The position numbers and the translations under genes are program-made. The notes under the pieces are model-generated. The model saw only the letters and a list, made by a program, of their open reading frames with translations, made no database searches and was not told the origin of the DNA. A DNA stretch of 64,000 bases from a virus. Shown here piece by piece: positions 1 through 64,000 of this stretch (position 1 is the stretch's first letter; each line of letters opens with the position of its first letter). The stretch covers positions 39,524 through 103,523 of the IMG/VR virus record IMGVR_UViG_3300025133_000044; one strand, given 5' to 3'.

Positions 1-1085
1 TCGAAGATGCGGTCTTCTTCAACCGCCTGCTCACGAATCGCTGCTTGGTTTTCTTCCAGGCAACCTTCGAGTTTTCCATCGGCGGGGTTGACGTCGCAAA
101 GTCTCTCGGTTGGAGCATCAACGACAGCATCTTCGACGGGGTTGACGTTAACTGCTGCGGCATCTTTATCCTTTGTTGGATCAGGTAGGTCTTTATCCAA
201 TTCTATGCCATATGGAAAAGAGCGCGCAATGTTTGAACCTTCGTTGGACGGTCCGCGCCAGTCTCCAGTATTGTGGTCCCACCCTAATGAATGTTCATGA
301 ATAGCGGTTAAATTAAAACTGAGTTTATATTCTGCTGGAATTACAAAATTAGATGGTCGAGTTGTTCCTTCGCCTATCAAAGCGTCATATCGATCTTGGT
401 CGTTAACCCGGCCGGTGGGGGCAACGACCAAGCCCTCCAGATCCCGTAGGGGATCTGGTCCCGCGGGGTCAACACCCAAATGCTGGTCTACAACAATCGG
501 TATAAAACCAGCTTTCTTATTGTGACTAACTCTTACTCCTGTGATAGTGCATAATAGACCCTCAAAATGATTTGCAGACATAATCATATTAGCGTATTTA
601 ACTCTGAAAAGAGGTGAGGCGGAAACTGCATTTGTTCCGTGAGAATCCTCCTTGTAAGCAGGGTATAGAGAAGCCAAGAACCAATTTATATTAGCGAGAT
701 TTCTTAATGCCATATTCTTTCCACTAGATGGTACAGTAATAGTTAATGCCAGATTACGCTGTGAAGCTTTCCAAATATGATATCTATCGGGACGTCCATA
801 AACATTTACTGAATTAAAGTCTGGACGGAAATTATCTACAAAAGCGTCCAAGAAAGCTATAAATGTAATCCTAGGTGGATTTTTAATGTGCATTGGTATA
901 ATTTCTATTAGAGTTCCTCGGGCGGCGGCGGTGGTGACGACACTATCTTTTTCCTCTCCCGACTTTATTATTTCTGGAGTGACTTTTGTAAAGCTTTTCT
1001 GCATGCCGTTGACATCGTTCTTTGCGATTAAGCTTCTTTCGTACGGGAGAAAGCTTTGTTTTGCCTGAAAAAATTTATTTGCCAT
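1..1085 (-). CDS. Baseplate / tail-tube-initiator-like protein (gp48/gp54-like), 3'-truncated by the window edge; absent from the ORF track
   Basis: Manual translation from ATG at 1085 (TAATAATG junction with the tape measure stop): MANKFFQAK...ITFIAFLDAFVDNFRPDFNSVNVYGRPDRYHIWKASQRNLALTITVP...LYPAY...SPLFRVKYAN. Frame is open to position 1. The F.AF....D.F...F....VYGR.D motif and the position after the tape measure gene fit tube-initiator proteins. Confidence 0.7.
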   Translation of the reverse strand, partial: MANKFFQAKQSFLPYERSLIAKNDVNGMQKSFTKVTPEIIKSGEEKDSVVTTAAARGTLIEIIPMHIKNPPRITFIAFLDAFVDNFRPDFNSVNVYGRPDRYHIWKASQRNLALTITVPSSGKNMALRNLANINWFLASLYPAYKEDSHGTNAVSASPLFRVKYANMIMSANHFEGLLCTITGVRVSHNKKAGFIPIVVDQHLGVDPAGPDPLRDLEGLVVAPTGRVNDQDRYDALIGEGTTRPSNFVIPAEYKLSFNLTAIHEHSLGWDHNTGDWRGPSNEGSNIARSFPYGIELDKDLPDPTKDKDAAAVNVNPVEDAVVDAPTERLCDVNPADGKLEGCLEENQAAIREQAVEEDRIF

Positions 1086-1087
1086 TA

Positions 1088-3331
1088 TTATCTACCTTTC
1101 TGCACCGCTGCTTTAAGTTTACCTTCCATAGTGTGCGGCAGCAGGATCCGGAAAAGTTTCAAGCCGTCGACGTTGACAATAAGTTCCTGCTGGCCTGCGC
1201 CAGATTGGCCGGTGGCCTGGTCTGCTTCCTCGCGGGGGTGCACCACGATAGTGGGGGCGTTTAAAAGTTGAGTGATCAGCCCTTTGATCTGATCTACACT
1301 CCCGGGATCTGAGATATTTACAGCATTTAACATTACCGCAGCATCCTGGAAAGTTTTGCCGGCAGCTTCGGCAGCGGCTGTGTCGATATTAACAACCCAA
1401 TCAAATGGTTTGGAAGCACCTAGGGCCGCGGCGGCAGCTGCAGCGCGCTCCATCCCACCGACAAAAGGAGTAAGTTTAGTATCCACTTCGGATTGTGAAG
1501 GCATACCTGTCCATATAGTTCCAGTTTCATCTGTTATCTCTTTGATCTTGTCCATCGACTCTCTGACTCTTTCTTCAATCTTTGTGCCGGCCGTCTCATC
1601 GCCGCCGAATATTACACCCCACATGCCAAGTTCTCTTATACTACCCAGGAAGGGTAATTTATCTATTACGTCAGCAGCCTTAGTTACTTTTTCTATTACT
1701 GATTCTATCATAAGTAGACCAGCCGGGCCTGCAATTTTCCTGTCCAGGTTGGCGCCGGCCGGTTCAGCCAGAACGTCAATAAGGCTTTGAAGGGCTTTGA
1801 CTGGTTTGACTCCCAACATTTCATTGACTTCTCTAACGATATTAGTATAATCTCTCATTGGACCTGCTAGTTCAGACCAGCTTTTCTTCAATAGGTCCGT
1901 AGAACTTATTGCTTTTTTAATGCGCTCTTCCATTTCGTCTTGTTTGGTTGCCGCAGTATCCATTCCCTCACCAGCCATTTGGAAATCTTCTTGGCTACCA
2001 AATAATCTTGCAGCAGATTCAACGTCCATGTCAAGAGCGTTGGCGATGACCAACCTTTGGCGACGATCCATGTCTTCAAAAGCAACACCCGCATCTGCCA
2101 CTGCTTCTTTTATCAATTCAAATTTTTCAGCAGGGTCCGCATGGACAAGCTCCATAACAGATAAATGAGTACCACCCAATATCGCGTTTAGTTTGCCGGC
2201 TGCGTTCGCCGCGCCATCGAATGTATCAAATTTTTGTGCAAACTTATCCAAGTTTGCTAAAGATATTCCAGTCGCTTGAGCTTGAGCTGCCATACCAGCA
2301 AAAACGTCAATAGAACGATCACCATACTGAATTAATGTTTTTGCTGAAGTGTTAAAATCGGCTATTGCTTGGTTAACATCAATGCCCAAAGAGACTGCCA
2401 AACCATCCAATCTTTTGGTGCTTTCCATGGCCATGGCTGGAGTTTGTTTTAAAGCTCTCATAAACAGATCAATATTTTTTGTTGAGGCCTCAGTCGTCAC
2501 GCCATATTTGGCCATACCAGCCACTAAATTAGCAACTCGACTCATTACTTCTCGATCCCCTAAAGAATGCAAACCTGTGCGGAGGCCAGAAATATGTTTT
2601 GTTATGGCCTGCATCGAAAGGCCGAGATCCTTTCCATCCAAGCCAATCTCACGCATAATTCCTCTATATGCCACCATTCCTTCGGGGGTCTTAAAAGCTC
2701 CCATGGCGGAGACCTGTACTCTCTCAAGCGCTTCAGAATACAAACCAGTGGCAGCGGTATACTTATGAAGGCCAGTGTCCATTGTTTTCGCGAAGTCATT
2801 CATGTTCTCTGTTATTTTGCCAAAAAATTCAGTAACTGGAGTATGGAACCTGGCAATTGCAATTTTTTGATTGCTTACATTGTCGGCTATTTTTACACTC
2901 GATCTTTTCCAAGCGTCCTCATATTTCTTAAGTTCTTTCATGGCCTCGTCGTCGCCGACGGCCTTGCGCTTGCGGGCCCAGTCTGCCGTTTCTGCTTCTT
3001 TCATGTTTGCAGCTGCAATTTTTTGTTTAGCAGCTGCAAGCTTTAAATTTTCAGCTTTGAGTTTCGCTACCGCGGCGAGGGCGTCTTTGTACTTCTTTGT
3101 TTCCTCGTTGCCGAGGTCAATTATTTCTTGCGCTTTATCAATTAAGCCTTCTCTTTTAGTTATCATGCGTTGATAACCGTCAACATTGGCCGTAATCATA
3201 TCAGCCATGTGTTTCAAGTTCTCTTCTTCGGCGGTGCTTAATTCAGCTGCAGCTTCGCTTTTTGCTTTTCTTAGCTTTTTATAAAGAGTAATCAGCTTTT
3301 CTACATCTTCTGGATTGTCTGGTACCGCCAT
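1088..3331 (-). CDS. Tail tape measure protein (~747 aa)
   Basis: Ala/Lys/Met-rich and helical, with FDTFDGAANAAGKLNAILGG motif; lies downstream of tube and chaperone genes. Start moved to ATG 3331 (GAGGGGG SD, late motif at 3357-3364) rather than 3391. Confidence 0.8.
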   Translation of the reverse strand: MAVPDNPEDVEKLITLYKKLRKAKSEAAAELSTAEEENLKHMADMITANVDGYQRMITKREGLIDKAQEIIDLGNEETKKYKDALAAVAKLKAENLKLAAAKQKIAAANMKEAETADWARKRKAVGDDEAMKELKKYEDAWKRSSVKIADNVSNQKIAIARFHTPVTEFFGKITENMNDFAKTMDTGLHKYTAATGLYSEALERVQVSAMGAFKTPEGMVAYRGIMREIGLDGKDLGLSMQAITKHISGLRTGLHSLGDREVMSRVANLVAGMAKYGVTTEASTKNIDLFMRALKQTPAMAMESTKRLDGLAVSLGIDVNQAIADFNTSAKTLIQYGDRSIDVFAGMAAQAQATGISLANLDKFAQKFDTFDGAANAAGKLNAILGGTHLSVMELVHADPAEKFELIKEAVADAGVAFEDMDRRQRLVIANALDMDVESAARLFGSQEDFQMAGEGMDTAATKQDEMEERIKKAISSTDLLKKSWSELAGPMRDYTNIVREVNEMLGVKPVKALQSLIDVLAEPAGANLDRKIAGPAGLLMIESVIEKVTKAADVIDKLPFLGSIRELGMWGVIFGGDETAGTKIEERVRESMDKIKEITDETGTIWTGMPSQSEVDTKLTPFVGGMERAAAAAAALGASKPFDWVVNIDTAAAEAAGKTFQDAAVMLNAVNISDPGSVDQIKGLITQLLNAPTIVVHPREEADQATGQSGAGQQELIVNVDGLKLFRILLPHTMEGKLKAAVQKGR

Positions 3332-3356
3332 TTCATCCCCCTCACATGGTGCATAG

Positions 3357-3364
3357 TAAATAGT
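3357..3364 (-). promoter_or_regulatory. Putative late promoter motif ACTATTTA upstream of tape measure gene
   Basis: Same motif recurs upstream of many structural genes in this window. Confidence 0.6.
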
Positions 3365-3376
3365 AGACTTGGGCAA

Positions 3377-3402
3377 AATAAAAAAGCCCAAAAGGATCTT
3401 TT
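3377..3402 (-). terminator. Possible intrinsic terminator after the chaperone genes
   Basis: AAAAGATCC-TTTT-GGGCTTTT imperfect stem followed by TTTTTTATTTT on the minus strand. Confidence 0.45.
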
Positions 3403-3410
3403 ATTAACTG

Positions 3411-3575
3411 TTATCCGTTTCGAGCTTCTTCCATGGCTTCTTTCTGTTTTTCAAAATGTTCTGTTAGCTTATTCAGAAACCACGAACGCAGCCCAACAGG
3501 AAGATTATAAGCTTCTATGAAGCTCCAGCCACCATGGAATTTTAGAACAAAAAATTGCTCATAAACTTTTTCCAT
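3411..3575 (-). CDS. gp51-like baseplate hub / tail assembly chaperone, 54 aa (probable frameshift extension of the upstream gene); absent from the ORF track
   Basis: MEKVYEQFFVLKFHGGWSFIEAYNLPVGLRSWFLNKLTEHFEKQKEAMEEARNG. The W...E...LP...R.WF pattern is typical of gp51/GT-type chaperone tails. The frame stays open upstream through the T7 run at 3594-3600. Confidence 0.75.
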   Translation of the reverse strand: MEKVYEQFFVLKFHGGWSFIEAYNLPVGLRSWFLNKLTEHFEKQKEAMEEARNG

Positions 3576-3582
3576 GTATTCT

Positions 3583-4437
3583 TCACTCAGGCCAAAAAAA
3601 CGCCGTGGTAAACGGCACCTCCAGGTCAGCTACAGAATAACATTTTTGGCACACAAACACCCGTTTAAAGTCTATATTAGGCACCAATTGTGAATATAAT
3701 TTTCTCAAGTGTTTTGAATCCATGGCCGGCATGGAATCAACAAAGTTTTTAATTGTATATCTGTCTTCCACTCCATTGACTGAAGAGATTATTGTAAACA
3801 AAAGATCTGTGACATCAGCTTCTTCCACTCTTTCTTTTCTAATCTTTGCCAGCTGTTGTTCATCTTGGCCTGTCATAAGTTGGACGCCGACCACAACTTT
3901 TGATTTGGGAAGTTCAACTTCAAAGTCCCCAGTTTTAGACTGAACCGTGATTTTGTTTTCCTTTAAAAATTCTTTATCAAAGCATTTTCCACTATATTCT
4001 ATTTCATTAAGATCATATTCTTCATCATGTGGAGCGTTACATTCAGGGCAAGTTACTTTTGTACTATAAGAACTGCCATAAGCAGACTTGCGTGTGGCAA
4101 TCATTATCGCATTTCGATCTCCAACAAAAAGATCAGTCGATTTAATTCTTTCATCCAGCACAAGATTGTTAATAAGTCTTTCCAAGACAACCCCTTTCTT
4201 GATAAGGGTCATCGAAGTAAGAATATCTTCCTCCTTCGCGGTCATAAACTTTATTTCAATCGTGTCTTCACCGTGAAGAGGATGACCTTCTGGATAGAAG
4301 GCCCCCTTCGAAGGCAACTCAACAAACTCTGTTGGCACCACAAATGCCAAAGGGGAGCCTTGTTGAGAAGCTCCCGCTACATCGCTTGGCTGTGGTCCTC
4401 CAGGGACCATCCCCAAACGTTTCTCATTATTGCGCAT
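3583..4437 (-). CDS. gp26-like baseplate hub assembly / tail assembly chaperone
   Basis: VELPSKG..YP, MTAKEEDIL, two CxxC pairs (CPEC, CQKC), ends in FFWP; lies between tube and tape measure. Confidence 0.8.
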   Translation of the reverse strand: MRNNEKRLGMVPGGPQPSDVAGASQQGSPLAFVVPTEFVELPSKGAFYPEGHPLHGEDTIEIKFMTAKEEDILTSMTLIKKGVVLERLINNLVLDERIKSTDLFVGDRNAIMIATRKSAYGSSYSTKVTCPECNAPHDEEYDLNEIEYSGKCFDKEFLKENKITVQSKTGDFEVELPKSKVVVGVQLMTGQDEQQLAKIRKERVEEADVTDLLFTIISSVNGVEDRYTIKNFVDSMPAMDSKHLRKLYSQLVPNIDFKRVFVCQKCYSVADLEVPFTTAFFWPE

Positions 4438-4459
4438 TTTAACCTCTCGTTAAATTCTA

Positions 4460-5080
4460 TTAAGTGTATTGACCTAGACCGTTAGATGAAGTAGAAGTAG
4501 CATATTTAGCAAAATCATAAGTCAGACCGACAGTCACTTCGACCAAGCCGGCGTCAGCCGCGTAAGTCATCTCGCCAGACCAAGCCACGTCTTTAACAAA
4601 TGCATTTTTCAAGGTCCACTCTTCTCTGATAAAGGGCCCAATAGCGGGTCCAACAATGTTGCCTGGGTCGAGGACAATGGGGCCTCCGGCGCCGGCTCTG
4701 TGGCCGCCGTCTAATTGTCTTATCACGACATCACCGATTGTGGCCACAGATGCGGTCTTGGTGAGCCCCATTAGAGAATTCGTAAAGTTAGTAGGAAGAT
4801 CGTAACCATTGTTCAAAAGAACATTCCAAAACACACTACCTATATTCGGTTCAAAAGCATCAACAAGCGTTACATTGACATCCTGCCATGAAACAATGCC
4901 AGGATATTTAAATTCATGATTCATAAATTGATGTTTTGTAGGTGTTGAGGTAAATTTAGGTTTCGAAACACCTTTAGCCATGAATACTAGATCATTACCA
5001 AGATGCTTAAAACTTACAGTCCACCGATGTTTTCTTTTAGGCTCGAATCCGCCTGGTCCTGAATCTGAGTAAAATGGCAT
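4460..5080 (-). CDS. gp19: Tail tube protein (gp19-like)
   Basis: EPKRKHRW, KYPG.VSW.DV.VT.VD, EEWTLKNAF, LTYDFA motifs; directly after the sheath gene. Confidence 0.9.
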   Translation of the reverse strand: MPFYSDSGPGGFEPKRKHRWTVSFKHLGNDLVFMAKGVSKPKFTSTPTKHQFMNHEFKYPGIVSWQDVNVTLVDAFEPNIGSVFWNVLLNNGYDLPTNFTNSLMGLTKTASVATIGDVVIRQLDGGHRAGAGGPIVLDPGNIVGPAIGPFIREEWTLKNAFVKDVAWSGEMTYAADAGLVEVTVGLTYDFAKYATSTSSNGLGQYT

Positions 5081-5105
5081 TATTTTAAGTCTCCCTTATC
5101 TCTAA

Positions 5106-5113
5106 TAAATAGT
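5106..5113 (-). promoter_or_regulatory. Putative late promoter motif ACTATTTA upstream of tail tube
   Basis: Recurrent motif, followed by AAGGGAG SD. Confidence 0.6.
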
Positions 5114-5134
5114 GTTTTATTTAAATTTTTATTT

Positions 5135-8100
5135 TTAATCGTCAAATGAAGCGCCGCTTCTGGTAATTATAAAGTCAAGGGCTATAAATTCAATAGCTCT
5201 TGCAGGCTTTAAGAAGATTTTAGCGTATAGAATATTTCTATCAACTAAATCTGGCGTTGTGGTTGTCTCGTCCAGCACAACCCTAAAGTCCGTTAAGCCT
5301 AATCCAGCTTTGACACCCTCCAAGAAAGGCTCGACCTGACCAGTAAACTTATCCCACGTGGCTACAACATTCTGGTCGAAAAGAATTCTAGAAGCGATTT
5401 GTGAAATTTCTTTCTTAATGAAGATAAGAAGTCTTCTTACGTTGATTCTGTCCAAGGCGGAAGGAGTTACCTGCAGGGTTTTCTGGCCAAAGATAACGAT
5501 TCCTTCAGCTGGGAAACTAGCGATTGGGTTAACATTTGCATCGTAAAGTTTATCGCGGAGAGCAGAGGTGAGACGTTCTCTTACCCCAATTACCGGTAAA
5601 CCTGCCGAACCTTCGCTTAAGCCGCCGCGAGTAAAGCCAGCTGGTGCGAACCAAACTGCTGATTTTCTCTGTGAGCTTGAAAAAGTACCAAGAGCGACAA
5701 CAGAAGGCGGAACATATAATATAGCGTCATTGACGTTATCTTTAATACGCACCCACGGGTAGAAAGCACAGCCATAACTCGAATTGAGGGACAGATCTTT
5801 TGCTTTATTAACGATATCAGAGACAGTACCCATTCGAGCGGCCTCGTCATCATCATTTTCGTGTCTTGGCTTATAACCGCCTTCGACATCGATAATAGCC
5901 AAAGCATCAGCACGATCCTCACAAGCGTTAACTAACATAGTATTTAATTTAGAGTTTGTGAGGCCCGGTATAGTAGCAACATCGAATTCTGCAAATTCGC
6001 TATCCGATAAGATATCAATTGCTTTTTTGACCGAGTAATATGCATAATTAGTATTTTCGGAGCCGTTGTCTATATATTCATTACGGAAAGGATCGGCTTC
6101 TGTTATATCCAATCCATCAAAGCCACCGAACATGGGAGAAGTAAACCTATTCCAATCTCTTTCCAACACTTCTGCAGAAGAGGTGACCGATGGAGTGCCT
6201 GTCTCGCCAGCAGTTATAGAACGGCCGCTAGCTCTGGAGCCACTTACCCATATCGCCTTTGAAGTATCAAACCCGCCGCTGCCGCTAACTGATTCTACAT
6301 CATCTAGGGTAAATACCCAAGAATATTTTGTTTCGTTAGCCAAACTACCTGCTAGCACGCCTGCAGGTTGACCTCTTAGAAGATCAAGGTTGGTTTTATC
6401 AAATATTCTAGTGTCTGCTAAAGTTGACTGGTAGCCGAAGTAAGCACGAGTTGCCATAACCATATTGCCCTCAGAAGCAGAAACTCTAAGTCTTGTAGAG
6501 GGCCACTGTAGAGAGGCGGTGAGACCACTAGCATTTGACGGAGTCGTAAGATGGTTGCTTTCTACTGCGGCGCCGGGGCCAACGCTGATCAGGCCGGCAG
6601 CTGCATGGCCAGTAACCAAAGAATCAGCAGGAAGTGATCCAGTACTGGCAATCCATGGATCAATATCGACACCAGCATTATCAGTTATATTAGAAACTAG
6701 TGAACCGCTTAAAAGCTGAAGTTCTCTTGGGATAACAGGTCCATAGACACCATAAGGCAATAGACCTTCGGCTCCTGCGTCGTCGACAATACGTTTGGTT
6801 TCCACTCGAACATACTTAGATCTGTTGGGATATTCTCCATGCTCAGTAATAGTTTTGGTAGTTTGATTATAAGCGTAACTTCTATCACCCACAACTTTCT
6901 TTATGTAATCAGCAGAATTTGGATTTAAGTTAAGTCCGCTAAAACGCTCAAGAATAACAGGATTGTTATCTGAATCTCCAGCTGCTCTAACAGCTAAAGT
7001 AAAAGTACCAAACTTATTAAAGTTATCAGTTGGCGCTTTGATATCCTGAAGGGAGATCTTAATATCTCTATTTATGTGCTCTCCGCTATCGTGAGCTACA
7101 AATCTAAACAACTCTTCTGTGTCGACGGTGGGATTAAAGCTAGCTGTAGTAAGACCTCTGGTATCTTGAGAAATATACCAACCAGTTCTAGCTGCGACGG
7201 CTTTTTGTAAACGGTCTGCCCAATCGACATCCCAGCCATTGCCCTGGAGACCTACAACCGCACCCCAGAACTGGCCTGTCGAAGTGACTGCTGCTCCGGT
7301 GACAGCCATATCATTTAAAACATTAGTTTCAAAAGTTTCACCAAGCCAATAAACTTGTTCAGAGTCAGCTGGAGTTATCTGAGTATTTGTTTTGGTTGGG
7401 TCCGTATTAAAAAGTTTTCTAATGTACAAATCACTGTCTTTATCAAAATTGAATGTCGCAGCTTTTACAGTTGAGCCAGATGCATCTTTTACTTTTGCTG
7501 TAAACTGTTGATTTGTTGATCTAATTAGTACGCCACAACCTTCTGTTGCTCTTCCATTGGGAGCTGTGCCAGTTATTTCAACGGTTGAACCCCCATCCTG
7601 TACATACCATATAGCAGCTAAAGTTCCCGTAACAGCAGGGCATGTGCCGCCGCCGGCCCATGCCGTCGCCCCGCCGCCGCTGTTGGCGAGGATCACATTG
7701 TCGGTCACCGCGGATCCTTCTGTGGCCGTTATACTATTCCCGACCGTACCATTCACACTTGAAACTAAGCGTACGCCTGCGGTCGTCACCGGATCAGCCA
7801 CGGCCTGGACCTTTAAAGTGCCCGCTGTATATGCAGCGTTGACCGCGTCTATGATGTTTGTCGCGAATTGAGCTGCGTTGCTATTAGCGTTCCCAAAAGC
7901 TATAACAGTCGCTGTCGAGGTCGACGTGGTATTATCTATATCAAACTCTACAGACTGACTGTCAGCATCATATATCTTAAGTTTTCTTGTGTTTGCGGCG
8001 CCGGCGGTGCAGGACGTGGCTACAACTATACTATGAGCCCCATTTCCAGAATTAGTAGCTGTATATTGATCTCCGTCTGGCGTCACAAACAAACCAAATG

Positions 8101-8518
8101 CCCCACCACAGGTAGCGCGATCGGTAGTTAATAACTCATCAGTTCTCCAGCCTGGCAATGCTTTGTCGAAGGACTCGTAACTTGTTTCAGCAGAAGTTGG
8201 GTGGTCACCCAAAAGTCGGTAGACAGTACAAGGAGAGTTATTTCGCAACCAAGCTTGAACTGCATATGCAGCATAAGTTGGAGCAGTTAACGCTCCATTA
8301 CGCCATACGTCCCCGCTCGGAGTTCCCGCCGAGGGTCGACCAAAGATTTGAACAAACTCTTTAAATGTTTCTACTTTAATCGGCCTGTTTGCCGGACCTT
8401 TTGCAAAACGACCAACGATTACTGGTCCCATGCGCTCCGGAAGTGCCGGTAATGCGGACTCGTCAATCTCATCCATAAAAATACCGGGTGAAATAAATTT
8501 AAATTTATCGACTGCCAT
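5135..8518 (-). CDS. gp18: Contractile tail sheath protein (gp18-like) with insertion domains
   Basis: N-terminal FISPGIFMDEIDES; C-terminal WFAPAGFTRG, NPIASFP..GIVIFGQKTLQ...SALDRINVRRLL, KPARAIEFI. Confidence 0.95.
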   Translation of the reverse strand: MAVDKFKFISPGIFMDEIDESALPALPERMGPVIVGRFAKGPANRPIKVETFKEFVQIFGRPSAGTPSGDVWRNGALTAPTYAAYAVQAWLRNNSPCTVYRLLGDHPTSAETSYESFDKALPGWRTDELLTTDRATCGGAFGLFVTPDGDQYTATNSGNGAHSIVVATSCTAGAANTRKLKIYDADSQSVEFDIDNTTSTSTATVIAFGNANSNAAQFATNIIDAVNAAYTAGTLKVQAVADPVTTAGVRLVSSVNGTVGNSITATEGSAVTDNVILANSGGGATAWAGGGTCPAVTGTLAAIWYVQDGGSTVEITGTAPNGRATEGCGVLIRSTNQQFTAKVKDASGSTVKAATFNFDKDSDLYIRKLFNTDPTKTNTQITPADSEQVYWLGETFETNVLNDMAVTGAAVTSTGQFWGAVVGLQGNGWDVDWADRLQKAVAARTGWYISQDTRGLTTASFNPTVDTEELFRFVAHDSGEHINRDIKISLQDIKAPTDNFNKFGTFTLAVRAAGDSDNNPVILERFSGLNLNPNSADYIKKVVGDRSYAYNQTTKTITEHGEYPNRSKYVRVETKRIVDDAGAEGLLPYGVYGPVIPRELQLLSGSLVSNITDNAGVDIDPWIASTGSLPADSLVTGHAAAGLISVGPGAAVESNHLTTPSNASGLTASLQWPSTRLRVSASEGNMVMATRAYFGYQSTLADTRIFDKTNLDLLRGQPAGVLAGSLANETKYSWVFTLDDVESVSGSGGFDTSKAIWVSGSRASGRSITAGETGTPSVTSSAEVLERDWNRFTSPMFGGFDGLDITEADPFRNEYIDNGSENTNYAYYSVKKAIDILSDSEFAEFDVATIPGLTNSKLNTMLVNACEDRADALAIIDVEGGYKPRHENDDDEAARMGTVSDIVNKAKDLSLNSSYGCAFYPWVRIKDNVNDAILYVPPSVVALGTFSSSQRKSAVWFAPAGFTRGGLSEGSAGLPVIGVRERLTSALRDKLYDANVNPIASFPAEGIVIFGQKTLQVTPSALDRINVRRLLIFIKKEISQIASRILFDQNVVATWDKFTGQVEPFLEGVKAGLGLTDFRVVLDETTTTPDLVDRNILYAKIFLKPARAIEFIALDFIITRSGASFDD

Positions 8519-8538
8519 GCTTATAACTCCCTTAGTGG

Positions 8539-8580
8539 TTTCTAGTCAAAACTAGAAATACATTTTCTTAATTAAATAGT
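8539..8580 (-). promoter_or_regulatory. Late promoter motif (8573-8580) plus perfect 8-bp 5'-UTR hairpin (8539-8558) of the sheath gene
   Basis: ACTATTTA, then TTTCTAGT-TTTG-ACTAGAAA, then AAGGGAG SD. Confidence 0.55.
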
Positions 8581-8601
8581 CTTGGTTGGTTGGAAACTCC
8601 T

Positions 8602-9450
8602 TTAAAATCTAAATTCTCCATCTTCGTCACCAATGACAATTCGCTCCCTAGCAAAGCGAATTTGTACAGCATTCTCCCTTCTTACTGTTCTGCGCTGAAC
8701 TTGATTTTTTCCATCTCCTATAAGATACCCCAAAACATTGATAGTTAAACTACTTTCATATTTACGTTCTGCCTGTTCATAAGCAGAAATGTTATTAGCC
8801 ACATTAAGTTCCCCTTCTATGAAAGCCTCATAATTGTTGTAGTTGTGTTTTATCATAATCCTCTTATGGGCGTGTGCTCTGCGCATAAAGGGCGCGACAA
8901 CATCATTCATTTGCTCTTGGTACTCAGTTCTGATAGTAATATTATATCCGAGTTCCACATAGATAGGCAAGGGTATGGTAATGGTTTCAAAGACTATTTT
9001 ACCATTTTTCTTGTTCCTATATGTAGGGAAATTAAGCTGTGTTCGTTTTTTATAAGCGTCAGCATTAGCGAAATTAGAAGTCTTATCTTGCTTAATAACT
9101 TTATTAATTGTCAAGTAGCCTCCTTCCAGGTCGCCTCTGGGGTCAACTGCAGCGTATGGAACACCTTTGTTTTCGAATTGTTTTGTGACTTTTGTTCTTT
9201 CGACAACAATAGCTGGTAAAATGATCATCCCGGTCTTATCGCGCTTTATATCAGTATTTTTTATATTATGTGCCCTCTCCGAGCCGGCCCAGATTACGGG
9301 GATTTTTTGAAAACCTTTATTTGTTTTTGTATGTATATCCATAGAATCATTAATAAATTCATATAAAGCCATATCAATATCTTCTAGATCAGATTTATAT
9401 CTTGGTACATCTCTGGCGACGTCTTCATTTATAGAATCTTTAGGTGCCAT
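8602..9450 (-). CDS. Tail terminator / sheath stabiliser (gp15-like)
   Basis: DID.A.YEF, KIPVIWAGSER, ILPAIVVER, P.P.YV...Y.I.I.T.YQEQMN motifs; follows the neck genes. Start likely ATG 9450, not 9516. Confidence 0.7.
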   Translation of the reverse strand: MAPKDSINEDVARDVPRYKSDLEDIDMALYEFINDSMDIHTKTNKGFQKIPVIWAGSERAHNIKNTDIKRDKTGMIILPAIVVERTKVTKQFENKGVPYAAVDPRGDLEGGYLTINKVIKQDKTSNFANADAYKKRTQLNFPTYRNKKNGKIVFETITIPLPIYVELGYNITIRTEYQEQMNDVVAPFMRRAHAHKRIMIKHNYNNYEAFIEGELNVANNISAYEQAERKYESSLTINVLGYLIGDGKNQVQRRTVRRENAVQIRFARERIVIGDEDGEFRF

Positions 9451-9934
9451 CAAAAAGGCCCTCTCTAGACTTGATACATTCTGCAGATATTTCAATTCTT
9501 CTATCTGCTTGCCCAAATAATTCTTTTGGTTCTTCTAATTTAACTATCTCATAGTAATTCTCGCCATAAGCAAGAAAATCACCTTCACGTACAAAAAGAT
9601 CCTGATCTTCTGTTAATCGTCTTTTATGGAAATGAACAGTTATTTTAACAGTTTTATCTATACCGTATTTATCAGTTTGAGTTGTTTGGCCTTTAAATTC
9701 AACCAAAGCGTAAACCCTAACAGGGGGCAAAAAAGTTTTAACAATTGCTTCGTTGTATAATGAGTGAAAATTTGTATGTTCTAAGTCTATTGGATAGTAT
9801 GCAATTTGTTGTCCAATCACTCTTTCGATTAATTCATCGTTGACCTGCTTAACCAAATCTCGCTCTTTTTCACCAAGGAAAAGAGGAGGTGGAGGAGCTG
9901 CTGGCTGTGTCCATTTATTTTTCTCACTTGCCAT
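9440..9934 (-). CDS. Head closure / neck protein (gp14-like)
   Basis: ELIERVIGQQIAYY, LYNEA, EGDF.AY...YYEI motifs; lies between gp13-like and gp15-like genes. Confidence 0.7.
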   Translation of the reverse strand: MASEKNKWTQPAAPPPPLFLGEKERDLVKQVNDELIERVIGQQIAYYPIDLEHTNFHSLYNEAIVKTFLPPVRVYALVEFKGQTTQTDKYGIDKTVKITVHFHKRRLTEDQDLFVREGDFLAYGENYYEIVKLEEPKELFGQADRRIEISAECIKSREGLFDGT

Positions 9935-9941
9935 TTAAATT

Positions 9942-11237
9942 TTACCCCTGATAGACAGAATATGGGTAGGTACGTACAAGCTCCTGAGTTTGTTTCGCCA
10001 TATTAGTTTGAGTTGTCGTGATTTTCTCGTATGTTAGTTCATCTAACACTTTTTGCAGTTCTTCTCTTAGTTCCTTTTGTTCTGCTTTGGCCTCTGTGAT
10101 CATTGCTGTTCCGTTAAGAGTCACTGAAGCGCCGGGAATGGGGATTGTGGCGAACTTACTACGAATCTGCCCAAGAACCTCCTTGCACAGGGCTATAGTA
10201 AACCTTCTAATCCACTGCTTTCCTATGCTGTTGATATTTTTATAGGATATATTCGCAAAAGGCAAAGTATTCATGTTGTTGATACCAGCCAAGCCGTCTT
10301 TGCGATCGTCTTGCTCCTCCCAAGGGTCTTCGTTGACTGTGAATTCAAACCAAATTGACCGAGGGCTGGTGCTGGTTGGGATCGGGAATATTCTTAATTT
10401 ATTATTTTTAATTTCATAAGAATAATGAGAATTTCGTGTATAAATTGCATCTTCATATGTTATTGCTTGCAACTTGTTTTGCCATGGCGGAATTACTTCA
10501 AAAGTAGAATCATCGGCAAACATGCCATAAGTTGACATGTTTCCTACTGCGTTTAAGCCACCATAATAACCATAGAATCTCCACATTGCGTGTGGGGTCT
10601 TGAAATAGACTCTTCTTATGATGACACGCTTATTGTTGATTTTATTGTAATAATTGTATTCAGGCGACAAAGAATTAGTTTGAATCTCTTGCTGCAAATC
10701 GTAATCTTGCTTAAGTCTGGTCGTGCCAATCGACCCTGAATATACAGTAGCAGTTCCACCAAGTCCCGTTTCCTGGATCGTATTGTCCATAATCTTTTTT
10801 GAATAACCTAGCTTATATTTAGGATACTTTAGTTCAACGTTGCTTCCACTCAGTGAATCAGTTCTTTGCCCATCTTGATCAAAAGTACCAGTTGTGTGGC
10901 CAAGAGAACTATGTAAGATATTTTTAGCCTGATGAATATTAACAATATAAGAATATTCTAGTATTGCTTCTTCATAAGCAGCATACACGTTCTTTTCTGT
11001 CAGCTCAATATCAAGTACATCGCCGCCGAGCTTTCTATAAGTAAAGTTTACCTGCTCAATAGCACCAGTGATGAAATTAACGTCATAAAGCTCATTTGAT
11101 GTACCATCAGCCTTCGTCTCGCTGGCGTATAAACCATATGGATAGTTTGTTGAGACACTAGCTACGGAAAACGTGCCGGTCTGCGGTAATACAACAGTTG
11201 AAGTCTGTGAACTGGGTGTGAGTGTCGGCGTCGCCAT
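9942..11237 (-). CDS. Neck protein (gp13-like head-tail adaptor)
   Basis: YRKLGGDVLDIELT..NV.A..EEA; WIRRF..AL.KE.LGQIRSKF..IPIPG..VTLNG. Confidence 0.8.
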   Translation of the reverse strand: MATPTLTPSSQTSTVVLPQTGTFSVASVSTNYPYGLYASETKADGTSNELYDVNFITGAIEQVNFTYRKLGGDVLDIELTEKNVYAAYEEAILEYSYIVNIHQAKNILHSSLGHTTGTFDQDGQRTDSLSGSNVELKYPKYKLGYSKKIMDNTIQETGLGGTATVYSGSIGTTRLKQDYDLQQEIQTNSLSPEYNYYNKINNKRVIIRRVYFKTPHAMWRFYGYYGGLNAVGNMSTYGMFADDSTFEVIPPWQNKLQAITYEDAIYTRNSHYSYEIKNNKLRIFPIPTSTSPRSIWFEFTVNEDPWEEQDDRKDGLAGINNMNTLPFANISYKNINSIGKQWIRRFTIALCKEVLGQIRSKFATIPIPGASVTLNGTAMITEAKAEQKELREELQKVLDELTYEKITTTQTNMAKQTQELVRTYPYSVYQG

Positions 11238-11282
11238 TCATTAGTGCCTCCTATACAATGTAATTAGTTAGGAGAGACTTAA

Positions 11283-11696
11283 TTAGCCCTCAGAGGTTTT
11301 CTTCGTTGCTTTTTTTGGAGTAGTTTTTCTTTTTGCAAAAACGCTCTTCTTTTTCTTCTTTGTTTTCGCAGGAGCCTTTGCAGCTTTTTTTACTTCTGGT
11401 TTTGGAGCCACAACTTCAGCTGCGGCCTCTGAAGCTTTTTCAGCAACTTCTTTTACTTCCTCTACTACTGTCATAACAACTTCTTTTACTTCTTCTGCTG
11501 CTATTGTGACAACTGCTTCAACTAATTCTTCTTTTGCCTGTTTGATTTGCACAGCTTCTTGTTCTGTGACCACGCTATCGGCTTCTGCTTCCTCGATTAC
11601 CTCGCGCAATTTAGTTACAGCCTTGGTGTAAGGATGGGAAGCATATTTTTTCCCATATTTTTGAGGATATCTTCTAATTCTTGCTTTTTTACCCAT
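11283..11696 (-). CDS. Small protein with acidic middle and Lys/Ala-rich histone-H1-like tail
   Basis: C-terminus KKAAKAPAKTKKKKKSVFAKRKTTPKKATKK; AAGGAGG SD; late motif at 11721-11728. Confidence 0.7.
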   Translation of the reverse strand: MGKKARIRRYPQKYGKKYASHPYTKAVTKLREVIEEAEADSVVTEQEAVQIKQAKEELVEAVVTIAAEEVKEVVMTVVEEVKEVAEKASEAAAEVVAPKPEVKKAAKAPAKTKKKKKSVFAKRKTTPKKATKKTSEG

Positions 11697-11809
11697 TGTG
11701 GGCCTCCTTGTTCTACCTAGTAAATAGTTATTTAAAAAATGAAAATCTCAAAAATTGGTCATGCGATTTTTTTGGCATATCGACATTCTTAACCTTGAAT
11801 ATATATAGC

Positions 11810-11844
11810 AAAAAACCCCTTGTCTGTAAAAGAGCAAGGGGTTT
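11810..11844 (-). terminator. Rho-independent terminator
   Basis: AAACCCCTTG...CAAGGGGTTT stem followed by a T run on the minus strand, after the 161-aa gene. Confidence 0.85.
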
Positions 11845-11876
11845 AATACTTTTGATTTATGACTTATTAGTCACAT

Positions 11877-12362
11877 CTATACCGCGGTAGCGTTTGGAGT
11901 CACAGCACCAGTGGCTTTGTTGCCCTCAGTGAGTACGCCACTGACATACCAGTCTGTTCCATCAGAGATACACTCAAGATAATCACCAGCGCTTACTGCG
12001 CCTTCTGATGAATCAAGAATGAGTCTAGAAATACTAGTGCCAGCATGTTCAATAGCAGCAGGGAAACCGCCTATCTCTACTGCACCAGAGTTACCAGTGA
12101 CAAGAGGTCCTTGAATGTCACATGCAGAATCGTGTGTCGTCAAGGTAAAATCATTTGTAGCTTCTCCATGTGCCGCGACAGCAATGATAAATTTAAAATA
12201 CATTCCTGCCCTAGGGGTTGGCAATGTGACAACAACCGAACTGGATGAAATATCAATGAAGTATACTTCTCCGGTCTCTGCATCACCAATTGTTTTATCG
12301 GCAGAGACGGTTTCGACTCTCATGAGCGATGAATTTCTTGATGCTCTTCCTACTTTAGCCAT
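11877..12362 (-). CDS. Putative capsid decoration / minor virion protein
   Basis: VVVTLP...AGMYFKFI ... GDYLECISDGTDWYVSG beta-rich motif; near the MCP gene; AGGAG SD; late motif at 12410-12417. Confidence 0.6.
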   Translation of the reverse strand: MAKVGRASRNSSLMRVETVSADKTIGDAETGEVYFIDISSSSVVVTLPTPRAGMYFKFIIAVAAHGEATNDFTLTTHDSACDIQGPLVTGNSGAVEIGGFPAAIEHAGTSISRLILDSSEGAVSAGDYLECISDGTDWYVSGVLTEGNKATGAVTPNATAV

Positions 12363-12441
12363 GTTTGTTTTCTCCTTTTAAAAAAGGCTTTCTGCCTTAT
12401 CAATCATTATAAATAGTAATGTGTTTGCTTAAATGTCTAAA

Positions 12442-12642
12442 TTATTCTGATTCTTCTTCGACGGCTTCTTCAACATCTGTCCCTTCTTCCGGCGGTGGTG
12501 CAGGGGGAACGAAATGGTTAACTGCTTGGGATACCAAAGAGGCCTCATTAAGATTAAAGGCTCCTCGCTGTTGAGCCAATTGAGCAGCCTGAATTAACAT
12601 ATGTACTGCTTGCTGCTGTGTTTCTACAGTTTCTTGTGACAT
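12442..12642 (-). CDS. Small hypothetical protein (AQQRGAF motif) with its own sigma70-type promoter
   Basis: AAGGAG SD; QAVHMLIQAAQLAQQRGAFNLNEA helix and an acidic tail. Confidence 0.75.
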   Translation of the reverse strand: MSQETVETQQQAVHMLIQAAQLAQQRGAFNLNEASLVSQAVNHFVPPAPPPEEGTDVEEAVEEESE

Positions 12643-12674
12643 GGTAAACTCCTTTTTCTATGTCAGATATTATA

Positions 12675-12703
12675 ATTATAACAATCTTAAATTTTAATGT
12701 TAA
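12675..12703 (-). promoter_or_regulatory. sigma70-type promoter (TTAACA-17-TATAAT, extended TGn)
   Basis: Minus strand reads TTAACA TTAAAATTTAAGATTGT TATAAT, directly after the MCP terminator. Confidence 0.75.
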
Positions 12704-12715
12704 GTTTTATTTAAT

Positions 12716-12750
12716 AAAAAAACCCGCCAAGAGAAAACTCAAGGCGGGTT
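12716..12750 (-). terminator. Rho-independent terminator of the major capsid gene
   Basis: AACCCGCC-TTGAG-TTTT-CTCTT-GGCGGGTT followed by TTTTT. Confidence 0.9.
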
Positions 12751-12774
12751 GGTTTAGTTACCTAGTAATCAGGC

Positions 12775-14619
12775 TTAGGAGCCAGATTCACCAAGCAGGC
12801 CGCGAACAACGACAAGACCATACATATCAGGTCGAACCATCTGTTTCGCATACCGAGTCATCACGCCCTTACGGGGTACGAAGTCTTCGGTACCAAAGAT
12901 GGTCGGAGTGACCTGTAGCGGTACGTATGGAGCGTAGACATAGCCACTTTCCAAGAAACTTGAACCGTTACGACCGACAAGAAGGACGTTACGCGGGAAA
13001 TAGGGGTCCACGTAGACATCAAACTTGCGGCTGAGGCTGCCAGCGTTAACTGCGCCGATAGTGCCACGATCATCATCATGAGTAACGTTCGCACGGAACC
13101 CTGAGGTGAACTCAAGGATGTTAGCAACTTCAGGTGAACACACCACGAAGTTAGCTCCGCCACGAAGCGTCTTACGATGAATCTGAGCAGACACGTCGTT
13201 AATGGTCTCGACAAGAGTCTCGTACCATTCACTTACCGTACCAGTGAAATCAGGAGCAGCTGCAGTAGCACCTAGCTCTGCACCGGTTTCGCGGTTAACG
13301 AAAAGGCCCGGTGAGCGAGCCCAGTAGTAACGAGCAGCAGTGCCACCCTGAACCAGAGCACCTAGGATTTCACGATCGATTTCAAGGGCGATCTGCTCAG
13401 AAAGAATCTGAGTTAGTTCGACCTCTGCATCGAGGTTGTGATAGGCGTTAAGGTCCTGACCGAGTTCCGGAGTCCACTTAGCTTTGAGCTTCTTGGTAAC
13501 CGCAGTAACAGCGATACTGTCAACCCTGATGTCAATTTCAGGAATGGCACCAGTATTCTCCAAGCCCCACGGTGTACCCATTGCAACGATACCAATAGCA
13601 TCCTGTCCAGTGCCCGCATTTGGCGCGGCATTCATGTTATCGACAAGTGGGAACGTGAAGTCCATATCGGCCCCCGTAGGCATCGTGGTGCCGGCCGCGC
13701 CGGCGTTGGCCGGGTCGACCTGATCGTCCTGACCAATCCACGTAAGATACAAGGTATCCTTGACACCATCCCAAGCAGCTTCAGACGGATGGTTGGCCCA
13801 AGAGCCAAGAGTAGTTAAACGTCGAACCATAACAGCATTTACCATGTTGCCACCGCCGGTGTGCTCAATAGTTATAAGCTTATCTCGATCCAAAATTTGG
13901 CCAGATTGGCCGGCCTCCTGATTTTCAAAGTTAGATACCCGAACTCTAGCTACGACGGCTTCGTGACCAGCGCCAAGACCGAGAACATCTTCGTCCCAAC
14001 GAAGAATTCGTTTTTCAGCCTCACTGGGGTTAGTAAGATCGATGATGCCGACGTGCGTAACAAGTTGCGCAGCCGTGAGGTTCGTTACCGAACCAGTAGT
14101 CGAAGAATAACCAGTATTCAAGTTGTAGAAACCTTCATCTGGGCTATCGCCACTTACACCAACAGCGTCACCCATGGTCGCGGACGATTGGTACCCCAAC
14201 TCAACACCACCTGTGATCTCATGACCAACTTTGCCACCGCCATAGAGCGATTCATTGTCGCCCATAGTGGGCCCAGTGACAGATGCAGCAGTAAAGTCCA
14301 GGAAGAAGATGAGGCCAGACGGCAAACTCATCGGCTGGACCGAAACGAGATTATTGGCGACGAGACCGCCAAAGACACGACGAACGATCGGGAACGCTAC
14401 GGAAGCGAAACCCTCGACATCGCCTGCACTCATACTCGATGCTTCCTTAAGAAGCTGTGCAGCTTGATTTTCTAATAGACGGGCCATACCCTGCCTACTG
14501 GCATCTCCAGTAAGTCCTTCAAGAAGACCAGTACGTTCCCACTTGTCAAGTAAGGCAGCACCCTCTCTTTGAAGACTTCGCGAGGCGATACCTTCAGTTA
14601 GCTTTTGTAAAACAGACAT
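12775..14619 (-). CDS. gp23: Major capsid protein (gp23-like) with a large insertion
   Basis: KWERTGLLEGL, LLENQA, VSVQPMSLPSGLIFFLDF, KLKAKWTPELGQDLNAYH.LDAEVEL..ILSEQIALEIDREI, YAPYVPL, GVMTRY. Confidence 0.97.
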   Translation of the reverse strand: MSVLQKLTEGIASRSLQREGAALLDKWERTGLLEGLTGDASRQGMARLLENQAAQLLKEASSMSAGDVEGFASVAFPIVRRVFGGLVANNLVSVQPMSLPSGLIFFLDFTAASVTGPTMGDNESLYGGGKVGHEITGGVELGYQSSATMGDAVGVSGDSPDEGFYNLNTGYSSTTGSVTNLTAAQLVTHVGIIDLTNPSEAEKRILRWDEDVLGLGAGHEAVVARVRVSNFENQEAGQSGQILDRDKLITIEHTGGGNMVNAVMVRRLTTLGSWANHPSEAAWDGVKDTLYLTWIGQDDQVDPANAGAAGTTMPTGADMDFTFPLVDNMNAAPNAGTGQDAIGIVAMGTPWGLENTGAIPEIDIRVDSIAVTAVTKKLKAKWTPELGQDLNAYHNLDAEVELTQILSEQIALEIDREILGALVQGGTAARYYWARSPGLFVNRETGAELGATAAAPDFTGTVSEWYETLVETINDVSAQIHRKTLRGGANFVVCSPEVANILEFTSGFRANVTHDDDRGTIGAVNAGSLSRKFDVYVDPYFPRNVLLVGRNGSSFLESGYVYAPYVPLQVTPTIFGTEDFVPRKGVMTRYAKQMVRPDMYGLVVVRGLLGESGS

Positions 14620-14644
14620 TTTTTAAACCTCCTATAGTATATTA

Positions 14645-15973
14645 TTAAGTCTTATTAATTCCAGCTAGGAATTTCCAGCGATCATACACTGGTACTTTTT
14701 TCTGTCTTGCAGATTTGTTTTCTCTGCTCGACAGAATCATTGAAGAAGACTTTTCAACTGCCTCGCTCAGTGACTTAGGCTGCTTAGCATTTCTGCGAGA
14801 GGTGCTGCCCACTGTGCTTTGAAGTGTTTCAAAAATAACTTTTGCTTCTTCAATATTGTCGGCACTAGAAATAGCTTCGGCAAGCTTACGCTTTTGCCGC
14901 TCATTCAGGGAGTCGCTGTCCAATGCCTTGTTCGTGTAAAGTAGTTTTGCGTTTGTAAGAGAAGCTGCATCGAGCTTCTCTTTTAATATTACAACTGCGT
15001 CTCGTAATCTTTTAACATAATCATCTGATTTTGATAGAGACTTTGCTAGTTGTTTGTTTTTCTTTCCTAATGATTCGTTAACTTTTTCAAGTTCGCTAAC
15101 AGCCTTTCTTATGGCGTCTTTTTCTTCTCGAACTTTCGAATCTTGTTCTAAAGCCAATAATTCTTCATCAGCTAGCTCTAGTAAGGGCCCGGGCGTCCCA
15201 GCCCAGCCGCTCTTTTGGGGGTGAATATCAACTGTCAACTGTTCATAGATCTGACTATAAAGTTCTTCTTCTAGTTCCTCTTCAGAGAGGGTATCTTCCA
15301 AGAATAATTCTTCGTCTAGACCTTCCTCATAAGCATCTTCATCGTAAACAGCTTCCTCATAAAGATCTTCGTCTAAATAATCTTCGTCTAAAGATCCTTC
15401 ACCCAAATAGTCTTCGTCCAGGTAGTCTTCATCTAGACTCTGTTCTCCAAGTGCGGGGGCGCCGACGCTTGAATAATCTGCTTCGCCCCAAAGATCTTCT
15501 TCGTATAAGTCTTCTGCCATCAAATCTTCCAAAAGGCCTTCAGTAAGTTCAACTTCTTCTTTGTTTTCTGTGTCTTCATTCAACTTTTCTATTTGTTCTA
15601 GTAAGGCATCAAGAGGAATTTCAATTTCTGCGTCAATTGCGCCAAGTTTCTGAGTTGCTGCCTTGGGGATATGTTCCATAACAGAACTTTCTTCTACTTT
15701 TTCTCCCATGGCCATATCGTCAGTTGGGGCGCCTATATCCATACCAAGTCCGCCAGCAAGAGGGTCTGCTCCTGCTGCTCCTGGTGCAGGAGGGGCCCCT
15801 GCCATCATTGGATCCGCTGCAAGCGGATCAGGCATGTCTTGTTCTAGTAAAGATTCTACAGCTCCCTTGATCTGCCTTGAATATTTTTCTAAAACCATTG
15901 ATTCAGCATTTTTGACTGCAGCTTCACGAAGAGCATCCGCATCAATTATTGCTTGTTCTAACATGTTGGACAT
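14645..15973 (-). CDS. Prohead core / scaffold protein
   Basis: Very acidic coiled coil directly upstream of MCP; MLEQAI.DA..LRE.A..NA, L.NAKLLY.N; many LxE sites. Confidence 0.8.
   Translation of the reverse strand: MSNMLEQAIIDADALREAAVKNAESMVLEKYSRQIKGAVESLLEQDMPDPLAADPMMAGAPPAPGAAGADPLAGGLGMDIGAPTDDMAMGEKVEESSVMEHIPKAATQKLGAIDAEIEIPLDALLEQIEKLNEDTENKEEVELTEGLLEDLMAEDLYEEDLWGEADYSSVGAPALGEQSLDEDYLDEDYLGEGSLDEDYLDEDLYEEAVYDEDAYEEGLDEELFLEDTLSEEELEEELYSQIYEQLTVDIHPQKSGWAGTPGPLLELADEELLALEQDSKVREEKDAIRKAVSELEKVNESLGKKNKQLAKSLSKSDDYVKRLRDAVVILKEKLDAASLTNAKLLYTNKALDSDSLNERQKRKLAEAISSADNIEEAKVIFETLQSTVGSTSRRNAKQPKSLSEAVEKSSSMILSSRENKSARQKKVPVYDRWKFLAGINKT
15260..15530 (-). repeat. Degenerate 15-bp tandem repeats encoding L/Y-x-E-x-x pentapeptides
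   Basis: LDEDY LDEDY LGEGS LDEDY LDEDL YEEAV YDEDA YEEG LDEEL; tcttcgtcta recurs at 15-bp spacing around 15366-15437. Confidence 0.8.
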
Positions 15974-16037
15974 TTATTGACTCCTGATAGACTATTTGTC
16001 AAAATAAATAGTATGTTGGATATTAAAGTGACTCATT

Positions 16038-18890
16038 TTAAGTTGAACAAACTCCAGTGACATGATACCTGATATCGTTTAATTGAGCATAGATACATGT
16101 AATGTCAACGTAGTCACCGTTAACGGCGCCGGCAATAATAGTTAAAGTTTGATCATCGGTGTGTACAATGTTAGCGGGTGCGCCTTCATCTGCAACTGAA
16201 ACAATCCTAGAAATAAAAGTATCATTAGTGCCCGCGCCGGAAGCTGTCTCAATTGTGACTGCCTCATCGGTGACACCGACGTCGCGGCTGGTGCCTGTCG
16301 CGGTTTCATCGTTAACTATTACTCTTATATGCCAACCTTGAAGCGCTTTAAGTGTCGCCGCGTTGGTGGTGGTTGGCAGCGTAATTGCAAATGCTGCACC
16401 GGTGGTGCTAACAAGAATAGTTGCTCCATAATAGCCCTGCCAAGTACTAGTCAAATCGAGAGCAGAAGCAGCTCGGTGCACTGGTTTCTTGTAACCAAAG
16501 CCCCCCTCGCTGTTCCAGTCGTAACTGTATGCCGTAACGATACCGGCGCCTGGACCTCCACCATATGACAGGAAAGCTAAATCCATATCATCAACATTGG
16601 CGCCGAGACCGAGGAGGTCGGGCACTCCATGAGTAGCGGTACCTTGGACGGCCAGGCCGGATGAAAGGGTGAGAGCGCCGCTGTCGGTGATCCTCATGTG
16701 CTCAGTCGAAGTCGTATCATCGTCGTCATCAATGACGGATGTACCGAACACAAGGTCGCCACCTTTATCGCCGTCGCCATGATCTTCTGCAGCGTACGCA
16801 GCAATAAATACGGAAGCTTCTGTAATCGTGCTAGGCACATTGCCGTCTGTTGAATCAAAACCGATGCCGCCGAGCAAATTAGTGTCTGCAGTTGAACTAT
16901 CCGCACGAACGATCATTAAGCCATCGTCGCCGTCGACGCCAGTATGATCAATCTGCAGTTTGTTTGAAGGCGATGTCGTTCCGATGCCGACGTTATCGCC
17001 CAAAATAGCCATCTTGGTGTTTCCGCCAGTTTTAAATAAAAATCTGTCGGAGCCGTGATCGTAGTCGATTTGTCCCTCATCGTTGTCAGTGGGCGACCCA
17101 AAAATAATAGAACCACCATAAGCACCGGGAGATTGAAAATGTATCTTTGGCTTTTCATTGGACTCTAGAGTTAAAATAGCGCCGTCCGTGGTGGCGATAG
17201 CTCCAGCAGAGCCGTTTTGAAGGTGTAGTGATGTTTCTGGGCTAGCCGTTCCGATACCGACGTTGCCACCGATGCCGACGTTGCCAACGGGAGTTAATAG
17301 AATATCAGCGCCTGATTCGATTGTGAGATCGGTGCCATCGCCAGAGATTTTTTCACCACTGTCGCCGAACTCAAGCGATTTTCCGCTAGCTATGAGGAAG
17401 GTCTCGCGGCCTCCATCAATTCTACAAATTTCGTTGCCATCAGAATCCATAAATTTGATATCTTTTTCTGCGGCGCCGTTGTAAATTTCGCAATCACCAC
17501 TGTTGTTGGTGAATTTTATGAATTGTGTTCCAGCGTCTTTCAGGATAACATCGTTTGCAGCCGCATCAAGAATAATGTCACCAGATGCATCAAGTAAAAT
17601 ATCACCGGTGCCATCAAGCGTAATCCCTGCCACAGCAGCGAGGGCTGCGGCGCCGTTGACGTCAACTGTAAGAGTGGCAAACTTTGATCCATCATATGAC
17701 CATTTTTGTTGTGTGCTGGTTGATAGCACTTCAAGCTGAGTATCTGGATCTCCCACGCCTAGGCCGACGTTGCCCTCGACAATTAACCCGTTTGTGGGAG
17801 CGGCAGTTGATCCAGCTTGACCGGCGCCGATGGTGACGCCTCCTGCAACATCAAGCTTTGATGCCACGGTGGCTGTTCCGATGCCGACGTTGCCGGACTC
17901 ATCAATACGCAATCGCTCCAAATCCGAGGTGCGAAGCGTCAAGTCCCCGGCTGTATCAGATGAGCCTCTGAAACAGCGTATACCTGTGATGGGTGAGGCG
18001 CCCTCATTGTAAAACTGTATGAGGGCAGCAATATCGCCATCGGAGGTTCTGTTGTTATCAAACCTTAGTACTGTTACTTCATCAACTTCTGTGGACTCTA
18101 TCTTTACGGTTGGGTTTGATCCGGCGCTTTTTACGTGAAGAATGGTGTCGGGGGCCGCAGTGCCAATGCCAACACTGTCACCCAAAATTGTCATTTTGGT
18201 GTTCCCGCCTGTTTTAAACAGAAATCTATCTGAACCATGGTCGTAATCAATCTGCCCTTCGTCGTTATCAGTAGGAGATCCAAATATAATAGAGCCGCCA
18301 TAACCACCAGGAGACTGAAAATGTATTTTAGGCTTTTCATTAGACTCCAAGGTTAAAAGTGCGCCATCGGTTGTTGCGATAGTGCCAGCAGAGCCGTTTT
18401 GGATATGAAGTGATGTTTCTGGGCTGGCCGTGCCAACGCCGACCCTATTGTTGCTAGCATCTAAATATAAAGTGTTTGAATCAAAGTTTAGATTATTTGG
18501 GATTGTGACAGCTGATGCGCTAATAATAAGATTGTCGCCACTTGCGTCACCAATAGTTGTAGTGTCAGCTGAAATCTTGAAATCTTGTACGTGAGCATCA
18601 AGAGTTCCAGTAACATATAAGTTACCAGTAATACGAGCGTCACCCGTAACATCAAGTTCGTAAGCTGGATTTAATGTTTTGATACCAACATTATCCATAA
18701 AAGAAACAGCGTTGCCAGAACCAGACTGGAGAAATGATCCTGAAACAATGATGTGGGAACCGCTCAAGGTTAGATATGAACCGCTCAAAGTTGCCTTTGC
18801 CGCATCAGTTTCACGTGAACCACTCAAGGCTAGATAAGAACCTGATAGCGGTCCGATGTTATTTACGTATAATCTGCTAGGGTTAGCCAT
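16038..18890 (-). CDS. Fibre protein with VGIGT repeats (head or tail fibre)
   Basis: Multiple GNVGIGT..P...LH/LDV repeats, an internal 95-aa duplication, and a C-terminal ITLP...GDYV.ITC domain resembling the 161-aa protein. Confidence 0.75.
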   Translation of the reverse strand: MANPSRLYVNNIGPLSGSYLALSGSRETDAAKATLSGSYLTLSGSHIIVSGSFLQSGSGNAVSFMDNVGIKTLNPAYELDVTGDARITGNLYVTGTLDAHVQDFKISADTTTIGDASGDNLIISASAVTIPNNLNFDSNTLYLDASNNRVGVGTASPETSLHIQNGSAGTIATTDGALLTLESNEKPKIHFQSPGGYGGSIIFGSPTDNDEGQIDYDHGSDRFLFKTGGNTKMTILGDSVGIGTAAPDTILHVKSAGSNPTVKIESTEVDEVTVLRFDNNRTSDGDIAALIQFYNEGASPITGIRCFRGSSDTAGDLTLRTSDLERLRIDESGNVGIGTATVASKLDVAGGVTIGAGQAGSTAAPTNGLIVEGNVGLGVGDPDTQLEVLSTSTQQKWSYDGSKFATLTVDVNGAAALAAVAGITLDGTGDILLDASGDIILDAAANDVILKDAGTQFIKFTNNSGDCEIYNGAAEKDIKFMDSDGNEICRIDGGRETFLIASGKSLEFGDSGEKISGDGTDLTIESGADILLTPVGNVGIGGNVGIGTASPETSLHLQNGSAGAIATTDGAILTLESNEKPKIHFQSPGAYGGSIIFGSPTDNDEGQIDYDHGSDRFLFKTGGNTKMAILGDNVGIGTTSPSNKLQIDHTGVDGDDGLMIVRADSSTADTNLLGGIGFDSTDGNVPSTITEASVFIAAYAAEDHGDGDKGGDLVFGTSVIDDDDDTTSTEHMRITDSGALTLSSGLAVQGTATHGVPDLLGLGANVDDMDLAFLSYGGGPGAGIVTAYSYDWNSEGGFGYKKPVHRAASALDLTSTWQGYYGATILVSTTGAAFAITLPTTTNAATLKALQGWHIRVIVNDETATGTSRDVGVTDEAVTIETASGAGTNDTFISRIVSVADEGAPANIVHTDDQTLTIIAGAVNGDYVDITCIYAQLNDIRYHVTGVCST
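16977..17261 (-). repeat. Copy 2 of 285-nt intragenic duplication
   Basis: 88/95 aa identical to 18159-18443 by hand alignment. Confidence 0.9.
18159..18443 (-). repeat. Copy 1 of 285-nt intragenic duplication
   Basis: VGVGTASPETSLH...LESNEKPKIHFQSPG.YGGSIIFGSPTDNDEGQIDYDHGSDRFLFKTGGNTKM.ILGD.VGIGT. Confidence 0.9.
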
Positions 18891-18914
18891 GTTTATTTTT
18901 CCTTTTAATCAATT

Positions 18915-19451
18915 TTAGGGGTTCCATGTTTTATCAAATGCAAGCTCGCCCGAGACCAGCACTTGTCCTTGGATCTCAGTATCAGTAAACATGGAAAGGC
19001 GTGTATCGCCAGAGACAATGGACTGTATCCCTGTTGCGATCGAAACCTGGTCGCCCGGGCCTTCATGTATTTGGCCGGCCGTGCAGGTGTTTCCTATTAC
19101 TATCGAAGCAATCGTATCTTGAAAAGATAATTTGATCCACTTACGTGGGAGGGTGTCATCAACGCAGCTACCTGAATATATAACCCAATCGTTATTCTGC
19201 CAATTTGATATTCCATCAACTGTTGTGGTTCCAGCAGTATTAACCTGCCAGTAATCTGCAACTGATGCTGTGAGATTGGTTGTAGAGTGATAACCACCAG
19301 CAGCAGTGGTTGTAGCAAAAACAGAAGGTGAAACTGAGCCCTGCACAGAACCGTCGATGTCGGCTCCTGCACCAGTATTAGCATCAGCGTTCCAAAAACC
19401 TTGGAATCTGGCTGCTCCTAGAAAGGATATGCTACCTGTTGCTGTTGGCAT
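18915..19451 (-). CDS. Virion fibre-associated protein
   Basis: FQGFWNA..N ... DYWQV.TAGTT.VDGI.NW..NDW.IY.G...W.K motif seen in phage fibre domains; AGGAG SD; late motif variant at 19475-19482. Confidence 0.6.
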   Translation of the reverse strand: MPTATGSISFLGAARFQGFWNADANTGAGADIDGSVQGSVSPSVFATTTAAGGYHSTTNLTASVADYWQVNTAGTTTVDGISNWQNNDWVIYSGSCVDDTLPRKWIKLSFQDTIASIVIGNTCTAGQIHEGPGDQVSIATGIQSIVSGDTRLSMFTDTEIQGQVLVSGELAFDKTWNP

Positions 19452-19607
19452 GTTGAAAATTCTCCTGCTACAGATAAGTAGATAGTTCCAATTAAAATCG
19501 TCTTGTTAAACTTTTTTAATCAACGCCTAATATTGCTGTCTACCCTGGTGCCCATCCGAACGGGTTCGTGGCGATGGTACTGGTGAGGAGAGTATACCAT
19601 TTTACTC

Positions 19608-20099
19608 TCATTCAGTTATGCCTGAACCAGTTAAGTGAGGCATCCTTTGAGTTGGAATATTTGTTAATTCAGCATAAACCATATACCTTAAATTACTAGT
19701 ATCTCCTGTCAAATTAGAAATATATAATTTTGTGCATTTAACGCTCATGAGGCCAGTGGTTGCAAATTGGACAAGGGGCATATAATGGAAGCCTGCAATC
19801 ACATCGGCGGTCGCGGCGATGTCCTGGTGGCCGGTGGGGCCGGGTACTGTAACTGCAGCTGCTGAACCGCTTTGAAAATGTACTAAAATCGGTTTATCCG
19901 CGGCGCTAACATTAGCTACAGTAATCGTTTTTGTAACATAAGGAAATTCAATCATGTGTACTTTGCCATCATCTAAATCCCAAGACCCGGTCACCCACGG
20001 CATGCCAGAAACCTGGTATGAACCTACGTTTCTTAATCCAACTCTGGGGGCGCCCCCAAATACTACGTGATCAGTCGCTACCTTTGGATTTTCAGCCAT
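19608..20099 (-). CDS. Hypothetical virion protein
   Basis: GLRNVGSYQVSG.PWVTGS, FPYVTK.ITV.N, AELTNIP; AGGAG SD. Confidence 0.7.
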   Translation of the reverse strand: MAENPKVATDHVVFGGAPRVGLRNVGSYQVSGMPWVTGSWDLDDGKVHMIEFPYVTKTITVANVSAADKPILVHFQSGSAAAVTVPGPTGHQDIAATADVIAGFHYMPLVQFATTGLMSVKCTKLYISNLTGDTSNLRYMVYAELTNIPTQRMPHLTGSGITE

Positions 20100-20108
20100 T
20101 TTTTTCTC

Positions 20109-20342
20109 CTACCTTATATTTAGTTTTCTATTCCTTTCCTGCTCAGCTTTTCTGGCATTCTGGAATTTTTTAATTTTTTCTTGTCTGCGTTTTTTTGATG
20201 GCTTGACATAGAATCTTCTATCTAAATAGTCTTCAATTATTCTTTCTTTTTTGACCTTTTTAATAAACTTTCTTATTAAGCGATTTATATCACCGCCTAC
20301 TTCTCTTATATCAACTGTTACGTTGGCGGGTCTTTTGCTCAT
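20109..20342 (-). CDS. rpsU: Phage-encoded 30S ribosomal protein bS21
   Basis: V.V......I.RLIRKF.KKVKK..I.......RFYVKPS.KRR matches the bS21 consensus (LRRFKR......I..E.R.R.FYEKPS..RR). Start at 20342 forms an ATGA overlap with the upstream stop. Confidence 0.9.
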   Translation of the reverse strand: MSKRPANVTVDIREVGGDINRLIRKFIKKVKKERIIEDYLDRRFYVKPSKKRRQEKIKKFQNARKAEQERNRKLNIR

Positions 20343-20719
20343 ATCATTTGTTTCCACTTTTCATCTACGATATTTAATATACCAGAGATATCAACACCAG
20401 AATCGTTAGAAGCAACACCAGCAAGTGGAGATCCAGGCTGCGAGTCCGTTATTTCCGGAACATTTTCAAAAACATCCGCTTTAACTTTTGCTGACTCATT
20501 TAAACGTCGAATTCGTTCTTGGCGATCTCGTTCGTATCGTTCTTCCAAATCTTCTTTTTCTGAGTTTTTATTCTTTTTCGTTTCCATCACGACATTTGAA
20601 TTTAAACCTTTAACAACTTCAGTAATAATACCTGATAATATTCCTTCTTCTAATATTACTTCTTTAACTGTTTGTTTAATTAAGGGTTTAAGAATTTTTT
20701 TAAAATCTGCTCTTTTCAT
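20339..20719 (-). CDS. Hypothetical head-associated protein
   Basis: MK....KKILKPLIK..VKEVILEE N-terminus; DSGVDIS; lies between protease and bS21. Confidence 0.7.
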   Translation of the reverse strand: MKRADFKKILKPLIKQTVKEVILEEGILSGIITEVVKGLNSNVVMETKKNKNSEKEDLEERYERDRQERIRRLNESAKVKADVFENVPEITDSQPGSPLAGVASNDSGVDISGILNIVDEKWKQMI

Positions 20720-20720
20720 T

Positions 20721-21338
20721 TTAATCTCTTAATATTGAATCTAATAGTTCATCAATTTTATTATTTTTTGATTCTCTCAAATATAAATTAACTTCTGGAC
20801 TGATGTCCGTAGTCGGCGTTAAATATGCACCTGGCGTTGAAGGTTCTGACACCATATCAAAACAAATAAGTTGGAAATCATCTTCAACGATTGTTTTTCC
20901 ATCTTTTTCTTTGACGGAGCCCAAGCCACGAGATGAGATACCAAGTTTGACATTGGCTTTTACAAGATCTTTGAGAATTTTGCCTGAAGGGGTATCGAGT
21001 ACTTCAAATTTTCCCATTACATTCTCGCCATCCCACCACATTTTTATAGCAAGATGAGAAGCGTTCTTAAGATTGATCACGCTATCATCCGGATGGTCGA
21101 GTTCACCTAGAGATCTCCTTTCTCGAATCGCTTTTTGATAATTTTCAACTTCACGATTAAGAGTCTCTTTGCGATACACCCGTCCATTGCCATTTTTAGT
21201 GCCGGCCTTTTGACAGACGCCCACGAGGTATACTGCCCCGTCCATAGCTCTTTTTCTTTCAGCTTCGGTTAAAACATTTACTGGGCAACGACCTTCAGGG
21301 CACAGCTCAAAGTATTCTTGTAAAAGCTGTTGTGCCAT
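20721..21338 (-). CDS. gp21: Prohead maturation protease (gp21-like)
   Basis: N.NGRVY, LGELDHP, NASH, LGISSRGLGSV, FD.VSEPSTPGA. Confidence 0.95.
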   Translation of the reverse strand: MAQQLLQEYFELCPEGRCPVNVLTEAERKRAMDGAVYLVGVCQKAGTKNGNGRVYRKETLNREVENYQKAIRERRSLGELDHPDDSVINLKNASHLAIKMWWDGENVMGKFEVLDTPSGKILKDLVKANVKLGISSRGLGSVKEKDGKTIVEDDFQLICFDMVSEPSTPGAYLTPTTDISPEVNLYLRESKNNKIDELLDSILRD

Positions 21339-21344
21339 TTTTTA

Positions 21345-21500
21345 TTATTTTCTCACTTTTGTTGTCAAGTTCGGGCCAATTTTACCTTTACCAGCGCCTG
21401 GGGGTGCTTGATTTGCAACTTTACCCGGATTTTTAACTCCCCATTTCATTGAATCTGCGTTGCCAGTAGACTGACTAGTCCCTTTTTCTTTCTCAGACAT
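21345..21500 (-). CDS. 51-aa basic Gly/Pro-rich protein; absent from the ORF track
   Basis: AAAAGGAG SD; MSEKEKGTSQSTGNADSMKWGVKNPGKVANQAPPGAGKGKIGPNLTTKVRK; stop abuts the protease start. Confidence 0.7.
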   Translation of the reverse strand: MSEKEKGTSQSTGNADSMKWGVKNPGKVANQAPPGAGKGKIGPNLTTKVRK

Positions 21501-21545
21501 TTTTTTCTCCTTTTAAAAAGTTTATACAATTTGTGAGGCTCCCCC

Positions 21546-21605
21546 TCACGCGATATCGCTACCGTTACAGCAGCGACGGACTTGTGGAATATTACGCCGT
21601 TTCAT
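21546..21605 (-). CDS. 19-aa Cys-Cys micro-peptide MKRRNIPQVRRCCNGSDIA
   Basis: ATGA overlap with the upstream stop and a strong GGAGGTGA SD. Confidence 0.55.
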   Translation of the reverse strand: MKRRNIPQVRRCCNGSDIA

Positions 21606-21916
21606 TGTTCATCACCTCCATGTGTATTTCTAAATTTTAAGCCGAAATCATTCAATAACATGCTCAAGAAATAACTTGTCCCGGCTGATAACCATCCCAA
21701 AAGTAATCCGTTTATTAAATTGTATTCAAATGTAAATAGTTCTGTAAAACAGTTGATCCCCCACAAAAAAACACCTACCCAAAATCCTAAACAAAGAGGA
21801 CAATGGAACAATTCACCTAATTTACCTTTAGCTGGTCTAATCCAATCAAAAATTGAGCCGTAAATAAGGATATACGTTAAGCCGTAAGCACACAAAACAA
21901 AATATATTAATTCCAT
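21602..21916 (-). CDS. DUF1360-like membrane protein with CxxC
   Basis: Three hydrophobic segments; IF..IR ... LFHCPLCLGFWVG resembles the DUF1360 L.CP.C...W motif. Confidence 0.65.
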   Translation of the reverse strand: MELIYFVLCAYGLTYILIYGSIFDWIRPAKGKLGELFHCPLCLGFWVGVFLWGINCFTELFTFEYNLINGLLLGWLSAGTSYFLSMLLNDFGLKFRNTHGGDEQ

Positions 21917-21923
21917 GAGTTAC

Positions 21924-22448
21924 CTATATACGATAAATTGACGATATGCCATAGGCCGGCCCATTCGGGCGCATGGAGCCTTTTCTGTCACTATGATATC
22001 TTGCAGGATCAAATTCTGTATATTCATCAACCTCTGGTTCAAGCAAATTCCTCTCCACTTCTTTTTCAAACTCTTTTTGATCTTTATAAAACGGTAAGTC
22101 CTCGTCAAAGTACTTAGATATTGCGTATAAACAGTATTGAACAGCGTCACCTTCTTTTGGGTCAGGATAAGAAGCCTCCATAGACATAAATAAATTTCCA
22201 GCTTGTACAGTATCATAATTTATGACACCATTTAAATTTAAAAACTTAAAAAGTCGAGCTTGTGTTTCATAAATTTCATCGTCTAACTCTTCTTTTGGTA
22301 AAGCAACTATTTTCTTTTGGGCCGGCAAAATCATAATATCAAGCTCTGGATGGTCAACAATTATTATGTTTCCATCAATAGTCTTCTTTGCCTTAAGCTT
22401 GATTTTTTCAATCGAAGGCTCTTCTATGATTTTAATAACTATCGGCAT
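21924..22448 (-). CDS. Hypothetical protein
   Basis: 174-aa ORF translationally coupled within the head gene cluster. Confidence 0.7.
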   Translation of the reverse strand: MPIVIKIIEEPSIEKIKLKAKKTIDGNIIIVDHPELDIMILPAQKKIVALPKEELDDEIYETQARLFKFLNLNGVINYDTVQAGNLFMSMEASYPDPKEGDAVQYCLYAISKYFDEDLPFYKDQKEFEKEVERNLLEPEVDEYTEFDPARYHSDRKGSMRPNGPAYGISSIYRI

Positions 22449-23254
22449 TATTTATTCATCTCGCTAGCTAGTGATTGTATTTGAAAAATTTCAAGTATTA
22501 AATCTTTATCTAATTTTCTCTGATTATAATTCGATATACGCTCTAAGAGTTTTTGTACCTTCTCTTTTGTTATATCATCTTGAGATATTATTTTTTCTTC
22601 TAACGTACTTGAAAGTCTGGAGATCTCTTCGTATAAGAGAGCTTTAAACTCCAAGCCATTATCCATATATGATGTAATATATTTGTTTAGAAGGTCTCTT
22701 TGTGATTCGTTTAGCTTCGTTGAATATTCTTGATTAAATTTCTCAACGAAATTTTTCATAGCTAAATTATTAATTTTAGGAAACTTATTTTTATCTTTCT
22801 GTTCTACCAAAAAAGTATCTAAAAACTTTTTTTCAAGTAAAACTTGCTTTTTAGGGCTTAAATTCTCTTGTAAAAGTTGGTTGATGGTAGCTAGTTTTTT
22901 AAAAGAAGGAACAAAATTTTTCCAAACACTTCTTGTTAGAGACTTATTCATCTTATTAATCAATTTGGTTTGTTGGTTGAAAATATCTTTTCTGTCCAGT
23001 GAACTAAATTGTTTTTTAGCTTCAATTATTAATTTTTCTAAAGTCTCCCTTGAGAATCCTTCAACTCCTGTAAAAGAATCATATATATCTTTTTCTTTAC
23101 CTAAGCTTTTTCCTTTGCCAAAGGACTCTTTAAGAAGAGAAACAATCATATTTTTTTTAGTAGTGTCTTCTCGTAAAACAGCTTTAGTTAACTCTTTGAT
23201 TAATATTTCATAAATCAAAGCAGTGTTTCTTTTTTTATTATGACTAAGTTTCAT
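22448..23254 (-). CDS. Hypothetical head-cluster protein downstream of portal
   Basis: MKLSHNKKRNTALIYE.L; start likely ATG 23254, overlapping the portal end. Confidence 0.7.
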   Translation of the reverse strand: MKLSHNKKRNTALIYEILIKELTKAVLREDTTKKNMIVSLLKESFGKGKSLGKEKDIYDSFTGVEGFSRETLEKLIIEAKKQFSSLDRKDIFNQQTKLINKMNKSLTRSVWKNFVPSFKKLATINQLLQENLSPKKQVLLEKKFLDTFLVEQKDKNKFPKINNLAMKNFVEKFNQEYSTKLNESQRDLLNKYITSYMDNGLEFKALLYEEISRLSSTLEEKIISQDDITKEKVQKLLERISNYNQRKLDKDLILEIFQIQSLASEMNK

Positions 23255-25247
23255 CAATAGTTTTCTCCAAAGAATCAATCAGAACTTTAATTTCGTAATT
23301 TTCTTTAAATAATTTAGCTTCTTGTTCATCATAATTAGATTCTACTTCTTCCGAAAGATTATAAAGTGATTTTAAATCAGCGTATCCTTTTAAAGTATTT
23401 CTTGTAGTGCCACTACCCAGTTCTGCGCCGACCATACCAAGCATTGAGCGTCTTCGAGGACCAGACGATTTTCTCTTATCGTGGTCGCGCGGTTTATACC
23501 AACCATGAGATTTAGACGTAGTGGTCTGTCGTCTACCATATTTGTCTCTTTTAGTATATGGCCAATCGTCGCGATTGCCGGGTGCTTTGGCGGCGTCGCC
23601 TGGGTCTTGGCCGGCGCCGGCAAGAAGTGGACCTCCCTCTTCCTCTGGGCCTTCTGGAGCGCCGGGTGCTTCGGCGCCTAATTCTTCAGCGCCTTCTAGT
23701 TCACCTCCCATCTCGGGGCCTGCTCCTTCAAAATCTTCCATGCCCCCAAGGGCGCCGCCCATGCCTCCGCCGGCTGCTGCTGCAGCCTCAGCAACTTGTT
23801 CTAAAGCAAAATCGTGTTTTCTATCATAATATGCTTCATGCTGCATTCTTTGGAACTCCTGTTCACTAATATTCAAAATGTTCTTGGAAACCCAGCGTCG
23901 ACTGAAATATCCTTCACTTGCGGCGTCTGCAGCCTCAAATCTAGCTTTCCAATGTTCAAGCTCTTGCAGTTCTGATATCTTTGAAGGATTATTTAAAGCT
24001 AATTTATAAGACAATAAATCGTTTCCACGATAACCCATTGTGAAAAGGTGTACGATCCCTACTTTTTCAAGTTCTGATACAAGCGATCTTTGCAATCTTT
24101 GAATTGTTCTAGCGAATCTAACATCTTTTTGTGCTAATGTTGCCTTATCTTCTTCAGACCCTTCTCCTCTTGATAAATATGAAGCAGGTATTTTTAATGC
24201 ACTGAAGAGTTTATCCCTTAAATATTTAACATCATCGATAGCGTCAGTATACTTGCCTCCGCCGAGATTTTCTATCTTTGTGTTTGAAGCTTGGCCTCGG
24301 ACTGGAATGTAATAATCTTCTTCAATACTCAATGGGTTATAGCGTAAATCAACTCGGCCACTATTAACGTCGACAATTTGATTTCTTTTCATCTGAGTCA
24401 TAACTTTTTGCATATATTGTTCTACATCTTCTGGTGGTATGTTGCCAACATCGATATAAAATGCCCTACGGTCAGGAGAACGAACGATCCTATATGCCAT
24501 CATAGCATCTTCTAACAAAGTCAATTGGCGCCAAATGCGTCGGGCAGAATCTAAAGCAGAGGTTCCGTACGGAGCAAACTTGTCATTACCTAAAATTCGA
24601 AAATGTGCCATTTGCCAATTTTCTAAAGTTAGGCCGGCAGTGTTCCACTGATACTGTATATAATTGGGGTTCTCTTTATCTTCTCCTTCCATACGTTCAA
24701 TTTCATTTGGAGGTAAGCCAATAGCATTCTTAATTCCCTCATCCTCTTCAATGTCTAGGTAAAGAAAAAAGTCTCCATACTTACACATAGAGCGGGCCCA
24801 ACCATATAAATTAAACTCAATGTTTAGCACATTATAATAGAGAGTTTCCAAAACTGCTTTAATTTCAGCGTTACTACAAATAATATTTAATAGTGGTGTG
24901 TATAATGACGACGTTGTCATCTCATCGGCATAAATATCCAATGAAGAAGCTATTTCCGGTGTGTACTCCATTTGGTCAAAGTCAACATATCTATCTAACC
25001 TATTCTGATTTGAATAGTACTCCATTTGTAGGGCGCCGTAGACATCTTGATACGCAGACATCTTAAACTCTTGACCACTAGACGATCGGATGCGCGACTT
25101 GTATTTATCCAGCTGACGTCTTTTTAATTGTCTGGTATCTTGTCTTCTATATTTGACAAGAGGTCCAGATAATAATTTAGTTAACTGTCGAAAAAGCGGA
25201 TTTTTAGGATTTCTGGGATTGTTTTTCTTTTGATTATTATATGCCAT
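23244..25247 (-). CDS. gp20: Portal protein (gp20-like) with C-terminal extension
   Basis: M...PEI.S.LDIYADE, L.LLEDAM..YRIVRSP.RR.FYIDVGN.P, EDYYIP.RG, IDDVKY...KLF.ALKIP, DVRFARTIQRLQ. Confidence 0.95.
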   Translation of the reverse strand: MAYNNQKKNNPRNPKNPLFRQLTKLLSGPLVKYRRQDTRQLKRRQLDKYKSRIRSSSGQEFKMSAYQDVYGALQMEYYSNQNRLDRYVDFDQMEYTPEIASSLDIYADEMTTSSLYTPLLNIICSNAEIKAVLETLYYNVLNIEFNLYGWARSMCKYGDFFLYLDIEEDEGIKNAIGLPPNEIERMEGEDKENPNYIQYQWNTAGLTLENWQMAHFRILGNDKFAPYGTSALDSARRIWRQLTLLEDAMMAYRIVRSPDRRAFYIDVGNIPPEDVEQYMQKVMTQMKRNQIVDVNSGRVDLRYNPLSIEEDYYIPVRGQASNTKIENLGGGKYTDAIDDVKYLRDKLFSALKIPASYLSRGEGSEEDKATLAQKDVRFARTIQRLQRSLVSELEKVGIVHLFTMGYRGNDLLSYKLALNNPSKISELQELEHWKARFEAADAASEGYFSRRWVSKNILNISEQEFQRMQHEAYYDRKHDFALEQVAEAAAAAGGGMGGALGGMEDFEGAGPEMGGELEGAEELGAEAPGAPEGPEEEGGPLLAGAGQDPGDAAKAPGNRDDWPYTKRDKYGRRQTTTSKSHGWYKPRDHDKRKSSGPRRRSMLGMVGAELGSGTTRNTLKGYADLKSLYNLSEEVESNYDEQEAKLFKENYEIKVLIDSLEKTIDET

Positions 25248-25250
25248 ATA

Positions 25251-26834
25251 TTATCCTTTTAACAACCATGTAAATTCTTCATAATCTTTTCTTGTTGATT
25301 CAAGCTTGTTTTCTATCTTGATCTTTTCATATGATACCATACCTGGTATAGCTGTGTTCAATGATCTATTTGTCGTGGATAAAGAAGAAAGAAAAGCTTT
25401 TTGGTAATCAAGATCCCTTTGGTTAATAGAATACGCTGTATCTTTTATCCAACACCCAATTGAACATGCCATCACTAAATCATCATTATGTTTCTTCATG
25501 GCCTGGGGCCTTCCATTATGCCAAATAAAAGTTTTCATCTCATTAAATAATCTCTTTGACTTAACTTTAATTAGTTTATTTCTAACAAACTCTTCCATTT
25601 TGGCTATGACTAATGGCCTGGTTTTTTGTGAAGTAGTAAAACCAGGTATCACACCTGAGACATCAGACATTAAAGGGTCTACATACTCATGAGTTGACTT
25701 TCTAGAAAAATATATATTTGGATATGCGTATTCTTGTAATTTATCTAAAACTGCCCAGCCAACTGTGTTGTTTTCAATAGCGATCATACAATTACCATAT
25801 TCTTTCCCAACCTCATTAAGCATATTGGCGTAAATGTCAGGAGTTGGTTTGCCTTTGTATTCAGCAATTATTTCGTTGGTTTCTAGTTTAAAAATATGAA
25901 ATGTAGAATAGTCTTGACCGTCGCCGCGGGCAACGTCGGCGGCTAGCATGTAGGAATTTTGAGGATTGTATTCTTCCCAAATCCAAAAGTTTCTATCGAA
26001 TCCTGTCTTATATTTCGGCTCACACAATTGTTCCCTAATCCACTCCATATCTTCTGAGTGGAAGACAGTCTCGCCAGACATATTAAAATTACATTCAAGT
26101 TCCTGGGCTATCTGTCTGCGAGACATATTTTTAGTTTCTTTAGCAAACCATTCTTTATCTCGATCGGGATGAACATCCCAGGGCAGAGTCATTAAATTGA
26201 AGTCGTTGGCGCCAGATTCTGCGTCGACGCAAATTTTATGAAACCAATTGCCAACACCGTTTGGAGTTGACAACGCAATGCAACGTCCACCAGTCGACAA
26301 AGTAGGGTATAAACCAGTCCACAATTCGTCCAATCCCTCAACGTGAGCAGCTTCATCTATTACGAGAAAGGAAAGAGCTTCAGAACGACCAGCATCGGAA
26401 CTAGTTGACGAAGCTTTTATTTGTGAACCATTGTATAATTCGAAAGAAGTACGATTGTCAATCACAATATCAGAAATGCGCATCCAATCTGGAAGATGCT
26501 TGTGTATTGACTTTACTTTTTTAACCAGATTTGCCGCTGTTTGAAATTTAGTTGCGATAACTAAAACATTCTTATCGCGATGAAACATCATCAGCCACGC
26601 AACATATGCAGCAGTGATTGTTGAAATACCAAGTTGTCTGGCTTTCAGTATACAGTTAAAGCGGTAATCGTTAAAGTGCTCAATTAATTCTGTTTGATAA
26701 CCATAAGTCTTAAAAGGGATCAAGCCCCTTAAAGGATGAGAAATCTTGGCATAATTGTTAATAAAATATACTGGGTCTTTACCAGACTTAATAATTTCCT
26801 TTACAATCTGCTCTTTCGGGATGTTAAATCCCAT
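25251..26834 (-). CDS. terL: Terminase large subunit
   Basis: Walker A LKARQLGIST, Walker B LVIDEAAH, LSTPNG coupling motif, RNase-H nuclease ADVARGDGQDYS and DDLVMA. Confidence 0.97.
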   Translation of the reverse strand: MGFNIPKEQIVKEIIKSGKDPVYFINNYAKISHPLRGLIPFKTYGYQTELIEHFNDYRFNCILKARQLGISTITAAYVAWLMMFHRDKNVLVIATKFQTAANLVKKVKSIHKHLPDWMRISDIVIDNRTSFELYNGSQIKASSTSSDAGRSEALSFLVIDEAAHVEGLDELWTGLYPTLSTGGRCIALSTPNGVGNWFHKICVDAESGANDFNLMTLPWDVHPDRDKEWFAKETKNMSRRQIAQELECNFNMSGETVFHSEDMEWIREQLCEPKYKTGFDRNFWIWEEYNPQNSYMLAADVARGDGQDYSTFHIFKLETNEIIAEYKGKPTPDIYANMLNEVGKEYGNCMIAIENNTVGWAVLDKLQEYAYPNIYFSRKSTHEYVDPLMSDVSGVIPGFTTSQKTRPLVIAKMEEFVRNKLIKVKSKRLFNEMKTFIWHNGRPQAMKKHNDDLVMACSIGCWIKDTAYSINQRDLDYQKAFLSSLSTTNRSLNTAIPGMVSYEKIKIENKLESTRKDYEEFTWLLKG

Positions 26835-26835
26835 T

Positions 26836-27378
26836 TTATTCTGCTCGGCGAGTCACATTCTTTGGTTTCGCAGACTTTTTGCCCCAGCCGCCTAGCTCAA
26901 GAAAACTTTTAAAATCTTTTTCTAAGTTATCTTCACTTGGCTCTAGTTTATCTTCTGCATCCATACCAGAAATTTTATATGCTTTCGTAGCTACGACAAA
27001 AATAAGATTATTATTTAATTTCTGGACTAGAGCGTCTACTTCTCCTTGAGCTTTAAGCCCAAGTGTATTTCCAGTAATTTGTTTATATTTTTTCTTAAGA
27101 TGTTTTACGATATCTGCCATCGTTTGTTCTAATTCATTTTCGAATTTGGTAGCATAAACATCTCGCAATTTAATTTGCGATTGGTACGTACAAATCATTG
27201 TCGAACCACTGCATCTGACCTTAAAACCATCCATCATTCTGGAATTCAAAAGTGGATTTCCTTCTTCTCTTTTAAGACCGATTTTAATTACTTCGCCATT
27301 TTCATCCAAAGCTCCATCGTAGCTATCGGCCGCGGCTTGGGCGATTCCTTCTATTACTTTAAGTGTTTTTTCTGACAT
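26836..27378 (-). CDS. Hypothetical protein upstream of terminase
   Basis: 180-aa ORF coupled to terL. Confidence 0.7.
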   Translation of the reverse strand: MSEKTLKVIEGIAQAAADSYDGALDENGEVIKIGLKREEGNPLLNSRMMDGFKVRCSGSTMICTYQSQIKLRDVYATKFENELEQTMADIVKHLKKKYKQITGNTLGLKAQGEVDALVQKLNNNLIFVVATKAYKISGMDAEDKLEPSEDNLEKDFKSFLELGGWGKKSAKPKNVTRRAE

Positions 27379-27754
27379 TCTTTGGTCTCCATCCTTGTAG
27401 CCAGCGATCTTCTCGCCCTTCTACGTATTGTACGTAGCATTTTTCGCAACATTTATGTTTGATAGTGTATATATCGTCATTAATCGTTTTAAGCCTAACC
27501 TCACATACGGGACAATTTAAAATTGCTTCTTTATTAATTAGTTTACGAGATATTAAAATACCGTCTACATTATCAAAATCAGATGTGGTTTCATTAATTT
27601 TTTGCTTTGCGACAAAGGCTTTCAATTGCTCCAAATATTCTTTTTCTTTATCTTTATCCCAAAATTTTGCAGGATTTTGTATAGTATCTTCACCATATTT
27701 TTCTTTTATGGCTCTTTCTAGCCTTGCAATGTAATCAAAATCCTTTTTTTTCAT
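27359..27754 (-). CDS. Zinc-finger hypothetical protein
   Basis: CPVC...CCEKC; VEGRE.RW..GWRP. Confidence 0.7.
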   Translation of the reverse strand: MKKKDFDYIARLERAIKEKYGEDTIQNPAKFWDKDKEKEYLEQLKAFVAKQKINETTSDFDNVDGILISRKLINKEAILNCPVCEVRLKTINDDIYTIKHKCCEKCYVQYVEGREDRWLQGWRPKNVRKNT

Positions 27755-28209
27755 TTCACCACTTCAACGCTAGCATAAAACACAGCCACAGATAAAACGA
27801 TCCCTAAAGCGACGCCACCAATGACCCACCATTCAGTGTAATCGTCGCTCATCTCTTCTTTTAAGAGAATATTTAAATCATTAATTTGCTGTTCTCTTAG
27901 CGAAAGAGTGCTTTCATGTATTTTCCTTAAAGAGTCATATTCTACTTTAAGCAAATCAAAAGCCAATCTTTTGTTAGCTAAATCCTGTTGAAATTCTTTT
28001 CTAAGCTGTAACTCAATTTCAAATTTTAAATATTTTTGATCTACAACCATTTTTGATGCGGCAATAGGGTCCAACAAGATGCCAGTATACGGTGCTTTCT
28101 CGTTTAAAGAAATAGAAGTAACCTTACCTTCAAGTTCTTCTGCATTTATTTCAAATGGAATTAAAATAATCAAAGCAGATACGAAACATGCTACAATTTT
28201 TTTAAACAT
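27751..28209 (-). CDS. Signal peptide + coiled coil + C-terminal TM protein (spanin-like)
   Basis: Start likely 28209 (AGGTGA SD): MFKKIVACFVSALIILIPFEINA/EE; C-terminal WWVIGGVALGIVLSVAVFY. Confidence 0.55.
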   Translation of the reverse strand: MFKKIVACFVSALIILIPFEINAEELEGKVTSISLNEKAPYTGILLDPIAASKMVVDQKYLKFEIELQLRKEFQQDLANKRLAFDLLKVEYDSLRKIHESTLSLREQQINDLNILLKEEMSDDYTEWWVIGGVALGIVLSVAVFYASVEVVK

Positions 28210-28213
28210 ATGT

Positions 28214-28618
28214 TCACCTACTATTTTTAAGATATTCTGCACTAAGAATTCTAGCTATTTCTTCTGCCAGTTTATCTGGGCTATCTTTGTTTTCTTCAAG
28301 AATTTCAACAAGCTCTTTTTGTTTTTCTTCTTCGAGTTCTTCTACCTTAATATCATGTTCTTCTTCTATTTTCTCTATTTCTTTTATGTGTTCCGTGAAT
28401 ATCTCAGTTTTTTTCTTATCGGTTTCTTCAGTTGTTTCTTTAATGATTTGTATTTCTTTTTCATAACTTTCCTTTTGCTTGTCAAGCATATCAAACAGTT
28501 TTTTTCTTGAACTCCTGCCAGACATCAATGAGAAAGTTAGTAATACTAGTATAACAGGCCAATACCAATAATGTTTAAGCCAAGCCCAAACTTTTTTCCA
28601 AAAAATTGCTGTAAACAT
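28214..28618 (-). CDS. N-terminal TM + coiled coil protein (i-spanin/Rz-like)
   Basis: Start likely 28618: MFTAIFWKKVWAWLKHYWYWPVILVLLTFSLM followed by an E/K coiled coil. Confidence 0.55.
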   Translation of the reverse strand: MFTAIFWKKVWAWLKHYWYWPVILVLLTFSLMSGRSSRKKLFDMLDKQKESYEKEIQIIKETTEETDKKKTEIFTEHIKEIEKIEEEHDIKVEELEEEKQKELVEILEENKDSPDKLAEEIARILSAEYLKNSR

Positions 28619-28622
28619 TACT

Positions 28623-29054
28623 TTACTCTCTTGACTTCCATGCACCTTTACCGCTATAGCCACCCTGGGCACGAGTCTGTTGTCTAAGTTCTGCTGTCTT
28701 TCTCGGATCTGGACCGCGGAATGGTGGTTCATCGCCCCCTACAGTTTGAGCTAGGCTTTGCGCTTCGTCCGCAAAGCGCTGCGCATCTTCGGGGGGCACT
28801 AGATCAAATAATTGTCTTAGCACGTCCAGAACTTCGTCAGTTGACTGCCCTCCAGCGGCTAATTGTTCTATCGGATCAAGGGGCTCATCAACTGGGTCCA
28901 TCCCTCCAGGAATAACATCGCCGGGCTTAAGCTTTCCGGTCGTGTCCAGTCCAACCCGGGGCGGTGCGAAAGGTCCAATAAAATCTGCCTCTTTAAGAAC
29001 CTTATTCATCTCTTCTTTGATAATTTGCTTTAATCTAGATTTTGCTATTTTCAT
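28623..29054 (-). CDS. Putative internal head protein
   Basis: N-terminal MKIAKSRLKQIIKEEMNKVLKE tag. Confidence 0.6.
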   Translation of the reverse strand: MKIAKSRLKQIIKEEMNKVLKEADFIGPFAPPRVGLDTTGKLKPGDVIPGGMDPVDEPLDPIEQLAAGGQSTDEVLDVLRQLFDLVPPEDAQRFADEAQSLAQTVGGDEPPFRGPDPRKTAELRQQTRAQGGYSGKGAWKSRE

Positions 29055-29057
29055 ATT

Positions 29058-29537
29058 TTAAATATCCTTTTTATAATTCGCCTTAGCTCTTGCAAGATCT
29101 TCATCTGCATATGGTGTTCGACCTTGGCCTGAGCCCCTGAAGCGAATTCGGTCACGAAATTCTTTTTTTGGATCCGTTTGCAAGGGCAGTGTTAACTGTC
29201 TAGAGTATTCTTTAATTCGTGTTAAGAAGTCGACGAAGGCCTCGCCTGGCTCTGAAGGAGTTTCCTTCCAATTTTCTAATGGAAAAGTCGCCGTGTACAT
29301 CGGAGAGCCATCGTCCCATGCGCGACTATAATCGATTATTGGCTGGCCGCTTCCCCATCGATGTTTTGAGCTTTTCGGATCTCCAGAATTGAAGCTGAAT
29401 TCTTCAATTGCTTTTTCTATCATATCCCGTGTCATGCCGTCGGACATATCATCAAGTTCTGCTTTGTCATCAGCATCTGAATCCGGGTCGCCAGCTTCGT
29501 TAAGAAACTTTCGAAAATTTTCAAACAACATTTTCAC
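29058..29537 (-). CDS. Putative internal head protein
   Basis: GTG start at 29537 with GGAG SD: MKMLFENFRKFLNE tag. Confidence 0.6.
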   Translation of the reverse strand: MKMLFENFRKFLNEAGDPDSDADDKAELDDMSDGMTRDMIEKAIEEFSFNSGDPKSSKHRWGSGQPIIDYSRAWDDGSPMYTATFPLENWKETPSEPGEAFVDFLTRIKEYSRQLTLPLQTDPKKEFRDRIRFRGSGQGRTPYADEDLARAKANYKKDI

Positions 29538-29542
29538 AGAAA

Positions 29543-29740
29543 TTAGCTCCCGTGCTTCCACCTAGCCGCAATATCAACTAATGCCTCGGAACCAATATAA
29601 CACAAAGTGACTGCAACCCAGTCCTCGCTTGTCAAAGAACTGCTTGCGACCAAATAAGTTGCAGTGCCCCATGCTAAAAATTTACGAGATATAAATCGGT
29701 TTACGTGTTTATCTAACCATGCTTTTACTCTTGCCATCAT
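29543..29740 (-). CDS. Holin-like small membrane protein
   Basis: 65 aa, two hydrophobic helices after SRKF, dual Met start (ATGATG), AAGGAGG SD, late motif at 29757-29764. Confidence 0.6.
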   Translation of the reverse strand: MMARVKAWLDKHVNRFISRKFLAWGTATYLVASSSLTSEDWVAVTLCYIGSEALVDIAARWKHGS

Positions 29741-29764
29741 TCTGACCTCCTTTATATAAATAGT

Positions 29765-32700
29765 CTATTCATACACATGTGCGTAACCATTTATCTTTTC
29801 AATAAGTAGTTGCTGATCTACAACATCTTTTAAATTATCTAAATGAGATATTAATAATACTGTCTTAAACTGAACCTTGATCATTTCTAGAATTCTAATG
29901 AATCCTTCCATATTCTCAGCATCCAAAGCTGTGCCTGGCTCATCTAAAATAAAAATATCGCCCTTTGGCAGAGTCGTAACATTCAATAAGGCCAAACGAA
30001 TAGCCATGGCAGCAATAGTTTTTTCTGCGCCCGAGCCCATTTCGATCGGGCGGGGCTCATGTTTCGGATGTTTAATTAATATATCTAATTTCTTTTCATC
30101 ATTTTCAAAAAAGACTTCAAATTCAACAATGTTTGTTAAAATTTTAGAAATCTCATCATTAATAACTGGTAATCGTTTTTTAATAACATCATAAGATATA
30201 CCATTAGGATGCATGCATCGCATAAATAAATCAGCAACTGTGAATTCATTTTCAAGGTCATAAAAATCTTGCCTCTGCTTATCAATCTCATTGAATTTCT
30301 GCTCCAAAATTCCATTAGATTTATATAGTTCCATTAAACCCGATTTGGCATTTTTATGTTTATTTTCTAATATTTTCAACTTGGTTGAAAGGTTTTCTTT
30401 CTTCGCTAAGAGATTTTCTAGATTTTCAATTGTCTCTTTGTTCCCTTCGTATTCTTGTTCTTTTGTGTTCAGAACTTTTAAATCTGCTTCAAGACGTAAA
30501 ATCTTTGTTCTGTTTCTTTCATAAGAAAGCTCTAAATTCGTTATTTTGTTCTTTTGCTTATAGTGCTTTTCGAGAATTACTTGATATTTTTCCAAGTATT
30601 CATTAATTTTACTTGGATTTAAATCCTCTATCTTTTTGGCTATTGTTTTTTTACCTAAAGTTAGTTGATTTGTGGCAATTTTAACTCTATTTGTATCCTC
30701 GATGGCCGATCTAGCATCTTTGACAAAAAAGCAGCGGTCACGAAGAGTATATGAACATGGAACGTTCTTTAGGTATTCTATTTTTTTATCATTTGTTATT
30801 TTTTCTTTTTCATACTGCAGAAGATCTTTTTCAATTTGTAGTATTTTCTGTTTATATTTTTCGATAGTTTGTTTTTTATCACCATAAGACGCAACATCGA
30901 AATTGCTAATAAAATTTTCGATCTTCTTAGAAAATTCTTTTTCATTCTTAAGCTCCTCTTGTTTCTTGTGGTTCTCTTCCAAAATGGAAGTTAACTCTTC
31001 CTCGTTTTTCTTAATTTTCTTTTTGATATTTCTAATATCAATTATTTCTGCTGGAATAGAATCAATTTGCTCCCTTGTCGTGTCTAAATCAAGAGACTCA
31101 CAATCAATACTTTGTTCTAATTCATCAAACTTTCTATTTTTTAAAGATAATTCTGTTTCCGATCTCGCTAGATCCGTTCTGGTCTCTTTCAACTCTTGGT
31201 CATAATCTCTATCTGAAAGTCGTCGCAAGACGCCTTTGATATCTGCAGAGTCTTCTTTAATCATTTTAAATTTTCGATCAAAAAGCTCCAAATCTAAAAA
31301 TTTAGCAAGAATTTCCTTTCTTCGAGTCGACCCCTCATTAATAAAGGACAGCGAGTCTAGCTGACTGGCCATGGAAGTCATTAAAAAGTCTTCTACTGTG
31401 CCGAAGACTTTTCTAATGTTTTTATCAGTCTCCATGCGAGTTACGCCATTAAGAGAGTGCGTCACTTTAATCGCATTGTCCGTTACAGTAAATTCAACAT
31501 CTGTTTTCGCTTCTAAGGTTTCTTTGCCTTTTAATTTTTTCTTGTATTTGGCGCTGGTCCTTTCAATTTTATAAGTCTTTGGCCCAATATCAATTTCAAT
31601 GTAGCCTCGACAAGTTTCTTTATCTTGATTTATTAAATTAATCGTTTTACGATTATTTTTAGAAGTCGTGTTGTAAATTGTGTATAGTAAACTGTCAATA
31701 ATGCTTGATTTTCCAGAAAAATTCTTTCCTAGAACGCCAACAATTCCATTTAAGCCACTAAAATCAATTGTGTTAGCTTCTCCATAGTTAAACAAGTTAT
31801 CCCATTCTAACTTCTTCAATTTCCAATTTATATTGCGGTGCACATCCTCTTCGCGCTCGGCGACAGCATTGTATTTTTTATTTAATTCATATATTTTTTT
31901 AAGGATATCTTCTTCCGGCTGGAAATCGGCTAAATATTCAGAAACCAACTCTTCTTGTACGGCCAAATCTCTTAAATCTTCTTGTTTAAGAGAGTTAGTA
32001 AACTCTTCAATATTTCTTCTTTCGCCAGCTGCTCTATTTAAATAAGTTACAGCTTCTGGCTTAAAGCGAGCTTTAGCAACATCAACTGCTCGTCGAACAA
32101 CATCCAGTGGTAAATTATTTTCGGAAATCAAACGCAGGCGAGCACTTTTTTGAATTTCAAGTTTGTTCGGAAGTCTGCCTTTGGGTGTCAACTTGATAGT
32201 GATAAAAGGCTTGGGATTCTTTAGTTTTATATGACTGCAAGTAAAAGCGTCTTTATCGACGATATCCCATATTAAAACTCCCTTGTCGTTAGTTTCCCCG
32301 TGGTTCTGTTGTACCGTGGATCCCGGATAACGTACTTTTCCCTTTTTGTCAAGGGTTTGATTGGTCTTGTGTATATCTCCAAGAAAAGCATAGTCAAAAT
32401 TATTAAAAATACCAATATCATTCTCACCTCTCTCCATTTTCCAACCAGTATCGGTAGTTACTCCGCTAATAGAGCCATGGTACAAAGCAATATTAATTCT
32501 ACTTGTGTCGGATGAACTTTGCCAGTTATCTGTATCAAAAACTGATAAAACGTTAATAGTAAATTTATCATCTAATATTGTTTCTCCCGAATTCTTTAAT
32601 AAATATAAGTCTGGATGGTTTAACGCTTCCACAATAGGTGTTAAAGCATCTTGTCTGCTTGAATTTCTTAAATTTCCATCATGGTTTCCTAAAATTACAT

Positions 32701-32920
32701 ACGTTGGTGCTATATCTGCTAAATTTTTTAAAAAGTTTGAGCACATTTCAACAAACTCAGGGCTTATTTGAGTTTTTGTATGTGCGATATCTCCACAATG
32801 GATGATATAATCAACCGATTGCTGGCGCAGCTTCTTATAAAGTCTATCAAAAACAATACGGTACTCTTTATGATACTTTAAATTTCTAATATGAGTATCT
32901 GCTATATGTGCAAATTTCAT
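29765..32920 (-). CDS. Fused Mre11/SbcD nuclease - Rad50/SbcC ATPase (gp47-gp46 fusion)
   Basis: Phosphoesterase motifs DTH, GD, GNHD, GDIH; Walker A GKNFSGKSS; coiled coil; signature SGAE; Walker B ILDEP; H-loop ISH. All in one 1051-aa frame. Confidence 0.92.
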   Translation of the reverse strand: MKFAHIADTHIRNLKYHKEYRIVFDRLYKKLRQQSVDYIIHCGDIAHTKTQISPEFVEMCSNFLKNLADIAPTYVILGNHDGNLRNSSRQDALTPIVEALNHPDLYLLKNSGETILDDKFTINVLSVFDTDNWQSSSDTSRINIALYHGSISGVTTDTGWKMERGENDIGIFNNFDYAFLGDIHKTNQTLDKKGKVRYPGSTVQQNHGETNDKGVLIWDIVDKDAFTCSHIKLKNPKPFITIKLTPKGRLPNKLEIQKSARLRLISENNLPLDVVRRAVDVAKARFKPEAVTYLNRAAGERRNIEEFTNSLKQEDLRDLAVQEELVSEYLADFQPEEDILKKIYELNKKYNAVAEREEDVHRNINWKLKKLEWDNLFNYGEANTIDFSGLNGIVGVLGKNFSGKSSIIDSLLYTIYNTTSKNNRKTINLINQDKETCRGYIEIDIGPKTYKIERTSAKYKKKLKGKETLEAKTDVEFTVTDNAIKVTHSLNGVTRMETDKNIRKVFGTVEDFLMTSMASQLDSLSFINEGSTRRKEILAKFLDLELFDRKFKMIKEDSADIKGVLRRLSDRDYDQELKETRTDLARSETELSLKNRKFDELEQSIDCESLDLDTTREQIDSIPAEIIDIRNIKKKIKKNEEELTSILEENHKKQEELKNEKEFSKKIENFISNFDVASYGDKKQTIEKYKQKILQIEKDLLQYEKEKITNDKKIEYLKNVPCSYTLRDRCFFVKDARSAIEDTNRVKIATNQLTLGKKTIAKKIEDLNPSKINEYLEKYQVILEKHYKQKNKITNLELSYERNRTKILRLEADLKVLNTKEQEYEGNKETIENLENLLAKKENLSTKLKILENKHKNAKSGLMELYKSNGILEQKFNEIDKQRQDFYDLENEFTVADLFMRCMHPNGISYDVIKKRLPVINDEISKILTNIVEFEVFFENDEKKLDILIKHPKHEPRPIEMGSGAEKTIAAMAIRLALLNVTTLPKGDIFILDEPGTALDAENMEGFIRILEMIKVQFKTVLLISHLDNLKDVVDQQLLIEKINGYAHVYE

Positions 32921-32935
32921 TAATACCTCTTACAC

Positions 32936-32988
32936 GCTATAATTTTATAGCATATAGATACTATAACAACACTTATGAAGTAATAAAT
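32936..32988 (-). promoter_or_regulatory. Extended -10 promoter (TGT TATAGT) followed by a 16-bp palindrome
   Basis: -10 at 32960-32965; GCTATAA-AA-TTATAGC at 32936-32951. Confidence 0.5.
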
Positions 32989-33005
32989 CAGATTTTTTTA
33001 GTATT

Positions 33006-33968
33006 TTAACCGATTTCACCAATTGACTTTAATAAATAATTAATAGAATTAATAAAGGTTGCCTCTTGTTTTCTTTGTAAAAAAATAGATTTCGGCATCT
33101 CGCCAACATCACGGTAGGGTGCAATATCAATTTTATAGACTTCAATGTCATACCTTAAAAGTAATTTGATGATTTCAAGTTCTTTCTTTACAGCATCGTC
33201 GTCCAAAGCAATATAAATTGGAGAGTCGTTATTGACAATTTCTTGAAAAAGTTTGTGTCCTTCTCTCAGTGTAGAGCCCAGCAGAGGTACCGCGTTGGGG
33301 CCGGACACTATAGCGTCAAACAAACCCTCAACCAAAATAAGATCTTCATCAAAGTCTAGATATAAATGATTAAAAATAATATTTTTAGATGCCGCTGGAT
33401 TTAAATATTTTTTCCATTCGCTAGGAGAATAGGATCTAGCAACAAAATAATTTATTTTACCGTTCAGATTAAAAGAAGGTATAATTATCCTACCACCGAA
33501 ATCGCCTTCAAAACAATATCCTATTTTCCATCTAATAATATCTGCTTTTGTTATGTCTCTGCTTTGTAGGTAATTCAAAGGATATAAAGCAGTAGATGGT
33601 AATTCCTTGTTGGCAAGAGAGATAAATTCTTTTGGCAATTTTAATTCTAATTCCTTCTTTTGTTCTTCTTTATTGAAGCTATTTAAAAGCTTATCAGCAA
33701 AATTCTCAATTTCAATCTGGCCGAAGTGTTTCTTCCACTCATTGCGATTTTGAAAGGAACTATATCTACGAATAATTCGATATATATCACGACCAGACCA
33801 GTCACAGACCCAACACTTAAATACATTTTTCTCAATATTGATTGATAGCTTGCGCTTATGATGTTCACAACGAGGACAATAAAAAAGGTATTCGGTATTA
33901 CTTTTGTAATAATCACCTAACGTATCTTTTAAAATTGTTACTTTTGTATTTCTTGACATTGTACCCAA
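33006..33968 (-). CDS. DNA primase (DnaG/gp61-like)
   Basis: Zn finger CPRC..H...CWVC; RIIIP; TOPRIM LVEGLFDA and LDDDA. The start may be 33959. Confidence 0.9.
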   Translation of the reverse strand: MGTMSRNTKVTILKDTLGDYYKSNTEYLFYCPRCEHHKRKLSINIEKNVFKCWVCDWSGRDIYRIIRRYSSFQNRNEWKKHFGQIEIENFADKLLNSFNKEEQKKELELKLPKEFISLANKELPSTALYPLNYLQSRDITKADIIRWKIGYCFEGDFGGRIIIPSFNLNGKINYFVARSYSPSEWKKYLNPAASKNIIFNHLYLDFDEDLILVEGLFDAIVSGPNAVPLLGSTLREGHKLFQEIVNNDSPIYIALDDDAVKKELEIIKLLLRYDIEVYKIDIAPYRDVGEMPKSIFLQRKQEATFINSINYLLKSIGEIG

Positions 33969-34471
33969 CCGGCTCTAGCAATAACCCAACTATCCGCCTT
34001 ATCGTAACATTGTGGCCTTGGATTTCCATGCTTAGTATATTCTATAAGAACATTTGGGACGTTGTCAACAACGTATTTTACGACAATTTCTTTTGCCTTT
34101 GAGCCTCTTGGTATTTGTATCCCACATTTTTTTCTTGCAGAAGTTGCGGCAATATATTCCGGTATTAAATTAAATATCGAATAACACAGCCATGAAACGA
34201 TGCCGTTAAAACGAGAGAGGATAGAAAGTGTCTTGGCCGACGAGAAGCCGCTCCGAAAACTCTGTAAGGATTGTTCTATGTAAACAGCGTCTATATGATA
34301 CCAGTCCTCTATCTCGTATATCCTATCTTTAATAAATTGTCCCTTGTCGAACAAAGAAGGAAAATACTTTTTATTACGCATATCCCAAGCAACGCAATAG
34401 ACAACATCACCCGCCTCATTTAAGACTGTTGCGCCAGTTATACTTGTACTAATATCTAAACCAAGAATCAT
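33938..34471 (-). CDS. RuvC-like Holliday junction resolvase
   Basis: ILGLDIS...TG, IEQ, D.AD acidic residues of the RNase H fold. Confidence 0.8.
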   Translation of the reverse strand: MILGLDISTSITGATVLNEAGDVVYCVAWDMRNKKYFPSLFDKGQFIKDRIYEIEDWYHIDAVYIEQSLQSFRSGFSSAKTLSILSRFNGIVSWLCYSIFNLIPEYIAATSARKKCGIQIPRGSKAKEIVVKYVVDNVPNVLIEYTKHGNPRPQCYDKADSWVIARAGWVQCQEIQK

Positions 34472-34477
34472 ATATAA

Positions 34478-34506
34478 ATTATACTATATATCTATCTTTA
34501 ATTTAA
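34478..34506 (-). promoter_or_regulatory. sigma70-type promoter giving a probable leaderless mRNA
   Basis: TTAAAT-17-TATAAT, then 6 nt, then the ATG at 34471; no SD. Confidence 0.55.
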
Positions 34507-35653
34507 ATGTGTAACTTCGTTCTTCTAACTTCTTAACCGGATTTGCCAGGCCGGCAATTGCAATTAAATTTTTGTCTTCGTCGTATAAAGCAACTTTAGA
34601 AATATAAGTTACAGGCTGATAGCTGGCTGAATAATTTTCGTAGTCATTAGCTACTATATTTTTAATATTTGTTTTATTCGGCTCAATATATAGTGCAGAA
34701 GACGTGGTCGGCGAAATAGAGGCTGTTAACAGATAAGTCACATTATTGGAAAAATTTAATTGATTTTCTTGAGCATGAGCAAACATGGTCAAAGTATTGA
34801 CGTAACTCGTACCTTTGAAATCAATAGCGTAACTAGAGGAAGGAGCTAGGGTGACAGAGCCAGTGACTCCAAAATAGTGCCAAGAAGCAGCAACGGGGTC
34901 TGGAACGGTGCCGTCAGGCTTAAGCGGCTCATATATCTCAGTATGATTGTCAAAATTTGTGCTAGATGTTAATATAATGAAGCCCTCATTATACATGACT
35001 ACGCCGACGGTGTCGCCTGTTAAGGAACCAGTCGTCTGAACCATCTCTCCGTTTCTTTTAGTGTCTGTTGCCTCAGCGACTAAAGATCCACTAACATAAT
35101 ATTTTAATGTTACCGTGCCCTTTTTTATTTTGGAACCATAAAAGATAGAAGGAATACTGATTATATTTAATTTTTGCTCCTCTTTGTTACCGTGAGCAGA
35201 AGAATAAGCATAATGCATACTCAATTTAGAATTAAAATTTAAATTGTTTCTAAGTGCATACAATACTTTTTTCTTTTCAGTAGTAAGTTCTGTATCGTAT
35301 CTGTCTATTGATATAGAAGCTGTTAGAGGATATGAGCCAGATATTACATCACCAAAAACAAAATCATGATTAAACTCGCTTGTTGAGATAGTCTTAAAAT
35401 TTGTAAAAGAACCCTCTTTTGTTATAAAAGGATATATTAGTTGATCTGTAGGTCGATGGACGTTTAATTCATATAAGTTTATACAACCATTAGGTGTATT
35501 TGAATTCATAACGTTCTGGTTTTCGTTATTATAGTATACAGAACCACTATAAATGAAAAACTCCACTTTAGGATGTGTCTTCATCCTATTGTGAAATATA
35601 TCATCTTTATCGAATTTAAAAAAGTTGCCGTATTGGGGCTTGTGAGAAGGCAT
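34484..35653 (-). CDS. Baseplate/tail structural protein (paralogue of 35664-36710)
   Basis: C-terminal YISKVALYDE..NLIAIA.LANPVKK...FKLKID. Confidence 0.7.
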   Translation of the reverse strand: MPSHKPQYGNFFKFDKDDIFHNRMKTHPKVEFFIYSGSVYYNNENQNVMNSNTPNGCINLYELNVHRPTDQLIYPFITKEGSFTNFKTISTSEFNHDFVFGDVISGSYPLTASISIDRYDTELTTEKKKVLYALRNNLNFNSKLSMHYAYSSAHGNKEEQKLNIISIPSIFYGSKIKKGTVTLKYYVSGSLVAEATDTKRNGEMVQTTGSLTGDTVGVVMYNEGFIILTSSTNFDNHTEIYEPLKPDGTVPDPVAASWHYFGVTGSVTLAPSSSYAIDFKGTSYVNTLTMFAHAQENQLNFSNNVTYLLTASISPTTSSALYIEPNKTNIKNIVANDYENYSASYQPVTYISKVALYDEDKNLIAIAGLANPVKKLEERSYTFKLKIDI

Positions 35654-35663
35654 AGGTTACTCC

Positions 35664-36710
35664 CTAGTAATCTAAGCGCACTCTCAAAGTAAGCTCCGTA
35701 TTCGGGTCTTTTCTAATTGGCTCAGACAATTTAGCGACGGCCAATAACTCGTTATCTGCTGAATATAACCCCACTGTCGTCAAATAAGATACCGGCAAAT
35801 CATTGACATTGTTCTTAACAACTAATTTGCTTTCAGAAACATAAGTTGGATTAGAACTATAATTAAATTCATTATGATTAATACGACAGAAATAAATTGT
35901 TGAGTTAAGCTCAATAGTATTATTGAAATCGATATCGTAAATACGATGTCTAAAACTGTCAGATATTTGTTCTATTGTAGAGCTAGTTAATGCAGCAGAC
36001 GTATAATCTCCGCTAGTAAATTGGGCTTCGCCCTGGTCGTTGAGGGCACCGCCCGTATTGGAGCCTGAAAATACGGAAGAAGTTAGAACAAGAATACCAG
36101 CCTGGTAAAATAACAGACCAACACTCTTGGTATTATCCGTTGCATCAGTTGACGCAGTAAATATTAAACCATAGTCTCCGGCTGGTGATGTTCTATATTC
36201 GTCTGCTGCATCATAGTCACCTAGAACTAGCATTGTATCTGGTGTTGCATATGTTCCGGAAGTGAGCAATCCAAATCTAAAAGAGTTCTTCTTGATTTCA
36301 TCTTTTGTAAGCAATCTAGAAAAATTCATAAAGAAACAATGGTCCATTGTACCCGCTGCATCGTCAATGGTACCGTCTGAATCGAATTTTCTAATCTGGC
36401 TGCTAGTAGTATAGCCCATCAACACTTGAGCCATTTGATTATAAATATTTAATTTTTTAGAATTTTGTACATTGGTCGAGGAGCTAGCGTTTGAACTACA
36501 ACCATAAGTCAAATCAAAAATATGATTTGCAGAAGAACTCAAAAAAGGATAATCATATACAGATTCGAACATACCATGTGAAAATGTTTTGATATTATTA
36601 TCTGCATAAGTTCCAGATGCGATTGTACCGGTAATTGGAATTGCCTCATGTAAAAGAGTTCTCGTATTAACCATGTCATCGTTTAATAATGTCTTAAATG
36701 TGCTTGCCAT
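35664..36710 (-). CDS. Baseplate/tail structural protein
   Basis: YFCR....EFNYSSNPT; YLTTVGLY...NELLAVAKLSEP..K......RVRLD. Confidence 0.7.
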   Translation of the reverse strand: MASTFKTLLNDDMVNTRTLLHEAIPITGTIASGTYADNNIKTFSHGMFESVYDYPFLSSSANHIFDLTYGCSSNASSSTNVQNSKKLNIYNQMAQVLMGYTTSSQIRKFDSDGTIDDAAGTMDHCFFMNFSRLLTKDEIKKNSFRFGLLTSGTYATPDTMLVLGDYDAADEYRTSPAGDYGLIFTASTDATDNTKSVGLLFYQAGILVLTSSVFSGSNTGGALNDQGEAQFTSGDYTSAALTSSTIEQISDSFRHRIYDIDFNNTIELNSTIYFCRINHNEFNYSSNPTYVSESKLVVKNNVNDLPVSYLTTVGLYSADNELLAVAKLSEPIRKDPNTELTLRVRLDY

Positions 36711-36713
36711 AAT

Positions 36714-37772
36714 TTATAACCCTATTTTAACATATCGGACCGGTATGTCCATCCGAATTCCAGTGTTTGCCCCGACAACTCTGACCGTTGTGTCAAGGTA
36801 GAATGTTGTTTTGCCCACTACTTCATCGCGCGTATCAGTAGTCTCAAACCCAAAAATGTTGTTAGAACCGAGGGTATCCTCAGAAGAACCCAGTTGTGTG
36901 AATAAATATGTAGAACTTTGTAATTCAGCCGAAGCATGTATTCTAAGTTGGAAAGTAGTTCCACGGGGACCAGCGAAAACCTGCGGACCGTTGGGGTGGT
37001 CGTCATCAACACCTTTTATATCAATGCTAGGGTTGTTTTTTACATAAGTAGAATCAGTTACATAGTATGAAGCGATATTATCATCATCTATAAAATTAAC
37101 AGGGGCGGGAGTCTGAGATATCGGCGGTTTTATTCTACCCAAACGATAATCCAGTTCAACAATATAAGCATTTTCAGTTAAATCTGCGTCTAGACCAACA
37201 ACTGGACTAATAGCATCTGTATCTAGACCTTGGTCAATTCGAATTTCTCCGCCGTGTGCGGTGGTGCCGGCTCCGCCGAAGCCCTGGATTACAGCGCTGG
37301 TACCCCAGACGGGGGTGCCGTCCTTGGTCTTCGTGAGTGCTTTAAATGTATCCGCGTCGACAGCGACAACAAATTTAGTGTCCTGCCACGTCGCGGTTTG
37401 GCCCGCGGCGCCGGCGAACATATAAGAACGGTGGCGCTGGATAGTATCGCTCGTGTCGCCGGCAGAAATTTTATTAAGTTTTAATACCGGCATATATAAA
37501 ACATTTGTTCGTGACATTGACATTAACTTCGTGTTCAAATTGGAAGTATTATTTGTAAACGCCTCTAAAATGGGTGTCTGCAAAATCGTCAAATCATAGT
37601 AAGCGCTTCCGCTAGTATGTGTTTTGTCATACAAACCATAATTTATTTCATCGTCACCCAAGGCGAATTTGCTAATTTTAAAGCTTCCATCTCCCTGAGC
37701 TAATCTCATTCTTCCAGTGTCAGTTAGAACCGCGTCTAAAATAATATCACCAGAGTTATCTAAAAAAGCCAT
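36714..37772 (-). CDS. Baseplate/tail structural protein
   Basis: IILDAVLT..GR..LA.G...F.I.KFALGDDEI.Y N-terminus; GAGGAG SD; late motif at 37793-37800. Confidence 0.7.
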   Translation of the reverse strand: MAFLDNSGDIILDAVLTDTGRMRLAQGDGSFKISKFALGDDEINYGLYDKTHTSGSAYYDLTILQTPILEAFTNNTSNLNTKLMSMSRTNVLYMPVLKLNKISAGDTSDTIQRHRSYMFAGAAGQTATWQDTKFVVAVDADTFKALTKTKDGTPVWGTSAVIQGFGGAGTTAHGGEIRIDQGLDTDAISPVVGLDADLTENAYIVELDYRLGRIKPPISQTPAPVNFIDDDNIASYYVTDSTYVKNNPSIDIKGVDDDHPNGPQVFAGPRGTTFQLRIHASAELQSSTYLFTQLGSSEDTLGSNNIFGFETTDTRDEVVGKTTFYLDTTVRVVGANTGIRMDIPVRYVKIGL

Positions 37773-37812
37773 ATTCTTGCTCCTCGTTATAATAAGTAGT
37801 TAACAACTTTAA

Positions 37813-40686
37813 TTATGTTTTAACAGTCTTTTTTTTCTTTTTAAAAGCTAAATTGACATCAAGCTTTTTACCTGTGCTTTTTGAAGTCATCCTAACTTTA
37901 AATCTTCTTTTTGTATTTTCGCTATAGCTAGTAAACATGTAATCCACACCTTTACTATCAGTAGTATACACCTGTTGCGGCGTTGGTTTAATATAAATAT
38001 ACTTTTGACACTCTTTTACATATTCTTTTAATTTGGGTTTCTTAAGTCCAACGACCCTTATCATGGGTTTTACTGCTCCATGCTCATCAATTAATTCTAC
38101 TTCAAAAATCGCTGATGGGTTTGATATATGATTATGGTTATCGATAGCTCTAAAAGTATAATAATATTTTGTATTGGGCAATATTTCTTCTTCATAGAAA
38201 TTTTTGTTAACTGTTTTGTAAAGTTCAAAATCAGTATATTTTTTTGGTTTAGTTTGTATTCTGAAAATTTCAAATTTCTTAATTGGATCATCCGATCCAA
38301 ATTCTACCTTACCATCTGGTGAGAATTGTGCATCTTTGATAAAGTTAAATTTTGCCTCGTCTTTTTCTTTATTAAGATAAATTGGAAAATCGCGATATCT
38401 ATCGACCATTCCATTAAATAAAATCTTGATTCTATTATTGACAGCCCTATAAGGAATTATATTAACATCTGGTGCAACAGGGGGCTTGTCCAGTATTCTA
38501 ACTTCTGGCGTTGAAAAAATTAAATCCTCCATCATAACGATATTTGGTTCAATTTTAACCCGCAATTGCGCGTTGTAAGTTTCTACACTGCCGCCATCCT
38601 TGACTCCGGTGCCGGCAAGAGGATTGCTACTTGCAAAAACGGGATCAGGTATAATGTTTATCTCTTCTATATTGCCAGGTTTATAATCTTCGGTCGGCTT
38701 CTGTTCATTACCAGCAGAATTAATCCAAATGTATCGATACAAACTACCAAATACAATTCTCTCTGCATAAACATTATATTTATAGACAGCATCGTCAGCA
38801 TATTTTACCTGTGTATCCACGTATTTAACGATATCTAAATCAGAAGTATTAGGAATAATAATATTTTGTAAATGTACAAAAGAACTTGTACCTTTGTGTT
38901 TTACTAATTTTTCTATCCTATAAAATATATCTTCCGTATAGGCTGGTTTTCCATTTATAATTTCTATATAATCTCTTCGGTGCGCTTTATATGTTTTAAT
39001 TATTTTATCTAATAAAATATTGCCAAATATGGTTTTAAAAATTGCATTGCACGTGCTTATGTCGCCCATTCCAGTAGATGTTTCGCTGTGTACATAAGAC
39101 AAAAAATTCTGTATATCGTCAAGATCGGAACCATCTTCCTCTGGGTATGTATAAAGTGAGTTATCGTCTATAAATTCTTTTAATACTCTAAAAATTTTTA
39201 AAACATCTTTTTTGCTACTTTTTATTTCATTTTGTGTTGCAAGCGGTGTTGCTAGTTCTGCTACAGATAACTGTGAATCTGCATTGATATCTTCATAAAC
39301 TTTTTCCTCGTAAAAGTCATGAAAAGATTGGCCCTTATACCAACCCAGGGCGCCTGGGCCAGAGCCGACAGAGTTACCAGCTAACGAACGAAATAAGTCT
39401 TCTTTTTTAAAAGTTGTTAGGTTTATTCTATGGGTGGAGTTTTCAGCTATTATATTAGATAAATATTTTGTCATAAGAGTGTTTTTTATTAAATCACCTA
39501 TTTCAGTCAATATTTGTGCTGTAAATTCTATTTCACCATAAAAAGGAAAATAATTTTTATATTTCTCAATTTTATCGATAAAATTTGTAACATCAGGACT
39601 AAAAGCAATATTTGTAAAAGTGGCTTCCAAAAGTGTCAACCCAAGTAACTCTAACCAAGTAACTGCGGGAGATACTTCCTCAGCCCACTCATCAAAGTAA
39701 TCTTCGTAAAAAGCAGTAACATCATCTCTTTTGTAATTTATATTTGTAAATTTTTGTATTGTTTCTTTATTAATTTTTCCGTAATAAGTGGTAAGTACAC
39801 TAAAGGGACGGCTGACTAGAGAAGGGCTCATATCGTTGGATCCAGAGAGCTCTTGATATATTTTATCTAAATCAAGTTCATCGTACATTATATCCAAAAA
39901 ACCGTATACAGAAGGAATCGAATTGTTAAAACCAACGGATTTTATCTTGTTCTCAAAACTCATATTTCTGCCGCCAGTACGAGAACTTGACCCAACTCTC
40001 TCATTATAAAATGTTCTTACATCTGCAAAAAAAGCTTTGCCCGATGGCTGTTTTGAGGCCAGTTCTTTTTTGGTAAAAGGCAAAAATGTTTCATGATATA
40101 AATCAGAAAATGTATGGTTCGGGTTGGATACGATTGGCTGTAGTATCACGCCGTCAGTATCATAAAGACCTGCTTTCATTAAAAACATCCACTTTTCTAG
40201 AGTCGGGGCACGTTCAGGATGTTCCACGTATTCACTTTGGTCCTTTGGTAAATCACAGGCTATAACAATCTTTTGTTCTGTTACCATATCACTCTGATAG
40301 GCGATAGGCGGGACGGCACCTCTTGGAAGTTTAGTAGAAGTATGCCCCACCGGGTCGCCTGATAAATCACTCGTGCTTTCAGGAGGAAAATTACACTCTA
40401 TATATAGCTCTTGGCCATACCAAATTTTCGGCTTCGGCGCCCAGGTATTTATTAGTTCTCCATCATTAGAAACAATCCAGCTCTTACCCAAAGCCATTCT
40501 TAAGATATCTTTACGAAGATCAGGGGAAGGGGCGTCGGGGCCCGTAGTGGTACCTTTCTCCAAAAATACTATTCTGCCTTTATCGTCTGGCAACGGAAAA
40601 GAATCGGCAGCCGCGGCAGATCTGCGCCCATAAGAAGCATGGTCTATCACTTTTTTCTTTTTTCCTACTAATTCAAAGTCAGCCAT
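37813..40686 (-). CDS. Large virion protein with FN3-like repeats
   Basis: YVDTQVKY....YKYNVYA and PNTKYYYTFRAID.....SNPS motifs. Confidence 0.65.
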   Translation of the reverse strand: MADFELVGKKKKVIDHASYGRRSAAAADSFPLPDDKGRIVFLEKGTTTGPDAPSPDLRKDILRMALGKSWIVSNDGELINTWAPKPKIWYGQELYIECNFPPESTSDLSGDPVGHTSTKLPRGAVPPIAYQSDMVTEQKIVIACDLPKDQSEYVEHPERAPTLEKWMFLMKAGLYDTDGVILQPIVSNPNHTFSDLYHETFLPFTKKELASKQPSGKAFFADVRTFYNERVGSSSRTGGRNMSFENKIKSVGFNNSIPSVYGFLDIMYDELDLDKIYQELSGSNDMSPSLVSRPFSVLTTYYGKINKETIQKFTNINYKRDDVTAFYEDYFDEWAEEVSPAVTWLELLGLTLLEATFTNIAFSPDVTNFIDKIEKYKNYFPFYGEIEFTAQILTEIGDLIKNTLMTKYLSNIIAENSTHRINLTTFKKEDLFRSLAGNSVGSGPGALGWYKGQSFHDFYEEKVYEDINADSQLSVAELATPLATQNEIKSSKKDVLKIFRVLKEFIDDNSLYTYPEEDGSDLDDIQNFLSYVHSETSTGMGDISTCNAIFKTIFGNILLDKIIKTYKAHRRDYIEIINGKPAYTEDIFYRIEKLVKHKGTSSFVHLQNIIIPNTSDLDIVKYVDTQVKYADDAVYKYNVYAERIVFGSLYRYIWINSAGNEQKPTEDYKPGNIEEINIIPDPVFASSNPLAGTGVKDGGSVETYNAQLRVKIEPNIVMMEDLIFSTPEVRILDKPPVAPDVNIIPYRAVNNRIKILFNGMVDRYRDFPIYLNKEKDEAKFNFIKDAQFSPDGKVEFGSDDPIKKFEIFRIQTKPKKYTDFELYKTVNKNFYEEEILPNTKYYYTFRAIDNHNHISNPSAIFEVELIDEHGAVKPMIRVVGLKKPKLKEYVKECQKYIYIKPTPQQVYTTDSKGVDYMFTSYSENTKRRFKVRMTSKSTGKKLDVNLAFKKKKKTVKT

Positions 40687-40722
40687 AATATTTGCTCTCT
40701 ATATTTATAAATAAACATGCCA

Positions 40723-43700
40723 TCAGTAACTGCCGCCAGACATGTCTCCGCCTCCAGCGTCAGAGCCTCCTGGGCCGGGGGTAACATCTTGAGAAACAAT
40801 AGAATCTGATGTATAGGATTCAGGAAGGACCCCCTTCGCTAAAGTTGTCCCTACTCCCTTTAGCTTTATATTAGCCTGCTGGATTAAGAAGCTGCTATTA
40901 GAAGAATCCGTGGTCGGTGCAGCCACAACGGATGACAACGTAATTATTTTTTCTGCTAAGGATTGTGGTGGAGCGGATAATGCAGCGCCATGGTGTATCA
41001 TAAAATATTCATCAGCTATTGGCATATCTAATCCACCAAGCAATTTAATATCGTAATATTTTATTCTACAAAATAATACATCAGATTCACCAAGCGATGT
41101 TATATGCGCCGGGTTGCACACTTGCCACAGATCTTTTAAAGGATGTCCAGCAGTGCCAGTGAAAACTTCAATACGAGCCGTCATATTAAAATTAAAAAAT
41201 TTAAAAGCATTAAATTTTTGATCTTTTGGATTTGAAAATAAAGTTTTTATGGCGCCAGAGGGTGATTTGTTCGCGTAAATGGTATCCCATTGATGAAGAC
41301 CCCATGTTTTAAAATTATTTGGCAGATCTATATTATAAGGTCCATAGCTGTAGACACCCGCCGGAACTTTTACGTATTTTTGATTTTTATTTGCAAGAAG
41401 TTCTTTAAGGTAGGTGAAAGTTAGGCCTAAAGCTTCTGAAAAGTTTTTCTTTTCCAAGGGGAATTCTAAACTATCATCTGTATCTTCTGATATTGGTTTT
41501 CGTGGATCAAAAAAACTATCGTGTTTTTTGATATCATGCAAAGTTATACTCATTTCTTCCAAAAGTTTTCTGCTGACACTCTCTCTTCTCAAAGACTTTT
41601 TTTCCTGTAAAGAAGGCTTGTCGGACAAAAGAATTGGTGGTGTTGCTAAATCAATATTTCTATTATTCTTTCTATCTGATTTATAATTTATTAAACTAAT
41701 CAACATACTATCATAATTTTGATAATTTGAATATCCAGGCGAAAGTAAAGCATCGCCAGAATAATATTTAGGTGTGCTAAATGTAGTATAAGCAGAATTG
41801 GTAAAAGATTCTTGTGTAAAATTAAATGTTTTATTCGTTTTTGCAGAATCAGATATTTTGATTGCGGATGGGGTCAAATACCCAAAAGCTTGATTTATTA
41901 AATTGCCATCTCCTGGTACAGGCGTGTTGAGATCTTCAAGGGACTTTCTCCCGAGGGAGAAAAATTTTGCAGTTTCAAGAAGAATTCTTCTTTGATAGTA
42001 CTCCGGAGTTATCCCCCTTAACCCAGAGCCAACAGAAGTAAAACCTGCTCCTACTGAAAGGTAATCTGCGTAGACACCTTCATGTATCGTTGCATCAAAA
42101 ATCTCTGTAACATTATCATATGAATGTTCTTCATATATTATATTTTTGCTTGTAGTAGCTTTATGCCCATAAGCTTCAATAGGCAGATATGATTGGTCGG
42201 ATCCTGAGCTTGTATTATTTAAATTATTACTATTTTTTTCTGTTTTTGTTGCACCAATTATGCTTTCAATTTTTGTTACCATTGTATCTAACATTTTTAT
42301 ACAAAAATCAATACCAGCTGGTGAACCGCTTGTAGGATTTAACATACTGACCATGTTGTTATACCAATCATTTAAATTTACGCCCCAGTTCATGGCTTCG
42401 TGTGGATCAGACGGGCGATCTACAAAGTACATATATGTTTTTAATAGCCATCGAGAGGCGCGGGTCCATATTGGTGTTGTATTTAATTTTGTAGCAAAAT
42501 TATATGTCGCGTCAACAAGAAATTCATCGTTAAAAGACTTATATGCGTCATCATAATAAGGTTTAAAATGAACTTTTGTAGCGCTCTCAGAAGAATAACT
42601 CATTTTATACGAAAAATCTTTATTAGTTTTTCTGCCAGATATCGCAAATTCATAATATTGTTCTATCTCAAGCTTAATTTTTTTCAATTCATTTAAAAGT
42701 TTATTGACAAAAGCAAAAGTTCCATCAATAAAACTTATCTCAACACGATAACGATATAAACCAGCATCATATGAACCGACTTCATAATCAGAAAATACAA
42801 AATATCTATTTACATAAGATTCGGCCCGGGGAGACAAGTTTGTTTCTTTAATAAATGTTTGACCAGCTTTATAACTCGCTCTTGATGTTTTGTAACCATT
42901 TACATCATACATTCTTCCAATTAATCGAGATGGTTCTTCGTATATTTTACCATTCATAAACTTTTTATATGGTTGAGTTAAATTAACCGGGAGGACGCGA
43001 TCGCGATATAATTTCATTTCAAGTATCTTAGACTCTTGTAAAATTTCTCTTAGCACCTCTCCTTCATCGCCTAGGCCAAATTGTTGGTAATCTGAACCCA
43101 AGATGGAGTACAGAGAAGAATTATTTTGTAATAAATTTTTAAAATTAATAAAAAACAAACCATGAGCATTATTTTTTTTATCCCTTGATAAATATAATTT
43201 TGAATATTCGTCATCATTATCAAAAATAAAATCTCTTTTCTTTTCTTTTTGAAAGGGGCTTAAAATACCATTGATAATTCCTTCCGCTTTTTTATAATTT
43301 GGACCAGCACCTACTATAGGATCTTCTTTACCACCCGGCATTATTATAGAAGAATCTCTGAAATCTGAAATTTTGGTATTTGGTACTTCCAAAAGTTGTA
43401 ACTTAGGCTGATCCGCTGCATATCTGTGTTCACTTCCAACCATCCATCCTTTATAGGCTCCAGGGCCTGGATTGTCTAGTCCATGATAGTGAGCAGATCC
43501 TTCCCAAAGAAGCCCTCCAGGGGCTATGAAGGCTTCTCTTGTTTTGGCTAAACTACCGCCTTCAAGTATAACTTCTGTGTTAACTGTTCCTTCTAAATTT
43601 AAACTTTGAATATATGGGTCACTGTCATATGAGCCCGGGCTGGGCGCCGGCTCCCACGTGGATGTATCTGGGAAAAGGGTTTTCAAATTCAAATAGCTGT

Positions 43701-44280
43701 AGAAAACGATCCCTAGATTATGTGTAGTTGTAGAAAAAGGAATCGAAAGTTCATATGGAATAACATAATACCATTTTCCATTTTTATATTCTTCTCTCAT
43801 TTTCCCAAAAGAGGAAACATCACTTTTTTTAAAATCACCTAGCAAAGAAGATGTCGAAATTTGAAGATTTCCTGAAAAAGCAGGAGTTGGAGAGAGGACC
43901 TCGTGATAACCCTTTTCAGGATATTTTCGTTTTATAACGTAAACATTGCCCGAATTCTTGTATTCTGGATCATTGCCAGGTTTTAATTTTTCAAGGTTAG
44001 AACTTTCTGTGATTACGTGATACTGGATATAAAGTGAATCTAAAATATTTTGAGGGCGCGCGTCTTCGCCGGGTTTGATCACGAAACCACCGGTTGACGC
44101 ACTAGTTAACCAACCTGCATTGTTTAATTTTTCCCTTTCCTCATATAGTTCCAGCAAGAGAGTTGCTTTAGACATGTTTTCTGGATCCGTTGAATGGTTT
44201 TCTAGTATTACTTTCTTACAATATATATGAGGTAGTAAATCACCGACGACCGTGTCCATTATGTTGCATTCATTTGCCAT
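40723..44280 (-). CDS. Large hypothetical virion protein
   Basis: 1185-aa ORF in the tail/baseplate operon; F.D......G.Y.YRVE..F.DG. Confidence 0.65.
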   Translation of the reverse strand: MANECNIMDTVVGDLLPHIYCKKVILENHSTDPENMSKATLLLELYEEREKLNNAGWLTSASTGGFVIKPGEDARPQNILDSLYIQYHVITESSNLEKLKPGNDPEYKNSGNVYVIKRKYPEKGYHEVLSPTPAFSGNLQISTSSLLGDFKKSDVSSFGKMREEYKNGKWYYVIPYELSIPFSTTTHNLGIVFYSYLNLKTLFPDTSTWEPAPSPGSYDSDPYIQSLNLEGTVNTEVILEGGSLAKTREAFIAPGGLLWEGSAHYHGLDNPGPGAYKGWMVGSEHRYAADQPKLQLLEVPNTKISDFRDSSIIMPGGKEDPIVGAGPNYKKAEGIINGILSPFQKEKKRDFIFDNDDEYSKLYLSRDKKNNAHGLFFINFKNLLQNNSSLYSILGSDYQQFGLGDEGEVLREILQESKILEMKLYRDRVLPVNLTQPYKKFMNGKIYEEPSRLIGRMYDVNGYKTSRASYKAGQTFIKETNLSPRAESYVNRYFVFSDYEVGSYDAGLYRYRVEISFIDGTFAFVNKLLNELKKIKLEIEQYYEFAISGRKTNKDFSYKMSYSSESATKVHFKPYYDDAYKSFNDEFLVDATYNFATKLNTTPIWTRASRWLLKTYMYFVDRPSDPHEAMNWGVNLNDWYNNMVSMLNPTSGSPAGIDFCIKMLDTMVTKIESIIGATKTEKNSNNLNNTSSGSDQSYLPIEAYGHKATTSKNIIYEEHSYDNVTEIFDATIHEGVYADYLSVGAGFTSVGSGLRGITPEYYQRRILLETAKFFSLGRKSLEDLNTPVPGDGNLINQAFGYLTPSAIKISDSAKTNKTFNFTQESFTNSAYTTFSTPKYYSGDALLSPGYSNYQNYDSMLISLINYKSDRKNNRNIDLATPPILLSDKPSLQEKKSLRRESVSRKLLEEMSITLHDIKKHDSFFDPRKPISEDTDDSLEFPLEKKNFSEALGLTFTYLKELLANKNQKYVKVPAGVYSYGPYNIDLPNNFKTWGLHQWDTIYANKSPSGAIKTLFSNPKDQKFNAFKFFNFNMTARIEVFTGTAGHPLKDLWQVCNPAHITSLGESDVLFCRIKYYDIKLLGGLDMPIADEYFMIHHGAALSAPPQSLAEKIITLSSVVAAPTTDSSNSSFLIQQANIKLKGVGTTLAKGVLPESYTSDSIVSQDVTPGPGGSDAGGGDMSGGSY

Positions 44281-44282
44281 AT

Positions 44283-45263
44283 CTAACAGACCTCACCGGG
44301 GTAATCTGATTCATCTTCATAAATATCAAATACTTTCTTCTCTTCTTCGTTAAGAACATCTTGACAGATCTTTGTTCTTCTGTCTGCAAAAACACCTTTC
44401 TTTGTTTGAACAGGATCATATTTACATAATATTTCATCATCAATTTCATCATCTATTAACAAATCAAAATAATGTTGTATATGTGTAACATCAAAATCGG
44501 GCATAGATTCGTTAATAAAACCAAATTCTGATAATTCATGATGTTGTTTTGCAGTGAAATATAATGGTCTTAAAGTTTCTATAGTAACGCCCTCTGCGAC
44601 TTCTTCAATAATCTCATAAACCTCAATATCAAAATTTTTCTTTTGAAAAGGCGCATTGTCCTCAGCAACCTTTAACAAAATTGTCATGTCCTCTTCACTT
44701 GTTAAGACAGCGAAATCTGATAAGAAGTCTTCCCCTGAATCGCCTACTGCTTCATCGATATCTGTTATCTCAACCACTACCTCAGTTTCAAGCTGCGAAA
44801 TTTTTAAAGTATTTTTTCCTCCTGATTTTCCTACTAAATCTATATAACTTGTCGATCCGCTCATTTGACCTTGTAAAAATTGTAAACCCCATGCAGGTGC
44901 ATAATCAGAGTTTATATCACTGGTTCCAATTGGAGTAGAAAACATATAATTTCTTATTGCAGTTGGTTGTAAGGCTTGAGAACCCGGCTTTTCTTTTCCT
45001 AAGAGAATTTTTTCATAAGCATTCTCAAATTGTTTGTCCAATGAAGAAAATGAAATTTGAGGCTGTAGTGTTGGAGTTTCTTTTATTCGAGGTTCTGAAC
45101 TATTTTGTAGTTCAGTTAGTCCCGCATCTTCTACATTATAAAGTATGTCATCATCATGGAAAGAATAAAAAACGGGCTTAAATTTACCAAGAGATAGAAG
45201 ATATCGACCAAATTGAGTTAATTGTAAATCTATAACATCTTGTTTTTTATCAAAAAATTCCAC
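44283..45263 (-). CDS. Baseplate/tail protein, paralogue of 36714-37772
   Basis: FFDKKQDVIDLQLTQFGR.LLS.GKFKP.FYSF.DDDILY; GTG start overlaps the upstream stop. Confidence 0.65.
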   Translation of the reverse strand: MEFFDKKQDVIDLQLTQFGRYLLSLGKFKPVFYSFHDDDILYNVEDAGLTELQNSSEPRIKETPTLQPQISFSSLDKQFENAYEKILLGKEKPGSQALQPTAIRNYMFSTPIGTSDINSDYAPAWGLQFLQGQMSGSTSYIDLVGKSGGKNTLKISQLETEVVVEITDIDEAVGDSGEDFLSDFAVLTSEEDMTILLKVAEDNAPFQKKNFDIEVYEIIEEVAEGVTIETLRPLYFTAKQHHELSEFGFINESMPDFDVTHIQHYFDLLIDDEIDDEILCKYDPVQTKKGVFADRRTKICQDVLNEEEKKVFDIYEDESDYPGEVC

Positions 45264-48200
45264 TATTTAACAACCTTTATTTTTATATCCATTTTAGCTG
45301 CCTCTATTAAAGAAAAATTATCATATGGCCAATTTATTCCATAAACTTCATTAGCAAATATATCCGAAGATGGGCTTAAATTATCTATCCGGAATCCCGC
45401 TGCTCGCGCTGAGGGGTTCTGTGCTCTATTTTCTGCCATAGTAACTACACTTCTATCTTTGTATCTCTTATAATTAGAAACGGCGCGCTGTTTAATTTTA
45501 AAAACCATAAATTTCATTTTTTCATAATATTCTTTTGTAGTTGTAAACCCTGTTGGACTTGTTGCAGAAACCGGTCCTTTTGCAGGAATTGAAAGGTCCT
45601 TTTCGATTATACTTCTTAGCTCGCTGACCAAAGGCAATGGTGAAAGAAAATTTGCCAAATTAAAAGTTGCTAGTGTTTGTATCGGAGGTGTAGCGCCGAT
45701 GATGGAGGTTATTGGTCTCGCATAACTAGGTATTAAATTAGGATCATCTACAGCATAATCGGGCCCTGGGTGAACTGTTAAATTACGAAATATTTTTTCG
45801 GCGCGGAGACTAATATCCGGCATTATGCCTTGATATATATTAATTAAATCTTGTTTGTTCAGTTGATGTGAAAAAGGCACAACAATCATTTGAAAAGGTT
45901 TGATATCTTTATTATGAATAAAATCAAATTCTGGAGGGAGTTGAAATCCTCGGGATCCCGGAATATCAGTATGCCCTATCAGCGATGTAATCATCTTTCC
46001 GACATCACAGTTCATAGCGTTCTGGAGCGTGGATTGATTGTCTTCTTTATGTGTAAGCCAATGTTTTGTCAATTGTTCATAATTTAATGAATCTCTTTTA
46101 TAATATTTTTCAGTCAATATAGCACTCAAAATATTTTCAAAAGTCAAGCTATGAATTCCCAAGAAATGCTTACCTGGTATTATTTGTCTCGTAGTGAAGA
46201 CATCCTCAAGCATTCTCATATCGCCGTCCAGTGGAGCTGGATCTGCCGACGTGGTATAGATGAAATTTAGACTGACTGGTTCTTCAAAATAAGGAATAAT
46301 AGCTATAGCCTCATGTATATCTTTTTGATTGGCCATTTTACCTATTTCAAACTTCTTAGGTACATTTTCTATACCTAATCTATAAGATAAAGAACCTGTC
46401 ATACTACCAGATGTTGTCATCTGTGATTTTTTTAAGAAAATTGAACCTGGTTCTGAAAAATCACCTGGAATAAGATCAGTTGGCGAGGATACAGGTTCTT
46501 CTTCTAAGTTTGGGAAACTGTCTGCAATTGAAAAATAGATACCTTTTTCAGCCTTGTACCCTGGCCGTTCAGCCCAGGTAGCTAATTTTATAATTGGATC
46601 GTAAGGATCTGTTCCATATCCTCCCCACATTGATCTGCCTGTTTTTTCACTATGATATGGATTAGATACTAGGTTTAATCCGAGTTTGCGCACATTTTCA
46701 TCTGTATACCCAATAGTTTCATAGTGTGCAGTATAGGAAGATGAAAAATCAAGTACCGGACAGACCCACTTTGGCATTGCATACCATATTTTTATGGGAT
46801 CCTGCTGGCTGCCTGCGCCGAAGCCCCCCAAGAAGCCGGCGAGGACGTCTTCCTGTGGCGCAGGGGGCTGACTAACATTTATTAATTCATTAAAAATATC
46901 GATGCTAGCATCAATTTTCATTCTTGTGAAAGAGGCAAGAGCGGTAGAAGCGATTGAAGGAAGTTTTGGTGTAAGGCCGCCGGTTATGTCATATTGTGCA
47001 CGATAAAAAGAACTCGTTACAATTTCTTCAAAAGCTTCAGCAATCGGAAGAGCGCTGCGGCCTCCGTTGACACTAAGTATAATACGACTGCTCCCATAAA
47101 AGTAAGGGGGTGTCCAAGCTTGGTAAGCTGGATCGCTTAGATTGGCAGCATATGCTGAATGGAAATCTGTTGGCATATGATAGCCCAGACCGTCTTTTCT
47201 TCCAACGAGTGCGCCGGCCAGCGCAGACAGGTTGGAGGGAAGTTCTGGGATGACTTCAATTGGTGGTCCATATAAATATCCACGTAAACTAGACGAAAGG
47301 GGGCCCTCGCCAAACGGTATGCTGCCAGAATAAATAAAGTTGCTCTTTCTTGGGCCCTCGCACATTACCTGGTCAACGCCCATTTCCAATCTCAAATCCA
47401 TCTGAAATTTCTTGCCCTTGGGTGCCACATTCAGAAAACGCTGTGGCTTGGACATAATAATAGGAAATTTTATGTTTAATGCCTCATCTTGTGGCGCTAA
47501 GAAAAATTCCATAGTTTCTGAAAGATAGTTATTAATAGCGCTTTCATATAATCTTAAAATTGAATTATCAATCGTTGTGGGATCATTTTTAAGTCGAACA
47601 TTTGGTTGATAATCGAGGGAAGCTGAGCCGTGCGCAGAAGCAGAGATATTGTAGTTGGCGGCGGTACCGAGCCAATCCGAAGAGCCGCCGGCTGCCATGA
47701 CACTTCCAGAACCCCACAAAAAATCAGAAACTAAATAATTTGCATATGGATTTCTCTCGTTATCAGTAAAATGAAGTTTAGCTAATTTGCTCAAATCGTA
47801 AAGTGCCTCAAATGGCATTCTATAATCTGGTCTGTTTTTAAGATAGGCTGGCATGGCATTTGCAACACCCATCATGTGATATCCACCATGACCAAAAGAG
47901 CCAGTTGAAAGAGTCAAATCAATACCGGCGCCGAATTCGCCGTAGACGTCGGGTGTGCCGAACTCGACGAAGTGGGTGAGCATGTTCTCGTTAAGAGCTA
48001 TAGCGTGAGAGGCACTCATACAACTGTTATAATACTCCGGCGGTGATTTCAGGTATACAGGATAATCGACAGCAATACCGGATTTAATTGAATTATATAA
48101 CAAGCCAGGAGCAAAGAAAGGTTCTAACAAAGCCTGCATCATTGCTTGCCCTTTAGAACCTGATTCTTGTGCTGTAGGTTCGCCGTTATCATTAATTGTT

Positions 48201-50893
48201 GAATGTACACTATAGGCGGGGGTGGCGGGGATTGTATAATGAGCTACATTAGTAACGGTATTCTTAAATGAATATCCTTCCTCTATATGGTCTTCAAAAG
48301 CTTTTTTAAAATAAGAACCGATCTGAACAGTTCTTGCCATTGGGTAAAAACCTTCGTATGGCAACAATTTTTTGATGCCATCACACTCAAAAGAGATTTC
48401 TTTAGGTACCGTATTTTGTCTAAATCCCTTTTCATGCATTAAATAAGTAAAGTTTCTGAGATCATCTGTATGCACAAATTTCTGATTAAAAATTACACTT
48501 CCACTAACATTTCTATAATGTTTAGAAGTATTCGTATTATCGCTAAGTCTTTCTACACCATAAATATCATCGTATTCATAACGATTTGTTGTATGGTCGG
48601 CCTGTTCTAAATCGTCTACGGGTGAACTAGAAGTTATCTCGGCGCCGTGTAGTGTTAAAAAGCTTAACTTATGCGAAATATATCCGGCCTTTGGATCGGA
48701 TGTGCTGGTTGGAACACCAAAATTTCTTTTAATTTTTATAGCTTTCGCGCCTAAAGATTGAACATAAGATTCGTGCTCAACAAATATTCTAGTATCTTTT
48801 GCTTCTTCATAAGTTTTTATAAAGTTGTCGTAATGATCATAATGCTCAGATATCCTGAATTCGGGTAAAATCGTGTAATCGCGGGCAATATATTTAATAT
48901 CATTACCAATGAAATCATTGTAAGTATCGTACATTGGATTTCGACCAATAACCAAATTAGTTACCCACCATGGCGATTGATATGGATATGTATGACGTAA
49001 ATATTGCATTGAAGCTGTTGCAGCAGTATAACCTATTGGGCCATCGCCGGTAAAGCTATCATAAGCGGCCGGCGTTGCCGCCTCGAATAGATGGCGAGAC
49101 GGCACGTGTCTATAAAAGAATATTGTTGGTTTGGTGCTGTATGCTAATTCTCCAGCAGATCTGGTTACCCACGTGGGTGGAATATGGAAGGTCTGGCCGG
49201 ATAAAGCGTACGAGAACCCGTTGATTATGGTCCCTATATCACTGAAACTTGAACTCTTATAAGAAGCGTTTGAAGGAAGGGACGCGCAAACCATTTGTTC
49301 TTGTAAGGCGCCTGTAATACAAGAATTCCTCCATTGTGCATGTGGTGTAAGACCAATTTGTGTGCCGTCGTTGCCCGGGGTAAAGTAATCATATTTAGTA
49401 ATCGCCGCGGCGGGGTCGACGGGCGGGTCCGAGCTGCCCTTGACGTGTGGAATAATAATTCCCGAGGGAGCCATGCCATATGGGATAGCATCCAATGGCC
49501 ACATACTATTAAGATTAATCTGATATGGTTGATATGAATCTAATTGAATATAGCCTTTAAGTTCTTCGATCGAAGTGCTTCGGGCCGTGGTCGCCTCGTC
49601 GGGGGAAATTTCCGATGGGTCGCCAGGGAATAGATCGTCGTGGATCACGTCGACGACCATCGAAGAAGATTGATTTGTTATAATGCCATTGGGAAGATAC
49701 TTTAAATACGATCCAAACCAGGTGTCGAGTGGACCGGTGCCCATTTGGCCGATGATGGCGTCGAAATCATATGCATGTTGTACCCAATGGCCGTAGATGC
49801 CCGTAAGAGTGTCCAGTTGAGGAGTGTAGATCATACTTTGTGTAATATCTTGTGTGTTTAAAGCTTGTTCTATCGTTCGAAATCGTGAGGAAGAAGCGGT
49901 TGAATATTGGATATCTCGCCAGTAACTTCTTGTTGAACCATGATTCCGGTCATATCCGTCAGTGCCATAACCAGCAACTTCTTCATAATTTGGTTTTTCT
50001 AATTTAAATTTACGATAAGCATTAATACCACGTGGATAAATCGTTTCATGGAATACATAATCAACGGCACTAGGCTTATAATCCCCGGGATTTCTAGCAG
50101 CATAGAATAGAGAATATACTTCTTGTTTATTTCTAGTATGGCGAGATCTCGCTCTGGGATCTGCATTGGAAAGTTTTAAAGTATCATTTAACTTATCATT
50201 AGAAAAATAAGTCATTTGATTAAACATACTTTGTCTTGCACGAACATATATACGTTGTCCACCAATAATATCAGTTGGAACATCATAGATAAAAGGCTTG
50301 TATTTTGATATAACTGATGGCTCATAAAATTGTTTTAAATTTTGGATGGACACACTGCCAGACCAGGCTGTGGTGTGATAACCTGGTGGTCCTTCGGGAC
50401 CATAATTGTCCATATTGATCGATTTAACAATGTGTTTGGGATTCCTCGTGTCAATCGACATCGTATTGTGCAATCTTTGATCTTTTGCAACAGGGTGTTG
50501 CCAGCCTCGATATTGTTTCCATGTTGGCCAACTATAGGGGCCGTTACGATGATGTATAAGACCATTTAGAATATACGCGTAATCAGCATTATCAATTATC
50601 GCAACGGCATCTCGTATTGGCGATTCCTGGAGGCCTCCCAAATAGTCATTTTTCCACGAAAATCCGGACACTCCATCCTGGGATGGGTCATTAGTGGTGT
50701 TTGGATATCCTAAATAATTCTCGCTGGATGTGACTGGCTCATAAATATTTGTATTCAAGCCAACAAAATCGTTAAAAACAATATGTTGCTCGCCGGCTCC
50801 GAGAGCCGAATAAAACCTAATGCTAGTTCCAGTGCTATTGTGTGTTCCAACTTCACTTGCGCTCAAAAAATTTAATGATCCAGTCGTTGCCAT
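45263..50893 (-). CDS. Very large hypothetical virion protein (1876 aa)
   Basis: Long ORF with AGAGG SD and late motif variant at 50916-50923; ends NWPYD.FSL.E.AK.D. Confidence 0.7.
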   Translation of the reverse strand: MATTGSLNFLSASEVGTHNSTGTSIRFYSALGAGEQHIVFNDFVGLNTNIYEPVTSSENYLGYPNTTNDPSQDGVSGFSWKNDYLGGLQESPIRDAVAIIDNADYAYILNGLIHHRNGPYSWPTWKQYRGWQHPVAKDQRLHNTMSIDTRNPKHIVKSINMDNYGPEGPPGYHTTAWSGSVSIQNLKQFYEPSVISKYKPFIYDVPTDIIGGQRIYVRARQSMFNQMTYFSNDKLNDTLKLSNADPRARSRHTRNKQEVYSLFYAARNPGDYKPSAVDYVFHETIYPRGINAYRKFKLEKPNYEEVAGYGTDGYDRNHGSTRSYWRDIQYSTASSSRFRTIEQALNTQDITQSMIYTPQLDTLTGIYGHWVQHAYDFDAIIGQMGTGPLDTWFGSYLKYLPNGIITNQSSSMVVDVIHDDLFPGDPSEISPDEATTARSTSIEELKGYIQLDSYQPYQINLNSMWPLDAIPYGMAPSGIIIPHVKGSSDPPVDPAAAITKYDYFTPGNDGTQIGLTPHAQWRNSCITGALQEQMVCASLPSNASYKSSSFSDIGTIINGFSYALSGQTFHIPPTWVTRSAGELAYSTKPTIFFYRHVPSRHLFEAATPAAYDSFTGDGPIGYTAATASMQYLRHTYPYQSPWWVTNLVIGRNPMYDTYNDFIGNDIKYIARDYTILPEFRISEHYDHYDNFIKTYEEAKDTRIFVEHESYVQSLGAKAIKIKRNFGVPTSTSDPKAGYISHKLSFLTLHGAEITSSSPVDDLEQADHTTNRYEYDDIYGVERLSDNTNTSKHYRNVSGSVIFNQKFVHTDDLRNFTYLMHEKGFRQNTVPKEISFECDGIKKLLPYEGFYPMARTVQIGSYFKKAFEDHIEEGYSFKNTVTNVAHYTIPATPAYSVHSTINDNGEPTAQESGSKGQAMMQALLEPFFAPGLLYNSIKSGIAVDYPVYLKSPPEYYNSCMSASHAIALNENMLTHFVEFGTPDVYGEFGAGIDLTLSTGSFGHGGYHMMGVANAMPAYLKNRPDYRMPFEALYDLSKLAKLHFTDNERNPYANYLVSDFLWGSGSVMAAGGSSDWLGTAANYNISASAHGSASLDYQPNVRLKNDPTTIDNSILRLYESAINNYLSETMEFFLAPQDEALNIKFPIIMSKPQRFLNVAPKGKKFQMDLRLEMGVDQVMCEGPRKSNFIYSGSIPFGEGPLSSSLRGYLYGPPIEVIPELPSNLSALAGALVGRKDGLGYHMPTDFHSAYAANLSDPAYQAWTPPYFYGSSRIILSVNGGRSALPIAEAFEEIVTSSFYRAQYDITGGLTPKLPSIASTALASFTRMKIDASIDIFNELINVSQPPAPQEDVLAGFLGGFGAGSQQDPIKIWYAMPKWVCPVLDFSSSYTAHYETIGYTDENVRKLGLNLVSNPYHSEKTGRSMWGGYGTDPYDPIIKLATWAERPGYKAEKGIYFSIADSFPNLEEEPVSSPTDLIPGDFSEPGSIFLKKSQMTTSGSMTGSLSYRLGIENVPKKFEIGKMANQKDIHEAIAIIPYFEEPVSLNFIYTTSADPAPLDGDMRMLEDVFTTRQIIPGKHFLGIHSLTFENILSAILTEKYYKRDSLNYEQLTKHWLTHKEDNQSTLQNAMNCDVGKMITSLIGHTDIPGSRGFQLPPEFDFIHNKDIKPFQMIVVPFSHQLNKQDLINIYQGIMPDISLRAEKIFRNLTVHPGPDYAVDDPNLIPSYARPITSIIGATPPIQTLATFNLANFLSPLPLVSELRSIIEKDLSIPAKGPVSATSPTGFTTTKEYYEKMKFMVFKIKQRAVSNYKRYKDRSVVTMAENRAQNPSARAAGFRIDNLSPSSDIFANEVYGINWPYDNFSLIEAAKMDIKIKVVK

Positions 50894-50930
50894 TTTTTAC
50901 CTCTTTCCTGTCATATAATTAGATTATACC

Positions 50931-53900
50931 CTAAATTATTGATCCTGTTATCCATGCATATTGTTTATCTGTTCTTGGTATCATATGTGAGATAAAAGCG
51001 TTATCATACATTTGCGTTGTCCCCAGGCAGAGTCCGGATGCAGAGTCGGGACCAGATATTACTTGGGGGTATGAGCCTCCTGGTCCTACATTTGTGCTAT
51101 TCGAGCTTTTTCGGTCAACAGAGGTTATTATAAGGGCGCCGTTGGCTGTTAATATATCACCGATATCTCCCATCTTCCACCAAGATACTAAGTTACTATA
51201 CTGAGAATGTTCTTCAAGATCTCCAGGGCCGGGTTGATGGTCCGAGACAATCCCGACACATGAATGCCCATTGTATAATTCTAAAACTTCTGCTGCTGTT
51301 AGCTCGGTTTTCCACAAACTTACCTCGTCTATAGCACCGTCAGCAAACTTATCAGTAGAGTCGTCCTCCTTGCCAATGTTAACAGGTGCAGAGGTATTGT
51401 GCATAGTAGCGTAATCATTTGCGCCTGTTGACTCGGCATGAATAGATGAAACTTGCTGGCCATTTATATATAATTTAATAGTTTTAGCGCCGACAGCTGC
51501 GTTGGCTGTAGCGGCTACGTGGGCCCACGCTCCCTCGATCGTAGCGATGGCGGCGGTGGTGGAGAATTCTTGTTCGTATTTAGAACTAGTTTGATCATAA
51601 ACTGTCAATGACAATTTATCAGCGTCAGTGACTTCAAATCTATATTCGTAAGCTGCAGCGCTGTGGTCAACTTTTTCAAAAATAGGAAAGTTAGTTGCAT
51701 CAGTCATTTTAACCCAAGCGCTAATAGAAAATGGAAGATCTGCAGCCACAATGTCGTCAGTGCCGCCAGTAAAGTTCGGCAACGTAACGGTTCCCTTCGG
51801 CACGAAATTCAAACCCACGACATCATGGTCCTGCTTTGATGTCATTACTACATTACCAGCATCGCCATTTGTACCCTGTGTAAGAAGAAGCGTTTGATCT
51901 AGCAAGCTTCCAACAAAAGGAGGACTTCCAGATGTAATATCAATATGGTTATTGGAACTAGCACCGTTAATAGCTGCTTCAATCATCTCTGCAAGGTCGA
52001 AGGGATCGATGATTACTGCTTCGCTAGCAGCTATAATATAGTTGATAGGGGTAACAGTGTCATCATAAGTAGATATGCCCAAGGAGGTATCAAACGTAAA
52101 TTTTACTTGTTGGCCTGCGACATCCTGTAAAATGAAGTATTCATCATCTAATCCTACCGGTTGATTAACTTCATCGACGCCGTTGAAAAAGTTATTTGTA
52201 GAAAAACTCAACGTGGCTGTGGTGCCGTAAAAGACCTCGATGAGCCAAGGGGCTGTGTAGGTTGTCTCGACGGCTGTATTCCCTTGCGGGCCCTCGTGGT
52301 CTTGTGTGAGAATAAGCGCCCAGCTTCCGGGTGGGGCGGTGGGATCGCCAGAGAGACCAGCCACAGCAGTAGTGGACAGAAGCTGGGGGGTACTCTGCAT
52401 ATAATTAATAGCTTCTTCTATTGCGACTGCTAACTCCTGTGGAGTAGTGATATTGAGAGCTGGTATAACTACAAATCCCTGACCGGTGATGGCGTTGTGG
52501 GTGTAGGTGATGAGGGCCGCGGTGATATCAAAAGAAAATTTAAATGTGCTAGGTGAAACTGGTGCACCGTCAGTTAAAGTGAAGGTTTCGAATTGTAATC
52601 CTAGCGGCTGTATGATTGCGTCCTCTCCACCTGTGAAGTTTATAGAACCAAGTAAAGTAAGGGTGTCAGCATCCTCAACAGCATCGAGTGCGCTGAGAGC
52701 TGCAATAGGATTTCCATTTCCAATAACACCTAGCTGACCTTGCGTAAGAACAATTGTTTGTTCTAAACCTGGGTCGCCGGATCCGGGATGTGGATTTTGA
52801 ACCAATATGTCAATATGATGCTGAGTTTGCGCAAATTCTATCGCGCCAACAATTGCAGAAGCTAACAAATATGGATTATTCTGATCTCTAATACCCACAC
52901 TTATATTTACAGGAGTAACTGCAGTATCCTCAGTTATAACATCATCAGTATTGTCAAACGTGAATTTTACTTGGCGGTCGGCGTGGTCCTGTAGAGTGAA
53001 CCATTCAGTATCCAGGCGGGCTAGCCAGCCAGTGGCGCCCGTGAAATATGCCTGTGGATAAGCCGGAATTTTGAAAGTGTCTGTCGTTGTAGCTGCCGCG
53101 CCGGGGATATTGGCCGGCCAATCGCCGGCGACCTCAAGAATCGCCTGGGCAGAGACCCCTGTTATGTCAGCAGGCCAGTTGCCAGCGATAGCAAGAGTTG
53201 ACGTAGCAGGTGTGCCAGCGGCAGCTGCGACGGCAAAAGAAAGTGAATCAGAATCGTTAACTTGAAGGTAACTATCCGTTCCGTTGAAGGAAGCAGCTTT
53301 ATTTTCAGATAAGGGTACTGAAATAGGTACTTCAGAAGGTCTTTCGAGATTGTTCCTGTGATATTTATGTTTTGACGCGTCGCCTTCAACTTGGTAATTA
53401 GATGAGTTTATTGCGCCGGACACTTCTGATCCGTATACTCTTGCAAAAACAGTACTTGGGCCATGGGTACTTACACCAAACTGGCCCATGTGTGCTTGAA
53501 GTTGGGTACTGAGAACTTTTCTACCCCAATTATTTCTCCACGGCATTGCATTGTAAACAGAATAAGTTTCGTGGGCTGGATCTCGAAAGCCACGTGACAT
53601 AACTTCAAAACCACCTGGAGAACTGAATTTGTTTTTAAATCTCGTTCTATTTTTTACAGATCCAGATATATAATCTTTATTAAGACAGTTGTAATCAATA
53701 CGTTTCAATTCAGTTCTAACTGTACCGGGAGGTATAGACAAAACTTCTTCAATACTACCAGTACCAATTCCTAATATCTCTGCTGTGATACTAGTAATCT
53801 CGTCAACGTGTTTAACGAACCAGGGGTCATTTGCTTCTGGGCTTACCGTGCTAATATATTCATATCTATCAAGATAATTACCTGCTTTCGTTGGTGAAGA

Positions 53901-56900
53901 GGCTGTCATTTGAATATTGCGTATGTTTAGTGGACGTTTTGCATATTCTTCACGAGTATATATAGCTCTTGGTCTGTGATGATTATCATGCATCGCATCT
54001 ATTAATCTAACACTATTTTGTTGTACACCGGAGGGAATTAGTACAATCACTCGATCAATTGCGCAATCCCCAAGATGAGTTATTCCGGCAGTATAAAGAA
54101 ATCTTAAATAAAATCTTGTACCTAAAACTTCTTTACCCAAAGAAGTTGCAAGATCACTAGTATTCGCCCACCTCCAATCATCCACACCAGAAGTCTGCTG
54201 CTGACCTATAATACTGGTACTAGTAAATGGACTGGCACCTAGCCAATCCCATACTAGCGGTATATCGGTAACTCCTGTTTGAAAAGTAGAATCTTGTGAA
54301 TGTTGAACTTTTAAGTAGCCCATATGAATACCATACATGTGGTACTTAAAACGAAAAGTAATATCGCCAGAATCAAGTTGGAGAAGATCAATTAGTGGAG
54401 TAACTAATCCAAAAGTCTGTCCTACAGAAGCCCAAGTTACGTTACAGAAAGCATAGCCAGTACCAGCTTGATCAAGTACATCTGGGCCTGTCCCAACAGA
54501 TGGAGTGGAAGTATTAGTGAGAGACCAACCATACTCAGAACCTACTCCAGTACCTGTTTGCCAATTGTCTTCCATACTAGGATCATCAGGTATGCCAGAC
54601 GGACTAAGAATGGTGAAATCGTTGGTAAGAGCAACGTCGACCTGTTCAAATTGCTCATATAAAGCGTAACTAGTACTTGATAAATTACCAAAGAACTCCA
54701 ACTCCCAGCCCTCAGGCCTCGTTAACTCATGGTCTAATTTGTTATTATTAGCAGAATTAACAATAGGGTCATATCGATTTATATCAGCATGCCGATATTG
54801 CATACCACCAACATATTTTTCAGTAAATGGACCCTGCATGGGGACTTCTGGTTTAACGCCATATTCATCATGATGAACATTTGTAAAATCAACTGGTATG
54901 ATGTCTTTATGGCCTGACATGTATCCAGTATCTATAGAAGAAGAATACATGTTAAAAGGCAGTAGTAGCGTGCTCTTCGCATCAGAATATTTTATATCGT
55001 TAAGACCTGTGCCTTCTGCGTTTGAATTAACAGTTTCCTCTGCTGTCATTGTAAAAGCTTTTACTGTATACTGCTTTTTATTTGATTCATCAGGAATTTC
55101 CTTATCGATAATATCAATTTCTTTAATTTCATGATCTCGATCGATCCAAATGTAGTCATTGTCACTTGCCCACTTAATAACGCCTTTGTAATAATCATGT
55201 ATATTATTATTTTTTGGATTTGATCCTCCCTTAAGTTCAAGTGAGATCTTCTTATCTAGATGAACAGGAACAGAAAGACGACGTGGTTTATATTGAGAAC
55301 CCTCGTATTGAGCTTTACCAATTGTTTTTAGTGTCGGGCCTTTAGCATCTAATTCAGTAATAATTCTTTTTAATAAGATATCTTTATTATCGTTTACATT
55401 ATCGACACTAGAAGATATTTCTAAAACACTTCTTTCTGCTCTCTCTTTCCACCAAAGATGATTTCTGTTCTGTGCTAGCGGAGATTCAGGTAAGGGGGCA
55501 TGCCCAAATTTCCAATTATATAAAATCTCGTTAATCCCCACCAAAGAAGAAATTGGAAATTTAACTTCCGTATCTAGAGTTGGAAATTTAGTCATATATT
55601 TATTTCTTTCTAGTATATGACTTTCAACCATGTTTCTGAGAAGTTCTACAGAATTAGAAGAAGCAGGCATTAATTGTGCTATCATTAAAGTAACAGCTTC
55701 ATCAACCCATTTATAATATTCAATGAATTTATCCAAATCTGGTGTATTTTCTACTTTTTCAAAGAATAAATCAGATAATTTCTCCATGCGCTTATAATCT
55801 GATCGATAGCGGTTGACAGGATCTCCAATAAGATTGTTAAAATCGACAATTGTTGCAAAAAACCTTATCATTTCTTCAGAAATGATTTGATACATACTCT
55901 TTTCAATAGAAATAAGGTGCTGAACATAAGTTGTATCTCGTGTAAAGACTACTTCATCTTGTTGTGATAGAATTTTAATAAAATCATCACTATTAACCGT
56001 CTCCGGAAGCTTTTGTTTGGCAGCTTGTACAAATTCGACGTCTATAGCTTGATCTGCATAATTGGGATCCCTAAGAAAGAAGTCGGCGCGGCCAGAATAG
56101 TTGTGTTTTGCCACATCACTAACCCAACCATATCTTGATATACTCTTATCATAAGCTGAGCCTGAAGCGAAATCTTCAATTAAAAATTGTCCACTGGCAT
56201 TTGAACCAGTTACATTGTCCAAAGTCCAGTTTAAAGCTAAAGTCTCTATTTGTGGAATAAAATCATCAAATAATTCTACGTGGCTGGCAGCAAAATTACT
56301 ATTTTTATAAGGATGTAATGTACCATATATATTAGCATCTCTTGCATGAGCACGAATTGTTTCATTAGGCAAATAATCAAACCAAAATCTAACAGAGGAT
56401 ACTTTTACATCTGAATATCTTGATATACTTCCTGTAAAGTTTTCTCTTTTAGAGCCTGCGTAAAGTCTCTTTGGGAACCCAAAAAATTTTCCTGCGTCTG
56501 TTTCACTCATAGTCCCGGTTATAACAAATTCATTCTGTAAAATATTAGATAAATAATTAACCCCATAAAATTCATATGTATAAGCTATGTTTTCTTCTTC
56601 TAAGCTTTCGTCCACGAAACTTGCAATAGGGTATTTCGTTGGTCTAAGTCTAAATGCCAAATTCCATTTTTGGTTATCATATACTTCCATATAGGAATCT
56701 GATTTCAATGTAGCTATTATTGGTGAAACACCATCAGCCACTAAGGCGAAGCTAACGTTTCTCCTATCATTGTTTCCTTTAATCGCAACAATATTAAAAT
56801 TAGTTGTATTATCTGTGTGATACGTTAAATCTGTATTTGAGTCGTATACGGCATCCATCCCCACAATAGAAGAAGTCAAAGATGGGAACATCTGATAATT

Positions 56901-59060
56901 TGGATCACCAGCTAACGATCTTTTTGGGAACATGACTTCTGCTTCAACTGTCATGGCGGCGCCGGAAGCGTATGTGCCAAGAATACCAGGTATAAAAGAT
57001 AACGAATTGGAATCGGAAGAATCGTAATACTGATAAGCAGTTGCGGTAAAAGATCCAGAATACGTTGTCTTGTTTGAGGAGTCAAATCGATTTTCTAGAT
57101 CATCGAAATCAAGAAATTTCTTTTTTATAGAAGTATGAGAATAGGTGTCTTTTAACTCATATGTATCGTTAGTCGCATAAATATTTATTTTAATTAATTC
57201 TTCATCAACGCCGTAACATCTAAGGAGATTTCTTAAAGATTTTATAGTGCCTTTTGATTTTTGAATATATGCTAAATTATTATATATGTTTTGGTATATT
57301 GTATCTTTTACTTCATAAAGCTTATTCTCATAAAGTTTTTTCTCTCCTCTTTGAAGGTATTTTGATAATATTGAAGCATCAGCAAATAATTCTGGCGTGT
57401 CAAATCCGCGCGAACTCAACAAATAGCTAGCAAAAGGCAGAGGTTTTTCGTAATTGTTATCATAAGGATAGTTTATATCTCTCAACCTCGGAAGACTTTC
57501 CATCTGAAGATATAAGTTGTCAAAGTAACTCGCGATGATTTGTGTTAAAAACCTTAAATGTCCCGATTCAGATTCGTCTTCTTCTAAAATCCACCCTGGT
57601 ACTGACTTGTATATTGATGAACCATTTAAATGATCGTGTATTTTTCCAATAGCTATTTTTCTATTTAAGAAAGAAGAAACTTCTGGGTGGTCTGGATATA
57701 TGATTGGATCTTTAAATTCATATTCAGCAGCTTCTGAAAGGATAATAGCAGAATTTGTATTTCTTGACTCGGAAGGGTTATAATTTATGAATTTACCATT
57801 AGAAATTCTTCCAGAATAATCTAGTATTACAGAATCAGTAGAAGTTTCTCCTACTATGCCCTCATTAAACTTATAGTAAACGCCAAGATCTACTTTATTT
57901 GTTACATCATCGTATTTTTCATTATCAGTATTGGTGCCGCCGCCTATTTGAGTTCTATAATATCTTCCAATTTGTTGTGCGTCCCTTTCTGTTTTCCAAT
58001 ATCTAAATTCGTCAAAAGAAGCAGAAACAATGTTACCCCAACCCTCTCCAGAATTGAGGTAGGCGCCGCCGGGGCCGGCCATGGCGCCGAGAGCCGCTAC
58101 CATAGTACCCGAAGCAGCAGGATAGGGGGCATTAAGAGTAGCGACATCTTTGTGCGCGCCATTTAAATACAAATTAACTGTAGTTATTGGTAAGCCGGAT
58201 ACGGGTGCGGATCCTTTATTTTTAAATGTGACAGCATAGTGTTTCCACTTTCCGTCTGCAATACTTTCTCCTGTTTCTAAAGTAAAAATTTTACCCTGGA
58301 TCGCAGACCCAACAAACCCCTCTTGTGTATAAAGGACGGCCCACAGGGTGTTTTCTTGGCCGGGGATGTTACTTGTTTTAATAGAGAGATAATCAGTTGT
58401 GGCGCCTGATGCGTCTAAAGAAACATTATCAAATATAGTTTCGAGCGAACCATCCGGAGCAGTGCCATCTTTTTTCATCCAAAATTCTACAGTGACACCT
58501 TTATCCAAGTCAAGTTCTAAATTATTAGTTCTTTGACTGGCAGTATGGTATATATTTGCTTTTGATACTCCTATTCCAGAAGGGCCGGCGGAGAAGTCGC
58601 TTTTGTAATCACCAGATGGATCTGCATGGGGGCCACCATAAAAAGAGATATATTGAGGGGCGCTACTAGAATATTGTAAAGCAGATACAGTCGAAGTATA
58701 AGTGCTAGAACCGCTATTAAATGTAATGTACCCGTTAGTTCTGGGATATTCATGCTCAAAAATGAAAAGATCTAGATAAGTACTCTCATTTTCCCATTCA
58801 ATTTTTTCTGTTAATGAACCATCATATGGATATGTTTGATACACCCTTTTAATGGAGTTTTCATAATAAAGTTCGGCTAGCCCAAAACGAGCAAAGTTAG
58901 ATGCAGTTGTGAAGTCTACATCTGGAAAGAATCTGTCCCTTCGAGTTGAATAAACATCAATATACTTTGCAGATTCTAAATCTTTTGCTAAATCATTTTG
59001 GGATTTATTCTTAAGAAACTTTAGCGAATGGCCCTTATCAAATAAATCTTTTATACCCAT
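50931..59060 (-). CDS. Giant baseplate wedge protein (gp7/gpI-like core) with two LamG domains, a MAM domain and nested insertion modules
   Basis: YI.KSKGT.KS.RNL.RCYG wedge motif; LamG motifs TVEFWMK / WKHYAVT / FDEFRYW and FSISAWVK / WAHVAAT / IDEVSLW; MAM motifs GTGP, F.YHMYG, GD.AID. Confidence 0.8.
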   Translation of the reverse strand: MGIKDLFDKGHSLKFLKNKSQNDLAKDLESAKYIDVYSTRRDRFFPDVDFTTASNFARFGLAELYYENSIKRVYQTYPYDGSLTEKIEWENESTYLDLFIFEHEYPRTNGYITFNSGSSTYTSTVSALQYSSSAPQYISFYGGPHADPSGDYKSDFSAGPSGIGVSKANIYHTASQRTNNLELDLDKGVTVEFWMKKDGTAPDGSLETIFDNVSLDASGATTDYLSIKTSNIPGQENTLWAVLYTQEGFVGSAIQGKIFTLETGESIADGKWKHYAVTFKNKGSAPVSGLPITTVNLYLNGAHKDVATLNAPYPAASGTMVAALGAMAGPGGAYLNSGEGWGNIVSASFDEFRYWKTERDAQQIGRYYRTQIGGGTNTDNEKYDDVTNKVDLGVYYKFNEGIVGETSTDSVILDYSGRISNGKFINYNPSESRNTNSAIILSEAAEYEFKDPIIYPDHPEVSSFLNRKIAIGKIHDHLNGSSIYKSVPGWILEEDESESGHLRFLTQIIASYFDNLYLQMESLPRLRDINYPYDNNYEKPLPFASYLLSSRGFDTPELFADASILSKYLQRGEKKLYENKLYEVKDTIYQNIYNNLAYIQKSKGTIKSLRNLLRCYGVDEELIKINIYATNDTYELKDTYSHTSIKKKFLDFDDLENRFDSSNKTTYSGSFTATAYQYYDSSDSNSLSFIPGILGTYASGAAMTVEAEVMFPKRSLAGDPNYQMFPSLTSSIVGMDAVYDSNTDLTYHTDNTTNFNIVAIKGNNDRRNVSFALVADGVSPIIATLKSDSYMEVYDNQKWNLAFRLRPTKYPIASFVDESLEEENIAYTYEFYGVNYLSNILQNEFVITGTMSETDAGKFFGFPKRLYAGSKRENFTGSISRYSDVKVSSVRFWFDYLPNETIRAHARDANIYGTLHPYKNSNFAASHVELFDDFIPQIETLALNWTLDNVTGSNASGQFLIEDFASGSAYDKSISRYGWVSDVAKHNYSGRADFFLRDPNYADQAIDVEFVQAAKQKLPETVNSDDFIKILSQQDEVVFTRDTTYVQHLISIEKSMYQIISEEMIRFFATIVDFNNLIGDPVNRYRSDYKRMEKLSDLFFEKVENTPDLDKFIEYYKWVDEAVTLMIAQLMPASSNSVELLRNMVESHILERNKYMTKFPTLDTEVKFPISSLVGINEILYNWKFGHAPLPESPLAQNRNHLWWKERAERSVLEISSSVDNVNDNKDILLKRIITELDAKGPTLKTIGKAQYEGSQYKPRRLSVPVHLDKKISLELKGGSNPKNNNIHDYYKGVIKWASDNDYIWIDRDHEIKEIDIIDKEIPDESNKKQYTVKAFTMTAEETVNSNAEGTGLNDIKYSDAKSTLLLPFNMYSSSIDTGYMSGHKDIIPVDFTNVHHDEYGVKPEVPMQGPFTEKYVGGMQYRHADINRYDPIVNSANNNKLDHELTRPEGWELEFFGNLSSTSYALYEQFEQVDVALTNDFTILSPSGIPDDPSMEDNWQTGTGVGSEYGWSLTNTSTPSVGTGPDVLDQAGTGYAFCNVTWASVGQTFGLVTPLIDLLQLDSGDITFRFKYHMYGIHMGYLKVQHSQDSTFQTGVTDIPLVWDWLGASPFTSTSIIGQQQTSGVDDWRWANTSDLATSLGKEVLGTRFYLRFLYTAGITHLGDCAIDRVIVLIPSGVQQNSVRLIDAMHDNHHRPRAIYTREEYAKRPLNIRNIQMTASSPTKAGNYLDRYEYISTVSPEANDPWFVKHVDEITSITAEILGIGTGSIEEVLSIPPGTVRTELKRIDYNCLNKDYISGSVKNRTRFKNKFSSPGGFEVMSRGFRDPAHETYSVYNAMPWRNNWGRKVLSTQLQAHMGQFGVSTHGPSTVFARVYGSEVSGAINSSNYQVEGDASKHKYHRNNLERPSEVPISVPLSENKAASFNGTDSYLQVNDSDSLSFAVAAAAGTPATSTLAIAGNWPADITGVSAQAILEVAGDWPANIPGAAATTTDTFKIPAYPQAYFTGATGWLARLDTEWFTLQDHADRQVKFTFDNTDDVITEDTAVTPVNISVGIRDQNNPYLLASAIVGAIEFAQTQHHIDILVQNPHPGSGDPGLEQTIVLTQGQLGVIGNGNPIAALSALDAVEDADTLTLLGSINFTGGEDAIIQPLGLQFETFTLTDGAPVSPSTFKFSFDITAALITYTHNAITGQGFVVIPALNITTPQELAVAIEEAINYMQSTPQLLSTTAVAGLSGDPTAPPGSWALILTQDHEGPQGNTAVETTYTAPWLIEVFYGTTATLSFSTNNFFNGVDEVNQPVGLDDEYFILQDVAGQQVKFTFDTSLGISTYDDTVTPINYIIAASEAVIIDPFDLAEMIEAAINGASSNNHIDITSGSPPFVGSLLDQTLLLTQGTNGDAGNVVMTSKQDHDVVGLNFVPKGTVTLPNFTGGTDDIVAADLPFSISAWVKMTDATNFPIFEKVDHSAAAYEYRFEVTDADKLSLTVYDQTSSKYEQEFSTTAAIATIEGAWAHVAATANAAVGAKTIKLYINGQQVSSIHAESTGANDYATMHNTSAPVNIGKEDDSTDKFADGAIDEVSLWKTELTAAEVLELYNGHSCVGIVSDHQPGPGDLEEHSQYSNLVSWWKMGDIGDILTANGALIITSVDRKSSNSTNVGPGGSYPQVISGPDSASGLCLGTTQMYDNAFISHMIPRTDKQYAWITGSII

Positions 59061-59082
59061 GTTACAATCCCAACTTTATATT

Positions 59083-60963
59083 TCAATTGCTCTCTACTCT
59101 GAATTTAAACATTTCTTGCTGTTCTCGCCAACCATCCGAAGAATGATAAGCAAATTTTATAGCATACATATAGCCAGGTTCCAATAAAGTCATATCAAAA
59201 TCAAAATAACTTCCAGAATTATCATAAGACAAATAAGTATGGTAAGTGGTATTTGAACTTGCCGTTGAATGATTGAAAATAGTCTCACCGTCAGCCATTC
59301 TAATGATTTCGTAAGAGGCACTAGGAATTGTAGTTCCTTGAATATCAGTAGAAGCAACGGAATATATTGTTGGACTAAAGTTTCTTGGTCTGGTGAAGAC
59401 TCTAAATTTAGCTTGTTCTTCTTTGCTATATGAAGGTTTCAAGTTGGTTATTTTTGTCGTGAACTGATTATAATCATTAGATGTTAATACACAAGTATCA
59501 TTAAAGTTCTTAACAGCAACTGAACCAGTCTTATATTCTCCGCCTATACTACCTGACCACACATCATGCAATAAAGAGGAAGAAGAAGTTAAAAATACTT
59601 GAGCTTTGTAAATTCCTGTACTTTGTTTTGTCGCCGTGGCTGTTTTTAATACGGCGCCTGTAGGAGTATTACTTGTACTTTCATATAATTTAACTTTTAA
59701 TGTCTCACTATGTGGTATGTCTTTAAGTTTTCCACGAATATAATTGTACAAATATAAATTATTTAAATTATCAGAAGCAGGAGCGATAGAACTGCTTGAA
59801 TAAAAATTACCTCTATCATCTGCAACTCTAGAATCCCAACGAGCTTCTAGGGCCGGCCTTTTAAAGAAAAATTCGCTGGATCTTGCAAAAAATCGTTTTG
59901 TATAAAAGCTTTTTCGTTGGCCAGAAGTATTGGCCAGGACGCTACCACTTGCTGCTGCGGCATATGCTTCCTGATTAGAAGTCAAGAAAACACCGAAACC
60001 ATAATTTGGTTGCCCGTCTGTATCTATCCACTCTTCCACTGCTGACGTCACATCAAGCAATAAATCTTCATCACCACTTTTAAAAGTACAAGAATAGCCA
60101 GGCATAGTTGAGCCAGCAACGTAAGCAGATGTATGATAATCGCCGCCAACTGTTACCCATTTTCCAGTCCCTCCAGAGAAATTTTGTGCTGTAAGATGAG
60201 CAACACCACTGACATCTACCGTAGTGTTACCGCTATAGCCCGTATTGTCTTGCGTCAAGGGCAGCGTCATCTGCGAATCTGCGTCACCAGCAGCCACTGC
60301 GGTTCCAGCTGTTATCGCAAGAGCAGATACATTATTGATTGCAGTCTTAATTGAATCAATCGCTTGAGTAGTATTCGAATCACCTGTAAAACCAATAGTG
60401 CCTGCAGAATTGACAGAGCCGTCAAAATCAAAAGTAAAAGTTTGAGACACTCCATTAGCGTCAGTAAGAACAAAAGTTTGAGCATCCATCGCTGCTAAAT
60501 TTGCTCCACCTTGAAGCACTAAATTAGTAGTAGCGGAAGCAAAGTCATTGGTGCCATTTATCCAATTTGAGCCATCAATGCCATCTTTCGTTTCGTCGGT
60601 ATAGCCCTCCATATCCAAGCCATATCCTTCTTGCCAAGATGATGATACCGCTAATACATTTACAGTAAAGTTTTTTGGAAGTTGTTCAGAATGTCTTGCG
60701 TTAAACATCCTTAAGTAGAAATTAACGCTTCCAGATGCTGGAATCAGACCAGCTGTTCTATCAGAAGTTACACTATCAACTGGAAATTGTATCAAGACGC
60801 GAGATAATTCAGCCGAAGATGTTGTTTGTTGACCATAAATTGAGAACACTTCTAAAATATCAGAAGCTCCCATGTTTGAACCGGTCCCGCGCGTGCTTAA
60901 ATTTAATTTGTAGGCATTGGTTATAGTATTGTCTGCTGACGCTTTATATCTTTTAATTGCCAT
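59083..60963 (-). CDS. Baseplate-associated DNRLRE/CBM96-like protein with an inserted module
   Basis: SR.LIQF, L.......F......V..SW.EG, W...GGDY, DVT..VE.W....NYGF, F....S.....P.LE..W. Confidence 0.65.
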   Translation of the reverse strand: MAIKRYKASADNTITNAYKLNLSTRGTGSNMGASDILEVFSIYGQQTTSSAELSRVLIQFPVDSVTSDRTAGLIPASGSVNFYLRMFNARHSEQLPKNFTVNVLAVSSSWQEGYGLDMEGYTDETKDGIDGSNWINGTNDFASATTNLVLQGGANLAAMDAQTFVLTDANGVSQTFTFDFDGSVNSAGTIGFTGDSNTTQAIDSIKTAINNVSALAITAGTAVAAGDADSQMTLPLTQDNTGYSGNTTVDVSGVAHLTAQNFSGGTGKWVTVGGDYHTSAYVAGSTMPGYSCTFKSGDEDLLLDVTSAVEEWIDTDGQPNYGFGVFLTSNQEAYAAAASGSVLANTSGQRKSFYTKRFFARSSEFFFKRPALEARWDSRVADDRGNFYSSSSIAPASDNLNNLYLYNYIRGKLKDIPHSETLKVKLYESTSNTPTGAVLKTATATKQSTGIYKAQVFLTSSSSLLHDVWSGSIGGEYKTGSVAVKNFNDTCVLTSNDYNQFTTKITNLKPSYSKEEQAKFRVFTRPRNFSPTIYSVASTDIQGTTIPSASYEIIRMADGETIFNHSTASSNTTYHTYLSYDNSGSYFDFDMTLLEPGYMYAIKFAYHSSDGWREQQEMFKFRVESN

Positions 60964-62759
60964 TACTTAATAGTTCCTTTAATATCAAGATTTGGATATT
61001 TTAATTCATAAACTACATTTTCAGGCGCATATAATATGCGGCCGTCGGCAGAAATGTTTTCTTCTATATCATATGAAAAATCAGAATATAAACCACCAAA
61101 TTTATGTTCTACTTGAACATCTGTCACATCAACAATTTCATCAAGTTCATTTACCATATCATAAATTTTTGTAATGTATATTGGCTGTCCAATATCAAGC
61201 TTTTGAACAAACATTCGTTGAATCGTCTTTATAGCTTCGTTAAGAGCTTCAAATTTATCTTGTTCATATGTGGTAACAGCAATAAATTTTATGCTAATAT
61301 TGATTACTCTTGCATCAAGTATGTCAATAGTATCATTTATCATTTTATAATGATTTAGCCAAGTTTTAACGTTGTTCTTCAGAACTTGGTTGCAGGTTAC
61401 CAGGTTTTGATCTGAATCTTCTGTAAGCAGATGCAAGTTTAGATTTCTTTTAAAAGAATCTAAATCTCGAATAATCTTTGCTCTTTTTACTTTTCCAAAT
61501 TTCGCTGGCATTCTATAAATAAGAGCTTCATAATCTTCTGCTGTTACAGCTCTGTTTTGTGTGGCAAAAACATCGTTGACTCTCTGTTTAAGTTCCATAA
61601 GGGAGGGAAGAGACACATCTCCAGTCACAGGTTCCTCGTTTGTTACTTCCAAACTATCTTTAACAAAATTAATCTTGCCTTGGTTGGTGGCATCTTCGTT
61701 AAATATAAATAATGGACTCAATAAATTAGTAATTGAATTTGTGGCGGCGTTAGCATTTGAAGCCACATTAGTTCTGTAAACGACTTTTAAAGCAGTATTG
61801 GCCGGCGCGACTCCAAATTTATCAGTTTCTAATAATTTAGAGGGATCGAACGAAGTATCCGTTTCATAATCCCTACCGTGCATTTTTAACACGATATTCG
61901 AAGGATGAGTTATATTATCTAGTTTTAAAGAAGATTCAGACCCATAACCAAATTTTAGAAGTGTTTGAGTAGCACGATTAAAAACAGTAAAGCGACGAGG
62001 AACAGAAGTAGCGACAAGGATGCTTGGTACTCGGTCTCTTGTACCAGGATCTTTATTAATTATTGTCCTGAAAACAGTATCTTGTGAAAGATATCCTACT
62101 TCAAAATATTCATGTCCCTCTGCATCGACCACAGAAATTATTTCTGTTATATTAGGGTTTGACAATGGAACAGTCAAGAATCTTCTAAAATCTCCTACAT
62201 TTATAGTTTCCTGCTTTATCTCGCCAGACACAACCCTCCCATAAGTTTTAATAGCAAAAGAGCTAGCGACGCCCGTGTTAGAATCGCTCGTGGCAACAAC
62301 GATTTCATTATCAGAATTAGCAAAATCAACATTATCAAGTAAAGTAAAGACTTGTCCTGCCTTGGATGTAAATTTTGTGTCTTTCACTAAAATTGGTAAA
62401 TAATTTAGATCTGGTCCTGAACCATTGGGATCGATGGGGGCTATAATATACAAAGCGACGATGCCAAATGAATTTGACTTAAGCGGTTGTTTATAACCAA
62501 CTTGTTCTCCCAGCCGCACAACATTGTTATACTCTACAGCTGTATCTAAAAAAGATTCGTTTGTTTGGTAATCTAAATAAAAGGATAGAACGTCTCCAAC
62601 ATAAGCAACAGTATCTAACATTAATGAACCGAAAGAAGCTTCAGAAAAGTCTTTAAAAATATCTGGATAATATCTTTTTGTATAGTTTACTAAACCTTCT
62701 TTAATTGTATTAAAATCACGATTTGTATACCTAATAAGTTTTTTGCTGTCTTTAGCCAT
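60963..62759 (-). CDS. Baseplate wedge protein (gp6/gpJ-like)
   Basis: Y..RDF..IK..L......YP..F.DF.E.S.G...LD..AYVGDVLSFYLD; FG.G; QNRAVT.EDY. Confidence 0.9.
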   Translation of the reverse strand: MAKDSKKLIRYTNRDFNTIKEGLVNYTKRYYPDIFKDFSEASFGSLMLDTVAYVGDVLSFYLDYQTNESFLDTAVEYNNVVRLGEQVGYKQPLKSNSFGIVALYIIAPIDPNGSGPDLNYLPILVKDTKFTSKAGQVFTLLDNVDFANSDNEIVVATSDSNTGVASSFAIKTYGRVVSGEIKQETINVGDFRRFLTVPLSNPNITEIISVVDAEGHEYFEVGYLSQDTVFRTIINKDPGTRDRVPSILVATSVPRRFTVFNRATQTLLKFGYGSESSLKLDNITHPSNIVLKMHGRDYETDTSFDPSKLLETDKFGVAPANTALKVVYRTNVASNANAATNSITNLLSPLFIFNEDATNQGKINFVKDSLEVTNEEPVTGDVSLPSLMELKQRVNDVFATQNRAVTAEDYEALIYRMPAKFGKVKRAKIIRDLDSFKRNLNLHLLTEDSDQNLVTCNQVLKNNVKTWLNHYKMINDTIDILDARVINISIKFIAVTTYEQDKFEALNEAIKTIQRMFVQKLDIGQPIYITKIYDMVNELDEIVDVTDVQVEHKFGGLYSDFSYDIEENISADGRILYAPENVVYELKYPNLDIKGTIK

Positions 62760-62788
62760 ATATCTGTTTCCTATAAATTAATGCTTTT

Positions 62789-63163
62789 TTAAACCAATAT
62801 TAAAGTTGAATTTAAATTCATATTTGGTACTCCATATTCAATTTTAATCGATAACATATTAGGATTATCACGATTGTTTCTTGCCGGATTAAATTCTATC
62901 TTTTTAATTTGAACAAAAGGCATATACTTTTTTACCTGTGAATATATGCGTTGTCTTATTTCGACTATAAGACCATGGTCTGGTTCAAAAAGAAAATGTC
63001 TCAAACCAACACCAAAATCAGGCATCATCATCCTTTCACCTTGAGACGTTAACATCAAATTTTTAAAATTTTGTTTTACTTCCTCTTTGTATAATTTTAT
63101 TAAAGAGTAATTTCCAGAACTATTATCTCGAAAAAGTGGCAATTTAGGACCGATTCCGTTCAT
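62789..63163 (-). CDS. Baseplate wedge / sheath initiator (gp25/gpW-like)
   Basis: KQN.KNL.LT..GER.M.PDFG..L...LFE; late motif at 63192-63199. Confidence 0.9.
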   Translation of the reverse strand: MNGIGPKLPLFRDNSSGNYSLIKLYKEEVKQNFKNLMLTSQGERMMMPDFGVGLRHFLFEPDHGLIVEIRQRIYSQVKKYMPFVQIKKIEFNPARNNRDNPNMLSIKIEYGVPNMNLNSTLILV

Positions 63164-63228
63164 ATCAAAAAATTCCTATAACTTATAAACATAAATAGTA
63201 GCGCAAGACAAATCGTGCAAAATGAAAC

Positions 63229-64000
63229 TTATAGTTGGTCATCACAGTCTTCTTCCTCGGAAAGTTGCATATCCAGAGCTTGTCTTTCTTCATACAAATC
63301 CAAAAACATTAAAGCAAGATACACCATACCAGGAATAGTGCCTGATGGGCCGCCGAGCGGGGATAAGCCGCCCAAGAGCGGTATAGTACATGGGACAAGA
63401 GAAGCCCAAACGGCTGGCAACGCGTAAGGAGACTGCGCGGCGCTGACGATCTTTTTTGCCTCTTTTACAGCATTATCTAATTGATCTCTTACTGAATCTA
63501 GCTCATCGCCGGCAGCTTCAGAAACATTTTTAGCAGCGATATACGTTTCCTGAGCATCAAGTAGTTCGTCCAAAATTTCCAAAAAGGCGTCCTTTTTTGC
63601 TTGTTCGGGGTCGCTTAATCCCTGCTCTGGTTGCAGATCCTCGGGCTCGTCGCCCGCCTCGGTCGTTCCGGGAGGGGGCGCCATGGTTTTTTCTAGAGGG
63701 AGTTTCCACGTGTCTGGTTCTCCTTCAAGTACAAGGCACGTTGCGCCTTCGTCACCGCAACAAGGTGCTGCGCCGTCGTCACCGCAAGATTGCCCGGGCT
63801 CGTCGGTTCCCTGGCCTTCGAGAGCTTCCTGCAGTACTGATGCCTCCGCGCCTTCTTCACCCATCTGGTCCTGGTCCAGTTTGGGATCGGAGCCAGGGGT
63901 GAAGTGGTTTTTAGTGTCTTTAGCTAATTTATTCCATGCCGCAAGGGCCGGTGTTGCGGCTACCTTCGCAGCGATGGCAGCTTGACTCAGTGCCATGTCA
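63229..64000 (-). CDS. C-terminal part of a hypothetical protein entering from outside the window
   Basis: Frame is open beyond ATG 63996 to the window edge; acidic/Cys-rich loop and a hydrophobic P..G.IPG.VYLAL end. Confidence 0.6.
   Translation of the reverse strand, partial: DMALSQAAIAAKVAATPALAAWNKLAKDTKNHFTPGSDPKLDQDQMGEEGAEASVLQEALEGQGTDEPGQSCGDDGAAPCCGDEGATCLVLEGEPDTWKLPLEKTMAPPPGTTEAGDEPEDLQPEQGLSDPEQAKKDAFLEILDELLDAQETYIAAKNVSEAAGDELDSVRDQLDNAVKEAKKIVSAAQSPYALPAVWASLVPCTIPLLGGLSPLGGPSGTIPGMVYLALMFLDLYEERQALDMQLSEEEDCDDQL

Follow-up and report, generated by a model that had tools for sequence, protein, structure and literature searches.

Domains that lie nested in one another are known from tail sheath proteins such as T4 gp18, and the nested domains of these proteins differ in fold and are not known to be copies of a single domain. 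Repeated insertion of a domain into its own copy is documented in two cases only in the literature that we found: the Si3 region of RNA polymerase and one flagellin. PMC11515920 describes recursive self-insertion of HABAS (SBHM) domains in Si3 of the beta' subunit of cyanobacterial RNA polymerase (Qayyum et al. 2024, cited there). The flagellin of Geovibrio thiophilus, according to PMC11532411, is a solved example, in which D4 and D5 show one level of self-nesting.

We analyzed a stretch of 64,000 nucleotides (the window) that encodes P0001, a giant protein of the baseplate region of an uncultured marine T4-like phage. The C-terminal LamG domain of P0001 is interrupted in its first loop, and the insert of about 500 residues is most probably a stack of three levels, all of the same domain type, called the module here. 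The initial annotation had proposed that module C lies inside module B, B inside module A and A inside the LamG loop, and that the three are not in tandem. At the sequence level this order is supported by stacked first strands, by bodies that lack this strand, by the relative P0003 and by the module family as a whole.

As in Si3, homologous domains would be placed several levels deep in a loop of a host domain, and the outer copies would be discontinuous. Unlike the phage module, the HABAS domains described there have an unrelated fold, reside in a cellular enzyme and belong to one lineage, whereas the module is a virion surface domain, whose nesting arose many times in different host proteins and at three or more loop sites. 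Flagellin D4/D5 share a broad fold class with the structural matches of the module (FliD, Z 7.3-7.8, a score that the tool rates as within the range of common arrangements), but they are nested at one level, and the phage baseplate proteins would reach three to four levels. A profile search of PDB sequences and a search of Pfam detected no sequence similarity between the module and flagellar proteins. The initial annotation also called the module undescribed. This holds for the family, which is without a Pfam model, and not for the principle, since recursive self-insertion had already been reported for Si3 and for flagellin D4/D5.

The LamG domain of P0001 and its insert

Upstream of the P0001 gene are the gene of a 626-aa protein and a gp6-like wedge gene; the neighbor at 60963-62759 matches baseplate wedge PHROGs. 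An identical protein, P0002, is recorded in the protein collection, and the same architecture is found in P0003; an assembly artefact is therefore an unlikely source of the architecture. Features are listed in Table 1.

Table 1. Positions in the window of the P0001 gene, the parts of its C-terminal region and the further module copies
Feature	Position	Strand	Basis
P0001 gene, 2709-aa baseplate-region virion protein	50931..59060	-	ORF list and translation
LamG/concanavalin-like N-terminal strands, aa 1918-1942 (...ASFNGTDSYLQVNDSDSLSF), severed from the rest of the domain	53235..53309	-	Relatives
Leader 1, putative s0 of outermost module A (PATSTLAIA) with connector NWPADITG, aa 1951-1968	53157..53210	-	s0 matrix, 9.7 at aa 1951
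Leader 2, putative s0 of middle module B (SAQAILEVA) with connector DWPANIPG, aa 1970-1987	53100..53153	-	s0 matrix, 8.3 at aa 1970
Module C, predicted innermost, complete and contiguous, from s0 at aa 1989 to FTGGED at aa 2147	52620..53096	-	Profile (aa 2016-2147); s0 matrix, 11.6 at aa 1989
Module B body, aa 2148-2296, beginning at loop QPLGLQFE just ahead of s1	52173..52619	-	Profile
Module A body, aa 2297-2440, beginning at loop QPVGLDDE	51741..52172	-	Profile
LamG remainder, aa 2441-2680, starting with DLPFSISAWVK	51021..51740	-	Pfam and PDB match
Single un-nested module of the 626-aa protein	60142..60555	-	Profile match; copy used for modelling
Single module among inserted regions of the 1127-aa tail sheath	7631..8068	-	Profile match, about aa 186-281

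The host domain clearly belongs to LamG. Pfam PF13385 (Laminin_G_3) matches aa 2441-2592 with 109.1 bits, which exceeds the gathering cut-off of 27.6, and the LamG remainder matches PDB 4qvs with an E-value of 1.9e-7. The insert takes up aa 1943-2440 (51741-53234 in the window, minus strand). The loop between SLSF and FSISAW has 501 residues in P0001 and 810 in P0003, compared with 8 residues in P0004 and 11 in L001 by count, and it is similarly short in L007 and L017, as read from the alignment. In all four of these relatives the pre-insert segment (SFNGTDSYLQV...SLSF) joins FSISAWVK directly after the short loop; the insert is missing from the closest relatives. The comparison of 501 residues with 8-11 bears out the earlier suggestion that two LamG halves are separated by a large insert.

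Alignments and profile matches indicate that the pre-insert segment is part of the same jelly-roll domain as the LamG remainder. The jelly-roll profile PF07953 covers the pre-insert strand of L001, with a match that begins at residue 18. Relatives without the cassette have neither the pre-insert segment nor LamG, and the entire LamG cassette is absent from many relatives. The Pfam LamG match of P0001 begins late (profile positions 16-150), and we rejected this late start as evidence of a split because the match of uninterrupted relatives likewise begins at profile positions 4-10, just past SLSF.

Leaders and bodies of the module

Three module bodies, A, B and C, follow one another in the insert and are clear paralogues, with profile i-Evalues of 1e-61 to 1e-64. 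The profile match begins at model position 32 of 153 in body B and at position 29 in body A. Both bodies abut the F.GG.D end of the preceding one, and neither contains an internal match to the position-specific matrix (PSSM) of the first strand, s0; only module C has s0 attached. In single copies from the window and its relatives, s0 was found 6-10 residues ahead of strand s1 in eight of eight cases.

The s0 PSSM was built from 100 independent family modules, with P0001 left out. It finds exactly three s0 strands in P0001, stacked upstream of the bodies at a spacing of 19 residues (scores in Table 1), against a background of three matches above 7 in aa 1-1900 of the same protein (Poisson P about 2e-4); the s0 signal amounts to about 7 bits only and rests on an Ala/Thr-rich motif. 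The three first strands that the initial annotation had placed upstream are thus all recovered, above chance. Its motifs likewise lie where it put them: SFNGTDSYLQ at aa 1924, ATSTLAIAG at 1952, AQAILEVAG at 1971, ATTTDTF at 1990, LDTEWFTLQD at 2016, QPLGLQFE at 2151, QPVGLDDE at 2300 and DLPFSISAWVK at 2441. The short PSSM took the place of whole-profile scoring of leaders, in which leader plus body showed no significant gain over shuffled leaders with profiles of 8 and of 100 sequences.

Leader 2 aligns with ATAIFYALKEWPASVIG of P0003, and the WPAxIxG connector occurs also in P0003 and P0127. Similarity among leaders and similarity among bodies are incongruent in P0001. The closest bodies are A and C (score 183), and the closest leaders are A and B (score 57, of which about 32 points come from the common WPA.I.G connector in a BLOSUM62 sum made by hand). 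Module C itself is closest to the innermost body of P0003.

At the sequence level, P0001 has a set of homologous units in which an outer unit is discontinuous around a complete inner one. Each module would open with the long strand s0, and a short hairpin would lead the chain back into s1. This s0/s1 hairpin would be open in modules A and B, with the next module seated there, so the chain would run from the LamG strand through s0 of A, s0 of B, the whole of C, body B and body A to the rest of LamG. Short conserved connectors would link the levels, WPAxIxG on the way outward and QPxGL on the way back. Since AlphaFold2 modeled aa 1915-2709 with a mean pLDDT of 37 (alignment of six sequences, leaders without strands), the assignment of leaders to bodies rests on topology, and we infer the pairing that a non-crossing topology assigns. 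MAFFT set single-module sequences on LamG or placed all of them on body A, and no deeper alignment resulted.

The levels would stack end to end as a projection in which the chain crosses each junction twice; this is expected because the hairpin lies at the s0 end, opposite the chain termini. The projection would perhaps be roughly 100 Å long by our own estimate and is probably a spacer or adhesin at the baseplate periphery. To call it a telescoping stalk on the baseplate, as was proposed earlier, is speculation.

The module family and the fold of a single copy

Iterated profile searches recovered the five copies in three genes that had been reported for the record: P0001 has three, and the 626-aa protein and the 1127-aa protein, which is a tail sheath (phrog_23, E-value 3.7e-60), have one each. 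The searched library contains 675 representative clusters of the module family, and none of 55 module members matched a Pfam family at E-values up to 0.1. In the search of the protein collection, the nested LamG insert was common to P0001 and P0003 only, and no closer relatives of the insert were found in phage records, viral contigs or shorter proteins. P0003 has four bodies, for which the PSSM finds three leaders and a fourth was recognized by eye. Its surplus third leader and surplus second body are at the places that nesting predicts. 

The family contains both tandem and nested arrays, and nesting recurs in other phage proteins. The PSSM finds as many leaders as bodies in P0011 (three of each) and in P0008, P0038, P0045, P0121 and P0123 (two of each), and the two numbers also agree in P0094 by eye. 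Of the 11 arrays that have no internal s0, 7 carry stacked leaders, and the corresponding count among the remaining arrays is 17 of 156 (Fisher P 1.2e-4). Furthermore, profile matches in the order N-terminal half, whole module, C-terminal half were found in P0027, P0093, P0150, P0064, P0135, L075 and L099; nesting at other loop sites is evident from these profile matches alone. L075 has a module seated within one of a different subfamily, and in P0150 the nested copies are near-identical. Across the family, three or more loop sites are used, three of which lie at model positions of about 22, 61-70 and 99-108; in P0027 the pre-helix site holds the nested module. Depths range from one to four, and the host proteins are known also without an insert.

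AlphaFold2 modeled the single copy of the 626-aa protein with a pLDDT of 92.9 and a pTM of 0.87. The module has about 140 residues and an alpha/beta structure, and the fold of 138 residues accounts for all of it. In this model s0 forms part of the predicted fold as a strand of 9 residues, in a block with a mean pLDDT of 96, and is one of the two longest strands. How the strands pair and where the termini lie in the single copy is deduced from its secondary structure only. The best structural matches are the protruding domains of tail sheaths: Mu (9khy_a 98-224, Z 9.7, 115 residues aligned, rmsd 3.0), A-1(L) (8kee_A 91-184, Z 9.4) and PhiTE (9cb9_A, Z 8.0). The best Foldseek E-value was 3e-3, to FliD D2-D3. 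The single-copy model superposes on the fold of sheath protruding domains, FliD D2-D3 and flagellin outer domains. The predicted fold of the module thus resembles that of sheath outer domains and, more weakly, that of FliD and flagellin outer domains. The tail sheath of the window itself holds a module copy, and the module has no sequence-level match to solved sheaths. The best E-value of the family profile against PDB sequences was 0.39, which gives no sequence-level homology, and a look-up in the ESM Atlas returned nothing usable for the module. Because Pfam and PDB give no match at this level, we call the module fold-like and not a member of these families.

Competing readings and the origin of the insert

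The insert might instead be an ordinary head-to-tail array, in which only the first module keeps s0, aa 1943-1988 are a flexible linker of no relation to the modules or make up a small sheet of their own, and two bodies fold without s0. Tandem members do occur in the family (P0099, P0075, P0060), but true tandem members have s0 ahead of every body. In P0080 and P0056 some bodies seem to lack both s0 and a leader that would match, and because these bodies may truly be of this kind, an s0-less body may be viable. The absence of a whole-profile gain from added leaders and the unstructured leaders in the low-pLDDT model also fit a head-to-tail array. Against it stand the agreement of leader and body numbers in P0001 and six family proteins by the matrix and in P0003 and P0094 by eye, the s0 matches exactly 19 residues apart and far above background, and the length of s0 in the confident single-copy model. 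On balance we consider a head-to-tail array unlikely. A strand-exchanged chain is still less probable. Here the last strand of one body would complete the s0-less body that follows it, or leaders and bodies would pair in crossed order, so that the modules would be intertwined and not placed one inside the other. HABAS domains of Si3 are reported to swap secondary-structure elements (PMC11515920), and in P0001 body A is nearer to C than to B, yet leader A is nearer to leader B, a mismatch that is not expected from one whole-module copy per level. However, leader connectors of 7-9 residues are too short to span a whole module in crossed order, the surplus leader and body of P0003 fit the non-crossing order, and halves long enough for identification by profile stand in nested order without exception.

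The initial annotation saw the module as an in-frame mobile element with a preferred insertion site in itself. A true mobile genetic element of this kind would have a dedicated mechanism at the DNA level for placing copies in its own hairpin. The five copies, spread over three genes in a record of about 100 kb, single modules at many different sites among relatives of the same protein, the cross-subfamily nesting of L075 and the near-identical copies of P0150 would agree with such an element, but the DNA does not lend it support. The best direct repeat between module copies is 59 nt long with 76% identity, and no flanking, terminal or junction repeats were found in the DNA of the copies. The module carries no endonuclease or recombinase part, and its residues are all used by the fold. 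Nothing that we found pointed to an autonomous mobile element, and the DNA signature of an intein-like or homing element was absent as well. The contig of P0150 itself was not recovered in scans of viral and metagenome contigs. A single preferred insertion site does not hold either, since several are in use across the family, and the use of at least three loop sites fits shuffling and selection better than targeted insertion. A dedicated mobile element is thus highly improbable, and the origin appears not to be autonomous. Nested modules in a LamG loop, the reading that we prefer, would have arisen by repeated duplication and domain shuffling through illegitimate recombination, filtered by the tolerance of loops for inserts.

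A wider proposal, which we consider rather doubtful, is that the family is a dedicated self-nesting block by which marine phages lengthen rigid projections of baseplate, sheath and fibres level by level, to a depth of possibly at least six (P0148). The WPAxIxG and QPxGL connectors would then have evolved to make the hairpin an acceptor site, and the growth rule would be distinct from tandem repetition. Because tandem and nested arrays coexist in the family, with varied sites and depths and with insert-free hosts, it is a natural comparative system for loop tolerance, for the rise of nested duplications at the DNA level, and for the stiffness of two-strand junctions compared with beads on a string. 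The module merits a family model of its own for annotation. The C-terminal end of P0001 is a cassette site. In relatives this site is empty or is occupied by one LamG, by two, by a single module, or by a LamG that carries nested modules, and because of this variation the site is likely a determinant of contact with the host surface.

Split LamG domain and its insert

The motifs listed in the initial annotation were all found at their positions in the translation of P0001, the 2709-aa baseplate-region protein. Iterated profile searches of the record also reproduced its five module copies in three genes, three in P0001, one in a 626-aa protein and one in the tail sheath. The three large units of the P0001 insert, designated A, B and C from the outermost to the innermost, can be aligned to each other over their full length (profile i-Evalues 1e-61 to 1e-64). 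That the insert splits the LamG domain, as had been proposed, was borne out by comparison: SLSF and FSISAWVK are 501 residues apart in P0001 vs a short loop in four relatives, counted as 8 residues in P0004 and 11 in L001 and similarly short by alignment in L007 and L017. In the relative P0003, 810 residues separate the two motifs. A truncated Pfam LamG match was dropped as proof of the split, because the profile starts after SLSF in uninterrupted relatives too. The pre-junction LamG strand in L001 falls within another jelly-roll profile.

Features of the window discussed in the text
Feature	Window positions	Strand	Residues	Remark
Gene of the 2709-aa protein (P0001)	50931-59060	minus		two genes downstream of the wedge gene
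Insert in P0001	51741-53234	minus	1943-2440	from motif positions in translation
Laminin_G_3 in P0001			2441-2592	Pfam, 109 bits
LamG and module region	51100-53500			G+C 0.44-0.52
Conserved middle of the P0001 gene	55000-57700			G+C 0.30-0.38
Weak match to 8yt7 in P0001	54040-54665		~1509-1590	E 0.007
Tail sheath	5135-8518	minus		1127 aa

The source IMG/VR record is 103.5 kb long and estimated to be ~57% complete. T4-like structural genes lie on the minus strand of the window (terminase, portal, major head protein, tail sheath and gp6-like baseplate wedge). The cultured phages with the nearest terminases are Flavobacterium phage immuto and Microcystis phage Mel-JY01, at only 44% identity. Related contigs come from metagenomes, with Tara Oceans scaffolds among the record names.

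Fold and distribution of the module

A search of 1.84 billion representative proteins with a profile built on 11 module copies gave 675 matches at E <= 1e-3 and 134 at E <= 1e-10, with several copies in many proteins. Pfam held no family matching the module, and PDB sequences gave no match to it. The single copy in the 626-aa protein was modelled with AlphaFold2 from 55 aligned sequences (pLDDT 92.9, pTM 0.87). In the model, a 9-residue first strand (s0) is followed by a short helical turn, the s1/s2 hairpin, a short strand, a 14-residue helix, another short strand, the 10-residue strand of the LTQ motif and the last strand ahead of F.GG. The top structural matches were protruding domains of phage sheaths (Mu, Z 9.7; A-1(L), Z 9.4; PhiTE, Z 8.0). 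Next came FliD D2-D3 (Z 7.3-7.8), T4 gp11 (7.6) and flagellin outer domains (7.3), a range which, as the search tool cautions, may reflect merely a common arrangement. Predicted viral structures resembling the module were found in baseplate-J-like, sheath, tail and uncharacterised proteins. The window's own sheath holds a module whose fold resembles a sheath protruding domain; the phrog_23 profile covers only ~450 positions of this protein, so that ~650 residues are insertions, one of them the module copy.

Nested and tandem arrangements

The window and its relatives contain eight single copies, and in each of them s0 sits 6-10 residues ahead of s1. In P0001, the rest of the module (the body) of B and of A begins right where the preceding body ends in F.GG.D, and the profile matches begin at model positions 29-32. 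An s0 scoring matrix was made with nine columns from 100 family modules, with P0001 and P0003 left out (consensus A-T-A-T-I-T-V, Ala 79% conserved). It found three stacked s0-like strands, or leaders, in P0001 at residues 1951 (9.7), 1970 (8.3) and 1989 (11.6), spaced by exactly 19 residues; only 3 positions score above 7 in residues 1-1900 (Poisson P ~2e-4). The insert has only one close relative, P0003, in which there are four bodies and four leaders; three of the leaders were recognised by the matrix and the fourth by eye. Its innermost body is closest to C and its third to B, and its outermost body aligns with A, though A scores higher against other bodies. P0003 has an additional leader in third place and an additional body in second place, as predicted by a nested, non-crossing order.

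Tandem duplication would place s0 ahead of every body, and this type does occur among adjacent-body arrays in the best 150 of the 675 family representatives. The other type lacks internal s0, and at least two stacked leaders were found in 7 of these 11 arrays vs 17 of 156 other cases (Fisher P 1.2e-4). All seven have as many leaders as bodies, and so, by eye, does an eighth array (P0094). Among these arrays is P0123, a 737-aa homologue of the 626-aa protein, which is two deep vs one deep in the window. At two other loop sites, the outer halves are of a length that the profile can recognise directly, and an N-half, whole module and C-half pattern is seen in P0027, P0093, P0150, P0135, P0064, L075 and L099. 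The nested copies of P0150 are near-identical. In L075 (residues 651-879) and L099 (77-324), a whole module lies within another at profile position ~99-104, just ahead of the LTQ strand. Of the two modules in L075, only the inner one belongs to the 'DKPNE' subfamily, so at least some nesting is heterologous shuffling and not local duplication.

Within P0001, the most similar bodies are A and C and the most similar leaders are A and B. The shared WPA.I.G connector supplies most of the leader similarity (BLOSUM62 sum), and the A/C likeness of the bodies possibly stems from later exchange between them. Fusing leaders to bodies did not significantly raise the whole-profile score, and an AlphaFold2 run of the nested region with six sequences reached pLDDT 37. 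Topology and the comparison with P0003 suggest that leader A pairs with body A and leader B with body B. Taken with the family survey, the leader and body comparisons make it probable that three modules are nested in the LamG loop of P0001. The nesting proposed in the initial annotation is therefore well supported, whereas its mobile-element and telescoping parts are not. The DNA bears no sign of an autonomous element: copies are at most 76% identical over 59 nt, and no repeats were found at the module junctions in the window.

In the nested arrangement, the s0/s1 hairpin of each level would be opened by the next level, with the WPAxIxG connector as the way out and QPxGL as the way back, and thus two chain crossings at every junction. 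The hairpin would lie opposite the module termini, since s0 is a long strand and the module sits in a short LamG loop. The expected outcome would be a three-module projection from LamG at the baseplate periphery, with a likely role in reach or surface binding. The principle of self-insertion is already known from the recursively inserted, homologous HABAS domains of cyanobacterial RNA polymerase Si3 (PMC11515920) and from one flagellin, in which a duplication with a FliD-D2-like fold is inserted in a loop of its parent (PMC11532411). What appears to be new is the module family and its presence in a range of phage virion proteins, together with the nesting depth, the use of several insertion sites and the fact that it occurs many times independently.

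In the family representative P0148 (1445 aa), about six s0-like strands are stacked in the 90 residues of 200-290 (ATGSITIDG, ATGTITASG, ATADIVVGG, ATATITIDG, ATGSITVPS and AGTIDISF), with about eight module bodies after them, within residues 443-1264. A nest of far greater depth, built around a different domain, may be present here.

A C-terminal cassette site

The C-terminal end of the 2709-aa protein is a cassette site. Many relatives lack the whole LamG cassette, and in these residues 1-1907 are joined straight to the conserved tail at ~2668-2709. The site holds no cassette in L002, L005, L006 and L008-L011, one LamG in L001, L007 and P0004, two LamGs in L017, a single module without LamG in L003, and LamG with four nested modules in P0003. 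The tail of ~30 residues is common to all variants (the L001-L018 set, P0003 and P0004). Single modules were also seen at many different chain positions in relatives (L058, L061, L080, L125, L076 and others); the behaviour of the module in this family is that of a promiscuous insertion domain.

P0127, a 261-aa fragment, is related to module C; ahead of its inner module come a WPAEVIG leader and the N-half of another module. This stack is placed after the ...WWTMGD strand and not in the first LamG loop, so nests of this type also occur at another host position. Upstream in P0001, the weak match to the scavenger-receptor SR-C-like chain 8yt7 agrees with a MAM-like domain noticed earlier. G+C is higher in the LamG and module region than in the conserved middle of the gene; the cause may be Ala/Gly/Thr-rich coding or, alternatively, acquisition of the region from another source.
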